Below, one piece after another: positions 1 to 64,000 of a stretch of DNA of 64,000 bases. The position numbers and the translations under genes were made by a program. This DNA comes from an uncultured Eubacteriales bacterium. Its GTDB lineage: Bacteria; Bacillota; Clostridia; Christensenellales; CAG-138. The notes under the pieces are model-generated. The model saw nothing but the letters and a program-made list of their open reading frames with translations. It made no database searches and had not been told where the DNA came from. The stretch lies in the NCBI GenBank assembly GCA_900319345.1, contig ONNZ01000010.1:12946-76945 (forward strand), written 5' to 3'. Position 1 is the stretch's first letter, and each line of letters starts with the position of its first letter.

Positions 1-888
1 AACCTGGGCTACACGTCCCTGGTGGACATTGTTCGCACCATGGACATGACCGGCCTGGGCGGCTGGGAGGAGCCCTACGCCACCGCCTATCAGTCCACCG
101 ATCAGGGCACGCCTGCGAGTGAGGCCGGCACCACCCGTACCAAGAGCGACCCCGGCTTCGCGATTTCTCAGATCAAGCCCTACACGGTCAGCGTGACCAG
201 CCTGGTTGACAAGAACATCGCCCGTCTCTCTCCCTCTCTGTACCTGCAGAAAGTCCAGGATCTGGCCTTCCGGGCCCTGCGGAACAAGATCGCCGCCCTG
301 ATCCTCAAGGGTGACGCCGAAGCTACGCACGTCATGTACGGCATGCTCAACGGCACCAACAAGGACGGGGCCTCCATCGTGACCACCGTCGCCGCCACCG
401 TCGACACCGGCTACGGCAAGATCGACGACCAGCTGCTGAATAACCTGTATTTCGGGTACGGCAACGACTACGAGGCCGGCGGAAATGCCATGCTTTTCCT
501 GAACAAGACCGACCTGAAGGCCTGGGGCGCGCTCCGCGGCACCTACGAGAAGCGCAGGATCTTCGCCATCGATCCCCTGCCCGGGAACGCCAACCGTGGC
601 ACCATCTCCGACGGTGGCATGATCGTGCCCTACCTGCTGGATCCCAACCTGACCGCGGTGAACGGCACCGCGCAGGCGGCGGCAAGCGGCGAGGACAAGC
701 TGTGCTGCGTGTACGGCGATCCTCTCAACTACCTGCTGGGCATCTTTGGCGACTACACCATCCGCGTGGACGAGTCCGTCAAGTCCATCGAGAGGATGTA
801 CGCCGTCCTGGGCGACGCGACCGTCGGTGGCAACGTCATCGTGAAGGACGGTTTCGTGGCGGCCAAGATCGCCAAGGCAGCGTCCTGA
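1..888 (+). CDS. Phage major capsid protein (HK97-fold type), 5' end cut by the window edge
   Basis: The frame is open from nt 1 (NLGYTSLVDIVRTMD...) and stops at TGA 886-888, immediately followed by TAA. It lies directly upstream of the connector and tail genes. The C-terminal sequence GDYTIRVDESVKSIERMYAVLGDATVGG is capsid-like by recall. Confidence 0.65.
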   Translation, partial: NLGYTSLVDIVRTMDMTGLGGWEEPYATAYQSTDQGTPASEAGTTRTKSDPGFAISQIKPYTVSVTSLVDKNIARLSPSLYLQKVQDLAFRALRNKIAALILKGDAEATHVMYGMLNGTNKDGASIVTTVAATVDTGYGKIDDQLLNNLYFGYGNDYEAGGNAMLFLNKTDLKAWGALRGTYEKRRIFAIDPLPGNANRGTISDGGMIVPYLLDPNLTAVNGTAQAAASGEDKLCCVYGDPLNYLLGIFGDYTIRVDESVKSIERMYAVLGDATVGGNVIVKDGFVAAKIAKAAS

Positions 889-897
889 TAAGCGGCT

Positions 898-1227
898 ATG
901 GCGACGGGTCAGGAGACCGCGCAGGCGGATGTGGCCGCAACGCTGGCCCTCCGCGCCTGCCTGGACTACATGCGGGTGGATGAGGACGAAGACGGCCGTA
1001 TCGAGCATGAGTTTATACCGGCGGCCAAGGCATACTTGGCCGGTGCCGGGATCCAGGAGGCGTCATATACCGACCCTCTGGAAAAGTCTCTGTACGATCT
1101 GGCCTGGCACGCTCTGACGCTGCATTACTACGACCACCGGGACGCGGTCGGTGAGGAAGCTCCCTTCCCCACCGGCCTGCGGCCGATCATCAACCAACTG
1201 AAGCACTCCGGCGCGGGGTGCATCTGA
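898..1227 (+). CDS. Head-tail connector (gp6-like) protein
   Basis: 109 aa. The sequence ALRACLDYMRVDEDEDGRIEHEFIPAAKAYL fits the gp6-like connector pattern. It lies between the capsid and major tail genes. No SD precedes its ATG. Confidence 0.55.
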   Translation: MATGQETAQADVAATLALRACLDYMRVDEDEDGRIEHEFIPAAKAYLAGAGIQEASYTDPLEKSLYDLAWHALTLHYYDHRDAVGEEAPFPTGLRPIINQLKHSGAGCI

Positions 1228-1231
1228 CAAT

Positions 1232-1248
1232 GTGTCCGATTCGGACAC
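1232..1248. promoter_or_regulatory. 17-nt palindrome GTGTCCGATTCGGACAC (7-bp stem, 3-nt loop), copy 1; function unknown
   Basis: Read directly. It lies 4 nt after the TGA of the connector gene and exactly 15 nt before the ATG of the major tail gene. No T-run follows it, so it is not an intrinsic terminator. An identical copy sits at 8129-8145. Confidence 0.6.
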
Positions 1249-1263
1249 GAAAGGAGGCAAAAC

Positions 1264-1677
1264 ATGGCAAAAAGCAGAGCCCTGGGCACCACCCTGAAGG
1301 TGAACAGCAAGGCCGTGGGCGGTCTTACGACCATCAACGGCATCGAGATCAGCGCGGAGACCGTGGATCTGACCGCCCTGGACAACGCCACAGGCTACCG
1401 AGAGAAGGAGCCGGGCTTCAAGGACGCTGGCGAGGTCACCGTCAGCGGCTACCTGGACGGCAGCGACCAGGGGCAGGATGAGATGTACACCCTGCTCAAC
1501 AGTGGCGCCACCACCACCTGCAACATCGTCTTCCCGGCCAAGATCGGCAAGACGTGGACCTTCACTGCCGGTGTCAGCCGTTTCGTCACCGGCGCCGGTC
1601 TGGAGGGCGGCGTGACATTCGAGGCCACCTTGCTGGTGAGCGGGCAGCCCGTGCTGGCCGCATCGGCGAGCGAGTAA
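1264..1677 (+). CDS. Major tail protein (small phi13/TP901-1-like type)
   Basis: 137 aa with SD AAGGAGG 8 nt upstream. It lies immediately before the chaperone and tape measure genes. The sequence is Gly/Thr/Ser-rich and beta-type. Confidence 0.7.
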   Translation: MAKSRALGTTLKVNSKAVGGLTTINGIEISAETVDLTALDNATGYREKEPGFKDAGEVTVSGYLDGSDQGQDEMYTLLNSGATTTCNIVFPAKIGKTWTFTAGVSRFVTGAGLEGGVTFEATLLVSGQPVLAASASE

Positions 1678-1689
1678 TCGGAGGAATTC

Positions 1690-2082
1690 ATGGACGACAA
1701 GAAAACGACCGAGAAGCCGATCCCTACCATCGAGCTGGGCGGCCGCGTCTGGTTCCTGAAGATCAACCATCGGGTGCTTGAGCGTTTTTCCGCCATCTCC
1801 AAGTGCAGCATGGAAGCGTTTCTCAATGTGATTGAACGCTACGACATGATGGTGCTGCTGCTTTGGCTCATGATGTGCGAGACGCGTCAGGATCTGACCA
1901 GAGGCGGGCTGACCGACTGGCTGAACGATATGCCGGTATTCGAAGCTGTGAATCTGGTGACGGATGCTGTGTCAAAGGCAATAGAGTATTCCTTCCCCGA
2001 TTCCGACTCCGAGACGGATGAAACGCCGGCTGAGGATGCCGATGAGACGGAGCCCGGAAACCCTACGAACGAGGATATCTGA
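1690..2082 (+). CDS. Tail assembly chaperone (G-like, zero-frame product)
   Basis: 130 aa with SD GGAGG. It has a strongly acidic C-terminus (DSDSETDETPAEDADETEPGNPTNEDI) and sits directly upstream of the tape measure gene. Confidence 0.65.
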   Translation: MDDKKTTEKPIPTIELGGRVWFLKINHRVLERFSAISKCSMEAFLNVIERYDMMVLLLWLMMCETRQDLTRGGLTDWLNDMPVFEAVNLVTDAVSKAIEYSFPDSDSETDETPAEDADETEPGNPTNEDI

Positions 2083-2384
2083 CCGAGAGCCGCCTGCTGG
2101 CCGCACGGATCGGGATCGGCGCGGACGAGTTCGAGCGCCTGACGCCTTTTGAGCTGTCCCTGTACGCTGAGGCATACAGGGACAGACTTGAAGACGAAGC
2201 TCGCATGACCAAGGCGAGGATATACGCCCTCGCCGCCATGGTCAGGGTCATGATGAACAGCAAATTCCCGCCGCGGTACGAGTCGATCTTCCCGGAAGAT
2301 GTCCCCAAAAAAGAAATGACCGATGAAGCCATGTTCGCCCAGGTACAGGCGCTGAATCGGCTTTTCGGAGGAACGGAGGCTTGA
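2046..2384 (+). CDS. Frameshift extension of the tail assembly chaperone (T-like); predicted product joins 1690..2064 with 2064..2384 by a -1 shift
   Basis: The -1 frame is open from 2046 to TGA 2382-2384 (1 nt before the tape measure ATG). It reads KPYERGYLTESRLLAARIGIGADEFERLTPFELSLYAEAYRDRLEDEARMTK... and has no start codon before 2205. The heptamer A-AAC-CCT at 2058-2064 fits the slippery pattern X-XXY-YYZ in the zero frame. Confidence 0.55.
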   Translation, partial: DGARKPYERGYLTESRLLAARIGIGADEFERLTPFELSLYAEAYRDRLEDEARMTKARIYALAAMVRVMMNSKFPPRYESIFPEDVPKKEMTDEAMFAQVQALNRLFGGTEA

Positions 2385-2385
2385 T

Positions 2386-4761
2386 ATGGCTGTTGTGAAA
2401 AACTTAATGGTGCGCGCCGGAGCGGATTTTTCGGCGATCACCACACAAGCCAACAAGGCATCGAAATCCATGCGCGGGATGCAGTCGAGCGTCTCGCGCT
2501 CCTGCGGTTTGATGAGCAAGGCCGCGAGCGGCTTGAAAAAGGTCCTGAGCGTCACTGCCCTTGTTATGGCTGCAAAAGCCATATACAATTACGGCAAGGA
2601 AGCCGCCGAGGCCTACGACACGCAGGTCCAGGGCGAGATGAAGCTGGCCACCGTCATGCGCAACACCATGGGCGCTTCCAATGCCGAGATTCAGAGCATC
2701 ATGGATCTGGTCGCCGCACAACAAGAGCTTGGTATTGCAAGCGACAGCGCGCAGCTGGCTGGAGCACAGGAACTGGCCACGTATGTAAAGCAAAAAACCA
2801 CCCTGGAGACGTTGATTCCGGTGATGAACGACATGGCCGTGCAGCAGTATGGCTATAACGTCACCGCGCAGGAAACCGCCAACATCGCCACGATGCTGGG
2901 AAAGGTCATGAATGGCCAGGTATCCGGCTTAAGCCGTCTCGGCTATTCCTTTGACGATGCACAGAAGGCCGTTCTTAAATACGGCACCGAAACCGAACGC
3001 GCTGCGATGCTGGCCAAGGTAGTAGGCGAGAGCGTAAACGGCATGAACGCCGCCCTGGCGTCCACGCCCACGGGCCGGATGCAGCAGCTGAAAAACACCC
3101 TGGGCGACATCAAGGAACGGTTTGGCCAGGCGGTTCGGACCATCGGGACCGTTTTCCTGCCCGATTTGAACGCTGTGGGCAGTGCCCTGGCTGGGATCGC
3201 CACCATCGCCAACAAGGTGGCGCAAACTATCGCCAATGTTTTCGGCGGTACGGCCGCCGGGAAGGAGTGGCAGTGGAGCGGTATCTCTGCGGGCATTTCC
3301 GACACGGCCGATGCCGTGGACGATCTCACCGATGCACAGTACGGTAGCGCCAGCGCCGCAAAGAAGCAGAAGGAGGCTCTGCAGACCGCCTCTTTCGACA
3401 CGCTGAACATTCTGAAGGCTACGGACACCGCCGGAAGTGGTGGTGGCGGTGGCGGCGGATATGGCGGCGGATATGGCGGTGGAGGCGCCGGAAGCAGTCC
3501 GATCAACGAGACCGAGACGGCGGCAGAGGAAGCCGGCGGCACCATCGGGTGGTTACAGGAAAAGCTGGAGAAACTAAAGACCAAATGGGAGGAATTCAAG
3601 TCCGGTCTGGATCTCGACCGTCTAAAGGCTACCTGGGGCGATCTAAAGGAGGCCGTCAAAGGTTTTTGTTCTGCAATATCGGAGATATTGAAACCACTAT
3701 GGGATACTATCCTCAAACCTCTGGCCACGTGGATCATCAATACAGCCCTTCCAGGCATACTGAAGGTACTTGCGGAAACTATTAACTTTATCAGTAAAGC
3801 CATTGGAACCCTGAAGGACGTTATCGGAAAGGTCAAGGAAGCCATCAAAGCTTTTGGCGAAAGCTTGAGTAACTTCGGCCAACGGATTAAGGGAGCCTTC
3901 GGTGAAGCTAAAGAGACTGTTAAAGCCGATCTACAGAACATAAGCACCTCCGCGACGGATTTAGGCCGAAGAATCAGGGACGCCTGGAACGACATCAAGG
4001 AGAGTGTCAATAGAGGAAGAGAGTCCATCAGCACAGGCCTGCAAAACCTGATCGCCGCATTTAGGGATAGCGACAAGAGTATCCTCGACAGCTTCGCAGA
4101 TCTCGCCCGTAGGATCGGAACTGCATGGAGTGACATCAAGGCAAGTTTTACCAGGGGGAAGGAATCTATCGGCAACGGATTTCAGAACCTGGTTTCGTCA
4201 ATCAAAACCGCGGGGCAGCATATCTTCGACGGCATGACGTGGCCATTCCAAAAGGCCTACGACTGGATCGCTGGGTTCATCGATAAGCTCAAGAAGAAGT
4301 TGAACTTTAGTTGGAGCATTCCGCGGCCGAAGCTCCCACATGTAACCTTTAAGTGGGATCGCATAAAGGTTGGGGACTGGCTCAATATTCCGATCCCGAA
4401 GTTCTCCGTCGACTGGTACGCCAAGGGCGGCGTGTTCGACCGGGCGAGCCTCATCGGCGTGGGTGAGAACGGCAAGGAGGCGGTGGTGCCTCTGGAAAAG
4501 AACACGGGTTGGATCTCCAAGGTTGCTTCGGAGTTGGCCGCACAGATGGCTGGCGGCTCCGGGCTGCTGGGCGGAGAAGCGCTGATCGAAGGCATCCATG
4601 ACGCGGTGTATGAGGCCATGATGGCCGTTATGGGCATGCAGAGCCGCGGCGGAAGCCACAAGACGGTGTTCAACATCAACGGCCGGGAATTCTTCCGGGC
4701 CGTATGGGACGACTACAAGGCCGTGGCCAGAGAGCGCGGCGTTTCGCTGGTGAATACGTAA
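2386..4761 (+). CDS. Tape measure protein
   Basis: At 791 aa it is the longest ORF of the tail block. It has an Ala/Gln-rich helical sequence, an internal Gly run and tandem 47-aa repeats, and it follows the chaperone pair. Confidence 0.85.
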   Translation: MAVVKNLMVRAGADFSAITTQANKASKSMRGMQSSVSRSCGLMSKAASGLKKVLSVTALVMAAKAIYNYGKEAAEAYDTQVQGEMKLATVMRNTMGASNAEIQSIMDLVAAQQELGIASDSAQLAGAQELATYVKQKTTLETLIPVMNDMAVQQYGYNVTAQETANIATMLGKVMNGQVSGLSRLGYSFDDAQKAVLKYGTETERAAMLAKVVGESVNGMNAALASTPTGRMQQLKNTLGDIKERFGQAVRTIGTVFLPDLNAVGSALAGIATIANKVAQTIANVFGGTAAGKEWQWSGISAGISDTADAVDDLTDAQYGSASAAKKQKEALQTASFDTLNILKATDTAGSGGGGGGGYGGGYGGGGAGSSPINETETAAEEAGGTIGWLQEKLEKLKTKWEEFKSGLDLDRLKATWGDLKEAVKGFCSAISEILKPLWDTILKPLATWIINTALPGILKVLAETINFISKAIGTLKDVIGKVKEAIKAFGESLSNFGQRIKGAFGEAKETVKADLQNISTSATDLGRRIRDAWNDIKESVNRGRESISTGLQNLIAAFRDSDKSILDSFADLARRIGTAWSDIKASFTRGKESIGNGFQNLVSSIKTAGQHIFDGMTWPFQKAYDWIAGFIDKLKKKLNFSWSIPRPKLPHVTFKWDRIKVGDWLNIPIPKFSVDWYAKGGVFDRASLIGVGENGKEAVVPLEKNTGWISKVASELAAQMAGGSGLLGGEALIEGIHDAVYEAMMAVMGMQSRGGSHKTVFNINGREFFRAVWDDYKAVARERGVSLVNT
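3958..4200 (+). repeat. Tandem in-gene repeat (2 x about 141 nt) inside the tape measure gene
   Basis: DLGRRIRDAWNDIKESVNRGRESISTGLQNLIAAF aligns with DLARRIGTAWSDIKASFTRGKESIGNGFQNLVSSI, read from the translation. Confidence 0.55.
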
Positions 4762-4770
4762 GGAGGGGCC

Positions 4771-5973
4771 ATGCAGCAGCTGCAGTACATCGCTATAGGC
4801 GACCTGTCGTCGCCCTCCTTCACGTTCGAGGGGGACGACATCCGTTCGACCTCCGGAGACTTCAGCGTGGATCTGATAGGCGCGGAGCTCTGCACGGACG
4901 TCATGGAAATCGAAGTCGCCTATGACGACGCCGACGGCACCTTGCGGGCGCTGCCCTGGGCGACGCCGGTATACATCTACAGAGGGGCCTCGCTGGAGGG
5001 GAAGCTCTACAGCGTCAGCGTGACGCGCACCGGAAAAAAGGCTTACCTGATCCGCGTCACCAGCGCCGCCGGAATCCTGGAATACGAGACCTTTTATGGC
5101 GGCATGTATACAGGTGAGACGTTCAGGACCGTGGTCGAGCAGATCATCGGCACCAACGCCCTGCAGCCGTTTGCCGGGGTTTACAGACATCTGATCCGGG
5201 AGTATGATGCCCTGGATTACATGCTGTCAAGCGCCGGCATGGGGAAGTATCAGGATCAGGCGAAAACGCAGGAACACAAATGGGGCTGCTACCTTTCGGC
5301 GACCATGTCCAGCAAGCTCTCCGCGAAGATCAAAATAAACGGTTTTTCGAACGCGGCTTACGATCGGTACATTGCGATCTCTCTGCAGTCTCCCGGGACG
5401 ACATACCTCAGCAAGCTTTTGGGCGTTTGTGCGGGTCTTGACGCTGCGGACACCGTAAGAAACCATCAATACGGGCTTTACATGTCCATGGCTCGTGCAA
5501 GCACGAGCGACTCGTTCCCTGCATTCGGGGATGTATTCTTTGCATATGGCCAGGATGTCATATATTTGGGCAGGCCGGAATCTGCGGAGGAAGCAGTGTA
5601 TGAGATCGCCGTGGATCCCGGCGTTGGTCACGCGGTAATAAACGGCGTGACCTATCCGATTTGGCTTAATCCATCTCTGGCCAACGACGCATGCGCCCTG
5701 CACGTATATGGGGGCGGGGCGGAGTTGTTTGAGACAAGCGGCTCTATTTCCGCAAGGAATAGTTATCCAAATTGTGACTTTGAGACGTTTTATTATCAGA
5801 TCCGGTCTCAGAGTGGGGAGCTGCAGGCTGATCAGACCGCTGTCAAAAACGTCTACACGGGGCAGGTCGGCCTTTACGACTGCGGAACGGGAAAGCTGCG
5901 GCAGCAGCTTCCTTGCGCCTCAGTATTGTCTGACGATCTGGAGCCTTATGACGTCTCGACTTATGGCGGATAG
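4771..5973 (+). CDS. Distal tail protein-like structural protein
   Basis: 400 aa with SD AAGGAGG. It is the first gene after the tape measure gene (the Dit position). It ends in TAG, in the same frame as the next ORF. Confidence 0.5.
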   Translation: MQQLQYIAIGDLSSPSFTFEGDDIRSTSGDFSVDLIGAELCTDVMEIEVAYDDADGTLRALPWATPVYIYRGASLEGKLYSVSVTRTGKKAYLIRVTSAAGILEYETFYGGMYTGETFRTVVEQIIGTNALQPFAGVYRHLIREYDALDYMLSSAGMGKYQDQAKTQEHKWGCYLSATMSSKLSAKIKINGFSNAAYDRYIAISLQSPGTTYLSKLLGVCAGLDAADTVRNHQYGLYMSMARASTSDSFPAFGDVFFAYGQDVIYLGRPESAEEAVYEIAVDPGVGHAVINGVTYPIWLNPSLANDACALHVYGGGAELFETSGSISARNSYPNCDFETFYYQIRSQSGELQADQTAVKNVYTGQVGLYDCGTGKLRQQLPCASVLSDDLEPYDVSTYGG

Positions 5974-6021
5974 CTGCTCTTTAACAATAGATCGGATTTT
6001 CAGACGGATGTACTGTCCAGG

Positions 6022-7746
6022 ATGGCTTTTTCGGAGGGGGTCGACACCATCCCTATATACGGGTGGATTCCGATTTGCACGAAGCGGCAGGCCCTGCAGC
6101 AGCTGCTCTTTGCCACCGGCGCGATACTGGTTAAGGATGAGGACGGCTCGATTCTGTTCACGACGCCGTCGCCGCAGACTGTAGACGATATCGACGAGAA
6201 CTCCGTATATGATGAGGGGCGCGATGACCAGCCGGATCATATCAATTCCGTTGATATCACGGAGCATGCCTATACTCTCAATTCGACGGCCGAGGCGGAG
6301 GTAATCTACGAAAACGCGACCGTGGCAGCGGATGAATACTATATAGCGCCGTTTTCCGTGGCGCCGGCCCAATCTGCCATGAGTGAGTACCCATACAGCG
6401 GTTACCTCACTGTCATCCACGCGAACTGCAACGCCGCATTAGTGTCCGGAACAGGTAAGTTTATGGGACGCCCTTATCTGCACACAGAAAAAATACTGCG
6501 ACGAGAAATTGCCAGCTTCCCGGACGGTCATGCAGCCAGCATACCGGACGCAACGCTGGTGACGTTGATCAACAGCGAGGGCGTGCTGGACCGTCTGGAG
6601 GCTTATTATGGCGGGGCTCACAAGACCCGCGTGGACATTGCCATGGAGGGGCAGCGCTGCGGGTTAAAATATACGCTGACCAGTGCGTTTGGCGAGGCTA
6701 TTTCCGGTTTTTTGGTCCGTGCGAATAAGGTGATCACATCTGTTGTCAGGGCTGCATGCGAGTTTGTCCTGGGCTATACGCCGCCGAAGGCCGGAAACAC
6801 TTATGCAAGCTACGTGATATTGACCGGCAGCGGCTCCTGGACTGTGCCGGCGTCAGTTTTCCAGGCGGACCAGCCGAGGATCCATGTGGTCCTGATCGGA
6901 GGCGGCAGAGGCGGCGACGGAGGGTACGCGGGAGAGAGCGGCGATCAGCCGGAGCCGGGCCAAGGAGCGCAGCCGGCGGAAGGCGGCGCGGCAGGCGAAT
7001 CCGGCAGCGGCGGGAAGATCTTCGAAATCACCATACAAAACCCGGCCGCGTCTTATGCCTACAGCTGCGGACGGGGCGGCTCCGGAGGCGCAATCTCCGG
7101 ATCGCACAGCGCAAACAACCTCGGAAGTGACGGCGGCGACACCACTTTCAGCGGCGGCGGCCAGAGCTACAGCTCGTCAAACGGCTCGGCGAGCGAAAAC
7201 GGAATCGCCAACAGCATCACCGGTGAGCGCTATGCCGGGCGCCTGATCAGCTCACGGAAGCCATCCAGGTCAAACCGCGGCGGCGACGGTGGATACTTCA
7301 CGGCGGAGTCCTGGGGCAGCTCGTATCATCTTGCCGGCAACGCATACGGATACGTTATGGATAATTTTTATGAGACCTGGTTTGGAGGCTACGCAGGAGC
7401 CGACGACAACCGGGAAGGCTGGATCCTCGCTCGCGGCGGCGGTGGCGGCGGAGGAGGGTACGGTCAGATCGGATCCAACGGCAGCGCGGCCTCTTATTCG
7501 GACGGCGTATACCGCAGCGGCAACGGGGGTAAGGGCGGAGACGCTACAGAAACCCCTCCCAAGGCCACGGATTACAACCCGGCGTATTATGGCTACGGCG
7601 GCCTGGGCGGCGGCGGTGGTGGCGGCGGTGGAGCTGGTGGATGGGTTACGGAGGGGGACTCCTCCATTGCCGGAACCGGCGGCGCCGGCGGTTATGGCGG
7701 TCGGGGCGGTGACGGCGGGGACGGCTGCGTCCTGATCTACTACTGA
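6022..7746 (+). CDS. Tail protein with a C-terminal glycine-rich domain
   Basis: 574 aa. The N-terminal tail-protein-like part includes IPIYGWIPICTKRQALQQLLFATGA. The segment TGSGSWTVPASVF...VVLIGGGRGGDGGYAG is followed by long GGxGG runs ending CVLIYY. No SD lies upstream, and the ORF is in frame with the preceding one. Confidence 0.55.
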   Translation: MAFSEGVDTIPIYGWIPICTKRQALQQLLFATGAILVKDEDGSILFTTPSPQTVDDIDENSVYDEGRDDQPDHINSVDITEHAYTLNSTAEAEVIYENATVAADEYYIAPFSVAPAQSAMSEYPYSGYLTVIHANCNAALVSGTGKFMGRPYLHTEKILRREIASFPDGHAASIPDATLVTLINSEGVLDRLEAYYGGAHKTRVDIAMEGQRCGLKYTLTSAFGEAISGFLVRANKVITSVVRAACEFVLGYTPPKAGNTYASYVILTGSGSWTVPASVFQADQPRIHVVLIGGGRGGDGGYAGESGDQPEPGQGAQPAEGGAAGESGSGGKIFEITIQNPAASYAYSCGRGGSGGAISGSHSANNLGSDGGDTTFSGGGQSYSSSNGSASENGIANSITGERYAGRLISSRKPSRSNRGGDGGYFTAESWGSSYHLAGNAYGYVMDNFYETWFGGYAGADDNREGWILARGGGGGGGGYGQIGSNGSAASYSDGVYRSGNGGKGGDATETPPKATDYNPAYYGYGGLGGGGGGGGGAGGWVTEGDSSIAGTGGAGGYGGRGGDGGDGCVLIYY

Positions 7747-7758
7747 GGAGGTGAGCCC

Positions 7759-8127
7759 GTGACAAGCCTGAAAATCAACGGCACCGAGATCGCCGGCTAT
7801 ATCAAGGTCGACGGATTTGAATGGCAGCGCAATGACGTGGACGGCTCCGGCGCCGGCCGGGCGGTGACCGGCAAAGCGATCCGGGATCTGGTGGCAAGCA
7901 AGATCCGACTGGACTGTACCTGCCGGGAACTGACGGGCGCCGAGCGCACGACGCTGGAAGGACTGGTGTTCGCCGCCCCGTTTCTGACCGTCACTTGCGA
8001 CGACTCCATTTTTCGCGGATCCGCTCGGACCATGTATTGCACCTCGATGTCCAGCGGCTTCGCCCGGCGGAAGCCGAACGGAACCGAGTACTGGAAGGAC
8101 GCCAAATTCGTCCTCGTGGAGCAATAG
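7759..8127 (+). CDS. Phage structural-module hypothetical protein
   Basis: 122 aa with a GTG start and SD GAGGAGG 5 nt upstream. The gene is embedded in the tail block. Confidence 0.5.
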   Translation: MTSLKINGTEIAGYIKVDGFEWQRNDVDGSGAGRAVTGKAIRDLVASKIRLDCTCRELTGAERTTLEGLVFAAPFLTVTCDDSIFRGSARTMYCTSMSSGFARRKPNGTEYWKDAKFVLVEQ

Positions 8128-8128
8128 C

Positions 8129-8145
8129 GTGTCCGATTCGGACAC
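8129..8145. promoter_or_regulatory. 17-nt palindrome GTGTCCGATTCGGACAC, copy 2; function unknown
   Basis: Identical to copy 1. It lies 1 nt after TAG 8125-8127 and exactly 15 nt before ATG 8161. No T-run follows it. Confidence 0.6.
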
Positions 8146-8160
8146 AATTAAGGAGGCACT

Positions 8161-8475
8161 ATGTGGAAAGCAAGAGGCAATGATCTGCAGATAGACGAGG
8201 GCGACTACGGCGTCGCTCTCCCCTTCGTCGTCAAAGGGACCACGCTCACCGCTGCGGACTGCATGCGGTTCGTGTTCATGGACGGACAAAGCGGGGAGAC
8301 TGTGCTCGAAAAGAGCTTCACGGATATCCAGAATAACACCGTGTTGTTTATCCTCACGCAGGAAGAAAGCGCCCAGCTCCCTGGCGGCGCGTACGTGTAC
8401 GACCTGGAGTGGTATCAGGACGGCGTCTTCCAGTGCAAGCTGATACAGAACGGGATCTTTAAGGTGGTGGCGTGA
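8161..8475 (+). CDS. Phage structural-module hypothetical protein
   Basis: 104 aa with SD AAGGAGG. Its stop codon abuts the next start (TGAATG). Confidence 0.5.
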   Translation: MWKARGNDLQIDEGDYGVALPFVVKGTTLTAADCMRFVFMDGQSGETVLEKSFTDIQNNTVLFILTQEESAQLPGGAYVYDLEWYQDGVFQCKLIQNGIFKVVA

Positions 8476-8781
8476 ATGTCGTGCAAGGTCATCGTAGAGG
8501 CCGCCCCGCAGCGGGTGGATGTGAACGCACGGGCTCCTGGCGTAACCGTGCGCCCGGAAATGCCCATCCTTAGAGAGATCATCGGGCACAGCACGTACAT
8601 CCATGACCAGGATGTGCCAGCATCAACATGGACGATCAACCACAACCTGAACACGTACCCTTCCGTCACCATCGTGGATTCCGCCGGCACCTGCGTATTC
8701 GGCGCCGTCCGGTACGCGAATGCGAACACGATCGTCTGCAGCTTTTCCGGAGCGTTTTCGGGCAAAGCTTATCTCAATTAA
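8476..8781 (+). CDS. Phage structural-module hypothetical protein
   Basis: 101 aa. It is coupled to the upstream gene and lies before the fibre genes. Confidence 0.5.
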   Translation: MSCKVIVEAAPQRVDVNARAPGVTVRPEMPILREIIGHSTYIHDQDVPASTWTINHNLNTYPSVTIVDSAGTCVFGAVRYANANTIVCSFSGAFSGKAYLN

Positions 8782-8793
8782 AAGGAGGACTTT

Positions 8794-9924
8794 ATGGCAA
8801 ATCCACGTGTATTTCTCGTCCCTATTGACCTGGGCGGCCTTCAGATCCTGAATGCCTGCTTCCAGGCCCTTGCCACGGCGCCGCAGAATCCCCAGTACGG
8901 CAGATACTACCTCGATAGCACTGACGGGCTGATCAAGTACTGGGACGGCACGGCCTGGCAATCCTTCGGCGCCGTGTTCTCGGTCAACGGCCAGACCGGC
9001 GCTGTCGTCCTGACCCAGGACGACATCGGGGACGGCACCACCTACAAGCGCACCCACAACGATCTGACCAACGAGCTGGTCTCCGCCATAAGCAACGCGC
9101 TCCAGAAGACCGGCGGCACCATGTCCGGCGCCATCGCCATGGGCGGAAATAAGGTCACCGGTTTGGGCAGCGGCACGGCGGACGGCGACGCGGTGAACTA
9201 CGGGCAGATGCTGACCGCCATCCGTGAGAACGCCGGCATCTACCGCGGCACGTATGCCACCAAGGCCGCGCTGGACGCTGTTGCATGGCAGACCAGCGAC
9301 CCGTCGGCGCCCTTCTATGTAAGCAACAACGACTTCGCTATCGTCACAGCCGATGAAACACACTCCGGCGAGACGTGGCGGTATACGTACGTTTCCGGTA
9401 CCGGATCCGGAACGGGCTGGCAGGCGCAGTACAAGATCAACGAGACCCCCTTCAGCCAGGCCCAGCTGGACGCCATCAATTCGGGCATCACTGCTGCGCT
9501 GGTGGCGAAGATCGGCACGAGCGAGACTGCCATCTCCCAGACCCGCTCGATGATCGCCGGGGTGGAGTCTTCGTCCACCGCTTCCCGTGCATATGCGGTA
9601 GGTGAATACTTCATCTTCAGCAATGTTTTGTACCGTGCCACGTCGGCCATCGCGTCCGGCGGCACCATCACGCCCGGGACGAATTGCACAGCGGTGGACC
9701 TTGCCAGCGAGCTCAACCGGCAGGCCGTAAAAGTGGCGATCGGCACCATCGGGACCAACGCGACCTCGGCGTCCGTCAGTTTCACGGGGACGGTTATAAA
9801 CGCCTATGCGACGCAGGGCGGGTCTCAGGTCATCGTTGACGTCTCCATCGGCGTGTCCGCCGTCACGTTTACCGTGGCTTCCGCCCCGTCCTCCGCTGTG
9901 ACCTGCACGGTCGTGTACGTCTGA
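8794..9924 (+). CDS. Tail fibre protein
   Basis: 376 aa with SD AAAGGAGG. It carries the fibre-type motif GNKVTGLGSGTADGDAVNYGQM and a Thr/Ser/Ala-rich shaft. Confidence 0.6.
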   Translation: MANPRVFLVPIDLGGLQILNACFQALATAPQNPQYGRYYLDSTDGLIKYWDGTAWQSFGAVFSVNGQTGAVVLTQDDIGDGTTYKRTHNDLTNELVSAISNALQKTGGTMSGAIAMGGNKVTGLGSGTADGDAVNYGQMLTAIRENAGIYRGTYATKAALDAVAWQTSDPSAPFYVSNNDFAIVTADETHSGETWRYTYVSGTGSGTGWQAQYKINETPFSQAQLDAINSGITAALVAKIGTSETAISQTRSMIAGVESSSTASRAYAVGEYFIFSNVLYRATSAIASGGTITPGTNCTAVDLASELNRQAVKVAIGTIGTNATSASVSFTGTVINAYATQGGSQVIVDVSIGVSAVTFTVASAPSSAVTCTVVYV

Positions 9925-9948
9925 GACCAATAGCATCGAGGAGGCAGC

Positions 9949-10797
9949 ATGCTTAATCTCGCACCGATAGATCAAAGAGATGATCTCGCGACAAAGGGCT
10001 ATGTTGACGACGCCGTTGGAGCCGTGAAAGCGCTGTGCGGGTTGAGCGTGAGCAGTAACCTGTCGAGCGCTGGGTGGTATAGGGTTCTGAAGCACACAGG
10101 CGCTATGCCTGACGGGTCTATCATTAAATTTTTGATAGGCCGCAACCAGGCAGGAGAGTGCCACGCTATTGACCTGAATGTTCCGTATGACTATGCCTTT
10201 GTAAATGAAGTTTCATCTGCTGGAACGAACTTAGGCATTACGAAAATTCGGGTCACTTCGGATGCGGAGAACCGTTATGTGGATGTTTATTACGCCTTAT
10301 CTTCGACCTGTACGCTTCGTGTTGACTTCGTTGCGGCGGGAACCATAGACAAATCAAGGATTTCCGTTGAAACGCTGCAAGGTGTATACGATGCTCCCAG
10401 CGGGGAAACGGTTCTTGCATCATATGAATTAACAGACAACGTCCCTTTTATTGGTTCAAACGCAAACGGAACATACCGTAAATATGCGGATGGTACTCTT
10501 ATTTGCACAAAAACAGTAAATTTCGGGAATATTACTGCTGGGGAATGGTCTGCATGGGGAGTTTGGTATGAATCAATAGCAGAATATGACGCAGGTAACT
10601 GGCCTTATGAATTTATAGAAGTGCCAACAATGAATGCGACACAAGTACAAACATCGGCAAATGTAGGTGTTGCAGTTGCGGAATTATGGACGGATAGAAC
10701 AACATTAAAAATTGGAAAAACATACTTTTACAGACCAAACGCAAGCCCTACATATGGTGTCACATATAATTTTGTTGGAATTGGAAGATGGAAATAA
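9949..10797 (+). CDS. Second tail fibre / receptor-binding protein (mosaic)
   Basis: 282 aa with SD GAGGAGG. The N-terminal fibre motif is DDLATKGYVDDAVG. The C-terminal roughly 220 codons have much lower GC than the rest of the prophage. Confidence 0.55.
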   Translation: MLNLAPIDQRDDLATKGYVDDAVGAVKALCGLSVSSNLSSAGWYRVLKHTGAMPDGSIIKFLIGRNQAGECHAIDLNVPYDYAFVNEVSSAGTNLGITKIRVTSDAENRYVDVYYALSSTCTLRVDFVAAGTIDKSRISVETLQGVYDAPSGETVLASYELTDNVPFIGSNANGTYRKYADGTLICTKTVNFGNITAGEWSAWGVWYESIAEYDAGNWPYEFIEVPTMNATQVQTSANVGVAVAELWTDRTTLKIGKTYFYRPNASPTYGVTYNFVGIGRWK

Positions 10798-10931
10798 TGC
10801 GGAGGTTTAAATCATGACTTACATCATCGCCGTGGAAGCCTGAAAAAAGGTAATGGCTTCCCCGTATGCGAATGTTGCCTGCGGCTTCGATTGTTCCGAC
10901 TTTGTTTCCTGGTGCTTAAACAAAGTCTGCA

Positions 10932-11234
10932 GTGGCCTGGTCCATGACCAGCTCCTGGACGGACGGATTGGAAGCAAGGGTTTCAGCTGATACGGATGCT
11001 TGGTTTGCACTTGTATCTGCGCGTTGCCACGCTGAGGCAGCTATGGAGGCTCGCGCCAAAAGGGACGTGCTGCTGCAGGCAACAGACGCGGACATGGCGC
11101 TGGATCGGCTAAACCTGATGCCCCCGACCGGCTCCACATTTTCGGCATGGCTTTCCTTTCTCCGGACCCTGGGGGAGGCGCTTAGAAGCAACACGGCCGT
11201 CTACCGTCAGGCTCTGAGAGACGTCACGGAATAG
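10932..11234 (+). CDS. Possible tail-fibre assembly chaperone-like protein (start uncertain: GTG 10932 or ATG 10944)
   Basis: 100 aa. The segment AKRDVLLQATDADMALDRL...AVYRQALRDV resembles fibre-assembly proteins by recall. There is no clear SD. Confidence 0.35.
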   Translation: MAWSMTSSWTDGLEARVSADTDAWFALVSARCHAEAAMEARAKRDVLLQATDADMALDRLNLMPPTGSTFSAWLSFLRTLGEALRSNTAVYRQALRDVTE

Positions 11235-11257
11235 CCCGGTTTTCCTTACGAGATAGA

Positions 11258-11470
11258 ATGGCCGGAGGCACCAAAATGACTACCCTGGAAGCACTTGAAG
11301 TACTACTCAGCGCACTGGAGGAGATGGCCAGCATTATGTACGAGCAGGCTCGGATCATCGAGGAACACAAGACTGTCGATGAGGAGACTGAACGCCAGCT
11401 TGCTGCCAGGCGGACCAATGTGAACGACCTGATTTCAAAGGGTAAAGAGGATTATACCTATGTTTATTGA
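11258..11470 (+). CDS. Small phage hypothetical protein
   Basis: 70 aa, helical and acidic. It overlaps the next ORF by 11 nt. Confidence 0.4.
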   Translation: MAGGTKMTTLEALEVLLSALEEMASIMYEQARIIEEHKTVDEETERQLAARRTNVNDLISKGKEDYTYVY

Positions 11471-11738
11471 CGCGGATGCAATTATCAAGACTGCTGCTGT
11501 GCTGGGCGCGCTTGGCGTGCTTACGGGTGCTATCGTTGCCGTCTACAAGATCCTGGAGAGCAACAGGCGGCAGAGCGCGGAGATCAACGCGATGAAGGAA
11601 GAGCAGACTATCATCTGCTATGCCCTGCAGGGCGCACTACAGGGGCTGATCGAGCAAGGCTGTGACGGACCATGTAGGGATGCTTTGAAAATGCTCCAGA
11701 AGCACTTGAATAAAACGGCCCACAAGCCGGATCTATGA
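11460..11738 (+). CDS. Holin-like small membrane protein (BhlA/UviB-like)
   Basis: 92 aa with a single N-terminal transmembrane segment (AIIKTAAVLGALGVLTGAIVAVYKIL) and a charged tail. It occupies the lysis-cassette position. Confidence 0.45.
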   Translation: MFIDADAIIKTAAVLGALGVLTGAIVAVYKILESNRRQSAEINAMKEEQTIICYALQGALQGLIEQGCDGPCRDALKMLQKHLNKTAHKPDL

Positions 11739-11766
11739 ATTCAAATAAAACGAAGGGAGAAACAAC

Positions 11767-12294
11767 ATGAAGAAACAAATACTGATGATCCTGCTGGTGC
11801 TGATGGCGCTCATCATGGTGCTCGCACTCACCGCTTGTCAGAAGCCCGTGGAGATTCAGACGCAAAACCCGGATGGCACTCTCACCGTGGCCGGCGTCCT
11901 GATCGAACAGGTGGTCACCATTGTGGCCAGGGTGCTGGAAGCACTGGTGCTGGCCTACGTCGCCTGGGCTCTGGAAAAATTCGGCAAGAACAAAAAACTG
12001 CAGAATTTGAACCTGGCAAACCAGGAGCTGTGTAAGATCGTCAAGCAGACAGTGAGGGAGCTCAACCAGACTATTGTGGCGGAGCTGAAGGAGAAATCCC
12101 CGGACGGAAAGCTTACCGATATTCAGATCGCCGACCTCAATGCAAGGCTGCTCACATTGGTTAAGGCGAAAACCGACGAGGTAACAATCGCATTACTTAC
12201 GGCAGCCGGCGCTGACCTTGACGCTCTGATTACTGGTCAATGTGAAGCGTATCTGGACAAGCTGAAGGAACAGCAGCAGACAGACCATCCTTAA
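11767..12294 (+). CDS. Membrane/lipoprotein, LL-H-holin-like; alternatively a superinfection-exclusion lipoprotein
   Basis: 175 aa with SD GGGAGA. It has a signal peptide with lipobox LALTAC, a second hydrophobic helix and a charged coiled tail. It is the last prophage gene before the tRNA. Confidence 0.45.
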   Translation: MKKQILMILLVLMALIMVLALTACQKPVEIQTQNPDGTLTVAGVLIEQVVTIVARVLEALVLAYVAWALEKFGKNKKLQNLNLANQELCKIVKQTVRELNQTIVAELKEKSPDGKLTDIQIADLNARLLTLVKAKTDEVTIALLTAAGADLDALITGQCEAYLDKLKEQQQTDHP

Positions 12295-12299
12295 TCAAT

Positions 12300-12323
12300 G
12301 GGGTACATTTGGGGGTACATTTT
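12300..12323. repeat. Tandem direct repeat GGGGTACATTT x2 (period 12)
   Basis: Read directly at 12300-12310 and 12312-12322. It lies between the last phage stop codon and tRNA-Pro, and is a candidate arm-type recombinase site. Confidence 0.5.
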
Positions 12324-12354
12324 CAGTGCCATCCAAATCCCATAAAAGCAAAAA

Positions 12355-12386
12355 GCCTGAAATCTCTTGAGATTCCAGGTTTTTCT
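12355..12386. terminator. Bidirectional intrinsic terminator at the prophage / tRNA junction
   Basis: The stem is CCTGAAATCTC / GAGATTCCAGG (one mismatch). An A-run lies upstream and TTTTT downstream. Confidence 0.6.
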
Positions 12387-12388
12387 CG

Positions 12389-12465
12389 TGGTCGGGGCGA
12401 CGGGATTTGAACCCACGACCTTTTGGTCCCGAACCAAACGCGCTACCAAACTGCGCTACGCCCCG
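12389..12465 (-). tRNA. tRNA-Pro (anticodon CGG), CCA encoded
   Basis: Hand-folded 77-nt cloverleaf with acceptor CGGGGCG/CGCCCCG, anticodon stem TTTGG/CCAAA, loop TTCGGGA and T-loop TTCAAAT. Confidence 0.9.
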
Positions 12466-12471
12466 AAAAAA

Positions 12472-12498
12472 AGGGGACTAAGGCCGACCTTAGCCCCT
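12472..12498. other. Terminator-like hairpin in the tRNA-Thr/tRNA-Pro spacer
   Basis: The stem is AGGGGACTAAGG / CCTTAGCCCCT (one bulge). It is flanked by A7 on one side and T5 on the other. Confidence 0.4.
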
Positions 12499-12504
12499 TT
12501 TTCA

Positions 12505-12580
12505 TGGAGCCAAATGTCAGACTCGAACTGACGACCTGCGCATTACGAATGCGCTGCTCTACCGACTGAGCTAATTTGGC
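12505..12580 (-). tRNA. tRNA-Thr (anticodon CGU), CCA encoded
   Basis: Hand-folded 76-nt cloverleaf with acceptor GCCAAAT/ATTTGGC, D arm GCTC..GAGC, anticodon loop TTCGTAA and T arm GTCAG TTCGAGT CTGAC. Confidence 0.9.
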
Positions 12581-12602
12581 ACGCTTCTTACGAAGCTTGC
12601 TT

Positions 12603-12631
12603 ATAATAGCAAATCACAGGGGAAAAGTCAA
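12603..12631 (-). promoter_or_regulatory. Sigma-A-type promoter for the tRNA-Thr/Pro unit
   Basis: On the minus strand: TTGACT, a 17-nt spacer, then TATTAT, ending about 22 nt upstream of the tRNA-Thr 5' end. Confidence 0.55.
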
Positions 12632-12645
12632 GATGTTTCGTGCAA

Positions 12646-12677
12646 TAAAAAGAGACCGCCGATCTCTCGGCGGTCTT
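12646..12677 (-). terminator. Intrinsic terminator of the PG-binding protein gene
   Basis: The stem is AGACCGCCGA / TCGGCGGTCT (10 bp perfect), followed on the minus strand by CTTTTTATT. Confidence 0.65.
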
Positions 12678-12691
12678 GTCCGTTTTCGTTC

Positions 12692-13465
12692 TCAATACCC
12701 CAGCAGTAGCTGCAGGGTCTTGGTTCCGGCCTGGCCGTCCACAGTCAGGTTGTTGGCCTTCTGGAAGGCCTTCACGGCGGCCACGGTGTCCGTGCCGCAG
12801 TAGCCAGTGGCCTTGCCCTTCAGATACCCCTTCTTGATCAAGGCTTCCTGGACGGTCCTGACGATGTCCAGCTTGTCCTTCTCCTTCATGGTGTAGGCGG
12901 TGGCCTTGTCGGACATGAGCTTGTCGTAGGTGTCCTTGTCGCACTTGCCCGTCTGCTTTAGATCGTTCCGCTCCTGGAACTTGGTGACGGCCTTGGAGCA
13001 CATGGCGCCGTACAGGGTGGTCACCTGGCCCTTGCCTTCAGCATCCTTCTCGGGGTAGGGCATGTAGTGGAGATCCACCAGCCGCTGCTGCACCTTCTTC
13101 ACGGTCTCGCCGTCGTTGGTGCCGCCCACTTCCAACGTCTTGAAATCGCCGGTGGCAGTGGTGTCGGGGGTCTCCGCGGGGGTCGCTTCCGGTTCGTCGG
13201 TGGAGGTGACCTCTGGGGTGGCCGTGGGCACGGCTGTGGGCTTCAGGGTGGCCACGGCGGTGGCGGTGGGTTCGGCGACTGCGGCCTTAGCCTTGTTCTT
13301 GGCACAGGAGCCGGAGAAGGCCAGGATCAGGATGGCGGCGATCAGGATGATGGCTGCCGCCGCGAACAGCAGCAGCGTCATGAGCCGCACCCGATAGGTG
13401 GCCCCGCCCAGGCGCAGCTTTATGTATTTGTCCATCAAGGAAGTCTTTTCGTTTTCTTCACTCAT
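12692..13465 (-). CDS. Membrane-anchored protein with two peptidoglycan-binding (PG_binding_1-like) repeats
   Basis: 257 aa with an N-terminal TM helix and a Thr/Pro/Ala/Glu linker. The two repeats are VKKVQQRLVDLHYMP...AVTKFQERNDLKQTGKCD and VRTVQEALIKKGYL...AVKAFQKANNLTVDGQAG. No catalytic domain is recognisable. Confidence 0.6.
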   Translation of the reverse strand: MSEENEKTSLMDKYIKLRLGGATYRVRLMTLLLFAAAAIILIAAILILAFSGSCAKNKAKAAVAEPTATAVATLKPTAVPTATPEVTSTDEPEATPAETPDTTATGDFKTLEVGGTNDGETVKKVQQRLVDLHYMPYPEKDAEGKGQVTTLYGAMCSKAVTKFQERNDLKQTGKCDKDTYDKLMSDKATAYTMKEKDKLDIVRTVQEALIKKGYLKGKATGYCGTDTVAAVKAFQKANNLTVDGQAGTKTLQLLLGY

Positions 13466-13588
13466 CGTTTTTCCCTCCCTTTATGTGTTGCGTGAACGGT
13501 ACAATACATATTGTATACATTTACGTATACATTCTTCAACAAAAGTATGAACAGAATATTAACAAATGCACAAAAAAGGAGGATTTTG

Positions 13589-14674
13589 CTAATTATTTAC
13601 AATTCTTTCGGAAAAATACACCCTGTCCACGAAGGGGGAGGTATACAGCCGCAGCAGGGCCCCGTAGGAGGGAGCGAAGGTAAGCTTGTCGCCCACGCGC
13701 GCGTCGGGACAGCGGGTCAGGTCCACCAGCAGATGGTCGGAGCTGCCGCCCAGGATCTCCACGCCCTGGCCCAGGGGCCGGAGCCCATCGATGTCCACGT
13801 CCTGGCGGCCGATGGCGCAGATGCCCCGGATCATGTCGCCCTTGTCTTCAAAGTCCACCTTCTCCCCGAAGGCGTTGATGGAGCTTTCTCCCACGGGCCG
13901 GGAGGGCTTTCGCTGGACCTCCACCAGCTTCGCTTCCAAAGTGAACACGTCCTGCCGGAGCCCCACCAAGGGCCCGCCGTGGGCCGTGTCCGTACCCAGG
14001 AGGATGCTTTCGCCGATCCGGAGGTTGGTCACCCCCTCCGGCATCTTCCCGGAAAGCAGCAGGGGCAGGGAGCTGGAATTGCCGCCGGAGACGAAGGGGA
14101 GGGGCAGGGTGAACCGGCGCCGAAGGTCGTCGGCGATGTCCACCAGGACACCCAGGTTGTCGGGGGAGGGGACGATGCCGCCGAAGCAGGTCAGGTTGGT
14201 GCCCACGCCGTACAGCTCCAGGGCGCTCTCCCGCACCACGGCCTCCGCCGCAGCAAGGATGCCCTCGCTGTTCTCGAAGTAGATGCCCTCCCTGAGGTCG
14301 CCCAAGTCGATCATCAGCACCACTTTATGTTTCTTTCCCTGCTCCTTGGCGGCCTTGCCCAGGGCCCGGATGGTGTCCACTTCGCTCTGCAGGCTCACGT
14401 CCGCCGTGCGCACGATCTCATCCGCCTCCTCAGGGCAGCCGATCCGCAGCATCATCCGGGGCAGTCCCTGGGACAGACGAGCCATGTTTAGCAGCCGGGA
14501 ATCCGCAAAGAGGGCCACGCCCTCCTCACGGGCGGCCTCGGTGAGGACCGGGTCGGAAAGGGTGCACTTGGTCACGTAGGCCACCGATATGCCCTTCTTT
14601 CGACACCAGCCGGTGACCGTCCGCACGTTCTGCCGGAACTTGTTCACGTCCACGGTCAGCCTTGGATAGCTCAT
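13589..14674 (-). CDS. orr: Ornithine racemase (alanine-racemase-fold PLP enzyme)
   Basis: 361 aa. It has an N-terminal PLP-lysine context (VAYVTKCTL). It is the terminal gene of the ord-ortAB-oraSE cluster, as in the Clostridium sticklandii ornithine operon. Its start overlaps the upstream stop codon. Confidence 0.65.
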   Translation of the reverse strand: MSYPRLTVDVNKFRQNVRTVTGWCRKKGISVAYVTKCTLSDPVLTEAAREEGVALFADSRLLNMARLSQGLPRMMLRIGCPEEADEIVRTADVSLQSEVDTIRALGKAAKEQGKKHKVVLMIDLGDLREGIYFENSEGILAAAEAVVRESALELYGVGTNLTCFGGIVPSPDNLGVLVDIADDLRRRFTLPLPFVSGGNSSSLPLLLSGKMPEGVTNLRIGESILLGTDTAHGGPLVGLRQDVFTLEAKLVEVQRKPSRPVGESSINAFGEKVDFEDKGDMIRGICAIGRQDVDIDGLRPLGQGVEILGGSSDHLLVDLTRCPDARVGDKLTFAPSYGALLRLYTSPFVDRVYFSERIVNN

Positions 14675-16026
14675 AGGCCCATGCTCCTTTTCATCAGCGT
14701 CAGCGCCTCCTTTGGGTACGCCTTGGACATGACGCCCAGGGAGGCCATGATATAGTCATCGTCGAACAGGAGCCGCGCTTCCCCCGGCTTGGGGTAGAGC
14801 ATGGTCCCGCTGGTGTTCATGTCCGCCATCTGCCGCAGCAGCGCCTGCCGATGGGGGAGCCGGGTCAGGGCGCCGCCGGTGCCCACCACATACTTCACCT
14901 GACTAAGGTCTTTGCCCTCCGTCAGGGTCTTGCGCCCCTCGGGCAGGAAGATGTACCGGTAGTGGCCGGCGTGCCGCTGGAGGGCGGTCCTGCCCGCCTC
15001 CAGGCACAGCCGCTCGGTGAGCTTCGTCTGGTCCTCCGTGGCGGGGATGGGGGCGTACCGGGCCATGACCCCTTCCGTGTCGATGCCCAGCTCCCGGTCC
15101 AATTCCTCGGGCCCGATGGCGTCCACCAGGTGCCGGGCGTTCACATACAGGCCCAGGTCCCCCTCCACGGTCCGCTTATTGAAGGGCTCCGGCCGGGTGG
15201 CCATGGCGGCGATCTCGGGGCTGCCCTCGCTGACGGAGTGCACGTCCGTGGTGGCGCCGCCGATGTCCAGCACCACCAGGTCCCCGATCTCGTCGTACAG
15301 GAGCCGGGCCGCCTCCATCACCGCGCCGGGGGTGGGGAGGATGGGGCCCGTGACCATGTCCCGGATGCCCTCCATGCCGGGGGCGCGGACGATGTGCTGC
15401 TCGAAAATCTTCTGGATCATCCGCCGGCAGGGCTCGATGTTCAGCTCGTCCAGCCGGGGGTATACGTTCTCGGTGAGAAAGACGGGGATGCCCGCCGATT
15501 GGAAGATGGCTTTGACCGTGTTCTGGTTCTGCACGTTCCCGGCGTAGAGCACGGGCACGTCACGCATGCCCAGGGCGGCGATCTGCTCGCTGTTATAGAG
15601 GGCGGTCTCCCGTTCGCCGTAGTCCGTGCCGCCGGCGATCAGGATAAGGTTCGGATGCAGGGCCTTCAGGTCCAGGAGGTCGTACCGGCTCATCTTGCCG
15701 CCGGTGACTTGCCGAATGACGCCGCCGGCGCCCAGGGCCGCCGCCTCCGCCGCCCGGACGGTCATGTCGTAGACCAGGCCGTGGACGCTCATACGGAGCC
15801 CTCCCGCCGCGCTGGAGGTGGCCAGCATCTTGTCATAGGTCACCTTGCTTCCCAGGCGGGTCTCCAGGTCCTCCAACGCCCGGGATAGGCCCACCCGCAC
15901 GTCCCCCTCCAACACTGTGGTGGGGGCCATGCCCTGGCCCAAGTACCGGGGCTCGTCTCCCAGCAAAAAGGCGTTCATCAGGGTGGTGGTGGAGCCGATC
16001 TCGGCGATCAATACGTCCGCGTGCAT
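14671..16026 (-). CDS. MutL/GlmL-like ATPase (putative B12-aminomutase reactivase)
   Basis: 451 aa. It has an actin-fold phosphate-1 motif (ADVLIAEIGSTTT) and a second motif (DIGGATTDVHS). It lies between oraE and orr. Confidence 0.6.
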   Translation of the reverse strand: MHADVLIAEIGSTTTLMNAFLLGDEPRYLGQGMAPTTVLEGDVRVGLSRALEDLETRLGSKVTYDKMLATSSAAGGLRMSVHGLVYDMTVRAAEAAALGAGGVIRQVTGGKMSRYDLLDLKALHPNLILIAGGTDYGERETALYNSEQIAALGMRDVPVLYAGNVQNQNTVKAIFQSAGIPVFLTENVYPRLDELNIEPCRRMIQKIFEQHIVRAPGMEGIRDMVTGPILPTPGAVMEAARLLYDEIGDLVVLDIGGATTDVHSVSEGSPEIAAMATRPEPFNKRTVEGDLGLYVNARHLVDAIGPEELDRELGIDTEGVMARYAPIPATEDQTKLTERLCLEAGRTALQRHAGHYRYIFLPEGRKTLTEGKDLSQVKYVVGTGGALTRLPHRQALLRQMADMNTSGTMLYPKPGEARLLFDDDYIMASLGVMSKAYPKEALTLMKRSMGL

Positions 16027-16057
16027 GGTCTTCTCCCGGTGGAAATGATTTTAGTTT

Positions 16058-16083
16058 GCCCCTTTTCTTGCAAGAAAAGGGGC
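16058..16083. other. Perfect 26-nt palindrome GCCCCTTTTCTTG|CAAGAAAAGGGGC in the oraE/mutL-like spacer
   Basis: Read directly. There is no U-tract on either side. Confidence 0.6.
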
Positions 16084-16155
16084 GCAAAAGAACTTTAAGA
16101 ATGAAACGGTGTACCGGAACGAAAAGGGTAAATCTTCTTAAGTTTCTCTTTTTCG

Positions 16156-16193
16156 TGCACCTTTTTCTCTTTGTCTAAAGAGAAAAAGGTGCA
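16156..16193. other. Perfect 17-bp stem-loop TGCACCTTTTTCTCTTT gtct AAAGAGAAAAAGGTGCA in the oraE/mutL-like spacer
   Basis: Read directly. It begins 13 nt after the oraE stop codon (minus sense) and has no U-tract after the stem. Confidence 0.6.
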
Positions 16194-16206
16194 GAATAAA
16201 AGGTCC

Positions 16207-18435
16207 TCAGATGATCCCCTTCGCCTCCAGCTCCCGGCGGCGCTTCACCAGGAATGTGGCGTCGTGGACGCCGTGGGTGCCCCGGCCGAAGCCCTCGTCG
16301 GCGCCGGCCTCACGGGCCAGCTCCGGCGTCACCTGGGTGCCGCCCGCGATGAACATGACCCGATCCCGGATGCCCGCCTCCACCATGAGCTGGTGGATGA
16401 GGGCGATGTTCTTGTAGTGGATGTCGTCGTGACTGATGATGGTGGATGCGAGGATAGCGTCCGCGTTCAGCTCGATGGCGGCGTTCACCAGCTTTTCCGG
16501 GGTCACGGAGGTGCCCAGGTAATGGACCACGATCCCGTACTTCTCGATGCCGCCGTGCTTGATGTCGATGATCTCCCGAAGGCCCACCGAGTGCTCGTCG
16601 TCGCCCACTGTGGCGGCCACCACGGTCATGGGCCGGCGCTCGATGTCCGCCCGGATCTCGTCGTCGCTCATGATGTCCGGCTCCTTGGGGATGACCAAAG
16701 AGTCCACGTCCAGGCTGAAGTCCACCTTGCCCTTGATCTCGATGCGGGTGCCCTCCGTGGGGTGCATGATCTCCCGGGAGATGACCTCCACGTCCTGGAG
16801 CCCCATGCGGCGGCCCACCTCCAAAGCGGCGGCCTCGGCCAGCTTCTTCTCGCAGGGGAAGAACATGGTCGTCATGACCACACCGTCCCCCAGCCACTCC
16901 ATCTCGGGCTTGATCTTTTTGGCGCCGGGCCGCCGAAGCTCCTCGGTCTCGGCCATGCGCACGTTCACGTTGTCCTCCTCATCGAGCTCGTCGATGAAGA
17001 CGATCTTGTCCGGGTCCTCCAGGGTGCAGCCGCCGATAAGGGCGGAGGGGTTCTTGGGATCACCGCCGTACTGCTCCACGTTGTTCCGGCCGTAATGGGC
17101 GGTGACGGGGGCCATGTAGTCGGGGGCCCGCTCTATGATGGTGCCCACGCCCACGCCTGCGTCGATCCGCCGGGCGATGCCGTCCCCGTTCCGCTCGGGG
17201 TACATGCCCGAATCCACGAACATGCCCTCCTCCACGGCGTGGAAGTACCCGCCCTGGGTGAGCATCTCCTCCATGAAGAGGACCGCTCGCTCCTTCAGCT
17301 CCCGGGCCTTCTCCCGAAGGTACCCGTCCTGCTTCAGCTCCACCATGTCCATGAGACCGTCCATGCCCACCAGGGCCTGCTTGGCCGTGTCGCAGGCCTC
17401 GATGTTGTAGATGTGCCAGGGCACGTTTCGCCCCTCGTCGGGGGTGATGGTGGACTGAATGTCCGCGCTGGTGAGCTTGGAGATCAGCATGTTCAGCACG
17501 TGGGTGACGGTAGCCTCCCGGGTGCTGGACTCGATATACTTGGTGTTCATCTGGGCCCGCATCCGATACCCCGTAAAGAGGTCCCGGAGCGCCACCGCGT
17601 AGGGCAGGTCCATATGCACGCAGGGGGCCGGGGTGGCCGTGGGCGGCACGGTGGACAGGCAGATGTTTTCCTTGGGGATGCCCGCCTTGTAGGAGAACAG
17701 GGCGTTGATGGCGTGCTGGACCATGAGCTCCGGCATGACCTTCCAGGCGTCCCGTGCGGTGGCGTTGGCGTTGTGGGCGCCGTCGATCTGGGCCATGTCC
17801 GCCCAGGCGATGAGCTTCTTGGACTCACAGGCGTCCACGAAGGACCGGAGCATGTTGATGTTCCGGTAGATCACGTTGTACTGGGGGTCCTGGTGGCAGC
17901 CGTTCACGCCCTCCTCGGCCAGCATGACCGCCACGTCGGGCCCCGCCACGCCGGACACGTAGGAGTGGTAGTTGATGGGCCGGCCCACCTCGTCCTCGAT
18001 CATGTCCAAAGCCTTGCGCTGGGCCCGGACCTGCTTCCTCGAGATGGGCACGCCGCCCATGCCCTGGGGGGTGCCTTCGATGAGCCCGTCGAAGTGGCTC
18101 TGGCCCGCGGTGCGTATGACCATGATATGGTCCGCTCCGTGATGGGCCGCCATGCGCATGCGCCGGATGTCGTCCTCGAACCGGCCGGAGGCGATCTCCG
18201 TGGTGATGGACTGGACCGGCTGGGGGTCCACGTCGTCCATGAACCGGGCGGGGGGCAGGGGCACGCCCCGCTTCAAGGGCGTGGAGCAGTCCTGATAGGT
18301 GAACTTGCCCATGGTGAGCCCTGGCTCCGGGGTCCGCCAGGTCCAGCCACGGCGGCGGGGCCGATAGTCCTTCAGGTCCTTCAATATCTCCCGAACGTCG
18401 ATGTTGTCGTTGGGGTCCAGCCAGTAGTTGCTCAT
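16207..18435 (-). CDS. oraE: D-ornithine 4,5-aminomutase, large (E) subunit
   Basis: 742 aa counted from ATG 18435 (SD GAAGGAGG; ATGA overlap with the oraS stop codon). The C-terminal cobalamin-binding motif DxHxxG is present (GDDEHSVG). Gene order matches the ornithine operon. Confidence 0.85.
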   Translation of the reverse strand: MSNYWLDPNDNIDVREILKDLKDYRPRRRGWTWRTPEPGLTMGKFTYQDCSTPLKRGVPLPPARFMDDVDPQPVQSITTEIASGRFEDDIRRMRMAAHHGADHIMVIRTAGQSHFDGLIEGTPQGMGGVPISRKQVRAQRKALDMIEDEVGRPINYHSYVSGVAGPDVAVMLAEEGVNGCHQDPQYNVIYRNINMLRSFVDACESKKLIAWADMAQIDGAHNANATARDAWKVMPELMVQHAINALFSYKAGIPKENICLSTVPPTATPAPCVHMDLPYAVALRDLFTGYRMRAQMNTKYIESSTREATVTHVLNMLISKLTSADIQSTITPDEGRNVPWHIYNIEACDTAKQALVGMDGLMDMVELKQDGYLREKARELKERAVLFMEEMLTQGGYFHAVEEGMFVDSGMYPERNGDGIARRIDAGVGVGTIIERAPDYMAPVTAHYGRNNVEQYGGDPKNPSALIGGCTLEDPDKIVFIDELDEEDNVNVRMAETEELRRPGAKKIKPEMEWLGDGVVMTTMFFPCEKKLAEAAALEVGRRMGLQDVEVISREIMHPTEGTRIEIKGKVDFSLDVDSLVIPKEPDIMSDDEIRADIERRPMTVVAATVGDDEHSVGLREIIDIKHGGIEKYGIVVHYLGTSVTPEKLVNAAIELNADAILASTIISHDDIHYKNIALIHQLMVEAGIRDRVMFIAGGTQVTPELAREAGADEGFGRGTHGVHDATFLVKRRRELEAKGII

Positions 18436-18797
18436 AGGGCACCTCCTTCGAAGAGGGCCGCGGCCTCGTCCCACAGCTCCCCATTGGCCAGCTTCACGCC
18501 GGTCTCCCGCAGGGGCAGGCCCTTTGTATGGCTCAGCCTATACACCACGTTCCCGGCGCCATGCTGCAGCAGGTTACGCTCCATGCAGCCGTTCACGATG
18601 GCCTTTACCTCCAGGGAGGAGAAGCCCATGCGCAAAAGCACGCTCCGCTCGATGGCGGGGCTGGTGTACTCCCGGCCCATGTCCAGCAGGGGGTCCACCA
18701 GCTGCTCGCACAGGGCCCAGAACCGGTCGTAGAGCTCCTGATCGGTCAGGTCCTTCAAGTGGGCTCGCCGGACCTCGAAATCGTCTTCTCTCTTCAT
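18432..18797 (-). CDS. oraS: D-ornithine 4,5-aminomutase, small (S) subunit
   Basis: 121 aa, immediately upstream of and overlapping oraE. Confidence 0.8.
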   Translation of the reverse strand: MKREDDFEVRRAHLKDLTDQELYDRFWALCEQLVDPLLDMGREYTSPAIERSVLLRMGFSSLEVKAIVNGCMERNLLQHGAGNVVYRLSHTKGLPLRETGVKLANGELWDEAAALFEGGAL

Positions 18798-18806
18798 AAA
18801 ACTCCT

Positions 18807-20198
18807 TTATTGCAGGGTCGCTTTCACAAAATCCACGGTGCTGCGGGTCTCCTCGGCCAGGAACGCCAGCTCCGCCTCGGACAACGCCCGATCGAGGCCC
18901 TTCACGGCCCGGCGGATGAACTTGCGCCGAAGCTCGTCCATATCGAGGTCTCGAGCTTTCAGCAAGCTCGGGTCTGCGGGGAACACGATGTTCTTCCCGG
19001 CGATCTCCTCGTCCGGGTCCCCGAACTTCAGCTCGATGCCGTTACTGCGGGCGAAGCTGAGCTGGGGGTTGATGCCCTTGCCTGCGCCGGTGTACTCGGT
19101 TTCCTGGGCCACGATGATCTGATCCTCATCCATCTCCTGGGCCAGGGCGAAGGCCGCAGTCAGGCTGGTGTTGCCCGCGGGCCCCTTCTCCATGCCCTCC
19201 AGGGTGGCCACAGCTTCGGTGATGTAGAACACCTCGCCCTCCTTGACGGTGACGAACCGGTCCATGTACCGGAGGGGCCGGGCCGCGGACCGGGGCACGT
19301 CGCTGTGGTCCGGGTTGGTGGCGTAGGGCACGCCGAAGCCCGTGTGGGCGGTGGTGAAGCTCTTGCGGTTGAAGGCCGTGTCGGAGGCCATGTGCAGGCC
19401 CGACAGGTCCACCGCCGCGCCGATGACCTTGGCAGGGCAGCCCGCTTTGAGAAGACCACGGGCCGTGCCGGTCAGATTCCCGCCGCCCGCGTTGGCGCAG
19501 ACCACCGCGTCGGGATGACGGCCATACTTCTCCATAAACTGATGGCCCAGCTCCCAGCCCAAGGTCTCGATGCCGCTGACGCCGAAGGCGGAGTAGAGGG
19601 AGGCGTTGAAAAAGCCGGTTTCCTCCAAAAGCAGCAGCACCTGGTAGAAGAGCTCGGGGCCCACGGACAGCTGAAGCACCTCCGCGCCTAAAGCCTCGCA
19701 CTTGCGGGCCTTCTCGATGATCTCCGGCTGGCCCTTGGCGTGGCTGTCGTAGCACTCCTGGACGATGATGCACTTCAGGCCCTGCATGGCGGCCTGGGAG
19801 GCCACCGCCGCGCCGTAGTTGCCGCTGGTGGCGGCGATGACGCCCTTGTAGCCCAGCTTCTTGGCGTGATACACGCTGGCCGCCGCCCGGCGCTCCTTGA
19901 AGGAACCGGCGGGGTTGCTGGCCTCGTCCTTGATAAAGATGCGGGCACCCTTGCCGGGAGCCGCCAGCTTTCGGGCCAGGGCCGTCAGGTTGTGGAGCTC
20001 GAACACGGGGGTGTTGCCCACGTTCACGCTCCGCTGGATGCGGATATGGTCCTCCAGGGAGTAGCCGCAGTCGGTCATCATGGCCTCGTAATCGAAGATG
20101 ATGCCCTCCCGCTCGTACCGGCGGTAGTCCACGCCCATGGCATCCTTGATGATCTCGTTCTTGCGCCCCATGACGGCGGAATAGCTAAGATCCTTCAT
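18807..20198 (-). CDS. ortB: 2-amino-4-ketopentanoate thiolase, beta (PLP) subunit
   Basis: 463 aa. It has the fold-type II PLP lysine motif NPAGSFKERRAA and follows ortA. Confidence 0.8.
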   Translation of the reverse strand: MKDLSYSAVMGRKNEIIKDAMGVDYRRYEREGIIFDYEAMMTDCGYSLEDHIRIQRSVNVGNTPVFELHNLTALARKLAAPGKGARIFIKDEASNPAGSFKERRAAASVYHAKKLGYKGVIAATSGNYGAAVASQAAMQGLKCIIVQECYDSHAKGQPEIIEKARKCEALGAEVLQLSVGPELFYQVLLLLEETGFFNASLYSAFGVSGIETLGWELGHQFMEKYGRHPDAVVCANAGGGNLTGTARGLLKAGCPAKVIGAAVDLSGLHMASDTAFNRKSFTTAHTGFGVPYATNPDHSDVPRSAARPLRYMDRFVTVKEGEVFYITEAVATLEGMEKGPAGNTSLTAAFALAQEMDEDQIIVAQETEYTGAGKGINPQLSFARSNGIELKFGDPDEEIAGKNIVFPADPSLLKARDLDMDELRRKFIRRAVKGLDRALSEAELAFLAEETRSTVDFVKATLQ

Positions 20199-20507
20199 TT
20201 ATTCCGCCTCCTTTCCAAAGAGGGCCGTGCGCAGCCGCACGTCCATCTCCAAAACCTCCGGCACGAAGTTGCCGAAGTTCACGTCGAACTGGGGGTTCAC
20301 CTCTATGAGGGCCCCATGCTCCTCCCGGCCGGAAACGGTCCTGATCCGGACCTGGTCGCCCAGCTCGCCGTCCTCCAGCAGATGCCCCTTCACCCACATC
20401 TCGAAGGGCACCTTCTTGGTGTCCTCAGGCAGGTTGGCGGTCCGCTCTTCGGCGGGCAGGATCACCCGATGGATACGCACCCAATCTCCTTGCTTAGCCA
20501 TCCTCAT
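20199..20507 (-). CDS. ortA: 2-amino-4-ketopentanoate thiolase, alpha subunit
   Basis: 102 aa. It abuts ortB and overlaps the ord stop codon. Confidence 0.75.
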   Translation of the reverse strand: MRMAKQGDWVRIHRVILPAEERTANLPEDTKKVPFEMWVKGHLLEDGELGDQVRIRTVSGREEHGALIEVNPQFDVNFGNFVPEVLEMDVRLRTALFGKEAE

Positions 20508-21556
20508 TCCTCCTCAAAGGCGATCTTGGCGAAGTTCCCCATGACGCACCGGGGCACGGGCATGGTGAGCATGGTGTGGAGGCCCGGCTTAGCCGCCACC
20601 ACGAAGGGCAGCATGTTCACCGTCATGCCGATGGTGCCGATGCCGCCGTCCACCTCGGGGGTGTTGGCCATGTGCACCGCGGGGGAACCCTCCAGGACGA
20701 TATAGTCTCCCGTCTGGACGCCGCCCAGCTGGGGCTCGATCTGCTGGGGATGGATCATGTCGATCTTCACCTGGCCGTCCACATACCCTTGGCCGGTCAT
20801 GTTGACCCCGGCCACGTCCCCGGCCTTGGCGAACCCGTGGGGGGCCTGCCGGTCCACGTCGGTGACGATGGGGGACATCTGCTGCTCGAACCTGTCCACC
20901 TTCCAGCCCACGGCCTCGGCGATCATGCCCACGGACTGGGCGAAGCCCACGTGTCCGGCCATGGTGCCGTCTTCCACGCGCTTGTTGAACTCGTCCACCG
21001 TAAGGCCGATGCCCTGCTCCTCCATGACCAGCTTGCCGAAGGGGGAGAGGGAGTTGACCCGCTTGCAGGTCACCTTGTCGAGGTGGGTCATGCAGCCGGA
21101 GAGGCACACGGCCAGCAGGTCCATCATGAGGCCCGGGTTGATGCCGGTGCCCAGGATGGACACGTTGTTGGTCTTGGCGAGGATGTCCATGGCTTCGGAA
21201 AGCTCCGGATCCTGGGCCATGGGGTAGCTCATCTCCTCAGCGGTGGTGATCACGTTCACGCCCCGCTCCACCACATAGCATACCTTGGGGTACACCTTCT
21301 TGGTGAAAGAATCCGTGGCGATGACGCAGATGTCGCACTTCTCTTTGTCGATCAGGGTGGAGATGTCATCGGTGATGAAGGCATCGGGCCGGTCGCCCTG
21401 CTCCACGCCCAGCAGCTCATAGATGCTCTTGCCGATCTTTCGGGGGTCGATGTCGCAGGCGCCGATGACGGTGACGCCTTCCTTCTCCAGCAGCACCTTG
21501 GCGATGCCGCTGGCCATGGCCCCAAAGCCCCACAGGGCTACGTTCACGTTCCGCAT
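20504..21556 (-). CDS. ord: 2,4-diaminopentanoate dehydrogenase
   Basis: 350 aa with an N-terminal Rossmann motif (VALWGFGAMASG). It is the first pathway gene after the OTC (ornithine carbamoyltransferase) gene. Confidence 0.75.
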   Translation of the reverse strand: MRNVNVALWGFGAMASGIAKVLLEKEGVTVIGACDIDPRKIGKSIYELLGVEQGDRPDAFITDDISTLIDKEKCDICVIATDSFTKKVYPKVCYVVERGVNVITTAEEMSYPMAQDPELSEAMDILAKTNNVSILGTGINPGLMMDLLAVCLSGCMTHLDKVTCKRVNSLSPFGKLVMEEQGIGLTVDEFNKRVEDGTMAGHVGFAQSVGMIAEAVGWKVDRFEQQMSPIVTDVDRQAPHGFAKAGDVAGVNMTGQGYVDGQVKIDMIHPQQIEPQLGGVQTGDYIVLEGSPAVHMANTPEVDGGIGTIGMTVNMLPFVVAAKPGLHTMLTMPVPRCVMGNFAKIAFEEE

Positions 21557-21569
21557 TTTGTATCTCCTT

Positions 21570-22565
21570 TTAGATGTTGCCCAGGGTGGCCACCAGCACG
21601 GCCTTGATGGTGTGGAGCCGGTTCTCGGCCTCGTCGAAGACCTTGCTGTTCTCGGACAGGAACACGTCGTCCGTGACCTCCCGGATGTCGTAGCCCAGCT
21701 TCATCTGCTCGCTGGCCATGGTGGTGTTGAAGTCGTGGAAGGAGGGGAGGCAGTGGAGGAAGATGCACTTGGGGTTCCCCGTGCGCTCCATGAGCTCCTT
21801 GGTGACCTTGAAGGGGGTCAGCAGCTTCACCCGCTGGGGGATCAGCGCTTCCTCGCCCATGGAGGCCCAGATGTCGGTGTACAGGGCGTCAGCCCCCTCC
21901 ACGATGGCGGGATCGTCGCTGATCTCGATGACGGCGCCGCTCTCCTTGGCGGCCTCTTCACAGCGGGCCAGCACCTCGGGGGCGGGGTAGAGCTCCTTGG
22001 GGCCGTAGCCGCAGTAGTGGATGCCCAGCTTGGAGCAGATGTACATGAGGCAGTAGGCCACGTTGTTCCGGGTGTCGCCGCAGAACACCAGCTTGCACTG
22101 GTTCAGGGGCTTGTCCGTGTTCTCCTCCAGGGTGAGGATGTCGGCGAGAGCCTGGGTGGGATGGTCCACGTCGGTGAGGCCGTTATACACGGGCACGCCG
22201 GAATACTTCCTCAGATCCTCCACCACCTTCTGGTCGAAGCCGCGATATTCGATGCCGTCGAACATCCGGCCCAGGACCTTGGCGGTGTCGGCCAGGGACT
22301 CCTTCTTGCCCATCTGGGAGGACTTGGAATCCAGGAACGTGACCCCGGCGCCCTCGTCCATGGCCGCCACCTCGAAGGCGCAGCGGGTGCGGGTGGAGGT
22401 CTTCTCAAAGAGCAGGACGATGTTCTTGCCGGTGAGGGTATCGCCCTTGACGCCGGCCTTCTTCTTGACCTTGAGCTTTTTAGCCAGGTCCAGCATATAC
22501 CGGATCTCCTCGGGGGTGAAGTCCATGATGGTCAGGAAGGAACGGCCTTTCAGATCGACTGACAT
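21570..22565 (-). CDS. argF: Ornithine carbamoyltransferase
   Basis: 331 aa with the motifs STRTR (carbamoyl-phosphate site), DHPTQ and HCLP. SD AAGGAG is present. Confidence 0.9.
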   Translation of the reverse strand: MSVDLKGRSFLTIMDFTPEEIRYMLDLAKKLKVKKKAGVKGDTLTGKNIVLLFEKTSTRTRCAFEVAAMDEGAGVTFLDSKSSQMGKKESLADTAKVLGRMFDGIEYRGFDQKVVEDLRKYSGVPVYNGLTDVDHPTQALADILTLEENTDKPLNQCKLVFCGDTRNNVAYCLMYICSKLGIHYCGYGPKELYPAPEVLARCEEAAKESGAVIEISDDPAIVEGADALYTDIWASMGEEALIPQRVKLLTPFKVTKELMERTGNPKCIFLHCLPSFHDFNTTMASEQMKLGYDIREVTDDVFLSENSKVFDEAENRLHTIKAVLVATLGNI

Positions 22566-22619
22566 GTTTTGATTTCTCCTTTTTATTCAATATTCATATT
22601 TGCCAAAGGTATGCAACAC

Positions 22620-22648
22620 ATCATACCATCTTTTTGCTTCGCTGACAA
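22620..22648 (-). promoter_or_regulatory. Sigma-A-type promoter of the argF-ornithine operon
   Basis: On the minus strand: TTGTCA, a 17-nt spacer, then an extended -10 TGgTATGAT. It is bracketed by the 9-bp inverted repeat CATCATACC / GGTATGATG. Confidence 0.5.
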
Positions 22649-22819
22649 GGGTATGATGAATGGGCTGTGACCAAAAAATGACGAAAAACTGGACATTTTA
22701 TTGATAAAGGATGAACAATCGGATTTTTTTGAAATAGATTATAAACAAACATCGAAAACACTGAAAAAATTAAAACGGTATGGTAGGATGCAACCAAAAA
22801 GCGAGAGGAGGGACCTGCC

Positions 22820-23587
22820 GTGATCCGCTGGAAAAGAGCCTTGGCGCTCTTTCTTTTCCTGCTCCTTTTGCTGCCTCCCTGCGCCGCTTTTGCCGACGGG
22901 GAGAAGGACGACGCGCCCCCAGCCCAGGAGGACGCTTTGACCGCCAGAGCCGCCGATCAGGAGGCGGAGGGAAAATCGGCACGGGTGAACGTCGCCGCTG
23001 AAGAAGGCCTCCGTCAGCAGATCCAGGCCACCTATACAGCGGCCAAGAAGCGGGCACGGCGCAAGTCCTTCAAGGGATATTGCGGGGCCTATGTGGCCAA
23101 CCAGCTGATGGTCCTGGGCATCAACACGTCCTATCTTAGCGCCAACGGGAACAACACCTTCGAACTCTATCGGGATATGGAGATCACCTCCGGAGGCTAT
23201 TACATATCGGCGTACAGAGCCAGAGAATACACCCTGGAGGAAGCGCTGCAGGCCATCCTGCGGAAGGAGCCTGCCGCCACCAACATTTTGGTGGGGTTCC
23301 AGAAAGGCGTCAGTTCGGCCGCGAAGAAGTACGGCCATGTGCTCTTCATCCATGGCATCCGAAACGGGAAGGTGTTCTATTCCGACAGCTGTTCTCGGAC
23401 CGTGGACGATGTGAAATATAAGGAAGGGGAGCCCATCGTATGCTCCCTGGAATCCTTTGTAAACCTTTATGCCAAGTACAAGCTGGACGGCGTGATCCAC
23501 TTTAGGCAGGCGAAGAAGCCGCCTCAGGAACCCCTCATAGAGGCGACGGCCTCCACCAGCTCCGAGAATCTGGTCAGCGAGGGCTGA
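22820..23587 (+). CDS. Secreted protein, possible CHAP/papain-like amidase fold
   Basis: 255 aa with a GTG start, SD GAGAGGAGGG and a signal peptide (LLLLPPCAAFADG). A candidate Cys (KGYCGAYVANQL) and His (YGHVLFIHG) fit the fold. This is recall-level similarity only. Confidence 0.35.
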   Translation: MIRWKRALALFLFLLLLLPPCAAFADGEKDDAPPAQEDALTARAADQEAEGKSARVNVAAEEGLRQQIQATYTAAKKRARRKSFKGYCGAYVANQLMVLGINTSYLSANGNNTFELYRDMEITSGGYYISAYRAREYTLEEALQAILRKEPAATNILVGFQKGVSSAAKKYGHVLFIHGIRNGKVFYSDSCSRTVDDVKYKEGEPIVCSLESFVNLYAKYKLDGVIHFRQAKKPPQEPLIEATASTSSENLVSEG

Positions 23588-24162
23588 TCCTCCGGCAGAG
23601 CGCCGAAGCCCCAGCAGGCAAAGAGAAACGGGATGCCAGCTGCCCGGGCGGCGGCCAGGTCCTTGGCGGTGTCGCCCACATAGACCGCCCGCCGGATACC
23701 GTTCCTTGCAAGGAGCAGAGAGATGTTTTCCCCCTTGTCGAGGCCCGTCCGACCCGCGGTCTCGTGATCGTCGAACAGGGACGAAAGCCCGTGGGCATGG
23801 AAAAAGGCTTGGGCGTACTCCTCCGTGCAGTTGCTGACGAGACCGATGAAATAGCGCTGGTGGAGAAGCCGAAGCGTCTCCCGCACCTGGGGATATAGCC
23901 GGGCGCCCCGCTCAAAGAGATAGGGCGACTCCGCGTCCAGGCATCGGTCCGTCAGGGCGTATCGCTCCCTCGGCGGCAAGTCGGGGAACTGCGTGTCGCC
24001 GATCTCCCGGGGCGTCAGGCCCATGAGCCTTGAAAGCTCCTCCGCCGTGATGCTGCGGCCCAGGGGCGATAGCACCCGGTTCCAGCACAGCAGCACCTCC
24101 CGGGAGGAATCCCACAGCGTCCCGTCCAGATCGAACAAAATGGCCTCTTTCTTTCCCTTCAT
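23524..24162 (-). CDS. HAD-superfamily phosphatase (phosphoglycolate-phosphatase-like)
   Basis: 212 aa with motif I FDLDGTLWDS, motif II LVSN and motif IV YVGDTAKD. Confidence 0.75.
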   Translation of the reverse strand: MKGKKEAILFDLDGTLWDSSREVLLCWNRVLSPLGRSITAEELSRLMGLTPREIGDTQFPDLPPRERYALTDRCLDAESPYLFERGARLYPQVRETLRLLHQRYFIGLVSNCTEEYAQAFFHAHGLSSLFDDHETAGRTGLDKGENISLLLARNGIRRAVYVGDTAKDLAAARAAGIPFLFACWGFGALPEDQPSLTRFSELVEAVASMRGS

Positions 24163-24260
24163 TTCCCGCGACTCCCTTTTGTTTGCCAGTATTGTACCCG
24201 GTATGGATCGGTTTGTCCAGATTGCAGCCGGGAGGGAATTGTGATATACTACAAATACTT

Positions 24261-24794
24261 ATGGAAAAGATCGAGTATGAACTCATACGCTCCCGCCGGC
24301 GGACCCTGGCCGTGGAGGTGGACGCTGCGGGCCGGGTCCTGGTCCGGGCTCCCCGCCTGATGCCCAAATGGCGCATCGAAATCTTCGTCAAGGAGCGGAC
24401 GGACTGGATCCAGCGGGCCCGGCAGCGGCAGGCCCGCCGGCAGCAGAACCTGCCCGAGATCCGGGAGGAGGACAAGCCTCTCTACGTGAAGCAGGCCAAG
24501 GCCATCCTGCCCCCGAAGATCGACTATTACGCCCGGCGCATGGGCGTGGTCCCCACGGGCCTTACGATCACCTCCGCCAAGACCCGCTTCGGCAGCTGCT
24601 CCGGGAAGAACCGTTTGTCCTTCTCCTGGCGGCTCATGGCCTATCCCGAGGCGGCCATCGACTACGTGGTGGTCCACGAGCTCGCCCACATACGGTACAA
24701 GGACCACAGCCGAGCGTTCTACGGGTTCATCGAAAGCGTGTTGCCCGATTATCGGGACAGGATCAAACTTCTCAAGGGAATGCAGGAGACATAG
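24261..24794 (+). CDS. DUF45/YgjP-like zinc metallopeptidase (M48/WLM-like)
   Basis: 177 aa counted from ATG 24261 (MEKIEYELIRSRRRTLAVEV). It carries the HExxH motif VVHELAHIRYKDHS. Confidence 0.7.
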   Translation: MEKIEYELIRSRRRTLAVEVDAAGRVLVRAPRLMPKWRIEIFVKERTDWIQRARQRQARRQQNLPEIREEDKPLYVKQAKAILPPKIDYYARRMGVVPTGLTITSAKTRFGSCSGKNRLSFSWRLMAYPEAAIDYVVVHELAHIRYKDHSRAFYGFIESVLPDYRDRIKLLKGMQET

Positions 24795-24795
24795 G

Positions 24796-25212
24796 ATGAA
24801 GAAGGTGTATTTCGCCGGGTCCATTCGAGGAGGACGGCAGGACGCGGCCCTGTACGGGGAGATGATCGCGTATCTCGAAAAGAAAGGCTGCCGGGTGCTG
24901 ACGGAGCACGTGGGGCTCGAATCCCTCCAGACGGAGGGGGAGCAGACCATGACCGAGGAGGAGATCTTTCAGCGGGACATGGCCTGGCTCATGGAAAGCG
25001 ATCTCGTGGTGGCGGAGTGCACCACCCCGTCCCACGGCGTGGGCTACGAGCTGGGCCGGGCCCGGGAAATGGCAAAGCCCGTCCACATCTTCTACGATCT
25101 TTCCCGGGGGCGGCTCTCCGCCATGCTGGCGGGGGACAGCCGCTTCATACTGCACCCCTATACGGATACAAAGGAGATATTCGAAGCCCTGGACTGGATC
25201 GCTCGCGGATAG
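24796..25212 (+). CDS. DNPH1/Rcl-like 2'-deoxynucleoside 5'-phosphate N-hydrolase
   Basis: 138 aa. The motifs YFAGSIRGGRQD...VLTEHV and VVAECTTPSHGVGYELGRA match the DNPH1 family signature as I recall it. Its start lies 1 nt after the stop codon of the DUF45 gene. Confidence 0.7.
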   Translation: MKKVYFAGSIRGGRQDAALYGEMIAYLEKKGCRVLTEHVGLESLQTEGEQTMTEEEIFQRDMAWLMESDLVVAECTTPSHGVGYELGRAREMAKPVHIFYDLSRGRLSAMLAGDSRFILHPYTDTKEIFEALDWIARG

Positions 25213-25229
25213 AGGAGAGAGAACGAACG

Positions 25230-28122
25230 TTGAAGCGGACGCTGAAAAACGGCATAGCGACCCTGTTCCTGCTGCTGTTGCTGGCGGGTGGCTGCATGAC
25301 GCCCCCGTCTCAAACGGCCCAGCAGCGGGTGCCCTCGCCTACGTCCGCCCTGTCGGAGCAACAGCCCGACCCCCAGAGGAAGGACGAGACCGGTGAGGGG
25401 GTGGCGCTGCTGTTCACCGAGGTCCGGTCCTCCGGGGATCGGGAGGGCGCGTATGACAGCTGCCCGTCCCAGGATTGGTTCGAGCTCTACAACGCCGGCG
25501 CCAAAGCCGTGAGCCTGGGGAACCTGTACATCACCAACGACCCCGAGAAGCCCGATCAGCATCGCCTGCCCAAGGCCACCCTGAAGCCGGGCCAGTATAT
25601 AGCTATCTGCTGCTGCGACAAAGAGAGCCATCCCTCCGTGTCCATGGGCATCGCCCGCCGGGGGGAGACGTTGTACATCTTTACCGGCAGCCGTCAGGAG
25701 GTCTGCCGGATCGACGTGCCGCCCCTGGAGGCGGACGTGAGCTGGGGCCTTTCTGACGGCGCTTGGGGCTACTGCACGGAGCCCACCCCCGGCCGAGCCA
25801 ACGGCAGTGTGTACGCCTCCCTGGACCCGGTGGAGGTGGAATCCCTGGGGGTGAGCGTGTCGGAACTGCTGATCTCGGGCAAGTACGCGGCTGTGACCCC
25901 CGACGGGAAATACTGCGATTTCGTGGAGCTCCACAACGACACGGACGGCCCCGTCTCCCTGAAAAACTGGTATCTTTCCGACAGCGCGGACAACGTGGAC
26001 AAATGGCCCTTCCCGGATGTGACGGTGGAGCCTGACGGGTATCTGCTGGTGCTGCTGGGCGGGGACGGATCCCCCCGGCCGGACGGGCTCCTGCAGGCTG
26101 ATTTCTCCGTGAACCGGCGGGAGAAGGTAGTCCTTTACGACGCCAAAGCCCTGGCCTATTCCGTGTTCTCCCTGCCGGAGAAGGTGCGGTCCGACGTGTC
26201 CATGGGCCCTCAAGGAGAATACTATCTTTGTCCCACGCCGGGCCAGGCCAACGGCCCTGCTGCCTACACCGCCGCCGACGGGGGTTGCTACGACTATACC
26301 GGCGTATTCATCAGCGAGGTCTGCGCCTACGGGGGGGCGGGCAGCAACGATTGGATAGAGCTGTACAACGCCACCGCTGAACCTGTCTCCCTGGCGGGCT
26401 GGCAGCTGGGAAAGGACCGGGAGGGGGAGAAGGTCATCGATCTCTCCGGCACCCTGGCTCCGGGCGGATACGCTGTGTTCGAGACCACCTCCCACGAGGT
26501 GCGCCGTCGGGACGGCGTGGGCACCTTCGGCCTGTCCCTGGCGGGGCAGACCCTGTACCTGCTGGATGAAACGGGCCGTCTGCGGGACGAGTTCGCTACA
26601 GGCGTATTGGAGCCGGAAGGCAGCTCCGGCCGCATCGAGGGCAACGGCGCCATCGCCCGGGCCTTCTTCACCAAGCCTACCAAGGGCGCCCGCAACAGCG
26701 ACCAGTACGCCCTGGGCTACGCCAAGGCCCCCGTGTTTTCCGAGACCGGTCTCTATCAGACGAGCCCCTTCGACCTGGTGTTGACCTCCGGCGAGGGCGC
26801 CGTCATTCATTACACCACCAACGGCAGTGAGCCCACGGCTTCCTCCCCGGTGTACGACGGGCCCATCTACATCCAGAAGAACACGGTCGTCCGGGCCTTC
26901 GCCCAGCAGGACGGGCTCCTGGACAGCGAGATCGTTACCTATACCTTCCTCTTCACGGAGCCCCACCAGCTGCCGGTGGTCTGTATCTCCCTGCGGCCCA
27001 AGGACCTGGAGGCGCTGGCCTCCGCCCGGTCCAAGGTGTCCGCCAGCAAGGAGCAGCGCAAGGGGTACTTCAGCTACTACGAGGGCGGCAAGCTTTCCAC
27101 CCAGTTCCCGGCGGACTTCAAGACCAAGGGCGCGGGCACCCTGGGCTACGAGCAGCTGTCGCTGACCATCCACCTGAGGGGGAAGTACGGCCAGGGCAGC
27201 GTGACCTATCCCTTCTTTAGCGAGTACGGCTGGCGGGAGTACACCTCCCTGTGCATCCGCAACTCCGGCCAGGACAATTCCTCCGCCCGCATCCGGGACT
27301 CCTTCGCCGCCCGGCTCTGCTTCGGTTTGAACATCGACGTGGCGGTCACCCGGCCCGTGGCGGTGTACATCAACGGGAAATACTACGGCCTCTACGATCT
27401 CAACGAGGACCAGAACGACGATTATCTCGAAAGCCACTTCGGCATCGACAAGAAGAAGGTGGAGATCATCCGCTACAACTCCCGGCTGGTCAAACCGGGT
27501 CATCAACTACGCTAAGAACAAGAACCTGGCGAAGGACGCGGTGTACGAATCCTTCATCCAGTGGGTGGACCCGGACTACTTCATCGACTATCTGGTGTGC
27601 TCCATCTATCTGAGCAACGGGGATATGGCCAATCAGAAGTACTGGCATACCACGGACAACGCCATCCGCTGGCGGGCCATCTTCTACGACTTCGACTACG
27701 CCATGGGTTTCAACGACGGCTCCGTGAGGCGGAACCTGATGAAGAACTTCTTCAGTATGGACGGGACCCCCACCGCCAGCGACACCCTGTATACCTACAT
27801 CCCGGCGGCGCTGGTGCAGAACAAGGCCTGGCGGGAGAGGTTCATCGAACGGTACGTGGAGCTGACGGTGACCACCTTCGCCCCGGAGCGGGCCACGCGG
27901 ATCCTTCGGGAGCTGCAGGACGAGATGGCCTCCGAGATGCCTCGGCATATCGCCCGCTGGAAGCGGCCCGCCTCCATGGCGAAGTGGGAAAGCGACGTGA
28001 ACCATATCCAGAAATGGATGGAGGAGCGGCCGGCCTACGCCCTGGAGAACCTGCGCAAATATTTCGGCCTCAAGCAGAGCTATATCGACGAACTGGTGGC
28101 TAAGTACACCCCGGCTGAATAA
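25230..28122 (+). pseudogene. CotH-kinase-family lipoprotein with three lamin-tail (LTD) domains, interrupted by a 1-nt frameshift near 27495-27505
   Basis: TTG start at 25230 with a lipobox (LLLLAGGC). There are three LTD-like units (DWFELYNAG, DFVELHNDT, DWIELYNAT). The CotH core (VAVYINGKYYGLYDLNEDQNDDYLESHFG) runs into a stop codon at 27513-27515. The +1 frame, open from 27331, continues the family sequence (VINYAKNKNLAKDAVYESFIQWVDPDYFIDYLVCSIYLSNGD...). Confidence 0.65.
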
Positions 28123-28133
28123 AGACAAAACGA

Positions 28134-28171
28134 AAAACGGACGCGATCCTTCGCGTCCGTTTTGTGTTTTT
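28134..28171. terminator. Bidirectional intrinsic terminator between the CotH and permease genes
   Basis: The stem is AAAACGGACGCGA / TCGCGTCCGTTTT, followed by TTTTGTGTTTTT, with an A-run upstream. Confidence 0.7.
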
Positions 28172-28179
28172 GGATGGCA

Positions 28180-29541
28180 TCACGCCCAGATGAACCATAT
28201 GAGAAGGTAGCCCGTGATCACCGCGGCCAGGGTGAAGGGCATGCCGAACTTCATGAAGGTCCCGGCCTTCACCTCGTACCCCTCCCGGCGGAGGATGCCG
28301 ATGCCCGCGATGTTGGCGGAGGCGCCGATGGGGGTCAGGTTCCCGCCCAGGGTGGCGCCGCAGAGAAGGCCGTAGTAGAAGAGCTTGGGGCTGATGGCCA
28401 TGCCCCCCGCGGAGGACAGGTCCGCCGCCAGCACCGCCACCACGGGCAGCATGGTGGTGGTGTAGGGGATGTTGTCGATGAAGGCGGACAGGAGCACCGA
28501 CACCCACACGATCACACTGTAGACCAGGAACAGGTCCCACCGGGTGCCGCCGCCGTTGAGTTTGGCGATGGTCTGGCCCAGGAGGTCGATGACCCCGGCC
28601 CGGGAAATGCCGCCGATGACCACGAACAGGCCCATCAGCAGGACGATGGTGTAGTAGTCGATCTCCTTTAGGGCCCCCTTCACGGTGGCGGCGTCCTTGT
28701 TCTTGACCAGGTCCCGGATGAGGCCGATCACGAAGAAGCCCACGCAGATGAGACCGTTGGTGATGTCCGGCTTATAGAGTTGGCCGGGCTGAGCGCCGCT
28801 CTCGTAGGGGATGAAGGACACGGCGATGAGGCAGACCAACGTGCCGAGGAGCAGCCAGGTGGGGAACAGGTCCTCCACCTTGGTCCTTTCGTGCATGTTC
28901 ACCGGGTCGTTCTCGTGCCGGAACATGAACAGGAGCACCAGCGCGCTCATGAGGGCGCCCAGCTCCACCACGAAGAACATGCCCATCCTGCCCTCGTCCA
29001 CGAAGAAGTCCAAAAAGTCCAGGTTAGCAGCCTTAGCGAGGAGAATGCTGGTGGTGTCGCCCACCAGGGTGGCCGCGCCCTGCAGGTTGCTGGAAACGGC
29101 GATGCAGATGATGGGGGCCACGGGGGAGATGTGGAGCTTCCGGCACATGGCGAGGGCCACCGGCGCGATCATCAGCACGGTCGCCACGTTGTCCACGAAG
29201 GCGGAGATGAACCCGGCGAACAGGGACAGGGACAGGACCGCCCACTTGACGCTGGGGGTCTTGTCTACCAGCACGTCCGCCATGAGCTGGGGCATCTTGG
29301 ACTCGATGAACAGATACACCGTGCCCATGGTGCCCACGATCATCATGATCACGTTCCAGTCGATCTCCTTCAGGGCCTCCAGGGGCGAATAGGCGTAGCC
29401 GGGGAACAGGCCCGTGGAGCCCACGATCACGAAGATCAGGGCGGAGATGACGGCGGCGTGGGGCCGGATCTTTTGAAAAGCCATCATCACCACGTAGGTA
29501 ACGGCGAAGAGGATGAGGGCAAACAGGGTGATAGTCTCCAT
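28180..29541 (-). CDS. ArsB/NhaD-superfamily (citrate/anion transporter-like) permease
   Basis: 453 aa counted from ATG 29541 (SD AAGGAG 8 nt upstream). It is polytopic throughout. Family assignment is by recall of overall pattern only. Confidence 0.5.
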   Translation of the reverse strand: METITLFALILFAVTYVVMMAFQKIRPHAAVISALIFVIVGSTGLFPGYAYSPLEALKEIDWNVIMMIVGTMGTVYLFIESKMPQLMADVLVDKTPSVKWAVLSLSLFAGFISAFVDNVATVLMIAPVALAMCRKLHISPVAPIICIAVSSNLQGAATLVGDTTSILLAKAANLDFLDFFVDEGRMGMFFVVELGALMSALVLLFMFRHENDPVNMHERTKVEDLFPTWLLLGTLVCLIAVSFIPYESGAQPGQLYKPDITNGLICVGFFVIGLIRDLVKNKDAATVKGALKEIDYYTIVLLMGLFVVIGGISRAGVIDLLGQTIAKLNGGGTRWDLFLVYSVIVWVSVLLSAFIDNIPYTTTMLPVVAVLAADLSSAGGMAISPKLFYYGLLCGATLGGNLTPIGASANIAGIGILRREGYEVKAGTFMKFGMPFTLAAVITGYLLIWFIWA

Positions 29542-29663
29542 ACAGGGACTCCTTTGCATTTTCTGCTGCCTATACCTTACCATATTTCACGGGCGCTTTC
29601 CAGCCCCCGGATACAGAAAATCGCGCAAAAAAAGAGGGGAAGCAAGGCTCTCTCCGGGGGAAA

Positions 29664-29682
29664 AGTCTATCGTAGATAGACT
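29664..29682. promoter_or_regulatory. Palindrome AGTCTATC gta GATAGACT upstream of the permease gene
   Basis: A perfect 8-bp inverted repeat read directly, adjacent to a minus-strand TATAAA. Confidence 0.3.
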
Positions 29683-29712
29683 GAGCTTATTTATAGGCGC
29701 TGCCCGAGTATG

Positions 29713-29736
29713 AAAAAAGCCGCCCCGAAGGGCGGC
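29713..29736 (-). terminator. Intrinsic terminator of gene 29747..30484
   Basis: On the minus strand: GCCGCCC ttcg GGGCGGC followed by TTTTTTC. Confidence 0.7.
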
Positions 29737-29746
29737 GCGGAAAGGG

Positions 29747-30484
29747 TCAGGCTGCCTTCTTCCGGCGGAATAATAGAAGCACCACGGCCAGCGTAACGAG
29801 GGCCACGCCGCCCACCACAGCGGCGATGACGCCCCGATTGGAGACTGTGGGGAGCTCTTCAGGGGCCTCGTAGCCCGAGGGCACGGCCGCCTTCTTCTCG
29901 CCGGACAGCTGGTCGTTGGCAGGGTCGTCCAGGCAGAACCACTTGTTGCGGATGCCGTAGACATAGGAAACGTACCCCCACTGCCGGCCCTGCTCGTCGG
30001 TATAGAGCTGCTCCGCCGTCAGGTCCAGATTGCCCATCTGCAGGGGATTTGGTGCGCCTGGGTATTCATACAGGTACACGCTTTTGCATTCCATCGTCAT
30101 GGTGTTCGTCGGGGCCGTGATCTTATCGGCGTGCTCCTTTCGGAAGGCGATGTGGTCGTACTGCACCTTGGTATACCCCAGGGGCGCCCAGGCCCCATGC
30201 CGTTCCGAGAAACCCCAGACGAACCCCTGCTTGTCCGTGTAGGTCCACTGACAGTAGAACGCGGCTCCGTTTTGCAGGGTCTCGGCTACGGTGCCGCCGG
30301 GGGCGGTGTAGAGGTTCAGCGAGCCGTCGGGACCGTCAGCCAGGTACGTACGGCCCTCCCGATGCTGACACTCCTCCTTATGGGTGCGATAGAAGCTGTT
30401 GTCCGGCTCCACGATCACGTCGGCGAAGGCCAGGGACGGCAGCAGCAACACCAGAGCGAACACCATGGCAAGGATTCTTTTCAT
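29747..30484 (-). CDS. Secreted, C-terminally membrane-anchored hypothetical protein
   Basis: 245 aa with a signal peptide (LLLPSLAFA), a C-terminal TM helix and a basic tail (RRKKAA). Confidence 0.5.
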   Translation of the reverse strand: MKRILAMVFALVLLLPSLAFADVIVEPDNSFYRTHKEECQHREGRTYLADGPDGSLNLYTAPGGTVAETLQNGAAFYCQWTYTDKQGFVWGFSERHGAWAPLGYTKVQYDHIAFRKEHADKITAPTNTMTMECKSVYLYEYPGAPNPLQMGNLDLTAEQLYTDEQGRQWGYVSYVYGIRNKWFCLDDPANDQLSGEKKAAVPSGYEAPEELPTVSNRGVIAAVVGGVALVTLAVVLLLFRRKKAA

Positions 30485-30498
30485 GGATGGATACCTCC

Positions 30499-30831
30499 TT
30501 AGATCAGTTGATTCACTATAAGGCCCAGGGAAAAGGACAGGGCGTTGGCGATCAGGGAGAAGCGGAACGGCCGCTCATATAGGCCGCTGTACCGGTACAG
30601 GAGCCCTTCCACCGCCACGGCCCCCAGCTCCAGAGCCGCCACCAGGGGCCAGCCCCCCTGTAGGAAGCTATGGAGCAGCACCACCGGCGGGTTGGTGATC
30701 AGGTTCGCCAATGCGCAGAGGAGCAGGGCTTTGCCTCGCCTGCCCGTGACCAGGGCAAAGGCGCATTCGATGATCTCCGTGAGTCCCAGGGACAGGAGCA
30801 GGGAGAGGAGCAGTTCATCCATGGACGGCAT
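30499..30831 (-). CDS. Small integral membrane protein
   Basis: 110 aa with three hydrophobic helices. It overlaps the upstream gene end. Confidence 0.4.
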   Translation of the reverse strand: MPSMDELLLSLLLSLGLTEIIECAFALVTGRRGKALLLCALANLITNPPVVLLHSFLQGGWPLVAALELGAVAVEGLLYRYSGLYERPFRFSLIANALSFSLGLIVNQLI

Positions 30832-31807
30832 CCTTTCGAAGACCCGCCCACAGCAGTCCCAGGCTCAGCAGCACCAGTCCCGCCCAGGCATAACCGGGCA
30901 AGGCGGGGGCAAGGCCACCAAACCGGGGCAGCATCCCCACGAACAGGGCGCAGGTCAAGAGCCCGAAGGCGGTCCCCTTGGCTCCGGGCAGGAGCCGAGC
31001 TGCCTCTAAAAGGGTCAGGGGCATGGTCATGTTGAACAGAAACAGGGAGAACAGCGTCCCATACCCCCGAGGCAGGAGCAGCAGCGCCGCCGCCGTACCC
31101 AGGGACAGGACCGCCGTTTGCCGAAGCCCCAAGCGGTCCCCCAGAAGGCCTCCCACAGCCTTGCCGAAGGCGAGGCACAGCACGGGCACCAGGCCGGGTA
31201 GGTCTGCAAGCCCCGTGGAGAAGGCGCCGCCGCTCAGGAGGGAGCGCAGGGCCACCACCAGGAACAGGCAAATCAGGGGCAGCCCGTCCCCCTTCGGCAG
31301 GGATATGGACAGAGGCGCGTTCGAGGATATCAGCGTATTTTTCCCGATCAGCAGGCCTGCGCCCGTCAGGATCAGGAGCAGGGGCATGGCCCAGCTGCAG
31401 CGAAGGAGCAGAGGCGCGCCCACCGTGCCCAGATACAATCCAACGGCCCCAGGGGACACGAACACGCCCAGGGGCGCGGCTCTGTCGCTATCGTTCAGCA
31501 CTTCAAGACCGCCGCCCACGTGGAACATGCCGTTGCCCAAACCGCAGACGAGGGCGGCCAGCAGGGGGAAGCCCGTCAGCGGGAAGCTCATGGCCACCAG
31601 ACCGCAGCCGACGGCGGCAAAGGGCAAGTTCCGGCCCAGCCTGTCCGCCAAAAGGCCAAGGGGCAGCTGCAGAGCGAAAGCGCAGGCGTTGTAGAGGACC
31701 ATGTACAGCCACCAGTGGGCGCTCCGGTCCAGCCGCCCGAAGAAGAGGGCGGCGCAGGCCATATCCACGCAGAGATGGGCGACGGACAAAACGGTCAGCT
31801 TCTTCAC
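30815..31807 (-). CDS. Polytopic membrane protein (MFS-like half-transporter?)
   Basis: 330 aa counted from GTG 31807 (SD AAGGAGGGG). The rest of the 843-aa track ORF upstream is antisense to the DUF1015-like gene. Confidence 0.5.
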   Translation of the reverse strand: MKKLTVLSVAHLCVDMACAALFFGRLDRSAHWWLYMVLYNACAFALQLPLGLLADRLGRNLPFAAVGCGLVAMSFPLTGFPLLAALVCGLGNGMFHVGGGLEVLNDSDRAAPLGVFVSPGAVGLYLGTVGAPLLLRCSWAMPLLLILTGAGLLIGKNTLISSNAPLSISLPKGDGLPLICLFLVVALRSLLSGGAFSTGLADLPGLVPVLCLAFGKAVGGLLGDRLGLRQTAVLSLGTAAALLLLPRGYGTLFSLFLFNMTMPLTLLEAARLLPGAKGTAFGLLTCALFVGMLPRFGGLAPALPGYAWAGLVLLSLGLLWAGLRKDAVHG

Positions 31808-31854
31808 GGCGCACCCCTCCTTTCGTATATAATACCGGCTTCGGCAAGAAATGG

Positions 31855-31883
31855 TTGCAAATCGATTTTGGGGATTGTACAAT
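31855..31883 (+). promoter_or_regulatory. Sigma-A-type promoter for gene 31937
   Basis: TTGCAA, a 17-nt spacer, then TACAAT. Confidence 0.5.
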
Positions 31884-31936
31884 GGTCGTAAGGCCTGTGC
31901 CTGCATTATATCAGAACGAAGCGAGGTCAGCAATTC

Positions 31937-33253
31937 ATGAATCAGAAGTACAGCAACTCTATCGGCGTTCTCGTCCCGGAAGTGATGCTCCCGCCCCAGG
32001 GCACGGATATGAAGAAGTGGGCCGTGGTGGCCTGCGACCAGTTCACCTCCCAGAAGGAGTATTGGGAGGAGGCTCGTCGGATCATCGGCGACGCGCCCTC
32101 CACGCTGGATCTGATCCTGCCGGAAGCGTACCTTGGGAGCCCCGACGAGCCCGAGCGCATCGCCGCCATCAAGGCCAACATGAAGGAATACCTGAAGAAG
32201 GGCATTCTCCAAAAGCAGCCCGAGGGCTTCGTGCTCATCGAGCGCACCGCCAACGGCAACACCCGCCACGGCCTGGTCATGGCCCTGGATCTGGAAGAAT
32301 ACGACTACTCCAAGGGCTCCGGCACCCTGATCCGGGCCACCGAGGGCACCATCGTCTCCCGCATTCCGCCCCGGCTGAAGATCCGGGAGGGCGCGGCGGT
32401 GGAGCTGCCCCACATCCTGGTGCTGATCGACGACCCGGAGAGGACCGTCATCGAGCCCCTGGTGCAGAAGGCGGCGGAGCTTCCCTGCCTCTACGATACG
32501 GACCTGATGCTGGGCGGCGGCCACATCTCCGGTCGGCTGGTGGCGGGGGAGAAGGACGTGGAAAACGTGCTCGCTGCCCTCACCAAGCTGGCCGACAAGG
32601 AGGCCTTCCAGAAGAAATACGGCAATCATCCCGTGCTCCTCTTCGCCATGGGCGACGGCAACCACAGCCTGGCCACCGCCAAGGCCAACTGGGAGAAGAT
32701 CAAGGCCACCCTGCCGGAGGCGGAGCGGGCCGATCATCCCGCCCGGTACGCCCTCATCGAGCTCAACAACGTCCATGACGAGGGCATCGTCTTCGAGCCC
32801 ATCCATCGGGTGGTCTTCGGCGTCAACGGCAAGCTCCTCATCGACGCCCTGACCAAGAAGCTGGCCGAACAGAACGAGGGCGTCCAGGTGCTCCCCATCG
32901 CCAGCGAGGCCGTGGGCGGCGAGAAACACATCATCCCCTTCTTCTATGAGGGGGTGGAGGGCACCTTCGTGGTCAGCGGTCCGGCGGCCCAGCTGGCCGT
33001 GGGCACCCTGCAGAACGCCATCGACGCCGTGCTGAAGGAGCTGGGCGGCGAGGTGGACTACATCCACGGGGACGACGTGGTGAAGGACCTGGCGAAGAAG
33101 CCCAACGCCGTGGGCTTCCTGCTCCCCACCATGCAGAAGGGCGAGCTGTTCTCCACCGTGGTCTACGACGGCGCCCTGCCCCGCAAGACCTTCTCCATGG
33201 GCGAGGCCGCCGAGAAGCGGTACTACCTGGAAGCCCGGCTGCTGGAGAAATAA
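31937..33253 (+). CDS. DUF1015-like conserved protein
   Basis: 438 aa. Its size and the segment HGLVMALDLEEYDY...LIRATEGT fit the DUF1015 pattern by recall. Confidence 0.45.
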   Translation: MNQKYSNSIGVLVPEVMLPPQGTDMKKWAVVACDQFTSQKEYWEEARRIIGDAPSTLDLILPEAYLGSPDEPERIAAIKANMKEYLKKGILQKQPEGFVLIERTANGNTRHGLVMALDLEEYDYSKGSGTLIRATEGTIVSRIPPRLKIREGAAVELPHILVLIDDPERTVIEPLVQKAAELPCLYDTDLMLGGGHISGRLVAGEKDVENVLAALTKLADKEAFQKKYGNHPVLLFAMGDGNHSLATAKANWEKIKATLPEAERADHPARYALIELNNVHDEGIVFEPIHRVVFGVNGKLLIDALTKKLAEQNEGVQVLPIASEAVGGEKHIIPFFYEGVEGTFVVSGPAAQLAVGTLQNAIDAVLKELGGEVDYIHGDDVVKDLAKKPNAVGFLLPTMQKGELFSTVVYDGALPRKTFSMGEAAEKRYYLEARLLEK

Positions 33254-33277
33254 AGCAAAAAAGAATCCCATAAAATG

Positions 33278-33309
33278 GCGAAAGGAACGGAGTGATCCGT
33301 TCCTTTCGC
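33278..33309. terminator. Hairpin terminator between the convergent DUF1015-like gene and the xdh operon
   Basis: A 13-bp perfect stem, GCGAAAGGAACGG / CCGTTCCTTTCGC. The T-rich tract is on the minus-strand side only. Confidence 0.5.
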
Positions 33310-33404
33310 GTTGGGAGAGAGGGTTTTGGGATAGGAAACTTTCCATCTATGGTCAGTCTATCTCGAAAACCTTAAATCAACCTTAAATAATATATGATTT
33401 TCTT

Positions 33405-33866
33405 TCAGCGTTTTGCCGTCAGCATGCCCCGCAGGTCGTAGATGGCGTGGCGGGGGCACTTCACGGCGCACATGCCGCAGGAGAGGCACAGGCTTTCGTC
33501 GATAGAGGATAGATCGTCCGTCACCTTCGCCGCACCGGAGGGGCACACCTTTTCGCAGATGCCGCAGCCGATGCAGGACACCTGGCAGGCGGTCCGGGCC
33601 ACCTTGCCCGGGTCCCGGTTGGAGCACTTGACAACGATGGGGCAGTTCGGGTCGTGGAGTTTTATAATCTCCTGGGGGCAGGCGTCCGTGCAGGCCCCGC
33701 AGCCCAGGCACAGGCTCTCGTCCACCTCCGCCACGCCGCAGTCGTTGAGGACGATGGCGTCGGCGGGGCAGACGGACACGCAGGCTGCGCAGCCGATGCA
33801 GCCGTAGCCGCAGCTGTCGTTCCGGCAGCCGCCGTTGCAGGCCACCAATGCAATCCGCTTCACCAT
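33405..33866 (-). CDS. Polyferredoxin (four 4Fe-4S motifs)
   Basis: 153 aa with four CxxCxxCxxxCP motifs and an extra N-terminal Cys cluster. Its start abuts the stop codon of the hydroxylase gene. Confidence 0.8.
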   Translation of the reverse strand: MVKRIALVACNGGCRNDSCGYGCIGCAACVSVCPADAIVLNDCGVAEVDESLCLGCGACTDACPQEIIKLHDPNCPIVVKCSNRDPGKVARTACQVSCIGCGICEKVCPSGAAKVTDDLSSIDESLCLSCGMCAVKCPRHAIYDLRGMLTAKR

Positions 33867-36448
33867 TATCGGGCCCTCCTTTCGTAGGGCGTGTCGTCCA
33901 AAGGCAACTTGGTACGCCGCTGCCCGTCCAGCTGATAGTAGGCCTCCGCGATGGCCGGGGCCGTGGGGATGGAGGTGATCTCCCCGATGCCGATGGCCCC
34001 GCAGGCCACATCGAGACCCGGTTTATCTACCACGATGGCTTTGATCTCGGGTATCTCGTGGGCCCGAAACAGACCCAGCTTGCCGAACTTGTCGATGGGC
34101 TTGCAGTTGTCGTCAATGGGGTACTGCTCCCGGAGGGCGTAGCCCATGCTCATGACCACGCCGCCCTCGATCTGCCCCTCGCAGGATTTGGGGTTCACGG
34201 CCTTGCCCACGTCGTGGACCGCCACCATGAACTCGATCTTGCCGGTCTTTCGATCCAGCACACACATCTGGGTGGCGTAGCCGTAGGCCACGTGGGATAC
34301 GGGGTGGGGCACGTCGGCCCCCAGCTTGTCGGTCTTGGCGAGATACTCCCCGTAGAATACTTCACCGTTCAGCTCCTGCAGCGTCCGGGTCTTCAGGGCC
34401 TCCGTCAGCTTTTCGCAGGCCCGGCGGCAGGCTTCGCCGGTGATAAGCGTTTGGCGGGAACCGGAGGAGTCGCCGGAGTCCGGAGCGATCCAGGTGTTGG
34501 AGCGCTCGTAGACGATGTCGTCTCGATGAAGGGGGGTGTTGGTCACCACCATCTGGACGAGGACGGTCCCAAGACCCTGGCCGATGCAGGAGGCGCCGGC
34601 GTAGATATGGACCTTGGCGTCCGCCTCCACGATGAGCTTGCACCGGCCCCAGTCCGGGAGCCCCACGCCCACGCCGGAGTTCTTCATGGCGGAGGCCAGG
34701 CCCACCGGCTTCCCGGCGGCCACGGCGGCGTCGTAGTAGGGCTTGATGGCCTCCAACGTCTCCACGAGACCCGTCTCAGGCCCCACGATCTGGCCGTTGG
34801 GCAGCTCCTGCCCGGGGCGGATGGCGTTCCTGTAGCGGATCTCCCAGGGGGAGATGCCGATCTTTTCCGCCATTTCATTGAGCAACGATTCGATGGCGAA
34901 GCAGGTCTGGGTCACGCCGAAGCCCCGGAAGGCCCCGGCGGGGGGATTGTTGGTGTAGTAGGCCGTGCCCTCGATCTCGAAGTTCTGGTAGTTGTAGGGG
35001 CCGGAGGCGTGGGTACAGGCCCGCTCCAGCACAGGGCCACCCAGGGAGGCGAAGGCGCCAGTGTCGGAGTAGACGGAGGCCTTCACGCCCTGGATGATGC
35101 CGTTTTCGTCGCAGCCGATGGTAAAATCCATCCAGAAGGGGTGGCGCTTGGGGTGGATGAGGAGGCTCTCCGCCCGGCTCAGCTTCACCTTTACGGCCCG
35201 GCCGGTCAGGTAGGTGATGAGGGCCGCGTGATGCTGGACCGTCATGTCCTCCTTGCCGCCGAAGCCGCCGCCCACCAGCTGGTTCTGGACCCGGACCTTG
35301 TCGCTGCCCAACAGGATCTTGCACTCGTGGAGGGTGGTGTGGGAGGACTGGTCCGTGGAGAGGACGCGCACGTACCCGTCCTCGTCCATATACGCCACGG
35401 CGCACTCGGGCTCCAGGAAGGCGTGCTCCGTCCAGGGGGTCTCAAAGTGCTTGGAGATCACGTATTTCGATTTGGCGATGGCCCCCGTGGCGTCGCCCCG
35501 GCTCACGTGCTTGTAGGCCTGGACGTTGTTTTCCTCCTCGTCGAAGACCCGAGGGGCGTCGGGGGCCTTGGCCTCCTCAGGACCGTGGACGGCGGGTAAG
35601 GGCTCGTAGGTCACCTTCACCAGCTTCTTGGCCTTCTCCAATGTCTCCTGATCCTCCGCCACCACCAGGGCGATGGGGTCCCCCAGCCAGTGGGTCAGGC
35701 CCCCCACGGGGATGAGGGAGTATTGGTCGTGCTTGATATGGCCCACCTTGTTCTCCCCGGGGATGTCCTGGGCGGTGAGCACCGCCACCACCCCGTGCAG
35801 GGCCTTAGCCTTGCTAATGTCGATTTCCAGGACCCGGGCCCGGGGGTACTGGCTCCGGACCGCGGAGCCGTAGGTCATGCCGGGCAAATACCAGTCGTCC
35901 GGGTACTTGCCGTAGCCCAGCACCTTTTCCTCCACGTCCAGCCGGTGGACGCTGCTGCCCAGCTTCCAATCGGTCTCGGAGGGCTCCGGGATCACGCCCG
36001 CCTTCTTCAGCTTCGCCGCCAGCTCTATGGCTTTGACGATCTTCACGTAGCCTGTGCAGCGGCAGTAGTTGTTGCGGATGGCGTAGCGCATCTGCTCCTC
36101 CGTGGGGTCCTCCACCTTGTCGAGGAGGGCCTTGGTGCAGAGGACCATGCCCGGGATGCAGAAGCCGCATTGAACGGCCCCGGCCTCCCCGTAGGCGTAG
36201 GTGTAGAGCTTCTTCTCAAAGTCGGAAAGCCCCTCCACGGTGAGCACGTGCTTGCCCTCCAGACTGTCCGTTTTCGGCACGCAGGCCCGGCAGGTCTCCC
36301 CGTCGATGATCACGGTGCAGGCCCCGCAGGCTCCCTCGGAACAGCCGTCCTTCACGGAGGTGAGCTGGAGCTCGTCCCGCAAAAACCGCAGCAGGGTCTG
36401 GTTCTTCTTAGCCGTGACCGCCTGTCCGTTCACAAAGAATGTAGCCAT
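33866..36448 (-). CDS. Selenium-dependent-type molybdenum hydroxylase (xanthine dehydrogenase family) with a fused N-terminal 2Fe-2S domain
   Basis: 860 aa. It has the 2Fe-2S motifs CSEGACGACTV and QCGFCIPG...NYCRCTGY, followed by a large aldehyde-oxidase/XDH molybdopterin-binding region. It is flanked by ygfK and ssnA homologues. Confidence 0.8.
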   Translation of the reverse strand: MATFFVNGQAVTAKKNQTLLRFLRDELQLTSVKDGCSEGACGACTVIIDGETCRACVPKTDSLEGKHVLTVEGLSDFEKKLYTYAYGEAGAVQCGFCIPGMVLCTKALLDKVEDPTEEQMRYAIRNNYCRCTGYVKIVKAIELAAKLKKAGVIPEPSETDWKLGSSVHRLDVEEKVLGYGKYPDDWYLPGMTYGSAVRSQYPRARVLEIDISKAKALHGVVAVLTAQDIPGENKVGHIKHDQYSLIPVGGLTHWLGDPIALVVAEDQETLEKAKKLVKVTYEPLPAVHGPEEAKAPDAPRVFDEEENNVQAYKHVSRGDATGAIAKSKYVISKHFETPWTEHAFLEPECAVAYMDEDGYVRVLSTDQSSHTTLHECKILLGSDKVRVQNQLVGGGFGGKEDMTVQHHAALITYLTGRAVKVKLSRAESLLIHPKRHPFWMDFTIGCDENGIIQGVKASVYSDTGAFASLGGPVLERACTHASGPYNYQNFEIEGTAYYTNNPPAGAFRGFGVTQTCFAIESLLNEMAEKIGISPWEIRYRNAIRPGQELPNGQIVGPETGLVETLEAIKPYYDAAVAAGKPVGLASAMKNSGVGVGLPDWGRCKLIVEADAKVHIYAGASCIGQGLGTVLVQMVVTNTPLHRDDIVYERSNTWIAPDSGDSSGSRQTLITGEACRRACEKLTEALKTRTLQELNGEVFYGEYLAKTDKLGADVPHPVSHVAYGYATQMCVLDRKTGKIEFMVAVHDVGKAVNPKSCEGQIEGGVVMSMGYALREQYPIDDNCKPIDKFGKLGLFRAHEIPEIKAIVVDKPGLDVACGAIGIGEITSIPTAPAIAEAYYQLDGQRRTKLPLDDTPYERRAR

Positions 36449-36457
36449 AGTCCTCCT

Positions 36458-39406
36458 TTAGACCAGCAGGTAGGGGTAGTCCTTCAGCACTGTCAGGATC
36501 AGCACCTCAATGTCCTTGTCGAGATCGTTCTCCTTGGCGAGGTCGTATTTCTTCTCCGCCCCGTTCAGCCGGACCTTCACCTGCTTCCGCTTCAGGCTGG
36601 TCACGCAGAAGCCCTGGTTGGTGCTGTCCGCGAAGTCCTTCTCGTTTTCGAACAGGGTGAACTTGTCCTTGTAGGGCCGGGAGGCGTAGGGGCAGAAGGA
36701 GGCGCAGTTGCCGCACTCGTTGCAGAGGTAGTCGAGGTGCAGAATCTGGGGCTCCTTTTTGCCCGGCACCCGGATGGCGGCGTTAGCCCGGTTGGGGCAC
36801 ACGGACACGCAGTTTTCGCAGAGCTCGTTGCAGTGCATGCACACGTCCTCCGGGTCGCCCTCAAGCTTCACCAGGCTCTTGCGCTCCACGAGCTTCCCTT
36901 CGCTCACCTCGGCGCCCTTGGGCAGGGCGTAGGACCGGGCCTCGCCCACGATGGCCTCCGTGGCCGCCAAGGCGTCCGCCATGGCCTCCACCACGGTAGC
37001 AGGGCCCCGCCGGGCGTCGCCCAGGACGAAGATCTTCCCATTCCGCAGCACGGGCCGCCCCTTCTCGTTGAGACCGGCGCCGTAGGAGAGGAGCAGGTCG
37101 GTGTCCACCTTCTCGCCCAGGGAGGCGATGAGGTTGGAGCAGGGGAGGGAGACCTCCTCGCCCGTGTCCACCGGGCTCCGGCGGCCGGAGGCGTCCGGCT
37201 CGCCCAGGACCATACGATGGCAGAGCAGGCTCTCCCCGTCGGCCTTCACGGGAGCCAGCAGCTCCTTGAACTGCACGCCCTCCTTCAGAGCGAGGAGCAT
37301 CTCCTCCTCATCGGCGGGCATGTACTTCTTGGTGCGGCGGTAGACGATGGACACGTCCTTCACACCGGGCACCCGCAGGGCCGCCCGGGCGCAGTCCATG
37401 GCCGTGTTGCCCGCGCCGATGATGATCACGTGTTCGCCCAGCTCCACCGGGTCATTCCGCTTCAAGGCCTTTAAGAAATCGATGGCGTTGTATTCCTTCC
37501 CGCCGATGTCCAGCCGGGAGGCCTTCTCCGCGCCCACGGCCAGCAGGATGTAGTCATACTCCTTCTCGAGCTCGCTCAATGCGGGGGCGGGAGCGCCCAG
37601 CACGAAGGTGGCTCCCAGGGAGGAGATCAGCTTCACGTCCCGGTCGATAGCCGCCGCCGGGATGCGGAAGGCGGGGATCACGTGGCGGACGGTTCCGCCC
37701 AGCTCCTTCTCCTTCTCGAACACGGTGACCTTAGCCCCGGCCCGGGTGAGATAGAAGGCCGCCGCCATGCCCGCGGGGCCGCCGCCGATGACGGCCACCT
37801 TGGCCTTCGTCAGATGCTCCTTCTTCACGCCCCGAGCCATGAGAGCGCCGAAGCCCTTCCGGGCGGCGGTGAGCTTCGCCTTGCGGATGTTCACGCTCTC
37901 GTCGTAGAAGTTCCGGGTGCAGCGGCTCATGCAGGGATGGGCGCAGATGGTGCCCGTGATGAAGGGCAGGGCGTTCTTTTCCGTAATGAGCTTCAATGAT
38001 TCAGGATACTTGCCCTTCTCGTTCAGGGCCAGGTAGCCGGGGATGTCCTGATGGATGGGGCAGCCGCCCTGGCAGGGGGCCGTGAAGCAGCTCAATAGGG
38101 GCACCTGCTCCTGGCTCTTGCGGCTGGTCAGGGGCTTGATGGGCTTGCGGTGGTGCACGTCCTGGGCCGCCTTGTCGGAGAGGGCCCGGACCGCGGCGGG
38201 GTTCACGCCCGTGAAGGGCTTGTAGGCGCAGCGGGAGACCTCGTCGGCCAGCTCCCTGAACCGGTCGTAGCCGCCGGGCTTCAGGATGGTGGTGGCCACG
38301 GTGATGGGCCAGATGCCCGCCCTAAAGAGGGCCTTCAGGTTGAAGGCGTCCGCGCCGCCGGAGAAGGACAGCCGAAGCTTCCCGTCGAACTCCTCCGCCA
38401 TGCGGGCGGCCATCTCGATGGTCAACAGGTACAGGGACTTGCCGCTCATGTACATCTCCTCGCTGGGGAGCTCGCCCGCCTTCACGTCCACGGGGCAGGT
38501 GTTGCTGAGCTTCAGGCCGAAGGAGACGCCGTTGTCCGCCGCCAGCTTGATAAGCCGGTGGAACATGGGCACCGCGTCCTTGTACTGCAGATCCTCCCTG
38601 AAGTGGTGATCGTCGAAGGACACGTAGTCGAACCCGGCTTCATTGAGGCGCTTCCGGGCGAAGTCGTAGCCCAAAATGGTGGGGTTGCACTTCACCAGGG
38701 TGTGGAGCTTCTTTTCGGTGATGAGGTAGCTGGCGATACTCTCGATCTCCTGGGGCGGGCAGCCGTGGAGGGTGGATATGGTGACGCTGGTACAGATATG
38801 GGGGTCGATGCCGTCGATGTATTCGGCAAGCTCCGGCAACTGCTTTTTGGCTTCTTTGATAGCTTTCTGGAACGCTTCCGTCCGGGAGGCGTCCTTCATG
38901 CCCTCGATGAAGGCGTCGATCTTCTCCGTCTTGATCCCGGCCAGGTCGTAGCCCACGCTCATGTTGAACATGAACCCGTTGGGGTCCCCGAGATGCCAGA
39001 GCTTAGAGATGATCTTGATGATGACGTAGGCGTTCACGTACTCCGTAAAGGCCTGGGGCACGGTGAGCTCCGTGGACCATTCGCAGTTGTAGCCCTCGTC
39101 GTCCGCCTTGATGCAGGGCCGGCTGATGCACCGGGCCAAATCCTCGCCGTCCATCTTCTGCACCGTCTTCAGCTCGAAGAACCGGGCCCCGGTGAAGTAC
39201 CCGGCCACGATGTTCTCCGAAAGCTGGGTGTTGGGCCCGGCGGCGGGGCCGAAGGGGGTCTCGATCCGCCCGCCGAACAGGGGCAGCCCCGGCCGCTCCG
39301 CCTCGTACTTGGCGTGGACGCCGAAGACGGTGCCCTCCTGGGTGTACTCCGTCAGCACCCGGTAGAGGAGCTTGTCAAAGGGAATGGGATTCATCCGTTC
39401 GCTCAT
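36458..39406 (-). CDS. ygfK: YgfK-like FAD/NAD(P)H and Fe-S oxidoreductase
   Basis: 982 aa. It has a DPD-like barrel region, the dinucleotide motifs [13 protein letters not shown] and [10 protein letters not shown], and C-terminal CxxCxxCxxxCP motifs ([18 protein letters not shown]). Confidence 0.8.
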
Positions 39407-39427
39407 AGGTCATATCCTCCTGAAACT

Positions 39428-40768
39428 TTATCCGTTGTAGCTGTCGAGGGCCTTCCAGAGCTTCACGCTCTCCTCCATGGTGTGGGCGTTGATCGCTTCC
39501 TCGTCGATGCCCACCAGCTTCCGATCCTGCATGAGGATGCGGCCCGCGCACATGGTGAACTCGCACTGGCGGCCCGTCATACCGAAGATCATATGGCCGT
39601 CGATGTTGTCCCCGGAGAAGGGGGAGAAGGGCTTGTAGTCCATGACGATCACGTCGGCAGCGTAGCCCTCCTTGAGCTTCCCCAGCCGATCGGGGAAGTA
39701 CTTCGAAGCGATCTTCGCGTTGTTCTCAAAGAGCATCTTGGTCACCTCGCCCCAGGCCACGTTGGGCATGCAGGCGTTGTGCCGCTGGATGATGAGGCTC
39801 ACCTTCAACGCTTCCAGCATGTCGAAGGTGTAGCTGTCGGTGCCCATGCCCACCAGGATGTCCTTGGCCATCATCTGGCGGATGGGGGAGCAGCCCACGG
39901 CGTTGCCCATGTTAGATTCCGCGTTGTTGCAGACCATGGTCTTGGTGTCCCGGATGATGTCCATCTCGCCGCTGTTCACGTGGATGCAGTGGCCCAGCAT
40001 GGTCTTTTCGCCCAAAATGCCGTTGTTCAGCAGCCGGTTCACGGACCGGGTGCCGTAGTTCAGGGCGGAGTCGTACACGTCGTTGAGCCCTTCGGACACG
40101 TGGATGTGGTAGCCGGTCCGGCCGTTATTGGCTTTCTGCATCTTCTCGAAGGTTTTGTCCGAGATGGTGAACAGGGCGTGGCCGCCGAACATGGCGGCGA
40201 TCATGGGATCGGGGTCCTTTTCACAATGGGTGATGAAGTTGGCGTTCTCCTCGATGGCCTCGTCGCACTTCTTCTCCCCGTCCCGCTCGGACACCTCGTA
40301 ACAGAGGCAGGCCCGGACGCCCAGCTCTTTAGCCACCTTCTCGATCTCGAAGAGGGAGCCGGAGATGGCCTTGTAGCTGGCGTGGTGGTCGAAGATGGTG
40401 GTGCAGCCGGTCTTGATGCCGTCGATGATGGTGGTGTAGGCGCTGGCTCGGGTGCCCTCGAGGGTCAGGTTACGATCGATGGCCCACCACATGCCGTCCA
40501 AGATCTCGTAGAAGTTGGTGGGGTTGAAGCCCTTGATGGAAAGGCCCCTTGCGAGGGCGCTGTAGATATGGGAATGGACGTTGATAAACGCGGGCATGAT
40601 GACGCCGCCCTTGGCGTCCACCCGCTTGGCGTCGGGATACGCTTTTTCCAGCTCGACCCGGGGCCCCACGGCCTTGATATACCGCCCGTCCACCAGCACG
40701 GCCCCGTCCGCAAGATAGGGACGCTCTGGGTCCCTGGTGATCACTTTTCCGTTGGTGATGAGAATCAT
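39428..40768 (-). CDS. ssnA: SsnA-like amidohydrolase (chlorohydrolase/deaminase family)
   Basis: 446 aa with the metal-binding HxH motif (INVHSHIY) and SD AGGAGG. It is the first gene of the operon. Confidence 0.75.
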
Positions 40769-40790
40769 GACTGTCCTCCTTCAAGAATGG

Positions 40791-40836
40791 ATTTTAAAAA
40801 CAGCGCGGGCCAAACACAAGGTCTGACAGCCCGCGC
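40791..40836 (-). terminator. Leader (attenuator-type) terminator about 25 nt upstream of the ssnA SD
   Basis: On the minus strand: GCGCGGGC...GCCCGCGC (8 bp, extendable by CAGAC/GUUUG), followed by TGTTTTTAAAA. It lies between the predicted promoter and the ssnA SD. Confidence 0.5.
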
Positions 40837-40881
40837 GCGAAGCACTCCCTTACAGCCGAAGATATATACTTTTCCACCCAT

Positions 40882-40911
40882 AGTGTACCACGCCTCCCGG
40901 GCAAAAATCAA
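40882..40911 (-). promoter_or_regulatory. Candidate sigma-A promoter of the ssnA operon
   Basis: On the minus strand: TTGATT, an 18-nt spacer, then an extended -10 TGgTACACT. Confidence 0.45.
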
Positions 40912-40970
40912 GGCTTGGGCCAGAAATCAAAAAATGATTTGGCAACCTAACATTTTTTTGCATATTCGCA

Positions 40971-40998
40971 TTGCAATTCCCCACAGGTGTGATATACT
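40971..40998 (+). promoter_or_regulatory. Candidate sigma-A promoter of the ygeY operon
   Basis: TTGCAA, a 16-nt spacer, then an extended -10 TGaTATACT. It lies about 35 nt upstream of ATG 41033. Confidence 0.5.
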
Positions 40999-41032
40999 GC
41001 CAATGTACCCAAGTATAGGTAGGAGGTTGCGT

Positions 41033-42409
41033 ATGGATTACACGAAGATCAAAGAAGCGGCCCAAGCGTATCTGCCGGCCATGACCAAGTTTCTCCGGGA
41101 CCTGATCGCCATCCCCAGCGAGAGCTGCGAGGAGGAGGGCGTGGTGAAGCGCACCATCGCCGAGATGGAAGCCCTGGGCTTCGACAAGGCCGAGATCGAC
41201 CCTGAAGGCAACGCCCTTGGCTGGATGGGCACCGGTGAGAAGATCATCGCCTTCGACGGCCATATCGACACCGTGGGCATCGGCAACATCGCCAACTGGG
41301 AGCACGATCCCTACGAGGGCTACGAGACCGACGACATTATCTACGGTCGCGGCGGCTCCGATCAGGAGGGCGGCGTGGTCTCCGCCGTGTACGGCGCCAA
41401 GATCATGAAGGACCTCGATTTGATCCCCGAGGGTTACAAGATCCTGGTGGTCGCCTCCGTCCAGGAGGAGGACTGCGACGGCCTCTGCTGGCAGTACATC
41501 CATAAGGAAGACGGCATCACCCCCGAGTTCGTGGTCTCCACCGAGCCCACCGACGGCGGCATCTATCGCGGCCACCGGGGCCGCATGGAGATCCGGGTGG
41601 ACGTCCGCGGCGTCTCCTGCCACGGCTCCGCCCCCGAGCGCGGCGACAACGCCATCTACAAGATGGCCGACATCCTGCAGGACGTTCGCGCCCTCAACGA
41701 GAACGCCGCCACCGACGCGGACGAGATCAAGGGCCTTGTAAAGATGCTGGACCCCAAGTACAATCCCGAGCACTATGAGGACGCCCGCTTCCTGGGCCGG
41801 GGCACCATCACCGCCTCCCAGATCTTCTACACCTCGCCCTCCCGCTGCGCCGTGGCCGACTCCTGCGCCGTGTCCCTGGACCGCCGCATGACCGCCGGCG
41901 AGACCTGGGATTCCTGCCTGGACGAGATCAGGAACCTGCCCGCCTGTAAGAAGTACGCCAAGGACGTGCAGGTCTCCATGTACATGTACGATCGGCCCGC
42001 TTGGACCGGCCTCAAGTACGAGACCGAGTGCTATTTCCCCACCTGGATCAACAAGGAGACCGCCCCCCACGTGCAGGCTCTCGCCGACGCCCACAAGGCC
42101 CTCTTCGGCGAGGAGCGCATCGGCAGCCCCACGGCCATGGACAAGCGCCGTCGGCCCCTTATCGACAAGTGGACCTTCTCCACCAACGGCGTGTCCATCC
42201 AGGGCCGCTACGGCATCCCCTGCGTAGGCTTCGGCCCAGGTGCCGAGTCCCAGGCCCACGCCCCCAACGAGATTACCTGGAAGCAGGACTTGGTCACCTG
42301 CGCCGCCCTCTACGCGGCCGTGCCCATGAACTACCATCCCGAGAACAGCACCGGCGACGTGACCGTCTACCGGGCCGGGAAGACCGACACCAAGTTCGCC
42401 AACGACTAA
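41033..42409 (+). CDS. ygeY: YgeY-like M20-family hydrolase
   Basis: 458 aa counted from ATG 41033 (SD AGGTAGGAGG). It has the M20 metal-ligand contexts [10 protein letters not shown] and [11 protein letters not shown]. The 961 codons upstream in the track ORF are antisense to ygfK/ssnA. Confidence 0.75.
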
Positions 42410-42443
42410 GCTTACCACCAACACTATTTTATCAGGAGGCAAC

Positions 42444-43658
42444 ATGAGCAACGTCAAAAAGTACACCGACAAACTGGATCAGCTGAAGTTCGACAACATG
42501 TACAACGGCGACTTTTTCCTGACCTGGGAAAAGACGGACGACGAGATCGCGGCCGTGTTCACCGTGGCCGACGCCCTCCGGCATCTGCGTGAAAACAACA
42601 TCTCCACCAAGATCTTCGACTCAGGCCTGGGCATCTCCCTGTTCCGCGACAATTCCACCCGCACCCGCTTCTCCTTCGCCTCCGCCTGCAACCTGCTGGG
42701 CATCGAGGTCCAGGATCTGGACGAGGGCAAGAGCCAGATCGCCCATGGCGAGACCGTCCGGGAGACCGCCAACATGATCTCCTTCATGGCGGACGTGATC
42801 GGCATCCGGGACGACATGTACATCGGCAAGGGCAACACCTACATGCATAACGTGGTGAACGCCGTCACCGAGGGCAACAAGGCGGGCGTGCTGGAGCAGA
42901 AGCCCACGCTGGTCAACCTCCAGTGCGACATCGACCATCCCACCCAGTGCATGGCGGACATGCTCCACTGCATCCACACCCTGGGCGGCAGCGACGATCT
43001 CGGCGAAGCGATCCAAAACCTGAAGGGCAAGAAGGTGGCCATGACCTGGGCCTACAGCCCCTCCTACGGCAAGCCCCTGTCCGTGCCCCAGGGCGTGGCA
43101 GGCCTGTTCACCCGGTTTGGCATGGACGTGACCTTGGCCTATCCCGAGGGCTACGAGATCATGGACGACGTGGTGAAGGTGGCGGAGGAGAACTGTAAGA
43201 AGTCCGGCGCCAAGTTCACCATTACCCACGACATGAAGGAAGCCTTCAAGGACGCCGACATTGTCTACCCCAAGTCCTGGGCCCCCTACAAGGCCATGGA
43301 GGAGCGCACCGAGCTCTATGGGAAGGGCGACCTGGAGGGCATCAAGGCTCTCGAAAAGCGGCTCCTCGCTCAGAATGCGGAACACAAGGACTGGGAATGC
43401 ACCGAGGAGATGATGAAGCTCACGAAGGACGGCAAGGCCCTGTACCTCCACTGCCTGCCCGCGGACATCACGGACGTCTCCTGCGAGGCCGGCGAGGTGG
43501 CCGCCTCCGTCTTCGACCGGTATCGCGATCCCCTCTACAAGCAGGCCTCCTTCAAGCCCTACATCATCGCCGCCATGATCTTCCTCGCCAAGGTGAAGGA
43601 CCCCGCGGCTAAGCTCCTGGAGCTCGAGAAGAACAACGTGAAGCGCTGGAATGCGTAA
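42444..43658 (+). CDS. ygeW: YgeW-like (knotted) carbamoyltransferase, substrate unknown
   Basis: 404 aa with the motifs STRTRFSF, DHPTQCMAD and HCLPAD. Its size and extra insertions fit YgeW rather than OTC/ATC. Confidence 0.8.
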   Translation: MSNVKKYTDKLDQLKFDNMYNGDFFLTWEKTDDEIAAVFTVADALRHLRENNISTKIFDSGLGISLFRDNSTRTRFSFASACNLLGIEVQDLDEGKSQIAHGETVRETANMISFMADVIGIRDDMYIGKGNTYMHNVVNAVTEGNKAGVLEQKPTLVNLQCDIDHPTQCMADMLHCIHTLGGSDDLGEAIQNLKGKKVAMTWAYSPSYGKPLSVPQGVAGLFTRFGMDVTLAYPEGYEIMDDVVKVAEENCKKSGAKFTITHDMKEAFKDADIVYPKSWAPYKAMEERTELYGKGDLEGIKALEKRLLAQNAEHKDWECTEEMMKLTKDGKALYLHCLPADITDVSCEAGEVAASVFDRYRDPLYKQASFKPYIIAAMIFLAKVKDPAAKLLELEKNNVKRWNA

Positions 43659-43682
43659 TATATTTCTGAAAGGAATACGAAC

Positions 43683-45155
43683 ATGATCGATCTTACCATC
43701 CATCCGGAAGCCCTGGAACGGAACGTCGAAGTGGCCCGCAAGAACCACATCATCCTGCCCACCTTCGAGCAGATGAAGCACCCCGAGCTGATCCCCGATA
43801 AGGTGAAGGAAGCTCTGAAGAACGTGGGTCTCTGGGACGTGAACCCCCTGAACTTGTTCCGCATCACCTGGCACAACGAGCCCGTCATGAACGGCGGCCA
43901 GTTCGGCGGCGTCAACTACATCGAGCTGCCCAGCTCCCTGACCGGCGTCAAGGCCCGCATCTTCTGCCTCATCGGCAAGTGGTTCCCCACGGGCTGCCAC
44001 AAGGTGGGCGCGTCCTACGGCTGTTTGGTGCCCCGCCTGGTCACCGGCCAGTTCGACGCCACCTACAACAAGGCCGTCTGGCCCTCCACCGGCAACTACT
44101 GCCGGGGCGGCGCCTTCAACAGCAAGCTCCTCGCGTGCGAGAGCGTAGCCATCCTGCCCGCCGAGATGAGCAAGGAACGGTTCGACTGGCTCAGCAAGAT
44201 CGCCGGCGAGGTCATCGCCACCCCCGGTTGCGAGAGCAACGTGAAGGAGATCTTCGACAAGACCTGGGAGCTGCGCCGCACCCGGGACGACGTGGTCATC
44301 TTCAACCAGTTCGAGGAGATGGGCAACTGCATCTGGCACTACCAGGTCACCGGCAACGCCATCGCCGAGGTCTTTGAAACGATCAAGGGCGAGGGCGACC
44401 GTCTGGCGGGCGCCTGCTTCACCAGTGGTTCCGCCGGCACCATGAGCGCGGGCGACCTGCTGAAGGAGAAGTACCCCCACCTGAAGCTGGCCGTGGGCGA
44501 GGCGCTCCAGTGCCCGACCCTCCTCGAGAACGGGTTCGGCGGCCACCGCATCGAGGGCATCGGCGACAAGCACGTGCCCTGGATCCACAACGTGAAGAAC
44601 ACCGACATGGTCATCGACATCGACGACGACGACTCCCAGAACCTGCTGCGCCTCTTCAACAGTGAGGAGGGCAAGAAGTACCTGGTGGAGAAGGCCGGCG
44701 TCCCCGCCGAGACCGTGGAGCAGCTGTCCCTCATGGGCATCTCCGGCATCGCCAACATGCTCTGCTGCATCAAGATGGCCAAGTACTACGAGCTCACCGA
44801 GCACGACATCGTGGCCACCGTCTGCACCGACTCCGCCATCATGTACGAGAGCCGCATCAAGGAGCTGGACGAGCAGCAGGGCGCCTACTCCGAGCTGGCC
44901 GCTGCCTACGACTTCGCCAAGCACCTGCAGGGCGTCCGCACCGACGCCATGCTGGAGCTCTCCTACCAGGATCGTAAGCGCATCCACAACCTGAAGTATT
45001 ACACCTGGGTGGAGCAGCAGGGCAAGACCTACGAGGAGATCAATCAGCAGTGGTACGACGAGCATTACTGGACCGACATGCACGAGCAGGCGGCCGATCT
45101 CGATAAGCTCATCAACGCCTTCAACGAGAAGACCGGCGTCCTGGCCGAGCTGTAA
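43683..45155 (+). CDS. Fold-type II PLP-dependent enzyme (cysteine-synthase/TrpB-like), function unknown
   Basis: 490 aa with a candidate PLP lysine in FPTGCHKVGASYG and a Gly-rich phosphate loop (TSGSAGT). Confidence 0.55.
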   Translation: MIDLTIHPEALERNVEVARKNHIILPTFEQMKHPELIPDKVKEALKNVGLWDVNPLNLFRITWHNEPVMNGGQFGGVNYIELPSSLTGVKARIFCLIGKWFPTGCHKVGASYGCLVPRLVTGQFDATYNKAVWPSTGNYCRGGAFNSKLLACESVAILPAEMSKERFDWLSKIAGEVIATPGCESNVKEIFDKTWELRRTRDDVVIFNQFEEMGNCIWHYQVTGNAIAEVFETIKGEGDRLAGACFTSGSAGTMSAGDLLKEKYPHLKLAVGEALQCPTLLENGFGGHRIEGIGDKHVPWIHNVKNTDMVIDIDDDDSQNLLRLFNSEEGKKYLVEKAGVPAETVEQLSLMGISGIANMLCCIKMAKYYELTEHDIVATVCTDSAIMYESRIKELDEQQGAYSELAAAYDFAKHLQGVRTDAMLELSYQDRKRIHNLKYYTWVEQQGKTYEEINQQWYDEHYWTDMHEQAADLDKLINAFNEKTGVLAEL

Positions 45156-45160
45156 GGGCC

Positions 45161-46402
45161 ATGAAGCGGGTATTAGGCTATCGCTGCACCCTCTGCGGGC
45201 AGGAGTTCCCCTTCGAGCCGGAGCGGTACACCTGCCCCCACTGCGGGGAAAAGGGCATCCTGGACATCGTCTACGACTATGGCGAGGTCAAGAAGGTCCT
45301 GACCCGGGAGACTTTGGCAGCCAACCGGGACAACAGCATGTGGCGGTATCGGGCCCTCATGCCCGTGGCGGACACCACGGACGTGAGCCGGTTCCTCCGC
45401 ATCGGCTGGTCGCCCCTCTATGAGTCCAGGAAGCTCCGGGACGAGCTGGGCTTGAAGGCCCTCTACATCAAGGACGACGGCATCAACCCCACGGCCTCCC
45501 TGAAGGATCGTGCCTCCGGCGTAGCCGTCGCCAAGGCCATCGAGCTGGGCTACGACACCATCTCCTGTTCCTCCACCGGCAACGCGGCCTCCTCCTGCGC
45601 GGGGAGCGCCGCCCGGATGGGCCTCAAGGCGGTCATCTTCGTGCCCAAGCGGGCCCCCCAGGGGAAGGTGGCTCAGCTCATGATCTTCGGCGCCCGCCTG
45701 GTGGTGGTGGACGGGGACTATGAGCAGACCTTCGAGCTCTCCCGTGCGGCCATCGAGAAGTACGGCTGGTACAACCGGAACGCAGGCATCAACCCCGTCA
45801 TGAGCGAGGGGAAGAAGACCGTGGCCATGGAGATCGCCGAGCAGCTTAACTTTCAGGTCACCGACTGGGTGGCCTGCTCCGTGGGCGACGGCTGCACCAT
45901 CGGCGGCGTGTACACCGGCTTCAAGGACCTCTACGAGCTGGGCATCATCGACCGGATTCCCCGCATCCTGGGCGTCCAGTCCACGGGCTGCTGCCCCTTC
46001 GTCAACGCGGACAAGGTGCCCGGCCACGAGCTGGTGCCCACCCCCGAGGAGACGTTGGCCGACTCCATCTCCGTGGGCGTGCCCCGGAACCCGAAGAAGG
46101 CCCAGCGGGCGGTCTACGCCTCCGACGGCCGCTGGATCGCCGTCAGCGACGACGACATCCTGAACGCCATGCGGCTCCTTGGTCGGAACGAGGGCGTGTT
46201 CTCCGAGCCCGCCGGGGCCACCGCCACCGCGGGCGTGAAGGCCGCTATGGAGCAGGGGATCATCCGTTCCCATGAGACCGTCACCGTCATCAGCACGGGC
46301 AGCGGCCTCAAGGACACGGCCAACGCCCTGAAGGCAGCCGGAAAACCATATATTTGTGCGCCATCACTGGACGCGCTGGAAAAAAGTGGTATACTCAAGT
46401 AA
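45161..46402 (+). CDS. Threonine-synthase/cysteate-synthase-family PLP enzyme with an N-terminal zinc ribbon
   Basis: 413 aa with a CxxC...CxxC ribbon (CTLCGQEF...CPHCGE) and the PLP lysine motif NPTASLKDRAS. It starts 5 nt after the previous gene. Confidence 0.7.
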   Translation: MKRVLGYRCTLCGQEFPFEPERYTCPHCGEKGILDIVYDYGEVKKVLTRETLAANRDNSMWRYRALMPVADTTDVSRFLRIGWSPLYESRKLRDELGLKALYIKDDGINPTASLKDRASGVAVAKAIELGYDTISCSSTGNAASSCAGSAARMGLKAVIFVPKRAPQGKVAQLMIFGARLVVVDGDYEQTFELSRAAIEKYGWYNRNAGINPVMSEGKKTVAMEIAEQLNFQVTDWVACSVGDGCTIGGVYTGFKDLYELGIIDRIPRILGVQSTGCCPFVNADKVPGHELVPTPEETLADSISVGVPRNPKKAQRAVYASDGRWIAVSDDDILNAMRLLGRNEGVFSEPAGATATAGVKAAMEQGIIRSHETVTVISTGSGLKDTANALKAAGKPYICAPSLDALEKSGILK

Positions 46403-46426
46403 GAAATCAATACAGGAGGTTCATTC

Positions 46427-47515
46427 ATGAAATACGGTCGTGTGTATAACTTTTCTGCCGGTCCCGCCATCATGCCGGAGCCTGTTCTGGAGGAGATCCG
46501 GGACGAGATGATGAACTACCGCGGCAGCGGCATGTGCGTCATGGAGATGTCCCATCGGTCCAAGGTCTTTCAGCAGATCATCGACGAGGCTGAGGCGGAC
46601 CTTCGCACCCTCATGGGCATCCCCGACAACTACAAGGTCCTCTTCATCCAGGGCGGAGCCACCCTCCAGTTCGCCATGATCCCCATGAACCTGATGAAGA
46701 ACGGCAAGGCCGTCTACATCGAGACCGGCGCCTGGTCCAAGAAGGCCATCGCCGAGGCGAAGAAGTACGGTGAGGTGATCGTGGCCGCGTCCAGCAAGGA
46801 CAGGAACTACGCCTACATCCCCGACTGCTCCGATCTCGACATCCCCGAGGATGCGGATTACGTCTACATCTGCGAGAACGAGACCATCCACGGCACCACC
46901 TGGCACAAGCTCCCCAACACCAAGGGCCACATTCTGGTGTCCGACCAGAGCTCCATGTTCCTGTCCCGCCCCTGCAACGTGGCTGATTACGGCCTCATCT
47001 ACGGCGGCGTCCAGAAGAACATCGGTCCCGCGGGCCTCGCTATCGTCATCATCCGCGAGGACCTGATCCGGGAGGACATCGATCCCAAGACCCCCATCTA
47101 CATGCGCTACGACACCCACTCGAACAACGGCAGCATGTACAACACCCCCAACTGCTGGGCCATCTACGTCTGCGGCAAGGTCTTCAAGTACCTGCTGAAG
47201 AACGGCGGTCTCGAGCATATGGCGGCGGTCAACGAAGCTAAGGCCAAGGTCATGTACGACTTCCTGGATGCGTCCAAGATGTTCCAGGGCACCGTGGACA
47301 AGAAGGATCGTTCCCTCATGAACATCCCCTTCGTCACCGGCGACAAGGACAAGGACGCTGCGGTCGTGGCGGCCACCAAGGCGGCCGGGTTCGACAACCT
47401 GAAGGGCCACAAGAGCGTGGGCGGCCTTCGGGCGTCCGTGTACAACGCCATGCCCATCGAGGGCGTGGAGGCCCTGGTGGAGTTCCTGAAGAAGTACGAA
47501 GCGGAGAACGCGTAA
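46427..47515 (+). CDS. serC: Phosphoserine aminotransferase
   Basis: 362 aa with the N-terminal NFSAGPA motif and a class V aminotransferase pattern. SD AGGAGG is present. Confidence 0.9.
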   Translation: MKYGRVYNFSAGPAIMPEPVLEEIRDEMMNYRGSGMCVMEMSHRSKVFQQIIDEAEADLRTLMGIPDNYKVLFIQGGATLQFAMIPMNLMKNGKAVYIETGAWSKKAIAEAKKYGEVIVAASSKDRNYAYIPDCSDLDIPEDADYVYICENETIHGTTWHKLPNTKGHILVSDQSSMFLSRPCNVADYGLIYGGVQKNIGPAGLAIVIIREDLIREDIDPKTPIYMRYDTHSNNGSMYNTPNCWAIYVCGKVFKYLLKNGGLEHMAAVNEAKAKVMYDFLDASKMFQGTVDKKDRSLMNIPFVTGDKDKDAAVVAATKAAGFDNLKGHKSVGGLRASVYNAMPIEGVEALVEFLKKYEAENA

Positions 47516-47530
47516 GGAGGATATTTCGGA

Positions 47531-48451
47531 ATGATCAAGATTCTTGCGTCTGACGGTATGGAAAAGGGCGCGGTGGCCGCGCTGGAAGCCAAGGGTTGCC
47601 AGGTGGATCAGCAGTTCTACGATCCCGAAGCCCTGAAGGAAGCCGTAAAGAACTACGACGTGCTGGTGGTCCGGTCCGCCACCAAGGTCCGCGCCCCCCA
47701 CATCGACGCGGCCAAGGAAGCGGGCAAGCTGAAGCTGGTCATCCGCGGCGGCGTGGGCGTGGACAATATCGACGTGAAGTACGCCGAGGCTAACGGCATC
47801 ACCGTCCGCAACACCCCCCGTGCCAGCTCCCAGTCCGTGGCAGAGCTCGCCATGGGCCACATGTTCGCCTGCGCCCGGTTCCTGTCCATCGCCGGTCACA
47901 CCATGCGGGAGGACAAGTGGGAGAAGAAAGCCTACGCCAAGGGCATCGAGCTCCAGGGCAAGACCCTGGGCATCATCGGCTTCGGCCGCATCGGCCAGCA
48001 CCTGGGCGTCATGGCCAAGGCCATCGGCATGAAGGTCGTGGCTTTCGATATCTTCCACATCCCCGGCATCGAGGAGCAGCTGGGCATCAACTATGTGGAG
48101 ATGGACGAGCTTTTGGCTGAGTCCGACTTCATCAGCGTCCATGCCCCCGCGGTGGACGGCGGCGCCATCATCAACGCCGACACCATCGCCAAGATGAAGG
48201 ATGGCGTGTGCATCATCAACACCAGCCGCGGCGCCAATCTCGACGAGGACGCCCTGCTGGCCGCCCTGGAGTCCGGCAAGGTCCGGGCCGCGGGCCTCGA
48301 CGTATACGCCTCCGAGCCCGCCCAGAACAAGGCCCTCTACAGCCACCCCATGGTGTCCTGCACGCCCCACATCGGCGCCTCCACGGTGGAAGCCCAGAAG
48401 CGCATCGGCCAGGAGATCGTGGACATCATCACCAAGCAGTTCGAGCTGTAA
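47531..48451 (+). CDS. serA: D-3-phosphoglycerate dehydrogenase (short form)
   Basis: 306 aa with the NAD motif GIIGFGRIGQ and 2-hydroxyacid dehydrogenase catalytic contexts (SRG...D, TPHIG). Confidence 0.85.
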   Translation: MIKILASDGMEKGAVAALEAKGCQVDQQFYDPEALKEAVKNYDVLVVRSATKVRAPHIDAAKEAGKLKLVIRGGVGVDNIDVKYAEANGITVRNTPRASSQSVAELAMGHMFACARFLSIAGHTMREDKWEKKAYAKGIELQGKTLGIIGFGRIGQHLGVMAKAIGMKVVAFDIFHIPGIEEQLGINYVEMDELLAESDFISVHAPAVDGGAIINADTIAKMKDGVCIINTSRGANLDEDALLAALESGKVRAAGLDVYASEPAQNKALYSHPMVSCTPHIGASTVEAQKRIGQEIVDIITKQFEL

Positions 48452-48474
48452 GCTGAATCGAAGAAACAACAACG

Positions 48475-48511
48475 GAGAAGCTCAAGATACCTTCTTGAGC
48501 TTCTCTTTTTC
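48475..48511 (+). terminator. Intrinsic terminator ending the ygeY-serA operon
   Basis: A 13-bp perfect stem, GAGAAGCTCAAGA / TCTTGAGCTTCTC, followed by TTTTT. Confidence 0.8.
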
Positions 48512-48522
48512 TATGGAGACAG

Positions 48523-48551
48523 CAAAAAAGCAGACGCGTTTTCGCATCTGC
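48523..48551 (-). terminator. Intrinsic terminator of the GNAT gene
   Basis: On the minus strand: GCAGATGCG aaaa CGCGTCTGC (one G-U pair) followed by TTTTTTG. Confidence 0.6.
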
Positions 48552-48599
48552 TTCACGAAATGCCGACGTATCGGGGCTACTGCTCCCGCAAGTATCGTT

Positions 48600-49151
48600 T
48601 CATCGCAGCCCGTCTACATAAATCTCCTTCGACACGGAGTACCATCTCAATTCGATCCCCTTGCCTTCCTTGGCCCAGGCGCCGTCATAGGACATGCCGC
48701 ATTTTTGCATGACCTTGCCGGAATTCGGGTTGTCCGGATGATGGCATGCCTTGACGCGCTGGACGCCTACCTGTTCGAAGAAAAACGCCATGAGGGCTCG
48801 CACGGCCTCCGCCACCAGCCCCTGTCCCCACCAGGGCTGACCGATGCAGTACCCGATCTCCACGGAACAGGTTCCTTCGTCGATCTTCACGCCGCTGATG
48901 CTGCCGATGGGCTGCCCCAGAGACTTGAGCTCGATAGCCCATTGATAGAAGGTGGGGTCGCCGTATCGATCGATCCAGCTCTTGACCACCATTTGGGTGA
49001 CGGACAGGTCCTGGTGGGTGGGCCAGGTCAGGTATCGGGTCACCATCGGGTCGCTGGCCCAATTTTGAAACATGGGAGCAGCATCCTCCGGGACGAAGGG
49101 CCGAAGGATAAGCCGGTCCGTTTCCAAGCGCGTTGTACCGAGATGGTTCAT
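48600..49151 (-). CDS. GNAT N-acetyltransferase (RimJ/RimL-like)
   Basis: 183 aa counted from ATG 49151 (SD GGGAGGA). The N-terminal sequence LETDRLILRPFVPEDAAPMFQNWASDP is typical of the family. Confidence 0.75.
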   Translation of the reverse strand: MNHLGTTRLETDRLILRPFVPEDAAPMFQNWASDPMVTRYLTWPTHQDLSVTQMVVKSWIDRYGDPTFYQWAIELKSLGQPIGSISGVKIDEGTCSVEIGYCIGQPWWGQGLVAEAVRALMAFFFEQVGVQRVKACHHPDNPNSGKVMQKCGMSYDGAWAKEGKGIELRWYSVSKEIYVDGLR

Positions 49152-49194
49152 CGTGATTTCCTCCCTGTGTTTGAGAACAAGTATACAGGAAGCC

Positions 49195-49617
49195 TTACCC
49201 ATTGGCAACCGATTTTTCAACCGTCGTTGCCCGCAGGAACAGGGCCGTCAGCAGGGAGAAGAGCAGGCACACGCCTCCCATCAGCCAGTATATGGGCGTA
49301 AGGGCGCTGGAGGTGCCGTAAATCGCCAAAGCGCCGGAAAAAAGACTGCCGACGGTCAGGGCAGAGATGCCGAAGTGCCATAGGAGCAGGGAAGCGTCCG
49401 GGGGCATCCTTTTTCCTTTTCTGGCAAGGAGCAGGGCAGGGAGGACGCCGCCCAAAAGGGGAAAGGCAAAGCCGTACAGCATGCCGTAGGCATAGACGCC
49501 GTGACTGAACGCCTCATACACCGCGCCGAACAGGGCGCAAAGGATGGTGACCAGCAGATATCGGAACGCCATTTTGGTATAGGCGCTTTGGATGGTTTCA
49601 AATGGTGATGCAGACAA
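49195..49617 (-). CDS. Small polytopic membrane protein
   Basis: 140 aa (or shorter, from M16) with four hydrophobic helices. It overlaps the end of the glycosidase gene. Confidence 0.45.
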   Translation of the reverse strand: MSASPFETIQSAYTKMAFRYLLVTILCALFGAVYEAFSHGVYAYGMLYGFAFPLLGGVLPALLLARKGKRMPPDASLLLWHFGISALTVGSLFSGALAIYGTSSALTPIYWLMGGVCLLFSLLTALFLRATTVEKSVANG

Positions 49618-50590
49618 TGTCGCTCACGCTCCTTTCCGTGATCCTTTTTCCGTTCGTGGTGGGATTGTTGACGACCTTGCCTTGAAAGACCATGGTGGAG
49701 GAGCCGCCGCCGTCCAGATTGTAGGCGGTCTCGGCGCCCAGATCCTGGAGCACCTGGGCCAGCTCCAGCAGCGACAGGCCTTCGCTTTCATTGGTCCGGC
49801 CATCGGACACCACGAAGAGGTAATGAAGATCGTCCACGATGCCGATGGCGGTGCGAGGGTTGCTGGCCTTCGCCCGGCCGACCTCGTCCCCAGCGTCCAC
49901 GGCGATCTCACCGTCGATCAGCAGCGCCGGGCCGAAGGATAGCACGTTCCAAGCGCCGTCGTTCAGCAGGTCCTGGGCGCTGATCTGGGACTCATTGATG
50001 ATCGCGAAGCTGCCGTCCTGATAGATCACCAGGTCTTCAGAATTCCTGTTGGCCTTGCTGCGATAGAGCACGCCGTTCCGGATCACATAGCCAGATTCCC
50101 GAGCGCCGTAGTAGTCCCCGTTGACGGCCAGGATGGCGTTGGCGTTCGCGGCGATGCTGCTGGTCTTTGCGGTCACGTTGCGCCCATAGACGCTTTTAGC
50201 AAAGGCGGTCTGCAGGTATTCGGGGGAGGACAGAATCACGTCTGCCACGTAGATAGTGGAATCATAGGCGCGGATCTCCTGGATGGTAATGGAGATGTTC
50301 CCATCGGAATAGGAATCCTCAGTGGAGATCACTTCAGCTGTGGCGGATGGCGCAGCGGTGGCCTCCAGGGTTGCTTCTGGCGTCTCCGCCTGGACGGGGG
50401 AGACGGAAACGGCGGTGGCCTCCAGGGTTGCCTCTGGCGTCGTGACGACCTCGGCGGCCTGTGTTGCGGCCTGCTCCTCCACCACGGCATACGAACGTTC
50501 CAGCACGAAGGTGTCCAGGGCGGCATAGACGGTGAAACCGAACAGAAGCAGGGCCCATAGCAGGACGATTGTCCTTTTGCTTTTTCTCAT
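49598..50590 (-). CDS. Phosphodiester glycosidase family protein (NAGPA/DUF2233-like), membrane-anchored
   Basis: 330 aa with an N-terminal TM helix and a TPEATLEATA x2 linker. It has the motifs AVNGDYYG and NLDGGGSSTMVF. Confidence 0.7.
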   Translation of the reverse strand: MRKSKRTIVLLWALLLFGFTVYAALDTFVLERSYAVVEEQAATQAAEVVTTPEATLEATAVSVSPVQAETPEATLEATAAPSATAEVISTEDSYSDGNISITIQEIRAYDSTIYVADVILSSPEYLQTAFAKSVYGRNVTAKTSSIAANANAILAVNGDYYGARESGYVIRNGVLYRSKANRNSEDLVIYQDGSFAIINESQISAQDLLNDGAWNVLSFGPALLIDGEIAVDAGDEVGRAKASNPRTAIGIVDDLHYLFVVSDGRTNESEGLSLLELAQVLQDLGAETAYNLDGGGSSTMVFQGKVVNNPTTNGKRITERSVSDIVCITI

Positions 50591-51255
50591 AGGCTGTCGC
50601 TCCCCTCCATCTTCTCACAGATCAATATCTCCAAATTCCCGTTGCGGCAGCGAAGCTCGTCCATGAACGCCTGGGAGGCGGCCAGGTCCTTGAGCTCGAT
50701 GTCATAGGAGAGCTTATAGAGGCTCCCCATATTGGTGGTTCGGGTCTTGATCAACCGATGGTTGTTCGTGTATTTGGCGAACAGATCGTCGAAGGCTCCC
50801 GTGAACTGCAGGGTCTCCGGGACGGTGATGTGCAGCTCGAAGGCGTTCTTCTGGCCGAAACTCAGGTGGGAGAGGACCAGGATCACCGCGCTCACGAGGA
50901 TGGTGAACAGCAGCGCGATGACCACATACCCGGCGGCGCAGGCAAGCCCGGCTGTCATCACCAGGAAGATGGCGGAGATGTCCTTGGCCTTCCCGGCTAC
51001 GGACCGGAACCGGACCAGGGAGAAGGCACCGGCCACGGCGATACCCGTGCCCACGCTGCCGTTGACCATCAGGATCACCGTGCACACCACCATAGGGAGG
51101 ACCACCAGGGAGATCAAAAACCCTTTGCTGGCCTCGCCCGTTTTGGCCGTCATCAGGGAAGCCACGAGCCCGCACAGGCCAGCCGCCGCGAGACAGGCCA
51201 GGAACATGCTGATGGAGAAGCCTCCCGACAAAATGGAATCAAAGATTGCTGACAT
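50587..51255 (-). CDS. DUF4956 membrane protein
   Basis: 222 aa with four TM helices and the LVRFRSVAGKAKD motif. It is coupled to the VTC gene (17-nt overlap) and to the glycosidase gene (ATGA overlap). Confidence 0.65.
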   Translation of the reverse strand: MSAIFDSILSGGFSISMFLACLAAAGLCGLVASLMTAKTGEASKGFLISLVVLPMVVCTVILMVNGSVGTGIAVAGAFSLVRFRSVAGKAKDISAIFLVMTAGLACAAGYVVIALLFTILVSAVILVLSHLSFGQKNAFELHITVPETLQFTGAFDDLFAKYTNNHRLIKTRTTNMGSLYKLSYDIELKDLAASQAFMDELRCRNGNLEILICEKMEGSDSL

Positions 51256-51985
51256 ATTTCAGTCCCCCTTTTAAAATGGTTTCGGTTGATGTTGCGGTCG
51301 TTACGAGCGAGCGAGTATAGGCTGTGCCGTACTTGGAGAAGGAGCTGGGCGTGATGGACAGCTCATTGAGCGACCTTGCAAAGGAAAGCGGCATGGCGCC
51401 TAAACTCTTGACCTCCATCAACTCCAGACCCATGGGGAGCAGCGAATCTCCCGCCGAACCATGCTCCAGCAGTAGGTCTGCTTGACGGGCTCGCGCCGCC
51501 GAATCGAAGGTGACGCGAAAGCTGGAATCGTCCGCCCAGGTGTACGCCTCCCGTTCGTAGGAGATCAGCATGGCGGGCTTGGGCCAACGATAGAACCGCA
51601 TGGCGTAGTCGATCTCCCGCCATATCTGCCCCTCCTCCGGCAGGATACCGCCGTTTAGGTACAGCTTTGCAGCGGAAAGGAGCAGGCTGACCCGGCGCTT
51701 GTAAACCACGCCCTGGTATTTTTTCTTCAGCTCCAGGTATACGGTCGAATCTGCCTTGGGGGTGCCGTAGCTCCTAAGCCGCAGCTTCTCCTTATAGGCG
51801 CCCGCGTCGATGGAGCTGCGGATGATCCGATGATCCGGCGTGTCCAGATACAGGCTGCAGATGGTGCTCTTTCCATATTCATCCAGCAGCAGCTCGCCTT
51901 TCATCCGCTGCAGCAATCGCTTCTTGGTGACCTCGTCCAGCAGATATTTGCGTTCGATCCTCTTAAAAATGTAGGCGGTTTCCAT
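51239..51985 (-). CDS. VTC (polyphosphate-polymerase catalytic, CYTH-like tunnel) domain protein
   Basis: 248 aa with basic-residue beta-strand motifs (FKRIERKYLL, SLYLDTPD, KLRLRSY, YLELKKK, YKRRVSL) that are typical of VTC domains by recall. Confidence 0.7.
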   Translation of the reverse strand: METAYIFKRIERKYLLDEVTKKRLLQRMKGELLLDEYGKSTICSLYLDTPDHRIIRSSIDAGAYKEKLRLRSYGTPKADSTVYLELKKKYQGVVYKRRVSLLLSAAKLYLNGGILPEEGQIWREIDYAMRFYRWPKPAMLISYEREAYTWADDSSFRVTFDSAARARQADLLLEHGSAGDSLLPMGLELMEVKSLGAMPLSFARSLNELSITPSSFSKYGTAYTRSLVTTATSTETILKGGLKYVSNL

Positions 51986-52064
51986 ACAAGATCATCTCCT
52001 CGTTTTGTTAGGCCAACTATATAGGGCAAAGTTTAAGTTAACCTAAAAGGCTGGTGTCGATTCC

Positions 52065-52092
52065 TGTAAACAATGTAAACAGAATGTGAAAC
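52065..52092. repeat. Three direct TGTAAAC-like repeats (TGTAAAC, TGTAAAC, TGTGAAAC), plus an inverted copy GTTTACA over the selD -35 (52178-52184)
   Basis: Read directly. The spacing is 9 and 11 nt. Confidence 0.35.
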
Positions 52093-52178
52093 GCCGACTG
52101 CATCCATGGCTCGTAAAAAGACAGGATATGAACTTTTACAAAAAGAATAACAGATGGAATTAACCTAGTATCACAAGG

Positions 52179-52207
52179 TTTACAAAGGAAGATTGCCGTG
52201 TTATACT
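52179..52207 (+). promoter_or_regulatory. Sigma-A-type promoter of selD
   Basis: TTTACA, a 17-nt spacer, then an extended -10 TGtTATACT. It lies about 32 nt before ATG 52239. Confidence 0.55.
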
Positions 52208-52238
52208 ATCGGAAGAAACGATAAAAGAGGGTAGGAAG

Positions 52239-53279
52239 ATGGAAAAAGAAACGGTAAAGTTGACGAAGCTCAGCAAATGCGCAGGCTGCGGGGCCAAGGT
52301 GGGGGCCGGGGTGCTGGCTCAACTGCTGCAGGATATAAAGGTCCATTCCGATCCGAACCTGCTGGTGGGCTTCGACCACAGCGACGACGCTTCGGTCTAT
52401 AAGATTTCAGATGAACTTGCCCTGGTCCAGACCGTGGATTTCTTCCCGCCCATCGCCGACGATCCCTATCTGTTCGGGCAGATCGCCGCCACCAACGCCC
52501 TCTCCGACGTGTACGCCATGGGCGGGGAACCCAAGCTCTGTCTCAACATCATGGCGGTCCCGGAGAAGATGCCCATGGACGCGGTCCACGACATCCTGCG
52601 GGGCGGGTACGATAAGGTCTATGAAGCAGGGGCGCTGATCACCGGGGGCCACAGCATCCACGACGACGAGCCAAAATACGGCCTGGCGGTCACCGGCTTC
52701 GTGCATCCGGACCGGGTGCTGACCAACTCAGGGGCGAAACCCGGGGACGTACTTTTTCTTACCAAGCCTTTGGGCATCGGTATCCTCAGCACCGCGGCCA
52801 AGGCGGACATGGTCAGCGAGGAGGGGCAGCGGCGGATGTTCGAGCTCATGACCACCCTGAACCGTTCCGCCCGGGACGTGATGGTGAAGTATGACGTCCA
52901 CGCCTGTACGGATGTGACGGGCTTCGGCCTCATGGGCCATTGCTTCGAGATGATGGAGGGCAGCGACACCCAGGCCGTCATATACACCGAGGCCCTCGAT
53001 CTTATCCCGGAGGCCAGGGAGTTGGCGAAATATGGCCTGATCCCCGCTGGCGCCTACCGCAATCGTACCTTTGCGGAGAAAGCGGTGGAGCTCACCGGGA
53101 TCGAGCTCTGCGTCCAGGACATGCTCTTCGACCCCCAGACCTCCGGCGGGCTGCTGATCGCCTGCGCCTCGGTGGATGCTGACAGGATGTATGAGGAATT
53201 GAAAAAGACCGTCCCCAGCGCGCAGCGCATCGGAACGGTCCAAAAATACGAGGGCGGCAAACGCATCTTCCTGCGCTGA
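52239..53279 (+). CDS. selD: Selenide, water dikinase (selenophosphate synthetase), Cys-type
   Basis: 346 aa. The N-terminal active-site loop is LSKCAGCGAKVG (Cys, no in-frame TGA), and the protein has the PurM-like fold pattern. Confidence 0.9.
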   Translation: MEKETVKLTKLSKCAGCGAKVGAGVLAQLLQDIKVHSDPNLLVGFDHSDDASVYKISDELALVQTVDFFPPIADDPYLFGQIAATNALSDVYAMGGEPKLCLNIMAVPEKMPMDAVHDILRGGYDKVYEAGALITGGHSIHDDEPKYGLAVTGFVHPDRVLTNSGAKPGDVLFLTKPLGIGILSTAAKADMVSEEGQRRMFELMTTLNRSARDVMVKYDVHACTDVTGFGLMGHCFEMMEGSDTQAVIYTEALDLIPEARELAKYGLIPAGAYRNRTFAEKAVELTGIELCVQDMLFDPQTSGGLLIACASVDADRMYEELKKTVPSAQRIGTVQKYEGGKRIFLR

Positions 53280-54422
53280 TCAGGCCAGGGCGCGGATGGC
53301 GGCAACGGCCGCGTCCACATCCGCTTCGGTGTTGGCATATCCCAGGGAGAAGCGGACCGTGCCCTTGGGGAAAGTGCCCAGGCTCCTGTGGGCTGAGGGG
53401 GCGCAGTGGAGGCCGCAGCGGATCAGGATGCCGAAGCGCTGCTCCAGCTCGAAGGAAACGGCGGCGTTGTCCCGATCCAGGAAGTCCAGGGAGAGGACGC
53501 CCACCCGGTTTTCCATGCCGGTGGGGCCGCACAGGCGCACCCGGGGGATGCCCTGTATGCCCTCCAAAAAACGCTTCGTCAGCTCGACTTCGTGGGCTCG
53601 AAGGGCGTCGATGCCCCGTTCTGAAATATAAGTCATGGCCGCTTCCCAGCCGTAGATGCCGGGCAGATTCATGGTGCCGGATTCGAACCGGTCCGGCAGA
53701 TATTCGGGCAAATACTCGCTGTCGGAAACGCTGCCCGTGCCCCCGGCGATAAGTGGGGTCAGGTTTCTCGCCATGTCCTCCGTCAGCAGCAGAGCGCCGA
53801 TGCCGGAAGGCCCCAGCAGGCCCTTGTGGCCCGGGACGGACAGGGCGCTGAGCTGGAATCGACCGAAGTCCAGGGGAAAGTGCCCCGCGGTCTGGGCCCC
53901 GTCCAGGGCAAAGGGGATGCCGTACTGGGCGGCGATAGCGCCGACGGCTTCCGCGTCCTGGACCGAACCGGACACATTGGAGCCGTGGTTAATCAGGATC
54001 AGTTTGGTGTTGGGGCGGACGAGCCTATCGATGTCGTCGGAGTCGATGAACCCTTCTCTATCTGCAGGGAGCCGATCGAAGCTGACGTCAGGCATCTGCA
54101 GCAGCGGCCGCATGACGGCGTTGTGCTCCATGCTGCTGACGATCACATGGTCCCCCGGGTGGAGATATCCTTTGAGGAGGAAGTTCAGACCATAGGTGTT
54201 GCCCGGGGTCAGGATCACATGGGTGGCCTTCTCCGGGAAATGGAAGAAGCGCTTGAGCTGTTCTCGGAGGGACAGGGTGACCAGCTCCGCCTCCTGAGCG
54301 TTCTGGTAGACGGAACGATTGAGAGGCGCGCCCACCTCGTTGAGATAGCGTACCATGGCCTTTGCCACCGCTTCCGGCTTCGGGAAGGAGGTGGCGGCGT
54401 TGTCAAGATAGATCGTGTTCAT
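53280..54422 (-). CDS. Class V aminotransferase, cysteine desulfurase / selenocysteine lyase-like
   Basis: 380 aa with an N-terminal YLDNAATS motif and the PLP lysine motif SVPGHKGLLGP. Its stop codon abuts the selD stop codon (TGATCA). Confidence 0.75.
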   Translation of the reverse strand: MNTIYLDNAATSFPKPEAVAKAMVRYLNEVGAPLNRSVYQNAQEAELVTLSLREQLKRFFHFPEKATHVILTPGNTYGLNFLLKGYLHPGDHVIVSSMEHNAVMRPLLQMPDVSFDRLPADREGFIDSDDIDRLVRPNTKLILINHGSNVSGSVQDAEAVGAIAAQYGIPFALDGAQTAGHFPLDFGRFQLSALSVPGHKGLLGPSGIGALLLTEDMARNLTPLIAGGTGSVSDSEYLPEYLPDRFESGTMNLPGIYGWEAAMTYISERGIDALRAHEVELTKRFLEGIQGIPRVRLCGPTGMENRVGVLSLDFLDRDNAAVSFELEQRFGILIRCGLHCAPSAHRSLGTFPKGTVRFSLGYANTEADVDAAVAAIRALA

Positions 54423-54492
54423 GGGTACAGGATAGCACAGCCCAGAGGAAAAGTCACATAGATTTTTCCCATGGCATCAGGAAGGAGAGAAA

Positions 54493-55407
54493 ATGCTCGA
54501 TATCAGCATCCGACAGCTGGAGGTCTTCGTGGCCACGGCGGAATACTGCAGCTTCACCAAGGCGGCGGAGGACCTGCATCTGACCCAATCCACCGTCAGC
54601 ATGCACATCCGCACCCTGGAGGAGGTGCTGGGCGCCTGCCTCATCGAGCGGGGCGCCCGCAAGAAGGTGATCCTGACGGAGGAGGGGAAGCGGGTCTATT
54701 CCATGGCCAAGGACATCCTTTCCCGGGTGGACGCCCTGCAGGAGCGTCGAACGGACGGGGGAGAGGAGCTGCTGCGTATCGGCACATCCACCGTGCCCGC
54801 CCAGTATCTGCTGCCCAAGCTTCTGTCAGGGTTTTTGAAAAAACACAGCCGCGTCAAATATATCCTGCGGCGGGGCGACAGCGAGCACATCCTGGAATGC
54901 ATCCAAAAGGGCGAGGTGCGCATCGGCCTCACGGGATACAGGAACGGCGACAGGTCGCTGATCTTTCAGGAGATCGCCCGGGATCATCTGGTGCTGATCA
55001 CGGAGAACAGCGAAGCATACCGGGCCATGCAGGCGGCGGGGAAGACGGGGAAGGACCTGTTGGACCTGCCCATGATCGCCCGGGAGGAAAGCTCCGGCAC
55101 CCAGCACGCCGCCGACGCCTTTTTGCAGAAGCTGGGCGTGACGGAGCCCAACATCGTGGCCCGGATGGACAATCCGGAGAGCATCAAGATGAGCGTGGCG
55201 GAGGGCATGGGCGTGTCCCTCATCTCCGATCTGGCCGTCTCCGCCGAGGTCAGGGCGGGCAAGCTCCTGGCCTTCCCGTTTTCGCCCCAGGCGGAGGAGC
55301 GAAAGCTCTACGTGGTCTGGCCCAGGGACGCGCTGCTGACCACAGGGGAACTACAGTTCATCCAGCACGTCAAGAGCCAGACGAGCGCTATTCTTTTATC
55401 GGAATAA
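54493..55407 (+). CDS. LysR-family transcriptional regulator
   Basis: 304 aa with an N-terminal winged-helix-turn-helix (wHTH) domain (IRQLEVFVATAEYCSFTKAAEDLHLTQSTVSMHIRTLE). It is divergent from the desulfurase-like gene and upstream of yedE. Confidence 0.85.
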   Translation: MLDISIRQLEVFVATAEYCSFTKAAEDLHLTQSTVSMHIRTLEEVLGACLIERGARKKVILTEEGKRVYSMAKDILSRVDALQERRTDGGEELLRIGTSTVPAQYLLPKLLSGFLKKHSRVKYILRRGDSEHILECIQKGEVRIGLTGYRNGDRSLIFQEIARDHLVLITENSEAYRAMQAAGKTGKDLLDLPMIAREESSGTQHAADAFLQKLGVTEPNIVARMDNPESIKMSVAEGMGVSLISDLAVSAEVRAGKLLAFPFSPQAEERKLYVVWPRDALLTTGELQFIQHVKSQTSAILLSE

Positions 55408-55513
55408 CCGATGTTTTGAACGGTTCCATCTGTATTTCCCATTCGATTTTTGCCGACAAAATCCCTATAATGAAAGGGAACGAACCGAAAAGATTTGGTC
55501 TTGGGAGGTAATC

Positions 55514-56611
55514 ATGAAAAAAGTCAATTGGATGGTCGTTCTGTCCGGCGTGGCGGTGGGTATCGCCGCCCTGGCCCTGAGTGCGCTGGGGAACCCAGCG
55601 AACATGGGCTTCTGCATCGCCTGCTTCGAGCGGGATATCGCCGGTACGCTGGGGCTCCATTCCGCCGCGGTGGTCCAGTACATGCGGCCGGAGATCATCG
55701 GCCTCGTCCTGGGCGCCATGATCATGGCCCTGGTGAAGGGTGAGTTCCGCGCCAAGGGCGGCTCCTCGCCCGCGACCCGGTTCCTGCTGGGCGCCCTCGT
55801 CATGATCGGGGCTCTGGTGTTCCTGGGCTGCCCCCTTCGTATGATGCTCCGTTTGGGCGGCGGCGACTTGAACGCGCTGGTGGCCCTGCTGGGGTTCGCC
55901 CTGGGCATCTTCGTAGGGACCCTGTTCCTGAAGCGGGGCTTTTCCCTGAAGCGCAGCTATACCCTGGGCACGGCGGAGGGGGCGGTGCTACCCGTGCTGC
56001 TGATCGTCGCCGGCGTCGCGTTTTTGCTGTTCCCGGCCCTGTTCAAGGTCAGCGAAAAGGGGCCCGGCTCCATGCATGCACCGTTTATCGTCGCCCTGCT
56101 GATCGCCATGGCGGTGGGCGCCTTCGCCCAGCGTTCGCGGCTCTGCATGGTGGGCGGCCTGCGTGACGCCATGATGTTCAAGGACTTCAAGCTCCTCTAT
56201 GGGTTCGTTGCCATCCTGATCGTCACCATCGTCGGGAAGCTGGCCCTGGGCGGTCTGAAGATGGGCAACCTGACGCCGTTCAAGCTGGGCTTTGCCGAGC
56301 AGCCCGTGGCCCACAGCGCTCACGTGTGGAACTTCCTGGGCATGGCCCTGGCAGGCTGGGGTTCCGTGCTCCTGGGCGGCTGCCCCCTACGTCAGCTGAT
56401 CCTGGCCGGCGAGGGCAACGGCGATTCCGCGGTGGCGGTGTTCGGCATGATCGCCGGGGCGGCCATCTCCCACAACTTCGGCTTGGCCGGGGCAGCCGGA
56501 AAGCCTGCCGCGGAGGCGGTCTCTCTGAACGCCAAGGTTGTGATCCTGTGCGGCTTCGTGATCCTGCTGATCATCTCCCTGATGAACCTGCCCAAAGAAA
56601 AGAAAGCCTGA
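55514..56611 (+). CDS. yedE: YedE/FdhT-family putative selenium transporter
   Basis: 365 aa, polytopic, with paired Cys motifs (GFCIACFERD, SRLCMVGG). It is followed by yedF-like and DUF3343 genes. Confidence 0.75.
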   Translation: MKKVNWMVVLSGVAVGIAALALSALGNPANMGFCIACFERDIAGTLGLHSAAVVQYMRPEIIGLVLGAMIMALVKGEFRAKGGSSPATRFLLGALVMIGALVFLGCPLRMMLRLGGGDLNALVALLGFALGIFVGTLFLKRGFSLKRSYTLGTAEGAVLPVLLIVAGVAFLLFPALFKVSEKGPGSMHAPFIVALLIAMAVGAFAQRSRLCMVGGLRDAMMFKDFKLLYGFVAILIVTIVGKLALGGLKMGNLTPFKLGFAEQPVAHSAHVWNFLGMALAGWGSVLLGGCPLRQLILAGEGNGDSAVAVFGMIAGAAISHNFGLAGAAGKPAAEAVSLNAKVVILCGFVILLIISLMNLPKEKKA

Positions 56612-56635
56612 AGACGAGAATAGGAGGGTAATGCT

Positions 56636-56839
56636 ATGGTAGACGCGCGTGGATATTCCTGCCCCATTCCGGTGGTCATGGTGCAACGGGCTGTCAAAGC
56701 CGAGAATCCCGATACGCTGACGGTGCTGGTGGACGAGCAGGTGTGCGTGGAGAACGTGACCCGCTTCGCTAAGGCGTCCGGGTACTCGGTCACGGTCACT
56801 CGGGACGGGGACGACTATCGGATGGAACTGAAGAAATGA
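56636..56839 (+). CDS. yedF: TusA/YedF-like sulfur/selenium carrier protein
   Basis: 67 aa with the CP(x)P active-site context (DARGYSCPIPVV). Confidence 0.7.
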   Translation: MVDARGYSCPIPVVMVQRAVKAENPDTLTVLVDEQVCVENVTRFAKASGYSVTVTRDGDDYRMELKK

Positions 56840-57078
56840 GGGAGTACGTAGCCACCTTTCACACCCATCTGTCCGCGCTGTTGACCGACAGGAACCTGAA
56901 AGCTGCCGGGGTGCCATCCCGCATGATGCCCGTGCTTAGGAAGCTCAGCTCCTCCTGCGGCACTTGCGTGGTCTATTCGGCGGCCGATCCGTGCCTGGAG
57001 CAGATGGACGAGGACGTGGAGGGGGTCTACGAGATCACGGGAGACGAAACGTATCGTCTCTTGTATGAAAACGAATAA
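56836..57078 (+). CDS. DUF3343-like putative Se/S carrier protein
   Basis: 80 aa. It has an ATGA overlap with yedF and a Cys pair (SSCGTCVVY). Confidence 0.6.
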   Translation: MREYVATFHTHLSALLTDRNLKAAGVPSRMMPVLRKLSSSCGTCVVYSAADPCLEQMDEDVEGVYEITGDETYRLLYENE

Positions 57079-57084
57079 ACGATC

Positions 57085-57134
57085 TGAAAACAAAAGTGAC
57101 GGAGCCCATCGAGGCCCCGTCGCTTTTCTGTTTT
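57085..57134. terminator. Bidirectional intrinsic terminator
   Basis: The stem is GTGACGGAGCC / GGCCCCGTCGC (one mismatch). It is flanked by an A-rich tract and TTTTCTGTTTT. Confidence 0.6.
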
Positions 57135-57140
57135 CGCAGT

Positions 57141-58745
57141 TTACAGTTCGTGTTCCTGGATGATGGCGGAGATCTCCCTGGCGATGGTCTTCAGTTCGTG
57201 ATTGCTGCGGCCGCTCATCTGGTCCACCAGCTCCAGGAGTTTCCGGGCCACAGCCTTCAGGGACTCGTACAGTGGGTTCGTCTTGACCTGCTTCAGCTTC
57301 TCGATCCGCTTGCCCTCAGCGGCGAAGGACACCTTTGCGGCGGCCAGATCGTATTCTGCGCCGGAGAAGGGGGCGATCACTTCGGTGCCGGGGAAAGTGT
57401 CCCTGAGTAGCTGCGCGAAGGTCTCGCAGGCTGTTTCGTCCCCATGGTTCACGAAGACGGTGCCGGGACAGGCGTCGAATCCTTTGACCCAGTTGAGAAG
57501 CCCCTGCTGATCCGCGTGGCCGCTGGTGCCGTGGAGGGAGAAGATCTCGGCATTGACGGCGATGCTCTCCCCGAAGAGCTTCACCTGCTTGGCCCCGTGG
57601 AGCAGGGAATGGCCCAGGGTGCCCACCGTTTGATACCCTACGAACAGGATCAGATTCTTTTCGTCCCATAGGTTGTGCTTCAGATGGTGCCGAATGCGGC
57701 CCGCGTCGCACATGCCGCTGGCGGAGATGATGACCTTGGGCCGCGGGTCGTTGTTGATGGCGATGGAGTCCTCCGTGGTCACCGAGAGCTCCAGCCCATC
57801 GAACCAGACGGGGTTTTCGCCCCGGTGGAGGATCTCCAACGCCTCCTCGTCCAGATAGGATTCATCCACGTCCCGGAAGATGGCGGTGGCCTCCTGAGCC
57901 AGGGGGCTGTCCAGGAACACCGGCGCGTCGTCATGACCGTGCAGTAGGCCGCGGGCTTTGATCTCCCGCAAGGCGTACAGCAGTTCCTGGGTCCGGCCTA
58001 CGGCAAAGGCGGGGATTACCACGTTCCCGCCCCGATCCAGTGTCCGCTGTAGGAAGGCGGCAAAATCCGAAACCACGTCGATGCCCTCGGTGGACTCATG
58101 GAGCCGATCCCCGTAGGTGGATTCTATGACCAGATAATCCGCATCGGATACGTTTTGCGGGTCCCGGATGATGGGCTGATCCGTGTTCCCCACGTCCCCG
58201 CTGAAGACGATCTTCTTAGCAGTTTCACCCTCCCGCATCCATATCTCGATGCAGGCCGAGCCCAGCAGGTGCCCGATGTCGGTGAACCGGATCTCGATCG
58301 AGTCGTCCACAGGGATGGTCTCCCCGTAGCGGCAGGGGCGGAAGAGGGGCATGAGCCCGTGGACGTCCTCCGCGGTGTAGAGGGGCTCCACGACCTCGTC
58401 TCCGGAACGGGTGGCCTTGCGATTCCGCCATTCGACCTCCGATTCCTGGATGTGGGCGGAGTCCAGCAGCATGATGTTGCAAAGGCTGCAGGTGGCGGAC
58501 GTGGCGTAGACGGGGCCGCGAAATCCGTCCTTATAGAGCTTGGGCAGCATGCCGGTATGGTCGATATGGGCGTGGGTGACGAATACGGCGCTGATCTCTT
58601 CCGGGGCCACGGGCAGGGGCACGTTCTCAAACATATCCACGCCCTGTTCCATGCCCTTGTCCACCAGGTAATACTTGCCTCCGTTCTCCAGGAGGGTACA
58701 GCTGCCGGTCACTTCATGGGCTGCTCCGATAAACGTGATCTTCAT
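57141..58745 (-). CDS. MBL-fold beta-CASP hydrolase (RNA-metabolising type)
   Basis: 534 aa with the HxHxDH motif (THAHIDHTG) and beta-CASP motifs downstream. Confidence 0.75.
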   Translation of the reverse strand: MKITFIGAAHEVTGSCTLLENGGKYYLVDKGMEQGVDMFENVPLPVAPEEISAVFVTHAHIDHTGMLPKLYKDGFRGPVYATSATCSLCNIMLLDSAHIQESEVEWRNRKATRSGDEVVEPLYTAEDVHGLMPLFRPCRYGETIPVDDSIEIRFTDIGHLLGSACIEIWMREGETAKKIVFSGDVGNTDQPIIRDPQNVSDADYLVIESTYGDRLHESTEGIDVVSDFAAFLQRTLDRGGNVVIPAFAVGRTQELLYALREIKARGLLHGHDDAPVFLDSPLAQEATAIFRDVDESYLDEEALEILHRGENPVWFDGLELSVTTEDSIAINNDPRPKVIISASGMCDAGRIRHHLKHNLWDEKNLILFVGYQTVGTLGHSLLHGAKQVKLFGESIAVNAEIFSLHGTSGHADQQGLLNWVKGFDACPGTVFVNHGDETACETFAQLLRDTFPGTEVIAPFSGAEYDLAAAKVSFAAEGKRIEKLKQVKTNPLYESLKAVARKLLELVDQMSGRSNHELKTIAREISAIIQEHEL

Positions 58746-58769
58746 TTTGCTTTCCTCCGCATCGGCAAA

Positions 58770-60386
58770 TCATTTCTCGTTCTTGATCTTCAGCAACTGG
58801 ATGATGGCGTGGATGGCGGCATCCACGATAAGGATACTGCCCACAACGATGGAATACCACCGGATGATCCATTGAGGAGCGACCAAAATGAACAAACCGC
58901 AGATGGAAAAGACGATGGCTTCGATGAGATGGAACCAGAAGAACGGACTATACTTCCGATCCTCCTTCAGCTTGGATGCGGTGAAGTACGCGTAAAACAG
59001 CAGGATGCCGCCGAAAAGCGCGGAGCTGAGCACGAACAGCGCCTGATCCTTGACGAGGATCAACAGGAAGATGACCAGCAGGGCGATGCACAGCATGATG
59101 CGCATTCGTTCCGCCTGCATGTTCCAATGGTTCTTCATCAGACGGCGGACGGTGAACGTCGTTTCGGCAGCGAACACCAGGAACAGGAGGATCGCCAAAA
59201 AGATATCGAAGACCCTGACGGGAAGCAGCAAAAGCAGCAAGCCTATCAGCCCGATGGCGGCATCCAAAAGATACGGCTGATGAGCGATCTCCTTCTTGAC
59301 TTTCTTGGTGACCTTGTTGGCGGCTTTCAATTCCTCCTGGATGGCCGCTTCCGGCAGCTTTTTCAAAGTGTCCTTGGTGGCTTGGTCCCCGTCGAGGACC
59401 GACACGATGACGTTCTCGATGGAGGCAGGCCACTTTTCCAAAACATCGGACAGCGTCAGGGAGCCGTCCTCCTCCAGCGCACCGAATATGCCTTCGGTGA
59501 AGGTTTTCCGTTCTTCGGGGGATACGTTCTCCATCCATCGGTCGAACACCACGCCCATAGATACGCTTTGGGGATCGTAGGCATCAGCTAAGGCAAGGTC
59601 GCCCGCATCGATGCCCCAGGAGAAGATGGAGTGCTGCATGCCTGCCTTCTGGGTGCTCTTGACGATGCGGCAATCGTCGATCTTTGGCTCGAAGATCTTG
59701 CCGATCACGCAGAATTCAGGCCGGATGGTGGTGGAGATGGGGTTGATGGATTCGATCAGCTTAGGGTCCAGCACCTCCTTGCAGAACCCGGGCCCGTCGT
59801 TGATGAACAGATGCTTCAGCTGGGACCTCTTCTTTTTCGGCAGCAGCGCGGCGGCGTAGAGCACTTCGTTGGCGCCCTTGCTGTGCCCGCCCACGTAGTA
59901 GGACCGGCCGGGGCGAATGTGCTTATCCAGATACTCCAAACTGCGCTCCTGGGCTTTGGTCTGGGTGAAGCTGATCATAAAATCCTCTTTCCACCCGGCG
60001 ATGGAGCTGTCCGTGCCGCGAAAAGCGATGTATCTCGTGAATCTATCCAGATGGAATGTGATTGCAGAGAACTGGATGGGTATCTCGGGATAGAATTCGT
60101 CCACGTAGTTGCTGACATAGAGATCCCCGAAGCGCTTGGATTCCGCCGCATACCGAACGAAGTCCGGCATGGTCTCGTCCTTTTCGGTGGTCATCATCTG
60201 CACGGGTTCCCCGTGAAGGCTTTCGAAGCATTCGCGCAGGGTATGCTTCTTGTTCCGCTTCCAATCCATATCGGGAAACTTCCAGTAGGACAGCCCGCAG
60301 AAGACCAGATTGTCCACCTCGTTGAAGGGGACTATATCAAAGGGAAGGTCTGCATACCAACGAACGTAATCTATGATGCGATCCAT
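58770..60386 (-). CDS. Mbeg1-like (DUF2974) alpha/beta hydrolase fused to a C-terminal multi-TM domain
   Basis: 538 aa with a nucleophile elbow (GGHSKGAN), about six C-terminal TM helices and SD AAGGAG. Confidence 0.6.
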   Translation of the reverse strand: MDRIIDYVRWYADLPFDIVPFNEVDNLVFCGLSYWKFPDMDWKRNKKHTLRECFESLHGEPVQMMTTEKDETMPDFVRYAAESKRFGDLYVSNYVDEFYPEIPIQFSAITFHLDRFTRYIAFRGTDSSIAGWKEDFMISFTQTKAQERSLEYLDKHIRPGRSYYVGGHSKGANEVLYAAALLPKKKRSQLKHLFINDGPGFCKEVLDPKLIESINPISTTIRPEFCVIGKIFEPKIDDCRIVKSTQKAGMQHSIFSWGIDAGDLALADAYDPQSVSMGVVFDRWMENVSPEERKTFTEGIFGALEEDGSLTLSDVLEKWPASIENVIVSVLDGDQATKDTLKKLPEAAIQEELKAANKVTKKVKKEIAHQPYLLDAAIGLIGLLLLLLPVRVFDIFLAILLFLVFAAETTFTVRRLMKNHWNMQAERMRIMLCIALLVIFLLILVKDQALFVLSSALFGGILLFYAYFTASKLKEDRKYSPFFWFHLIEAIVFSICGLFILVAPQWIIRWYSIVVGSILIVDAAIHAIIQLLKIKNEK

Positions 60387-60397
60387 AGTATCTCCTT

Positions 60398-60425
60398 ATT
60401 TTGAAAAGGCAGCCCCATGGCTGCC
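60398..60425 (-). terminator. Intrinsic terminator of the mntR-like gene
   Basis: On the minus strand: GGCAGCC atgg GGCTGCC followed by TTTTCAAAA. Confidence 0.6.
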
Positions 60426-60439
60426 GGCGGTCCGAACCC

Positions 60440-60811
60440 TCAGGACTTTTCCTTCTGCGCGAAAGCTTTGATCCGCTCGAAGGTGGCGTCGCTGATGTAG
60501 TGCTCCACCTTGCAGGCGTCCTCCAAAGCGGTCTTCTCGTCCACGCCGATGCTGATGAAGAATTGGGACAGGGTGTTGTGACGCTCGTAGATCTTTTCGG
60601 CCACGGCCCGGCCGGAATCAGTGAGGGTCAGATATCCTGTGGGATCCATCAGCAGATATCCGGCGTTCTTCAAAAGGCCCACCGCTCGGGAAACGCTGGG
60701 CTTGCTGAAGCCCATGTGCTCCGCCACGTCCAGGGAACGCACATGTTCCAGCTTTTGGGAAAGGATGAGGATGGTTTCCAAATACATCTCTCCGGATTCC
60801 TGCAAGCGCAT
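60440..60811 (-). CDS. mntR: DtxR/MntR-family metal-dependent repressor
   Basis: 123 aa counted from ATG 60811 (SD GAGGAGG 7 nt upstream). It has a wHTH domain (LDVAEHMGFSKPSVSRAVGLLKNAGYL). Confidence 0.8.
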   Translation of the reverse strand: MRLQESGEMYLETILILSQKLEHVRSLDVAEHMGFSKPSVSRAVGLLKNAGYLLMDPTGYLTLTDSGRAVAEKIYERHNTLSQFFISIGVDEKTALEDACKVEHYISDATFERIKAFAQKEKS

Positions 60812-61047
60812 CCGATCGCCTCCTCTCATCTATTGTTATAGTATCATATATCCGTTTTTTTGCAAGTCTCCAGCCCAAATCTTTCAAAACGATCATACCG
60901 TGGGTCTTTCGTTTAGATGCTGTCGATAGGTGTGTCGGCGCCTCTTTTGCGACAGGTAGCTCCATCAGGCGAAAAAAGTTCACCGTTTAAGAACGTGGAA
61001 CAGGTTGCTATAGTGGGGTTGCTACTTTAAAGAATGCGAGGTGTTTC

Positions 61048-61332
61048 ATGAGGAGCAAAGACTGTCGTCACTATTCAAGAAGGGAACTGATCGAGATCAT
61101 CTACGAGCTGGAACGAAGGGAGGAACGGCTGGAGCGGAAGCTGGAGAAGACCAGGGCTAAACTGAAGGAACGGACGGAGCGGATGGCACGGGCAGGGACA
61201 CTGGCGGAGGTCGCGGCGGTGATCGCGGGGCTGTTCGAAGCGGCGGACGAGACGGCGGCCATGTACCTGTCCGGCGTTCAGGCTCAGGCGGAAAGCTTCC
61301 GGGAGGTGGATGTGGAGGAAAAGGCGTCATGA
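61048..61332 (+). CDS. Coiled-coil hypothetical protein
   Basis: 94 aa, Arg/Glu-rich and helical. It has an ATGA overlap with lepB. Confidence 0.4.
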   Translation: MRSKDCRHYSRRELIEIIYELERREERLERKLEKTRAKLKERTERMARAGTLAEVAAVIAGLFEAADETAAMYLSGVQAQAESFREVDVEEKAS

Positions 61333-61919
61333 TCTTCGAGACACAGCGGGGACAGGCCATCCCGACCCTGTTTCAAGTGAGGGAGGAGCGAAAGAAGCTG
61401 GACCGCCGGAGCGACCGCAGACACGGTTTCTGCGCCTTCCTGCTCTCCTTCCTGCTGACGATCACGGCTGGCCTTATGATCATGCTCCTGTTCCTTCCGG
61501 TGCTGGAGGTGTCGGGCAGCAGCATGGAGCCCACCTTGCAGGACGGCGACATCCTGGTCCTGTACAAGCCCCATGTGATCAAAACCGGAGAGCTCTGCGG
61601 CATGTACGCCAAGGACAGGCTGATACTCAAGCGCGTCATCGCCCTGTCGGGGGACGTGGTGGATATGGACGAGACCGGAAACGTGTATGTGAATGGGATG
61701 CAGTTGCAGGAACCGTACGTGTCCCAAAAGGCGACAGGCACCTGCGACCTGTCCTTTCCCTTCACCGTGCCGGAGGACAGCCTCTTCGTGATGGGGGACC
61801 ATCGAGAGACCAGCATCGACAGCCGCTGCAGCCTGATCGGATGCATCAAGACCAACCAGGTCATGGGGCAGGTGGTGGCCAGGATATGGCCCCCCAAAAG
61901 CATCGGCTGGATGGAGTGA
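61329..61919 (+). CDS. lepB: Signal peptidase I
   Basis: 196 aa with an N-terminal TM helix, the catalytic Ser box (SGSSMEPTL), the Lys box (LKRVIALSGD) and GDHRETSIDSR. Confidence 0.85.
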   Translation: MIFETQRGQAIPTLFQVREERKKLDRRSDRRHGFCAFLLSFLLTITAGLMIMLLFLPVLEVSGSSMEPTLQDGDILVLYKPHVIKTGELCGMYAKDRLILKRVIALSGDVVDMDETGNVYVNGMQLQEPYVSQKATGTCDLSFPFTVPEDSLFVMGDHRETSIDSRCSLIGCIKTNQVMGQVVARIWPPKSIGWME

Positions 61920-62014
61920 TCGAATACATTCTTTGAGATAGCGGGGACCGTTGCGATCCGATGAAGGGAGCGCGAGGGCCCCGCATTTTTTACGCATTGT
62001 TCACGTATGGGCGG

Positions 62015-62043
62015 TTGATTGACCTTTTTCCCGGTTGTAAACT
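62015..62043 (+). promoter_or_regulatory. Possible promoter of mreC
   Basis: TTGATT, a 17-nt spacer, then TAAACT. Confidence 0.35.
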
Positions 62044-62076
62044 GTATTTGTAGAATTTTGTACACGGGAGACCACC

Positions 62077-62907
62077 ATGAAGAAGCTGTGGAGAAACCGA
62101 CCCATCCTCATCGCTCTGCTGGCGGCAGCGCTCTTTTTGGTGCTGGCGGCGCTGACGGTGGGCCGTCGGTCCGCCTCCCGGGCAGAGGATATGTTCTCCG
62201 GCGCCGTTCTCCCCGTGCAGGAAGCGGTCAGCGACATCACGGACCGGGTCACCGATTTCTTCACCCGCGTTTTCTTTCCCAGCAGCATCCAGCAGGAAAA
62301 CCAGCGGCTGACAAAGCTCGTCTCCGCATATGAGCGGCGGCTCATCCTCTACGAGGCCATGGAGCAGGAGAACGCCCGCCTGGCGGAGCTTTTGGACTAT
62401 GCCTCCGCCAACAGCAATTTCTATTTCATGACCGCGCCTGTTTCCGCCCGGAACCTGGATCCCTATGTGGATACCATCACCGTCCGCGGCGGCTCCAGGA
62501 GCGGCATCACGGAGCAGATGGCGGCGGTGACCGCCCAGGGCATCGTGGGCAGGATCATCGAGGTGGGCGCCACCTATTCCAAGATCCGCACCATGCAGAA
62601 CGAGGATATGCGCATATCCGTCATGGTGGAGCGCACCCGGGAAGAGGGGATGCTGGGAGGACTGGTCATCGAAAACGGACAGCTGGTGGGCATGAAGCTC
62701 TACTATCTGCCCAAGGACGCGGACATACAGGTGGGGGACACCATCGTGACCTCCGGCCTTGGCGGCATCTTCCCCAAGGGGCTGTATGTGGGCAAGGTCA
62801 TCTTCCTCACCGACGAGGACAACGGCGAATACGATGCCTGCGTCACCAGCGACGTGGATTTCGAGCACCTGGAGGAGGTGCTCATCATCCTGGGGAAGGA
62901 GGGCTGA
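62077..62907 (+). CDS. mreC: Rod shape-determining protein MreC
   Basis: 276 aa with an N-terminal TM helix, a coiled coil (ENQRLTKLVSAYE...ENARLAELL) and beta-barrel repeats (GIVGRIIEVG, TSGLGGIFPKGLYVGKV). Confidence 0.85.
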   Translation: MKKLWRNRPILIALLAAALFLVLAALTVGRRSASRAEDMFSGAVLPVQEAVSDITDRVTDFFTRVFFPSSIQQENQRLTKLVSAYERRLILYEAMEQENARLAELLDYASANSNFYFMTAPVSARNLDPYVDTITVRGGSRSGITEQMAAVTAQGIVGRIIEVGATYSKIRTMQNEDMRISVMVERTREEGMLGGLVIENGQLVGMKLYYLPKDADIQVGDTIVTSGLGGIFPKGLYVGKVIFLTDEDNGEYDACVTSDVDFEHLEEVLIILGKEG

Positions 62908-62908
62908 T

Positions 62909-63406
62909 ATGGCGCTGAAAAAGCATGCGGCCCTGATCCTTTCCTTTGTGGCAGCTCTGTTCCTCGATACGGCCGTCCTGCCCAAATGGAATCTGTTCAG
63001 CATGGTCCCCTTCGTGATGCTGGCGTGTATGTTGGCGGCGGAGCAGGTGTTTTCCATTCAGACCGCCATCCTGATCGGGGCCTTGGGCGGGCTCATGGAG
63101 GACCTGCTCTGCGAAAACATGATCGGCCTTACGCCGGCGCTGTGCCTTTTGGCGGCGGTCGCCTATGAAAAACTGCCCAAGGACGGCGATACCAAGCCCA
63201 TCATCCTGGGCCTGTACTGTGGGGCCCTTGCATTCATGGTAGAATTGCTCCGGGCGCTCGCCGCATGGGTCATTGGCATGCGGTTCGCCTTTTGGACGGA
63301 GATGCTCTATGGTGCGCTGCCCCGTGCGCTGCTCACCGGCCTGTGGGCCCTGGCGGGCATGGCGCTGTTCAAACCGCTGCTGAAAAGGCAGGTGGATGCT
63401 GCATGA
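62909..63406 (+). CDS. mreD: Rod shape-determining protein MreD
   Basis: 165 aa counted from ATG 62909 (1 nt after the mreC stop codon). It is polytopic. Confidence 0.7.
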   Translation: MALKKHAALILSFVAALFLDTAVLPKWNLFSMVPFVMLACMLAAEQVFSIQTAILIGALGGLMEDLLCENMIGLTPALCLLAAVAYEKLPKDGDTKPIILGLYCGALAFMVELLRALAAWVIGMRFAFWTEMLYGALPRALLTGLWALAGMALFKPLLKRQVDAA

Positions 63407-64000
63407 CTCGGCAACCGGTCTGGAAACTGAATATACGGCTCCTCCTGATCGCGCTGCTGCTCCTCGCCATGGGCGGCTATCTTTGCTGGGGCCTTATGAA
63501 GCTGTCCGTGGAGGAGACGGAAAGCTATCAGGCGGCGGTGCGGGCCACCAGCATCGTCAACACCTATCAATCCGGCACCCGCGGCACCATCACCGATCGC
63601 TACGGCAACGTGTTGGCCTACGACGAGACCACCTATAACGTAAAATTTTATCGGGACCCGGACAAGACATCCCCCGTGGAGTCCGCCCGCTATACCCATT
63701 CCCTCATGGATGCCATCCGCATCATCGAAGCGGGCGGCGGCACCATCGAAGAACACTTCTATATCAAACTCAACAACGACGGCACCTATCGCTACGACTT
63801 CGGCGTGTCCAGCGAAGCGGCCATCGCCTCTCGGAAGAAGAATTTTGTAGACGCATGCCGCTTCTCCGACCCGGATATCACGCCGGAGAGAGCCTACCTC
63901 ATCCTGCGGGAGAGCTGGCAGATACCGGACGACATGCCCTACGACGAGGCGAAGAAGATCATGTCCATCCGCCAGGACGCGGTGCTCAACAGCTGGCACG
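63403..64000 (+). CDS. mrdA: Penicillin-binding protein 2 (MrdA-type), 5' part; continues beyond the window
   Basis: ATGA overlap with mreD. My own translation reads MTRQPVWKLNIRLLLIALLLLAMGGYL...RGTITDRYGNVLAYDETTYNV, with no stop codon up to nt 64000. Confidence 0.8.
   Translation, partial: MTRQPVWKLNIRLLLIALLLLAMGGYLCWGLMKLSVEETESYQAAVRATSIVNTYQSGTRGTITDRYGNVLAYDETTYNVKFYRDPDKTSPVESARYTHSLMDAIRIIEAGGGTIEEHFYIKLNNDGTYRYDFGVSSEAAIASRKKNFVDACRFSDPDITPERAYLILRESWQIPDDMPYDEAKKIMSIRQDAVLNSWH

Follow-up and report, generated by a model that had tools for sequence, protein, structure and literature searches.

An ssnA RNA motif (RF03031) overlapping an intrinsic terminator ahead of a reductive uric-acid degradation operon: a candidate transcriptional ON switch

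The stretch of DNA analysed here (the window, 64,000 nucleotides in length) contains an operon that begins with ssnA and is preceded by a leader carrying a strong hairpin. The locus raises the question of whether this leader controls the operon and, if it does, what it responds to and how the signal reaches the genes. The first-pass annotation saw in it the architecture of a conditional terminator, and proposed either an attenuator or an unrecognised riboswitch. The question is approached here from the genes, the family membership of the leader RNA, its distribution, its predicted fold and the competition of that fold with the terminator.

The operon lies on the minus strand. Its first gene, ssnA (39428..40768), encodes an aminohydrolase that scores 624 bits against the NCBIfam SsnA equivalog model NF005540 (cut-off 444), and the second, ygfK (36458..39406), encodes an Fe-S flavoprotein (TIGR03315 Se_ygfK, 1245 bits). 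A gene of the selenium-dependent xanthine dehydrogenase (XDH) family (33866-36448; TIGR03311 Se_dep_XDH, 1197 bits) and a 4Fe-4S ferredoxin gene (33405-33866; Pfam Fer4), both also on the minus strand, are the distal operon genes in this genome (33405..36448). A divergent operon on the plus strand (41033-48451) opens with ygeY and ygeW and also encodes two PLP-fold enzymes (43683-45155 and 45161-46402), an aminotransferase of class V and a 2-hydroxyacid dehydrogenase. The annotated part of this region contained no recognisable canonical hyuA or ygeX. Nearby are a SelD-like AIRS protein (52239-53279), which fits a supply of selenium cofactor, and a second class-V aminotransferase (53280-54422).

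The genes of the ssnA operon and the divergent ygeY and ygeW belong to the reductive (2,8-dioxopurine) pathway of uric-acid degradation, which was elucidated in 2025. XdhD/DOPDH converts urate to 2,8-dioxopurine, and in gut bacteria YgfK and SsnA act on this compound together, dearomatising it reductively and opening its ring (PMC12507026; bioRxiv 10.1101/2025.04.24.650524). The homologous cluster of C. sporogenes is inducible by uric acid (bioRxiv 10.1101/2025.04.24.650524). An RNA element is mentioned in neither of the two pathway papers, one of which calls regulation poorly understood (PMC12507026; bioRxiv 10.1101/2025.04.24.650524).

The layout of the leader is largely as the first-pass annotation described it. 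A sigma-70-type promoter is read on the minus strand at 40882..40911, with a -35 hexamer TTGATT (40911-40906), an 18-nt spacer, a TG dinucleotide (40890-40889) and a -10 hexamer TACACT (40887-40882), so that it is of the extended -10 type (TGgTACACT, 40890-40882). It was left unlisted by a consensus promoter scanner that needs 9 of 12 matching positions, since it has 8, yet in an alignment of 11 close relatives both hexamers and the TG are kept while the spacer sequence varies. Transcription of ssnA probably starts near 40875, which gives a leader of about 107 nt up to the ATG at 40768, close to the 110 nt first estimated. The Shine-Dalgarno sequence of ssnA, AGGAGG (40775..40780, minus strand), is invariant among the relatives and lies 22 nt past the end of the hairpin, where about 25 nt had been given. 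On the other side of the intergenic region, a promoter-like site (TTGCAA-16-TATACT with TG) occupies 40971-40998 of the plus strand and leaves the divergent ygeY, whose ATG is at 41033, with the leader of about 28 nt that had been described.

A direct repeat, TTGATTTnTGsCC, is also present on the minus strand in two copies 19 nt apart (40899-40911 and 40918-40930). The downstream copy contains the -35 hexamer, and both copies are kept in close relatives. Its upstream counterpart may serve as a binding site for a transcription factor or as a further -35-like box, in which case there would be control at the promoter besides that in the leader.

The leader element had been called unrecognised, and this does not hold. 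Positions 40818..40865 of the minus strand match the Rfam family RF03031 "ssnA RNA" (type Cis-reg) over the full model (positions 1-48 of 48), with 46.7 bits against a gathering score of 37.3 and an E value of 1.2e-9 (cmscan). The match shares the strand of ssnA, within whose 5' leader it lies, and ends 49 nt before the ATG. The element is thus a member of an already catalogued family and is not new as an RNA element; any Rfam-based annotation would label it. A scan of the whole window at Rfam gathering thresholds returned two tRNAs and RF03031 and nothing else, and neither the purine riboswitch family RF00167 with its variants nor the NMT1 xanthine/urate class matched at gathering score anywhere in the window. 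When the region 40600-41150 was scanned permissively (E <= 10), RF03031 was accompanied by four matches at chance level, all of them to unrelated families and none to the purine, NMT1 or any other class of riboswitch, in agreement with the earlier remark that the leader does not resemble the guanine/adenine riboswitch; none of the Rfam models of known protein-binding leaders matched. The motif is present as a single copy. A covariance model built in this analysis (R1) gives it 57.2 bits, and a pattern search with its 28-nt core, tolerating 3 mismatches, hits the window a single time and has no hit in 100 shuffles. Neither search found a further copy in the window, for instance before ygeY.

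The ssnA RNA was reportedly among 224 candidate structured RNAs presented by Weinberg et al. in 2017. The main text of that paper (PMC5737381) does not mention ssnA. Our literature search found no report of a ligand, ligand binding, regulated termination or validation for ssnA RNA. The "SsnA-associated repeats" of a 2026 preprint were set aside, as they appear to concern a different and unrelated SsnA.

The distribution of the motif was followed with a search anchored on SsnA, taking one genome per species, which gave 80 loci, all from Clostridia. The closest of these are in rumen Clostridiales/Christensenellales metagenome-assembled genomes, at 98% protein identity. The core, a fixed-length 28-nt element (GCYGYAAnGnAGUGYnnnGCRCRCGGGC), is found upstream of ssnA on the same strand in 62 of the 80 loci, so that the leader is conserved in orthologous operons, as the conditional-terminator reading had anticipated. 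A pattern scan of metagenome contigs added 120 further loci. Altogether 183 copies of the core were collected from Clostridia genomes and gut or rumen metagenomes, and 176 are followed by an SsnA open reading frame; of the remaining seven, six are cut by a contig end and one has a miscalled frame. Among the carriers is a cultured isolate, "Candidatus Avoscillospira sp. LCP25S3_F1" (L036). In loci with 7.6 kb or more of sequence downstream, the motif is followed by ssnA-ygfK in 26 of 27 cases, with XDH behind ygfK in only 6 of the 27. As XDH is rare and ygfK nearly constant, what the motif regulates throughout is the enzyme pair consuming 2,8-dioxopurine.

The other 18 SsnA loci have no motif within a 3-kb flank, as judged with the covariance model. 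They are of Mogibacterium, Anaerovoracaceae and other types (among them L041-L043, L049, L053-L055, L058-L060, L063, L064, L067, L070, L075, L079 and L080), and in them ssnA is internal to an operon, mostly or often behind the 3' end of an xdh-like gene. The motif thus belongs to particular clades and is not universal to ssnA, and the lineages without it must regulate ssnA in some other way. Upstream of the motif the neighbours vary: 29 loci have a YheO-like regulator there, 10 have ygeY, and the others have unrelated genes. The YheO-like protein, of about 210 amino acids with PAS_6 and HTH_22 domains, is encoded divergently from the ssnA leader (L014-L018, L020 and others) and is likely to be a DNA-binding regulator of the ssnA operon in those lineages. 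The window copy has no such neighbour and has ygeY in that position.

The folded core of the motif, which would be the aptamer if a small molecule binds, spans 40827..40858 on the minus strand, as drawn from the Rfam alignment and pair counts. Helix P1 joins motif positions 8-12 with 35-39 (window 40858-40854 with 40831-40827), and helix P2 joins positions 21-24 with 30-33 (40845-40842 with 40836-40833) around the loop UUCGC (40841-40837). Between the helices is an asymmetric internal loop, with GUAAGGGA (40853-40846) on the 5' side and a single G (40832) on the 3' side. All nine pairs are standard in the window copy and no non-canonical pair was flagged. The consensus loop GUAAnGnA and G34 are present, as are all the invariant columns (G10, C11, G13, A15, A16, G18, A20, G21-G23, G28, C29, C31 and C33-C37). 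Eighteen of the 48 motif positions are invariant across distant lineages, with the qualification that most metagenome copies come from a search whose pattern presets the conserved columns, and invariance among them is no independent evidence.

Alignment of orthologous leaders, a check proposed with the first reading, gave 83 distinct 48-nt sequences in which 95% of the pair cells are standard-paired. Pair 9-38 is AU in 54, GU in 19, GC in 6, UA in 1, UG in 1 and another combination in 2, and pair 24-30 is CG in 78, UA in 4 and UG in 1. Changes on both sides were found in three pairs, and the covariation score was equalled by 1 of 500 shuffles. With so constant a core, in which only three pairs vary informatively, the statistical support is modest; with that reservation, the comparison points to a structured sensor domain that is conserved. 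For P2 the sequences allow two registers, as positions 21-24 can pair either with 30-33, as in Rfam with a 5-nt loop, or with 28-31, which leaves a 3-nt loop made up of exactly the three variable nucleotides, and both registers have 100% standard pairs. The second register shows no changes on both sides, and the Rfam register, which has one, was retained.

The first-pass annotation also noted a direct repeat, GGCUGU(A/C)AG, with one copy upstream of the terminator stem-loop and one inside it. Both copies are real (GGCUGUAAG at 40857-40849 and GGCUGUCAG at 40831-40823), but the second is not preserved as a repeat in relatives, which have GGGCUUAAAC, GGGCCCCUC and similar sequences there. The two copies are best read as the 5' and 3' strands of helix P1 and not as a repeat element; they look alike because GGCU is nearly self-complementary through G-U pairs.

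The intrinsic terminator (40796..40836, minus strand) was defined from its inverted repeat and fold energy. Its stem pairs GCGCGGGC (40836-40829) with GCCCGCGC (40810-40803), 8 nt that are 100% complementary in arms 18 nt apart, and a repeat search found no other long inverted repeat in the intergenic region. The 8-bp GC stem is extended by the inner stem CAGAC/GUUUG, as had been noticed, and the hairpin is followed by UGUUUUUAAAA (40802-40792), which begins with the U tract UGUUUUU (40802-40796). The hairpin has a predicted energy of -19.7 kcal/mol (z = -3.3), a stability reached by 1 of 1000 shuffles. A role as terminator of an upstream gene was ruled out, as the flanking genes diverge from the region.

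The 5' arm of this terminator is exactly motif nucleotides 30-37. As these nucleotides are common to both folds, motif and terminator are mutually exclusive. The motif fold is small and weak, with nine pairs and a predicted -6.6 kcal/mol in the leader, against -21.1 kcal/mol for the terminator. The ensemble computed for the full leader assigns probabilities of 0.98-1.0 to the outer pairs of the terminator and 0 to those of the motif. The much greater stability of the terminator makes OFF (termination) the predicted default state, and with a gap of about 14.5 kcal/mol in the window a switch would need kinetic control.

The same overlap recurs in relatives. Minimum-free-energy folding of each leader up to its T tract predicts a corresponding overlap of terminator and motif in 53 distinct leaders (71 loci). 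The terminator loops, inner stems and 3' arms differ by lineage (GCCCGCGC, GGGUUCGUGCG, CCCGUGCGCG, CUGCGCG and others) and the 3' half of the motif is still paired. In leaders with contiguous arms, motif position 32, which is A or G, covaries with its terminator partner (G-C in 19, A-U in 9, G-U in 1). A cruder test, which asked for at least 6 contiguous pairs between the last 10 nt of the motif and a downstream arm before the T tract, was uninformative, as 29 leaders passed compared with 19 +/- 3.6 when the cores were shuffled. The case for competition is therefore made from the minimum-free-energy analysis and the covariation at position 32, and from these predicted folds the leader appears to have an expression platform that excludes the sensor fold, in a competition that is apparently conserved rather than incidental. 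The earlier proposal of a conditional terminator in control of the ssnA-ygfK-XDH operon is thus supported, with the addition that the terminator overlaps a catalogued motif and does so in relatives as well.

A second type of platform is found in loci of the Oscillospiraceae type, where motif and terminator do not overlap directly. It was seen in L034, L045, L047, L056, L061, L082 and about 60 other distinct leaders, each considered over the stretch that begins 15 nt before the motif and ends with the T tract. In these a flanking helix, P0 (AGAUUGRUAG with CUAUCAcUC), overlaps P1 at nucleotides 8-10 and shows a double change from U-A to C-G in L098, L100 and L182. P0 has CACUC in common with a middle hairpin (CACUC...GAGUG), and the GAGUG of that hairpin can alternatively make the base of the terminator. 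When P1 and P2 are enforced in the predicted folds, at a cost of 1.2-7.1 kcal/mol, GAGUG leaves the terminator base and joins the middle hairpin in 32 of 62 leaders, with the opposite change in 1. These models suggest that the second platform gives the same ON logic through a relay of helices. That two unrelated platforms would follow the same logic is the strongest computational argument that formation of P1 and P2 is the regulated event. It counts against this explanation that the relay holds in only about half of the predicted second-platform folds.

The two platforms also bear on how the window copy compares with its family. Rfam recognises 17 of 20 sampled loci, scoring the Oscillospiraceae-type copies at 60-70 bits and those of the window's clade at 41-50, so that the window copy, at 46.7 bits, is among the lower-scoring members. 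It shares with the family both helices, the conserved internal loop, a place upstream of ssnA and an occurrence in Clostridia. It differs in having no P0 (UGRUAG/CUAUCA, reflected in model positions 1-7 and 40-48), the absence of which accounts for the low score, and in having a terminator that overlaps the motif directly instead. Three loci (L028, L031 and L035) have the full 28-nt core upstream of ssnA and yet fall under the gathering score; their P1 helices have oddities, either A-G or U-A at pair 9-38 or GCCG replacing GCUG. Rfam annotation therefore misses some genuine members with the direct-overlap platform.

Taken together, our reading is that the leader combines a member of RF03031 with an intrinsic terminator and acts as an ON switch for transcription, with an effector that is most likely a small molecule of the pathway. 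We give this reading a probability of about 0.6. Transcription from about 40875 would first make the two-helix fold, with P1, the internal loop GUAAGGGA/G and P2. The 3' half of the motif, GCGCGGGC, doubles as the 5' arm of the terminator. When the effector is absent, the terminator would form and transcription would stop at the U tract (40802-40796), upstream of ssnA. When the effector is present, it would keep P1 and P2 formed for as long as the polymerase takes to transcribe roughly the next 25 nt, the terminator could not nucleate, and the ssnA-ygfK-XDH-ferredoxin operon would be transcribed. In vivo the effector would thus act in the direction of expression. Induction by uric acid, the substrate, fits such an ON switch.

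Several features of the comparison favour a small molecule as the effector: the unpaired core nucleotides are nearly invariant across several families of Clostridia, the platforms differ, the association with the enzyme pair is exclusive and no RNA-binding neighbour is conserved. The leading candidates would be 2,8-dioxopurine and urate, on the grounds that the first is consumed by the enzymes under control and the second induces the homologous cluster of C. sporogenes. The more specific proposal, that the ssnA motif is a true metabolite riboswitch with 2,8-dioxopurine (yanthine) or urate as its ligand, is a tentative one that we consider possible but doubtful. It fits the exclusive control of ssnA-ygfK, the ON-switch architecture in two independent platforms and the lack of a conserved protein partner.

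The same anatomy could be worked by a protein. HutP, PyrR, proteins of the BglG/SacY type and ANTAR proteins stabilise folds against terminators at their own targets, and an RNA-binding regulator that recognises the hairpin and internal loop could hold the motif fold in the same manner. The element is short, its conserved purine-rich internal loop could be a protein site, and an antiterminator hairpin that overlaps a terminator is the architecture that protein antiterminators use. Against this, no RNA-binding regulator gene is conserved beside the motif across the loci and none was found in the annotated neighbourhood of the window copy; the Rfam models of known protein-binding leaders are silent on this leader, and a core that is nearly invariant across families of Clostridia while joined to two unrelated platforms is the usual pattern of metabolite aptamers. 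Protein-mediated antitermination is, on this evidence, less likely than a small molecule but a real rival to it.

Less probable again is a leader with no specific effector, that is, a fixed partial attenuator or a stabilising 5' structure, in which the motif serves as a processing site or pause site or in a small-RNA function of the terminated transcript. This would agree with the full-leader equilibrium ensemble, where the terminator is essentially always formed. It leaves unexplained why the 3' arm of the terminator keeps a compensatory complementarity to the 3' half of the motif, why the same competition appears under a different platform and why 18 of 48 positions are invariant across distant lineages.

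Attenuation by translation of a leader peptide is very improbable: a 38-codon open reading frame does run on the minus strand from an ATG at 40881 through the motif and hairpin to a TGA overlapping the ssnA start (40765-40881), but its ATG is 1 nt past the -10 hexamer and upstream of any plausible start site, it has no Shine-Dalgarno sequence, and neither ATG nor frame is conserved even at 95-98% SsnA identity, so that we judge it a chance frame and not an attenuator. The leader is just as improbable as a divergent member of a known purine-sensing class (guanine/adenine, the xanthine or 8-oxoguanine variants, or NMT1), which the purine-catabolic gene context might have suggested, for only RF03031 rose above the four chance matches in the permissive scan and the fold is one of two stacked helices, not a three-way junction.

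The ON switch responding to a small pathway molecule remains our preferred reading. An orphan motif with ON-switch anatomy, set beside the pathway biochemistry of 2025, yields a short list of candidate ligands. If 2,8-dioxopurine or urate is the ligand, the motif would represent a new ligand class with an aptamer of only about 32 nt, and reductive uric-acid degradation in gut anaerobes would have its first described regulator. A candidate that binds would define a new riboswitch class and provide a natural sensor of urate or dioxopurine and a handle on urate removal by gut Clostridia, with a bearing on hyperuricaemia.

Among known systems, the closest in logic is the pbuE (ydhL) adenine riboswitch, a classical transcriptional ON switch built on a three-way junction (RF00167). 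In both leaders the 3' part of the sensor fold doubles as the 5' arm of the terminator, so that a stabilised fold would lead to read-through. The logic of the genes is alike too, as pbuE handles the purine that is sensed. The candidate aptamer of the ssnA leader differs in being a two-helix rod with an internal loop, to which RF00167 gives no match. In size and setting the motif resembles NMT1, which Yu and Breaker reportedly described in 2020 as a xanthine/urate riboswitch. NMT1 is a small hairpin with a conserved internal loop, tied to genes of oxidised-purine metabolism, and the ssnA motif is likewise a small hairpin with an internal loop at oxidised-purine genes. The two differ in their conserved nucleotides, their taxa and their associated genes, the ssnA motif being found exclusively with ssnA-ygfK.
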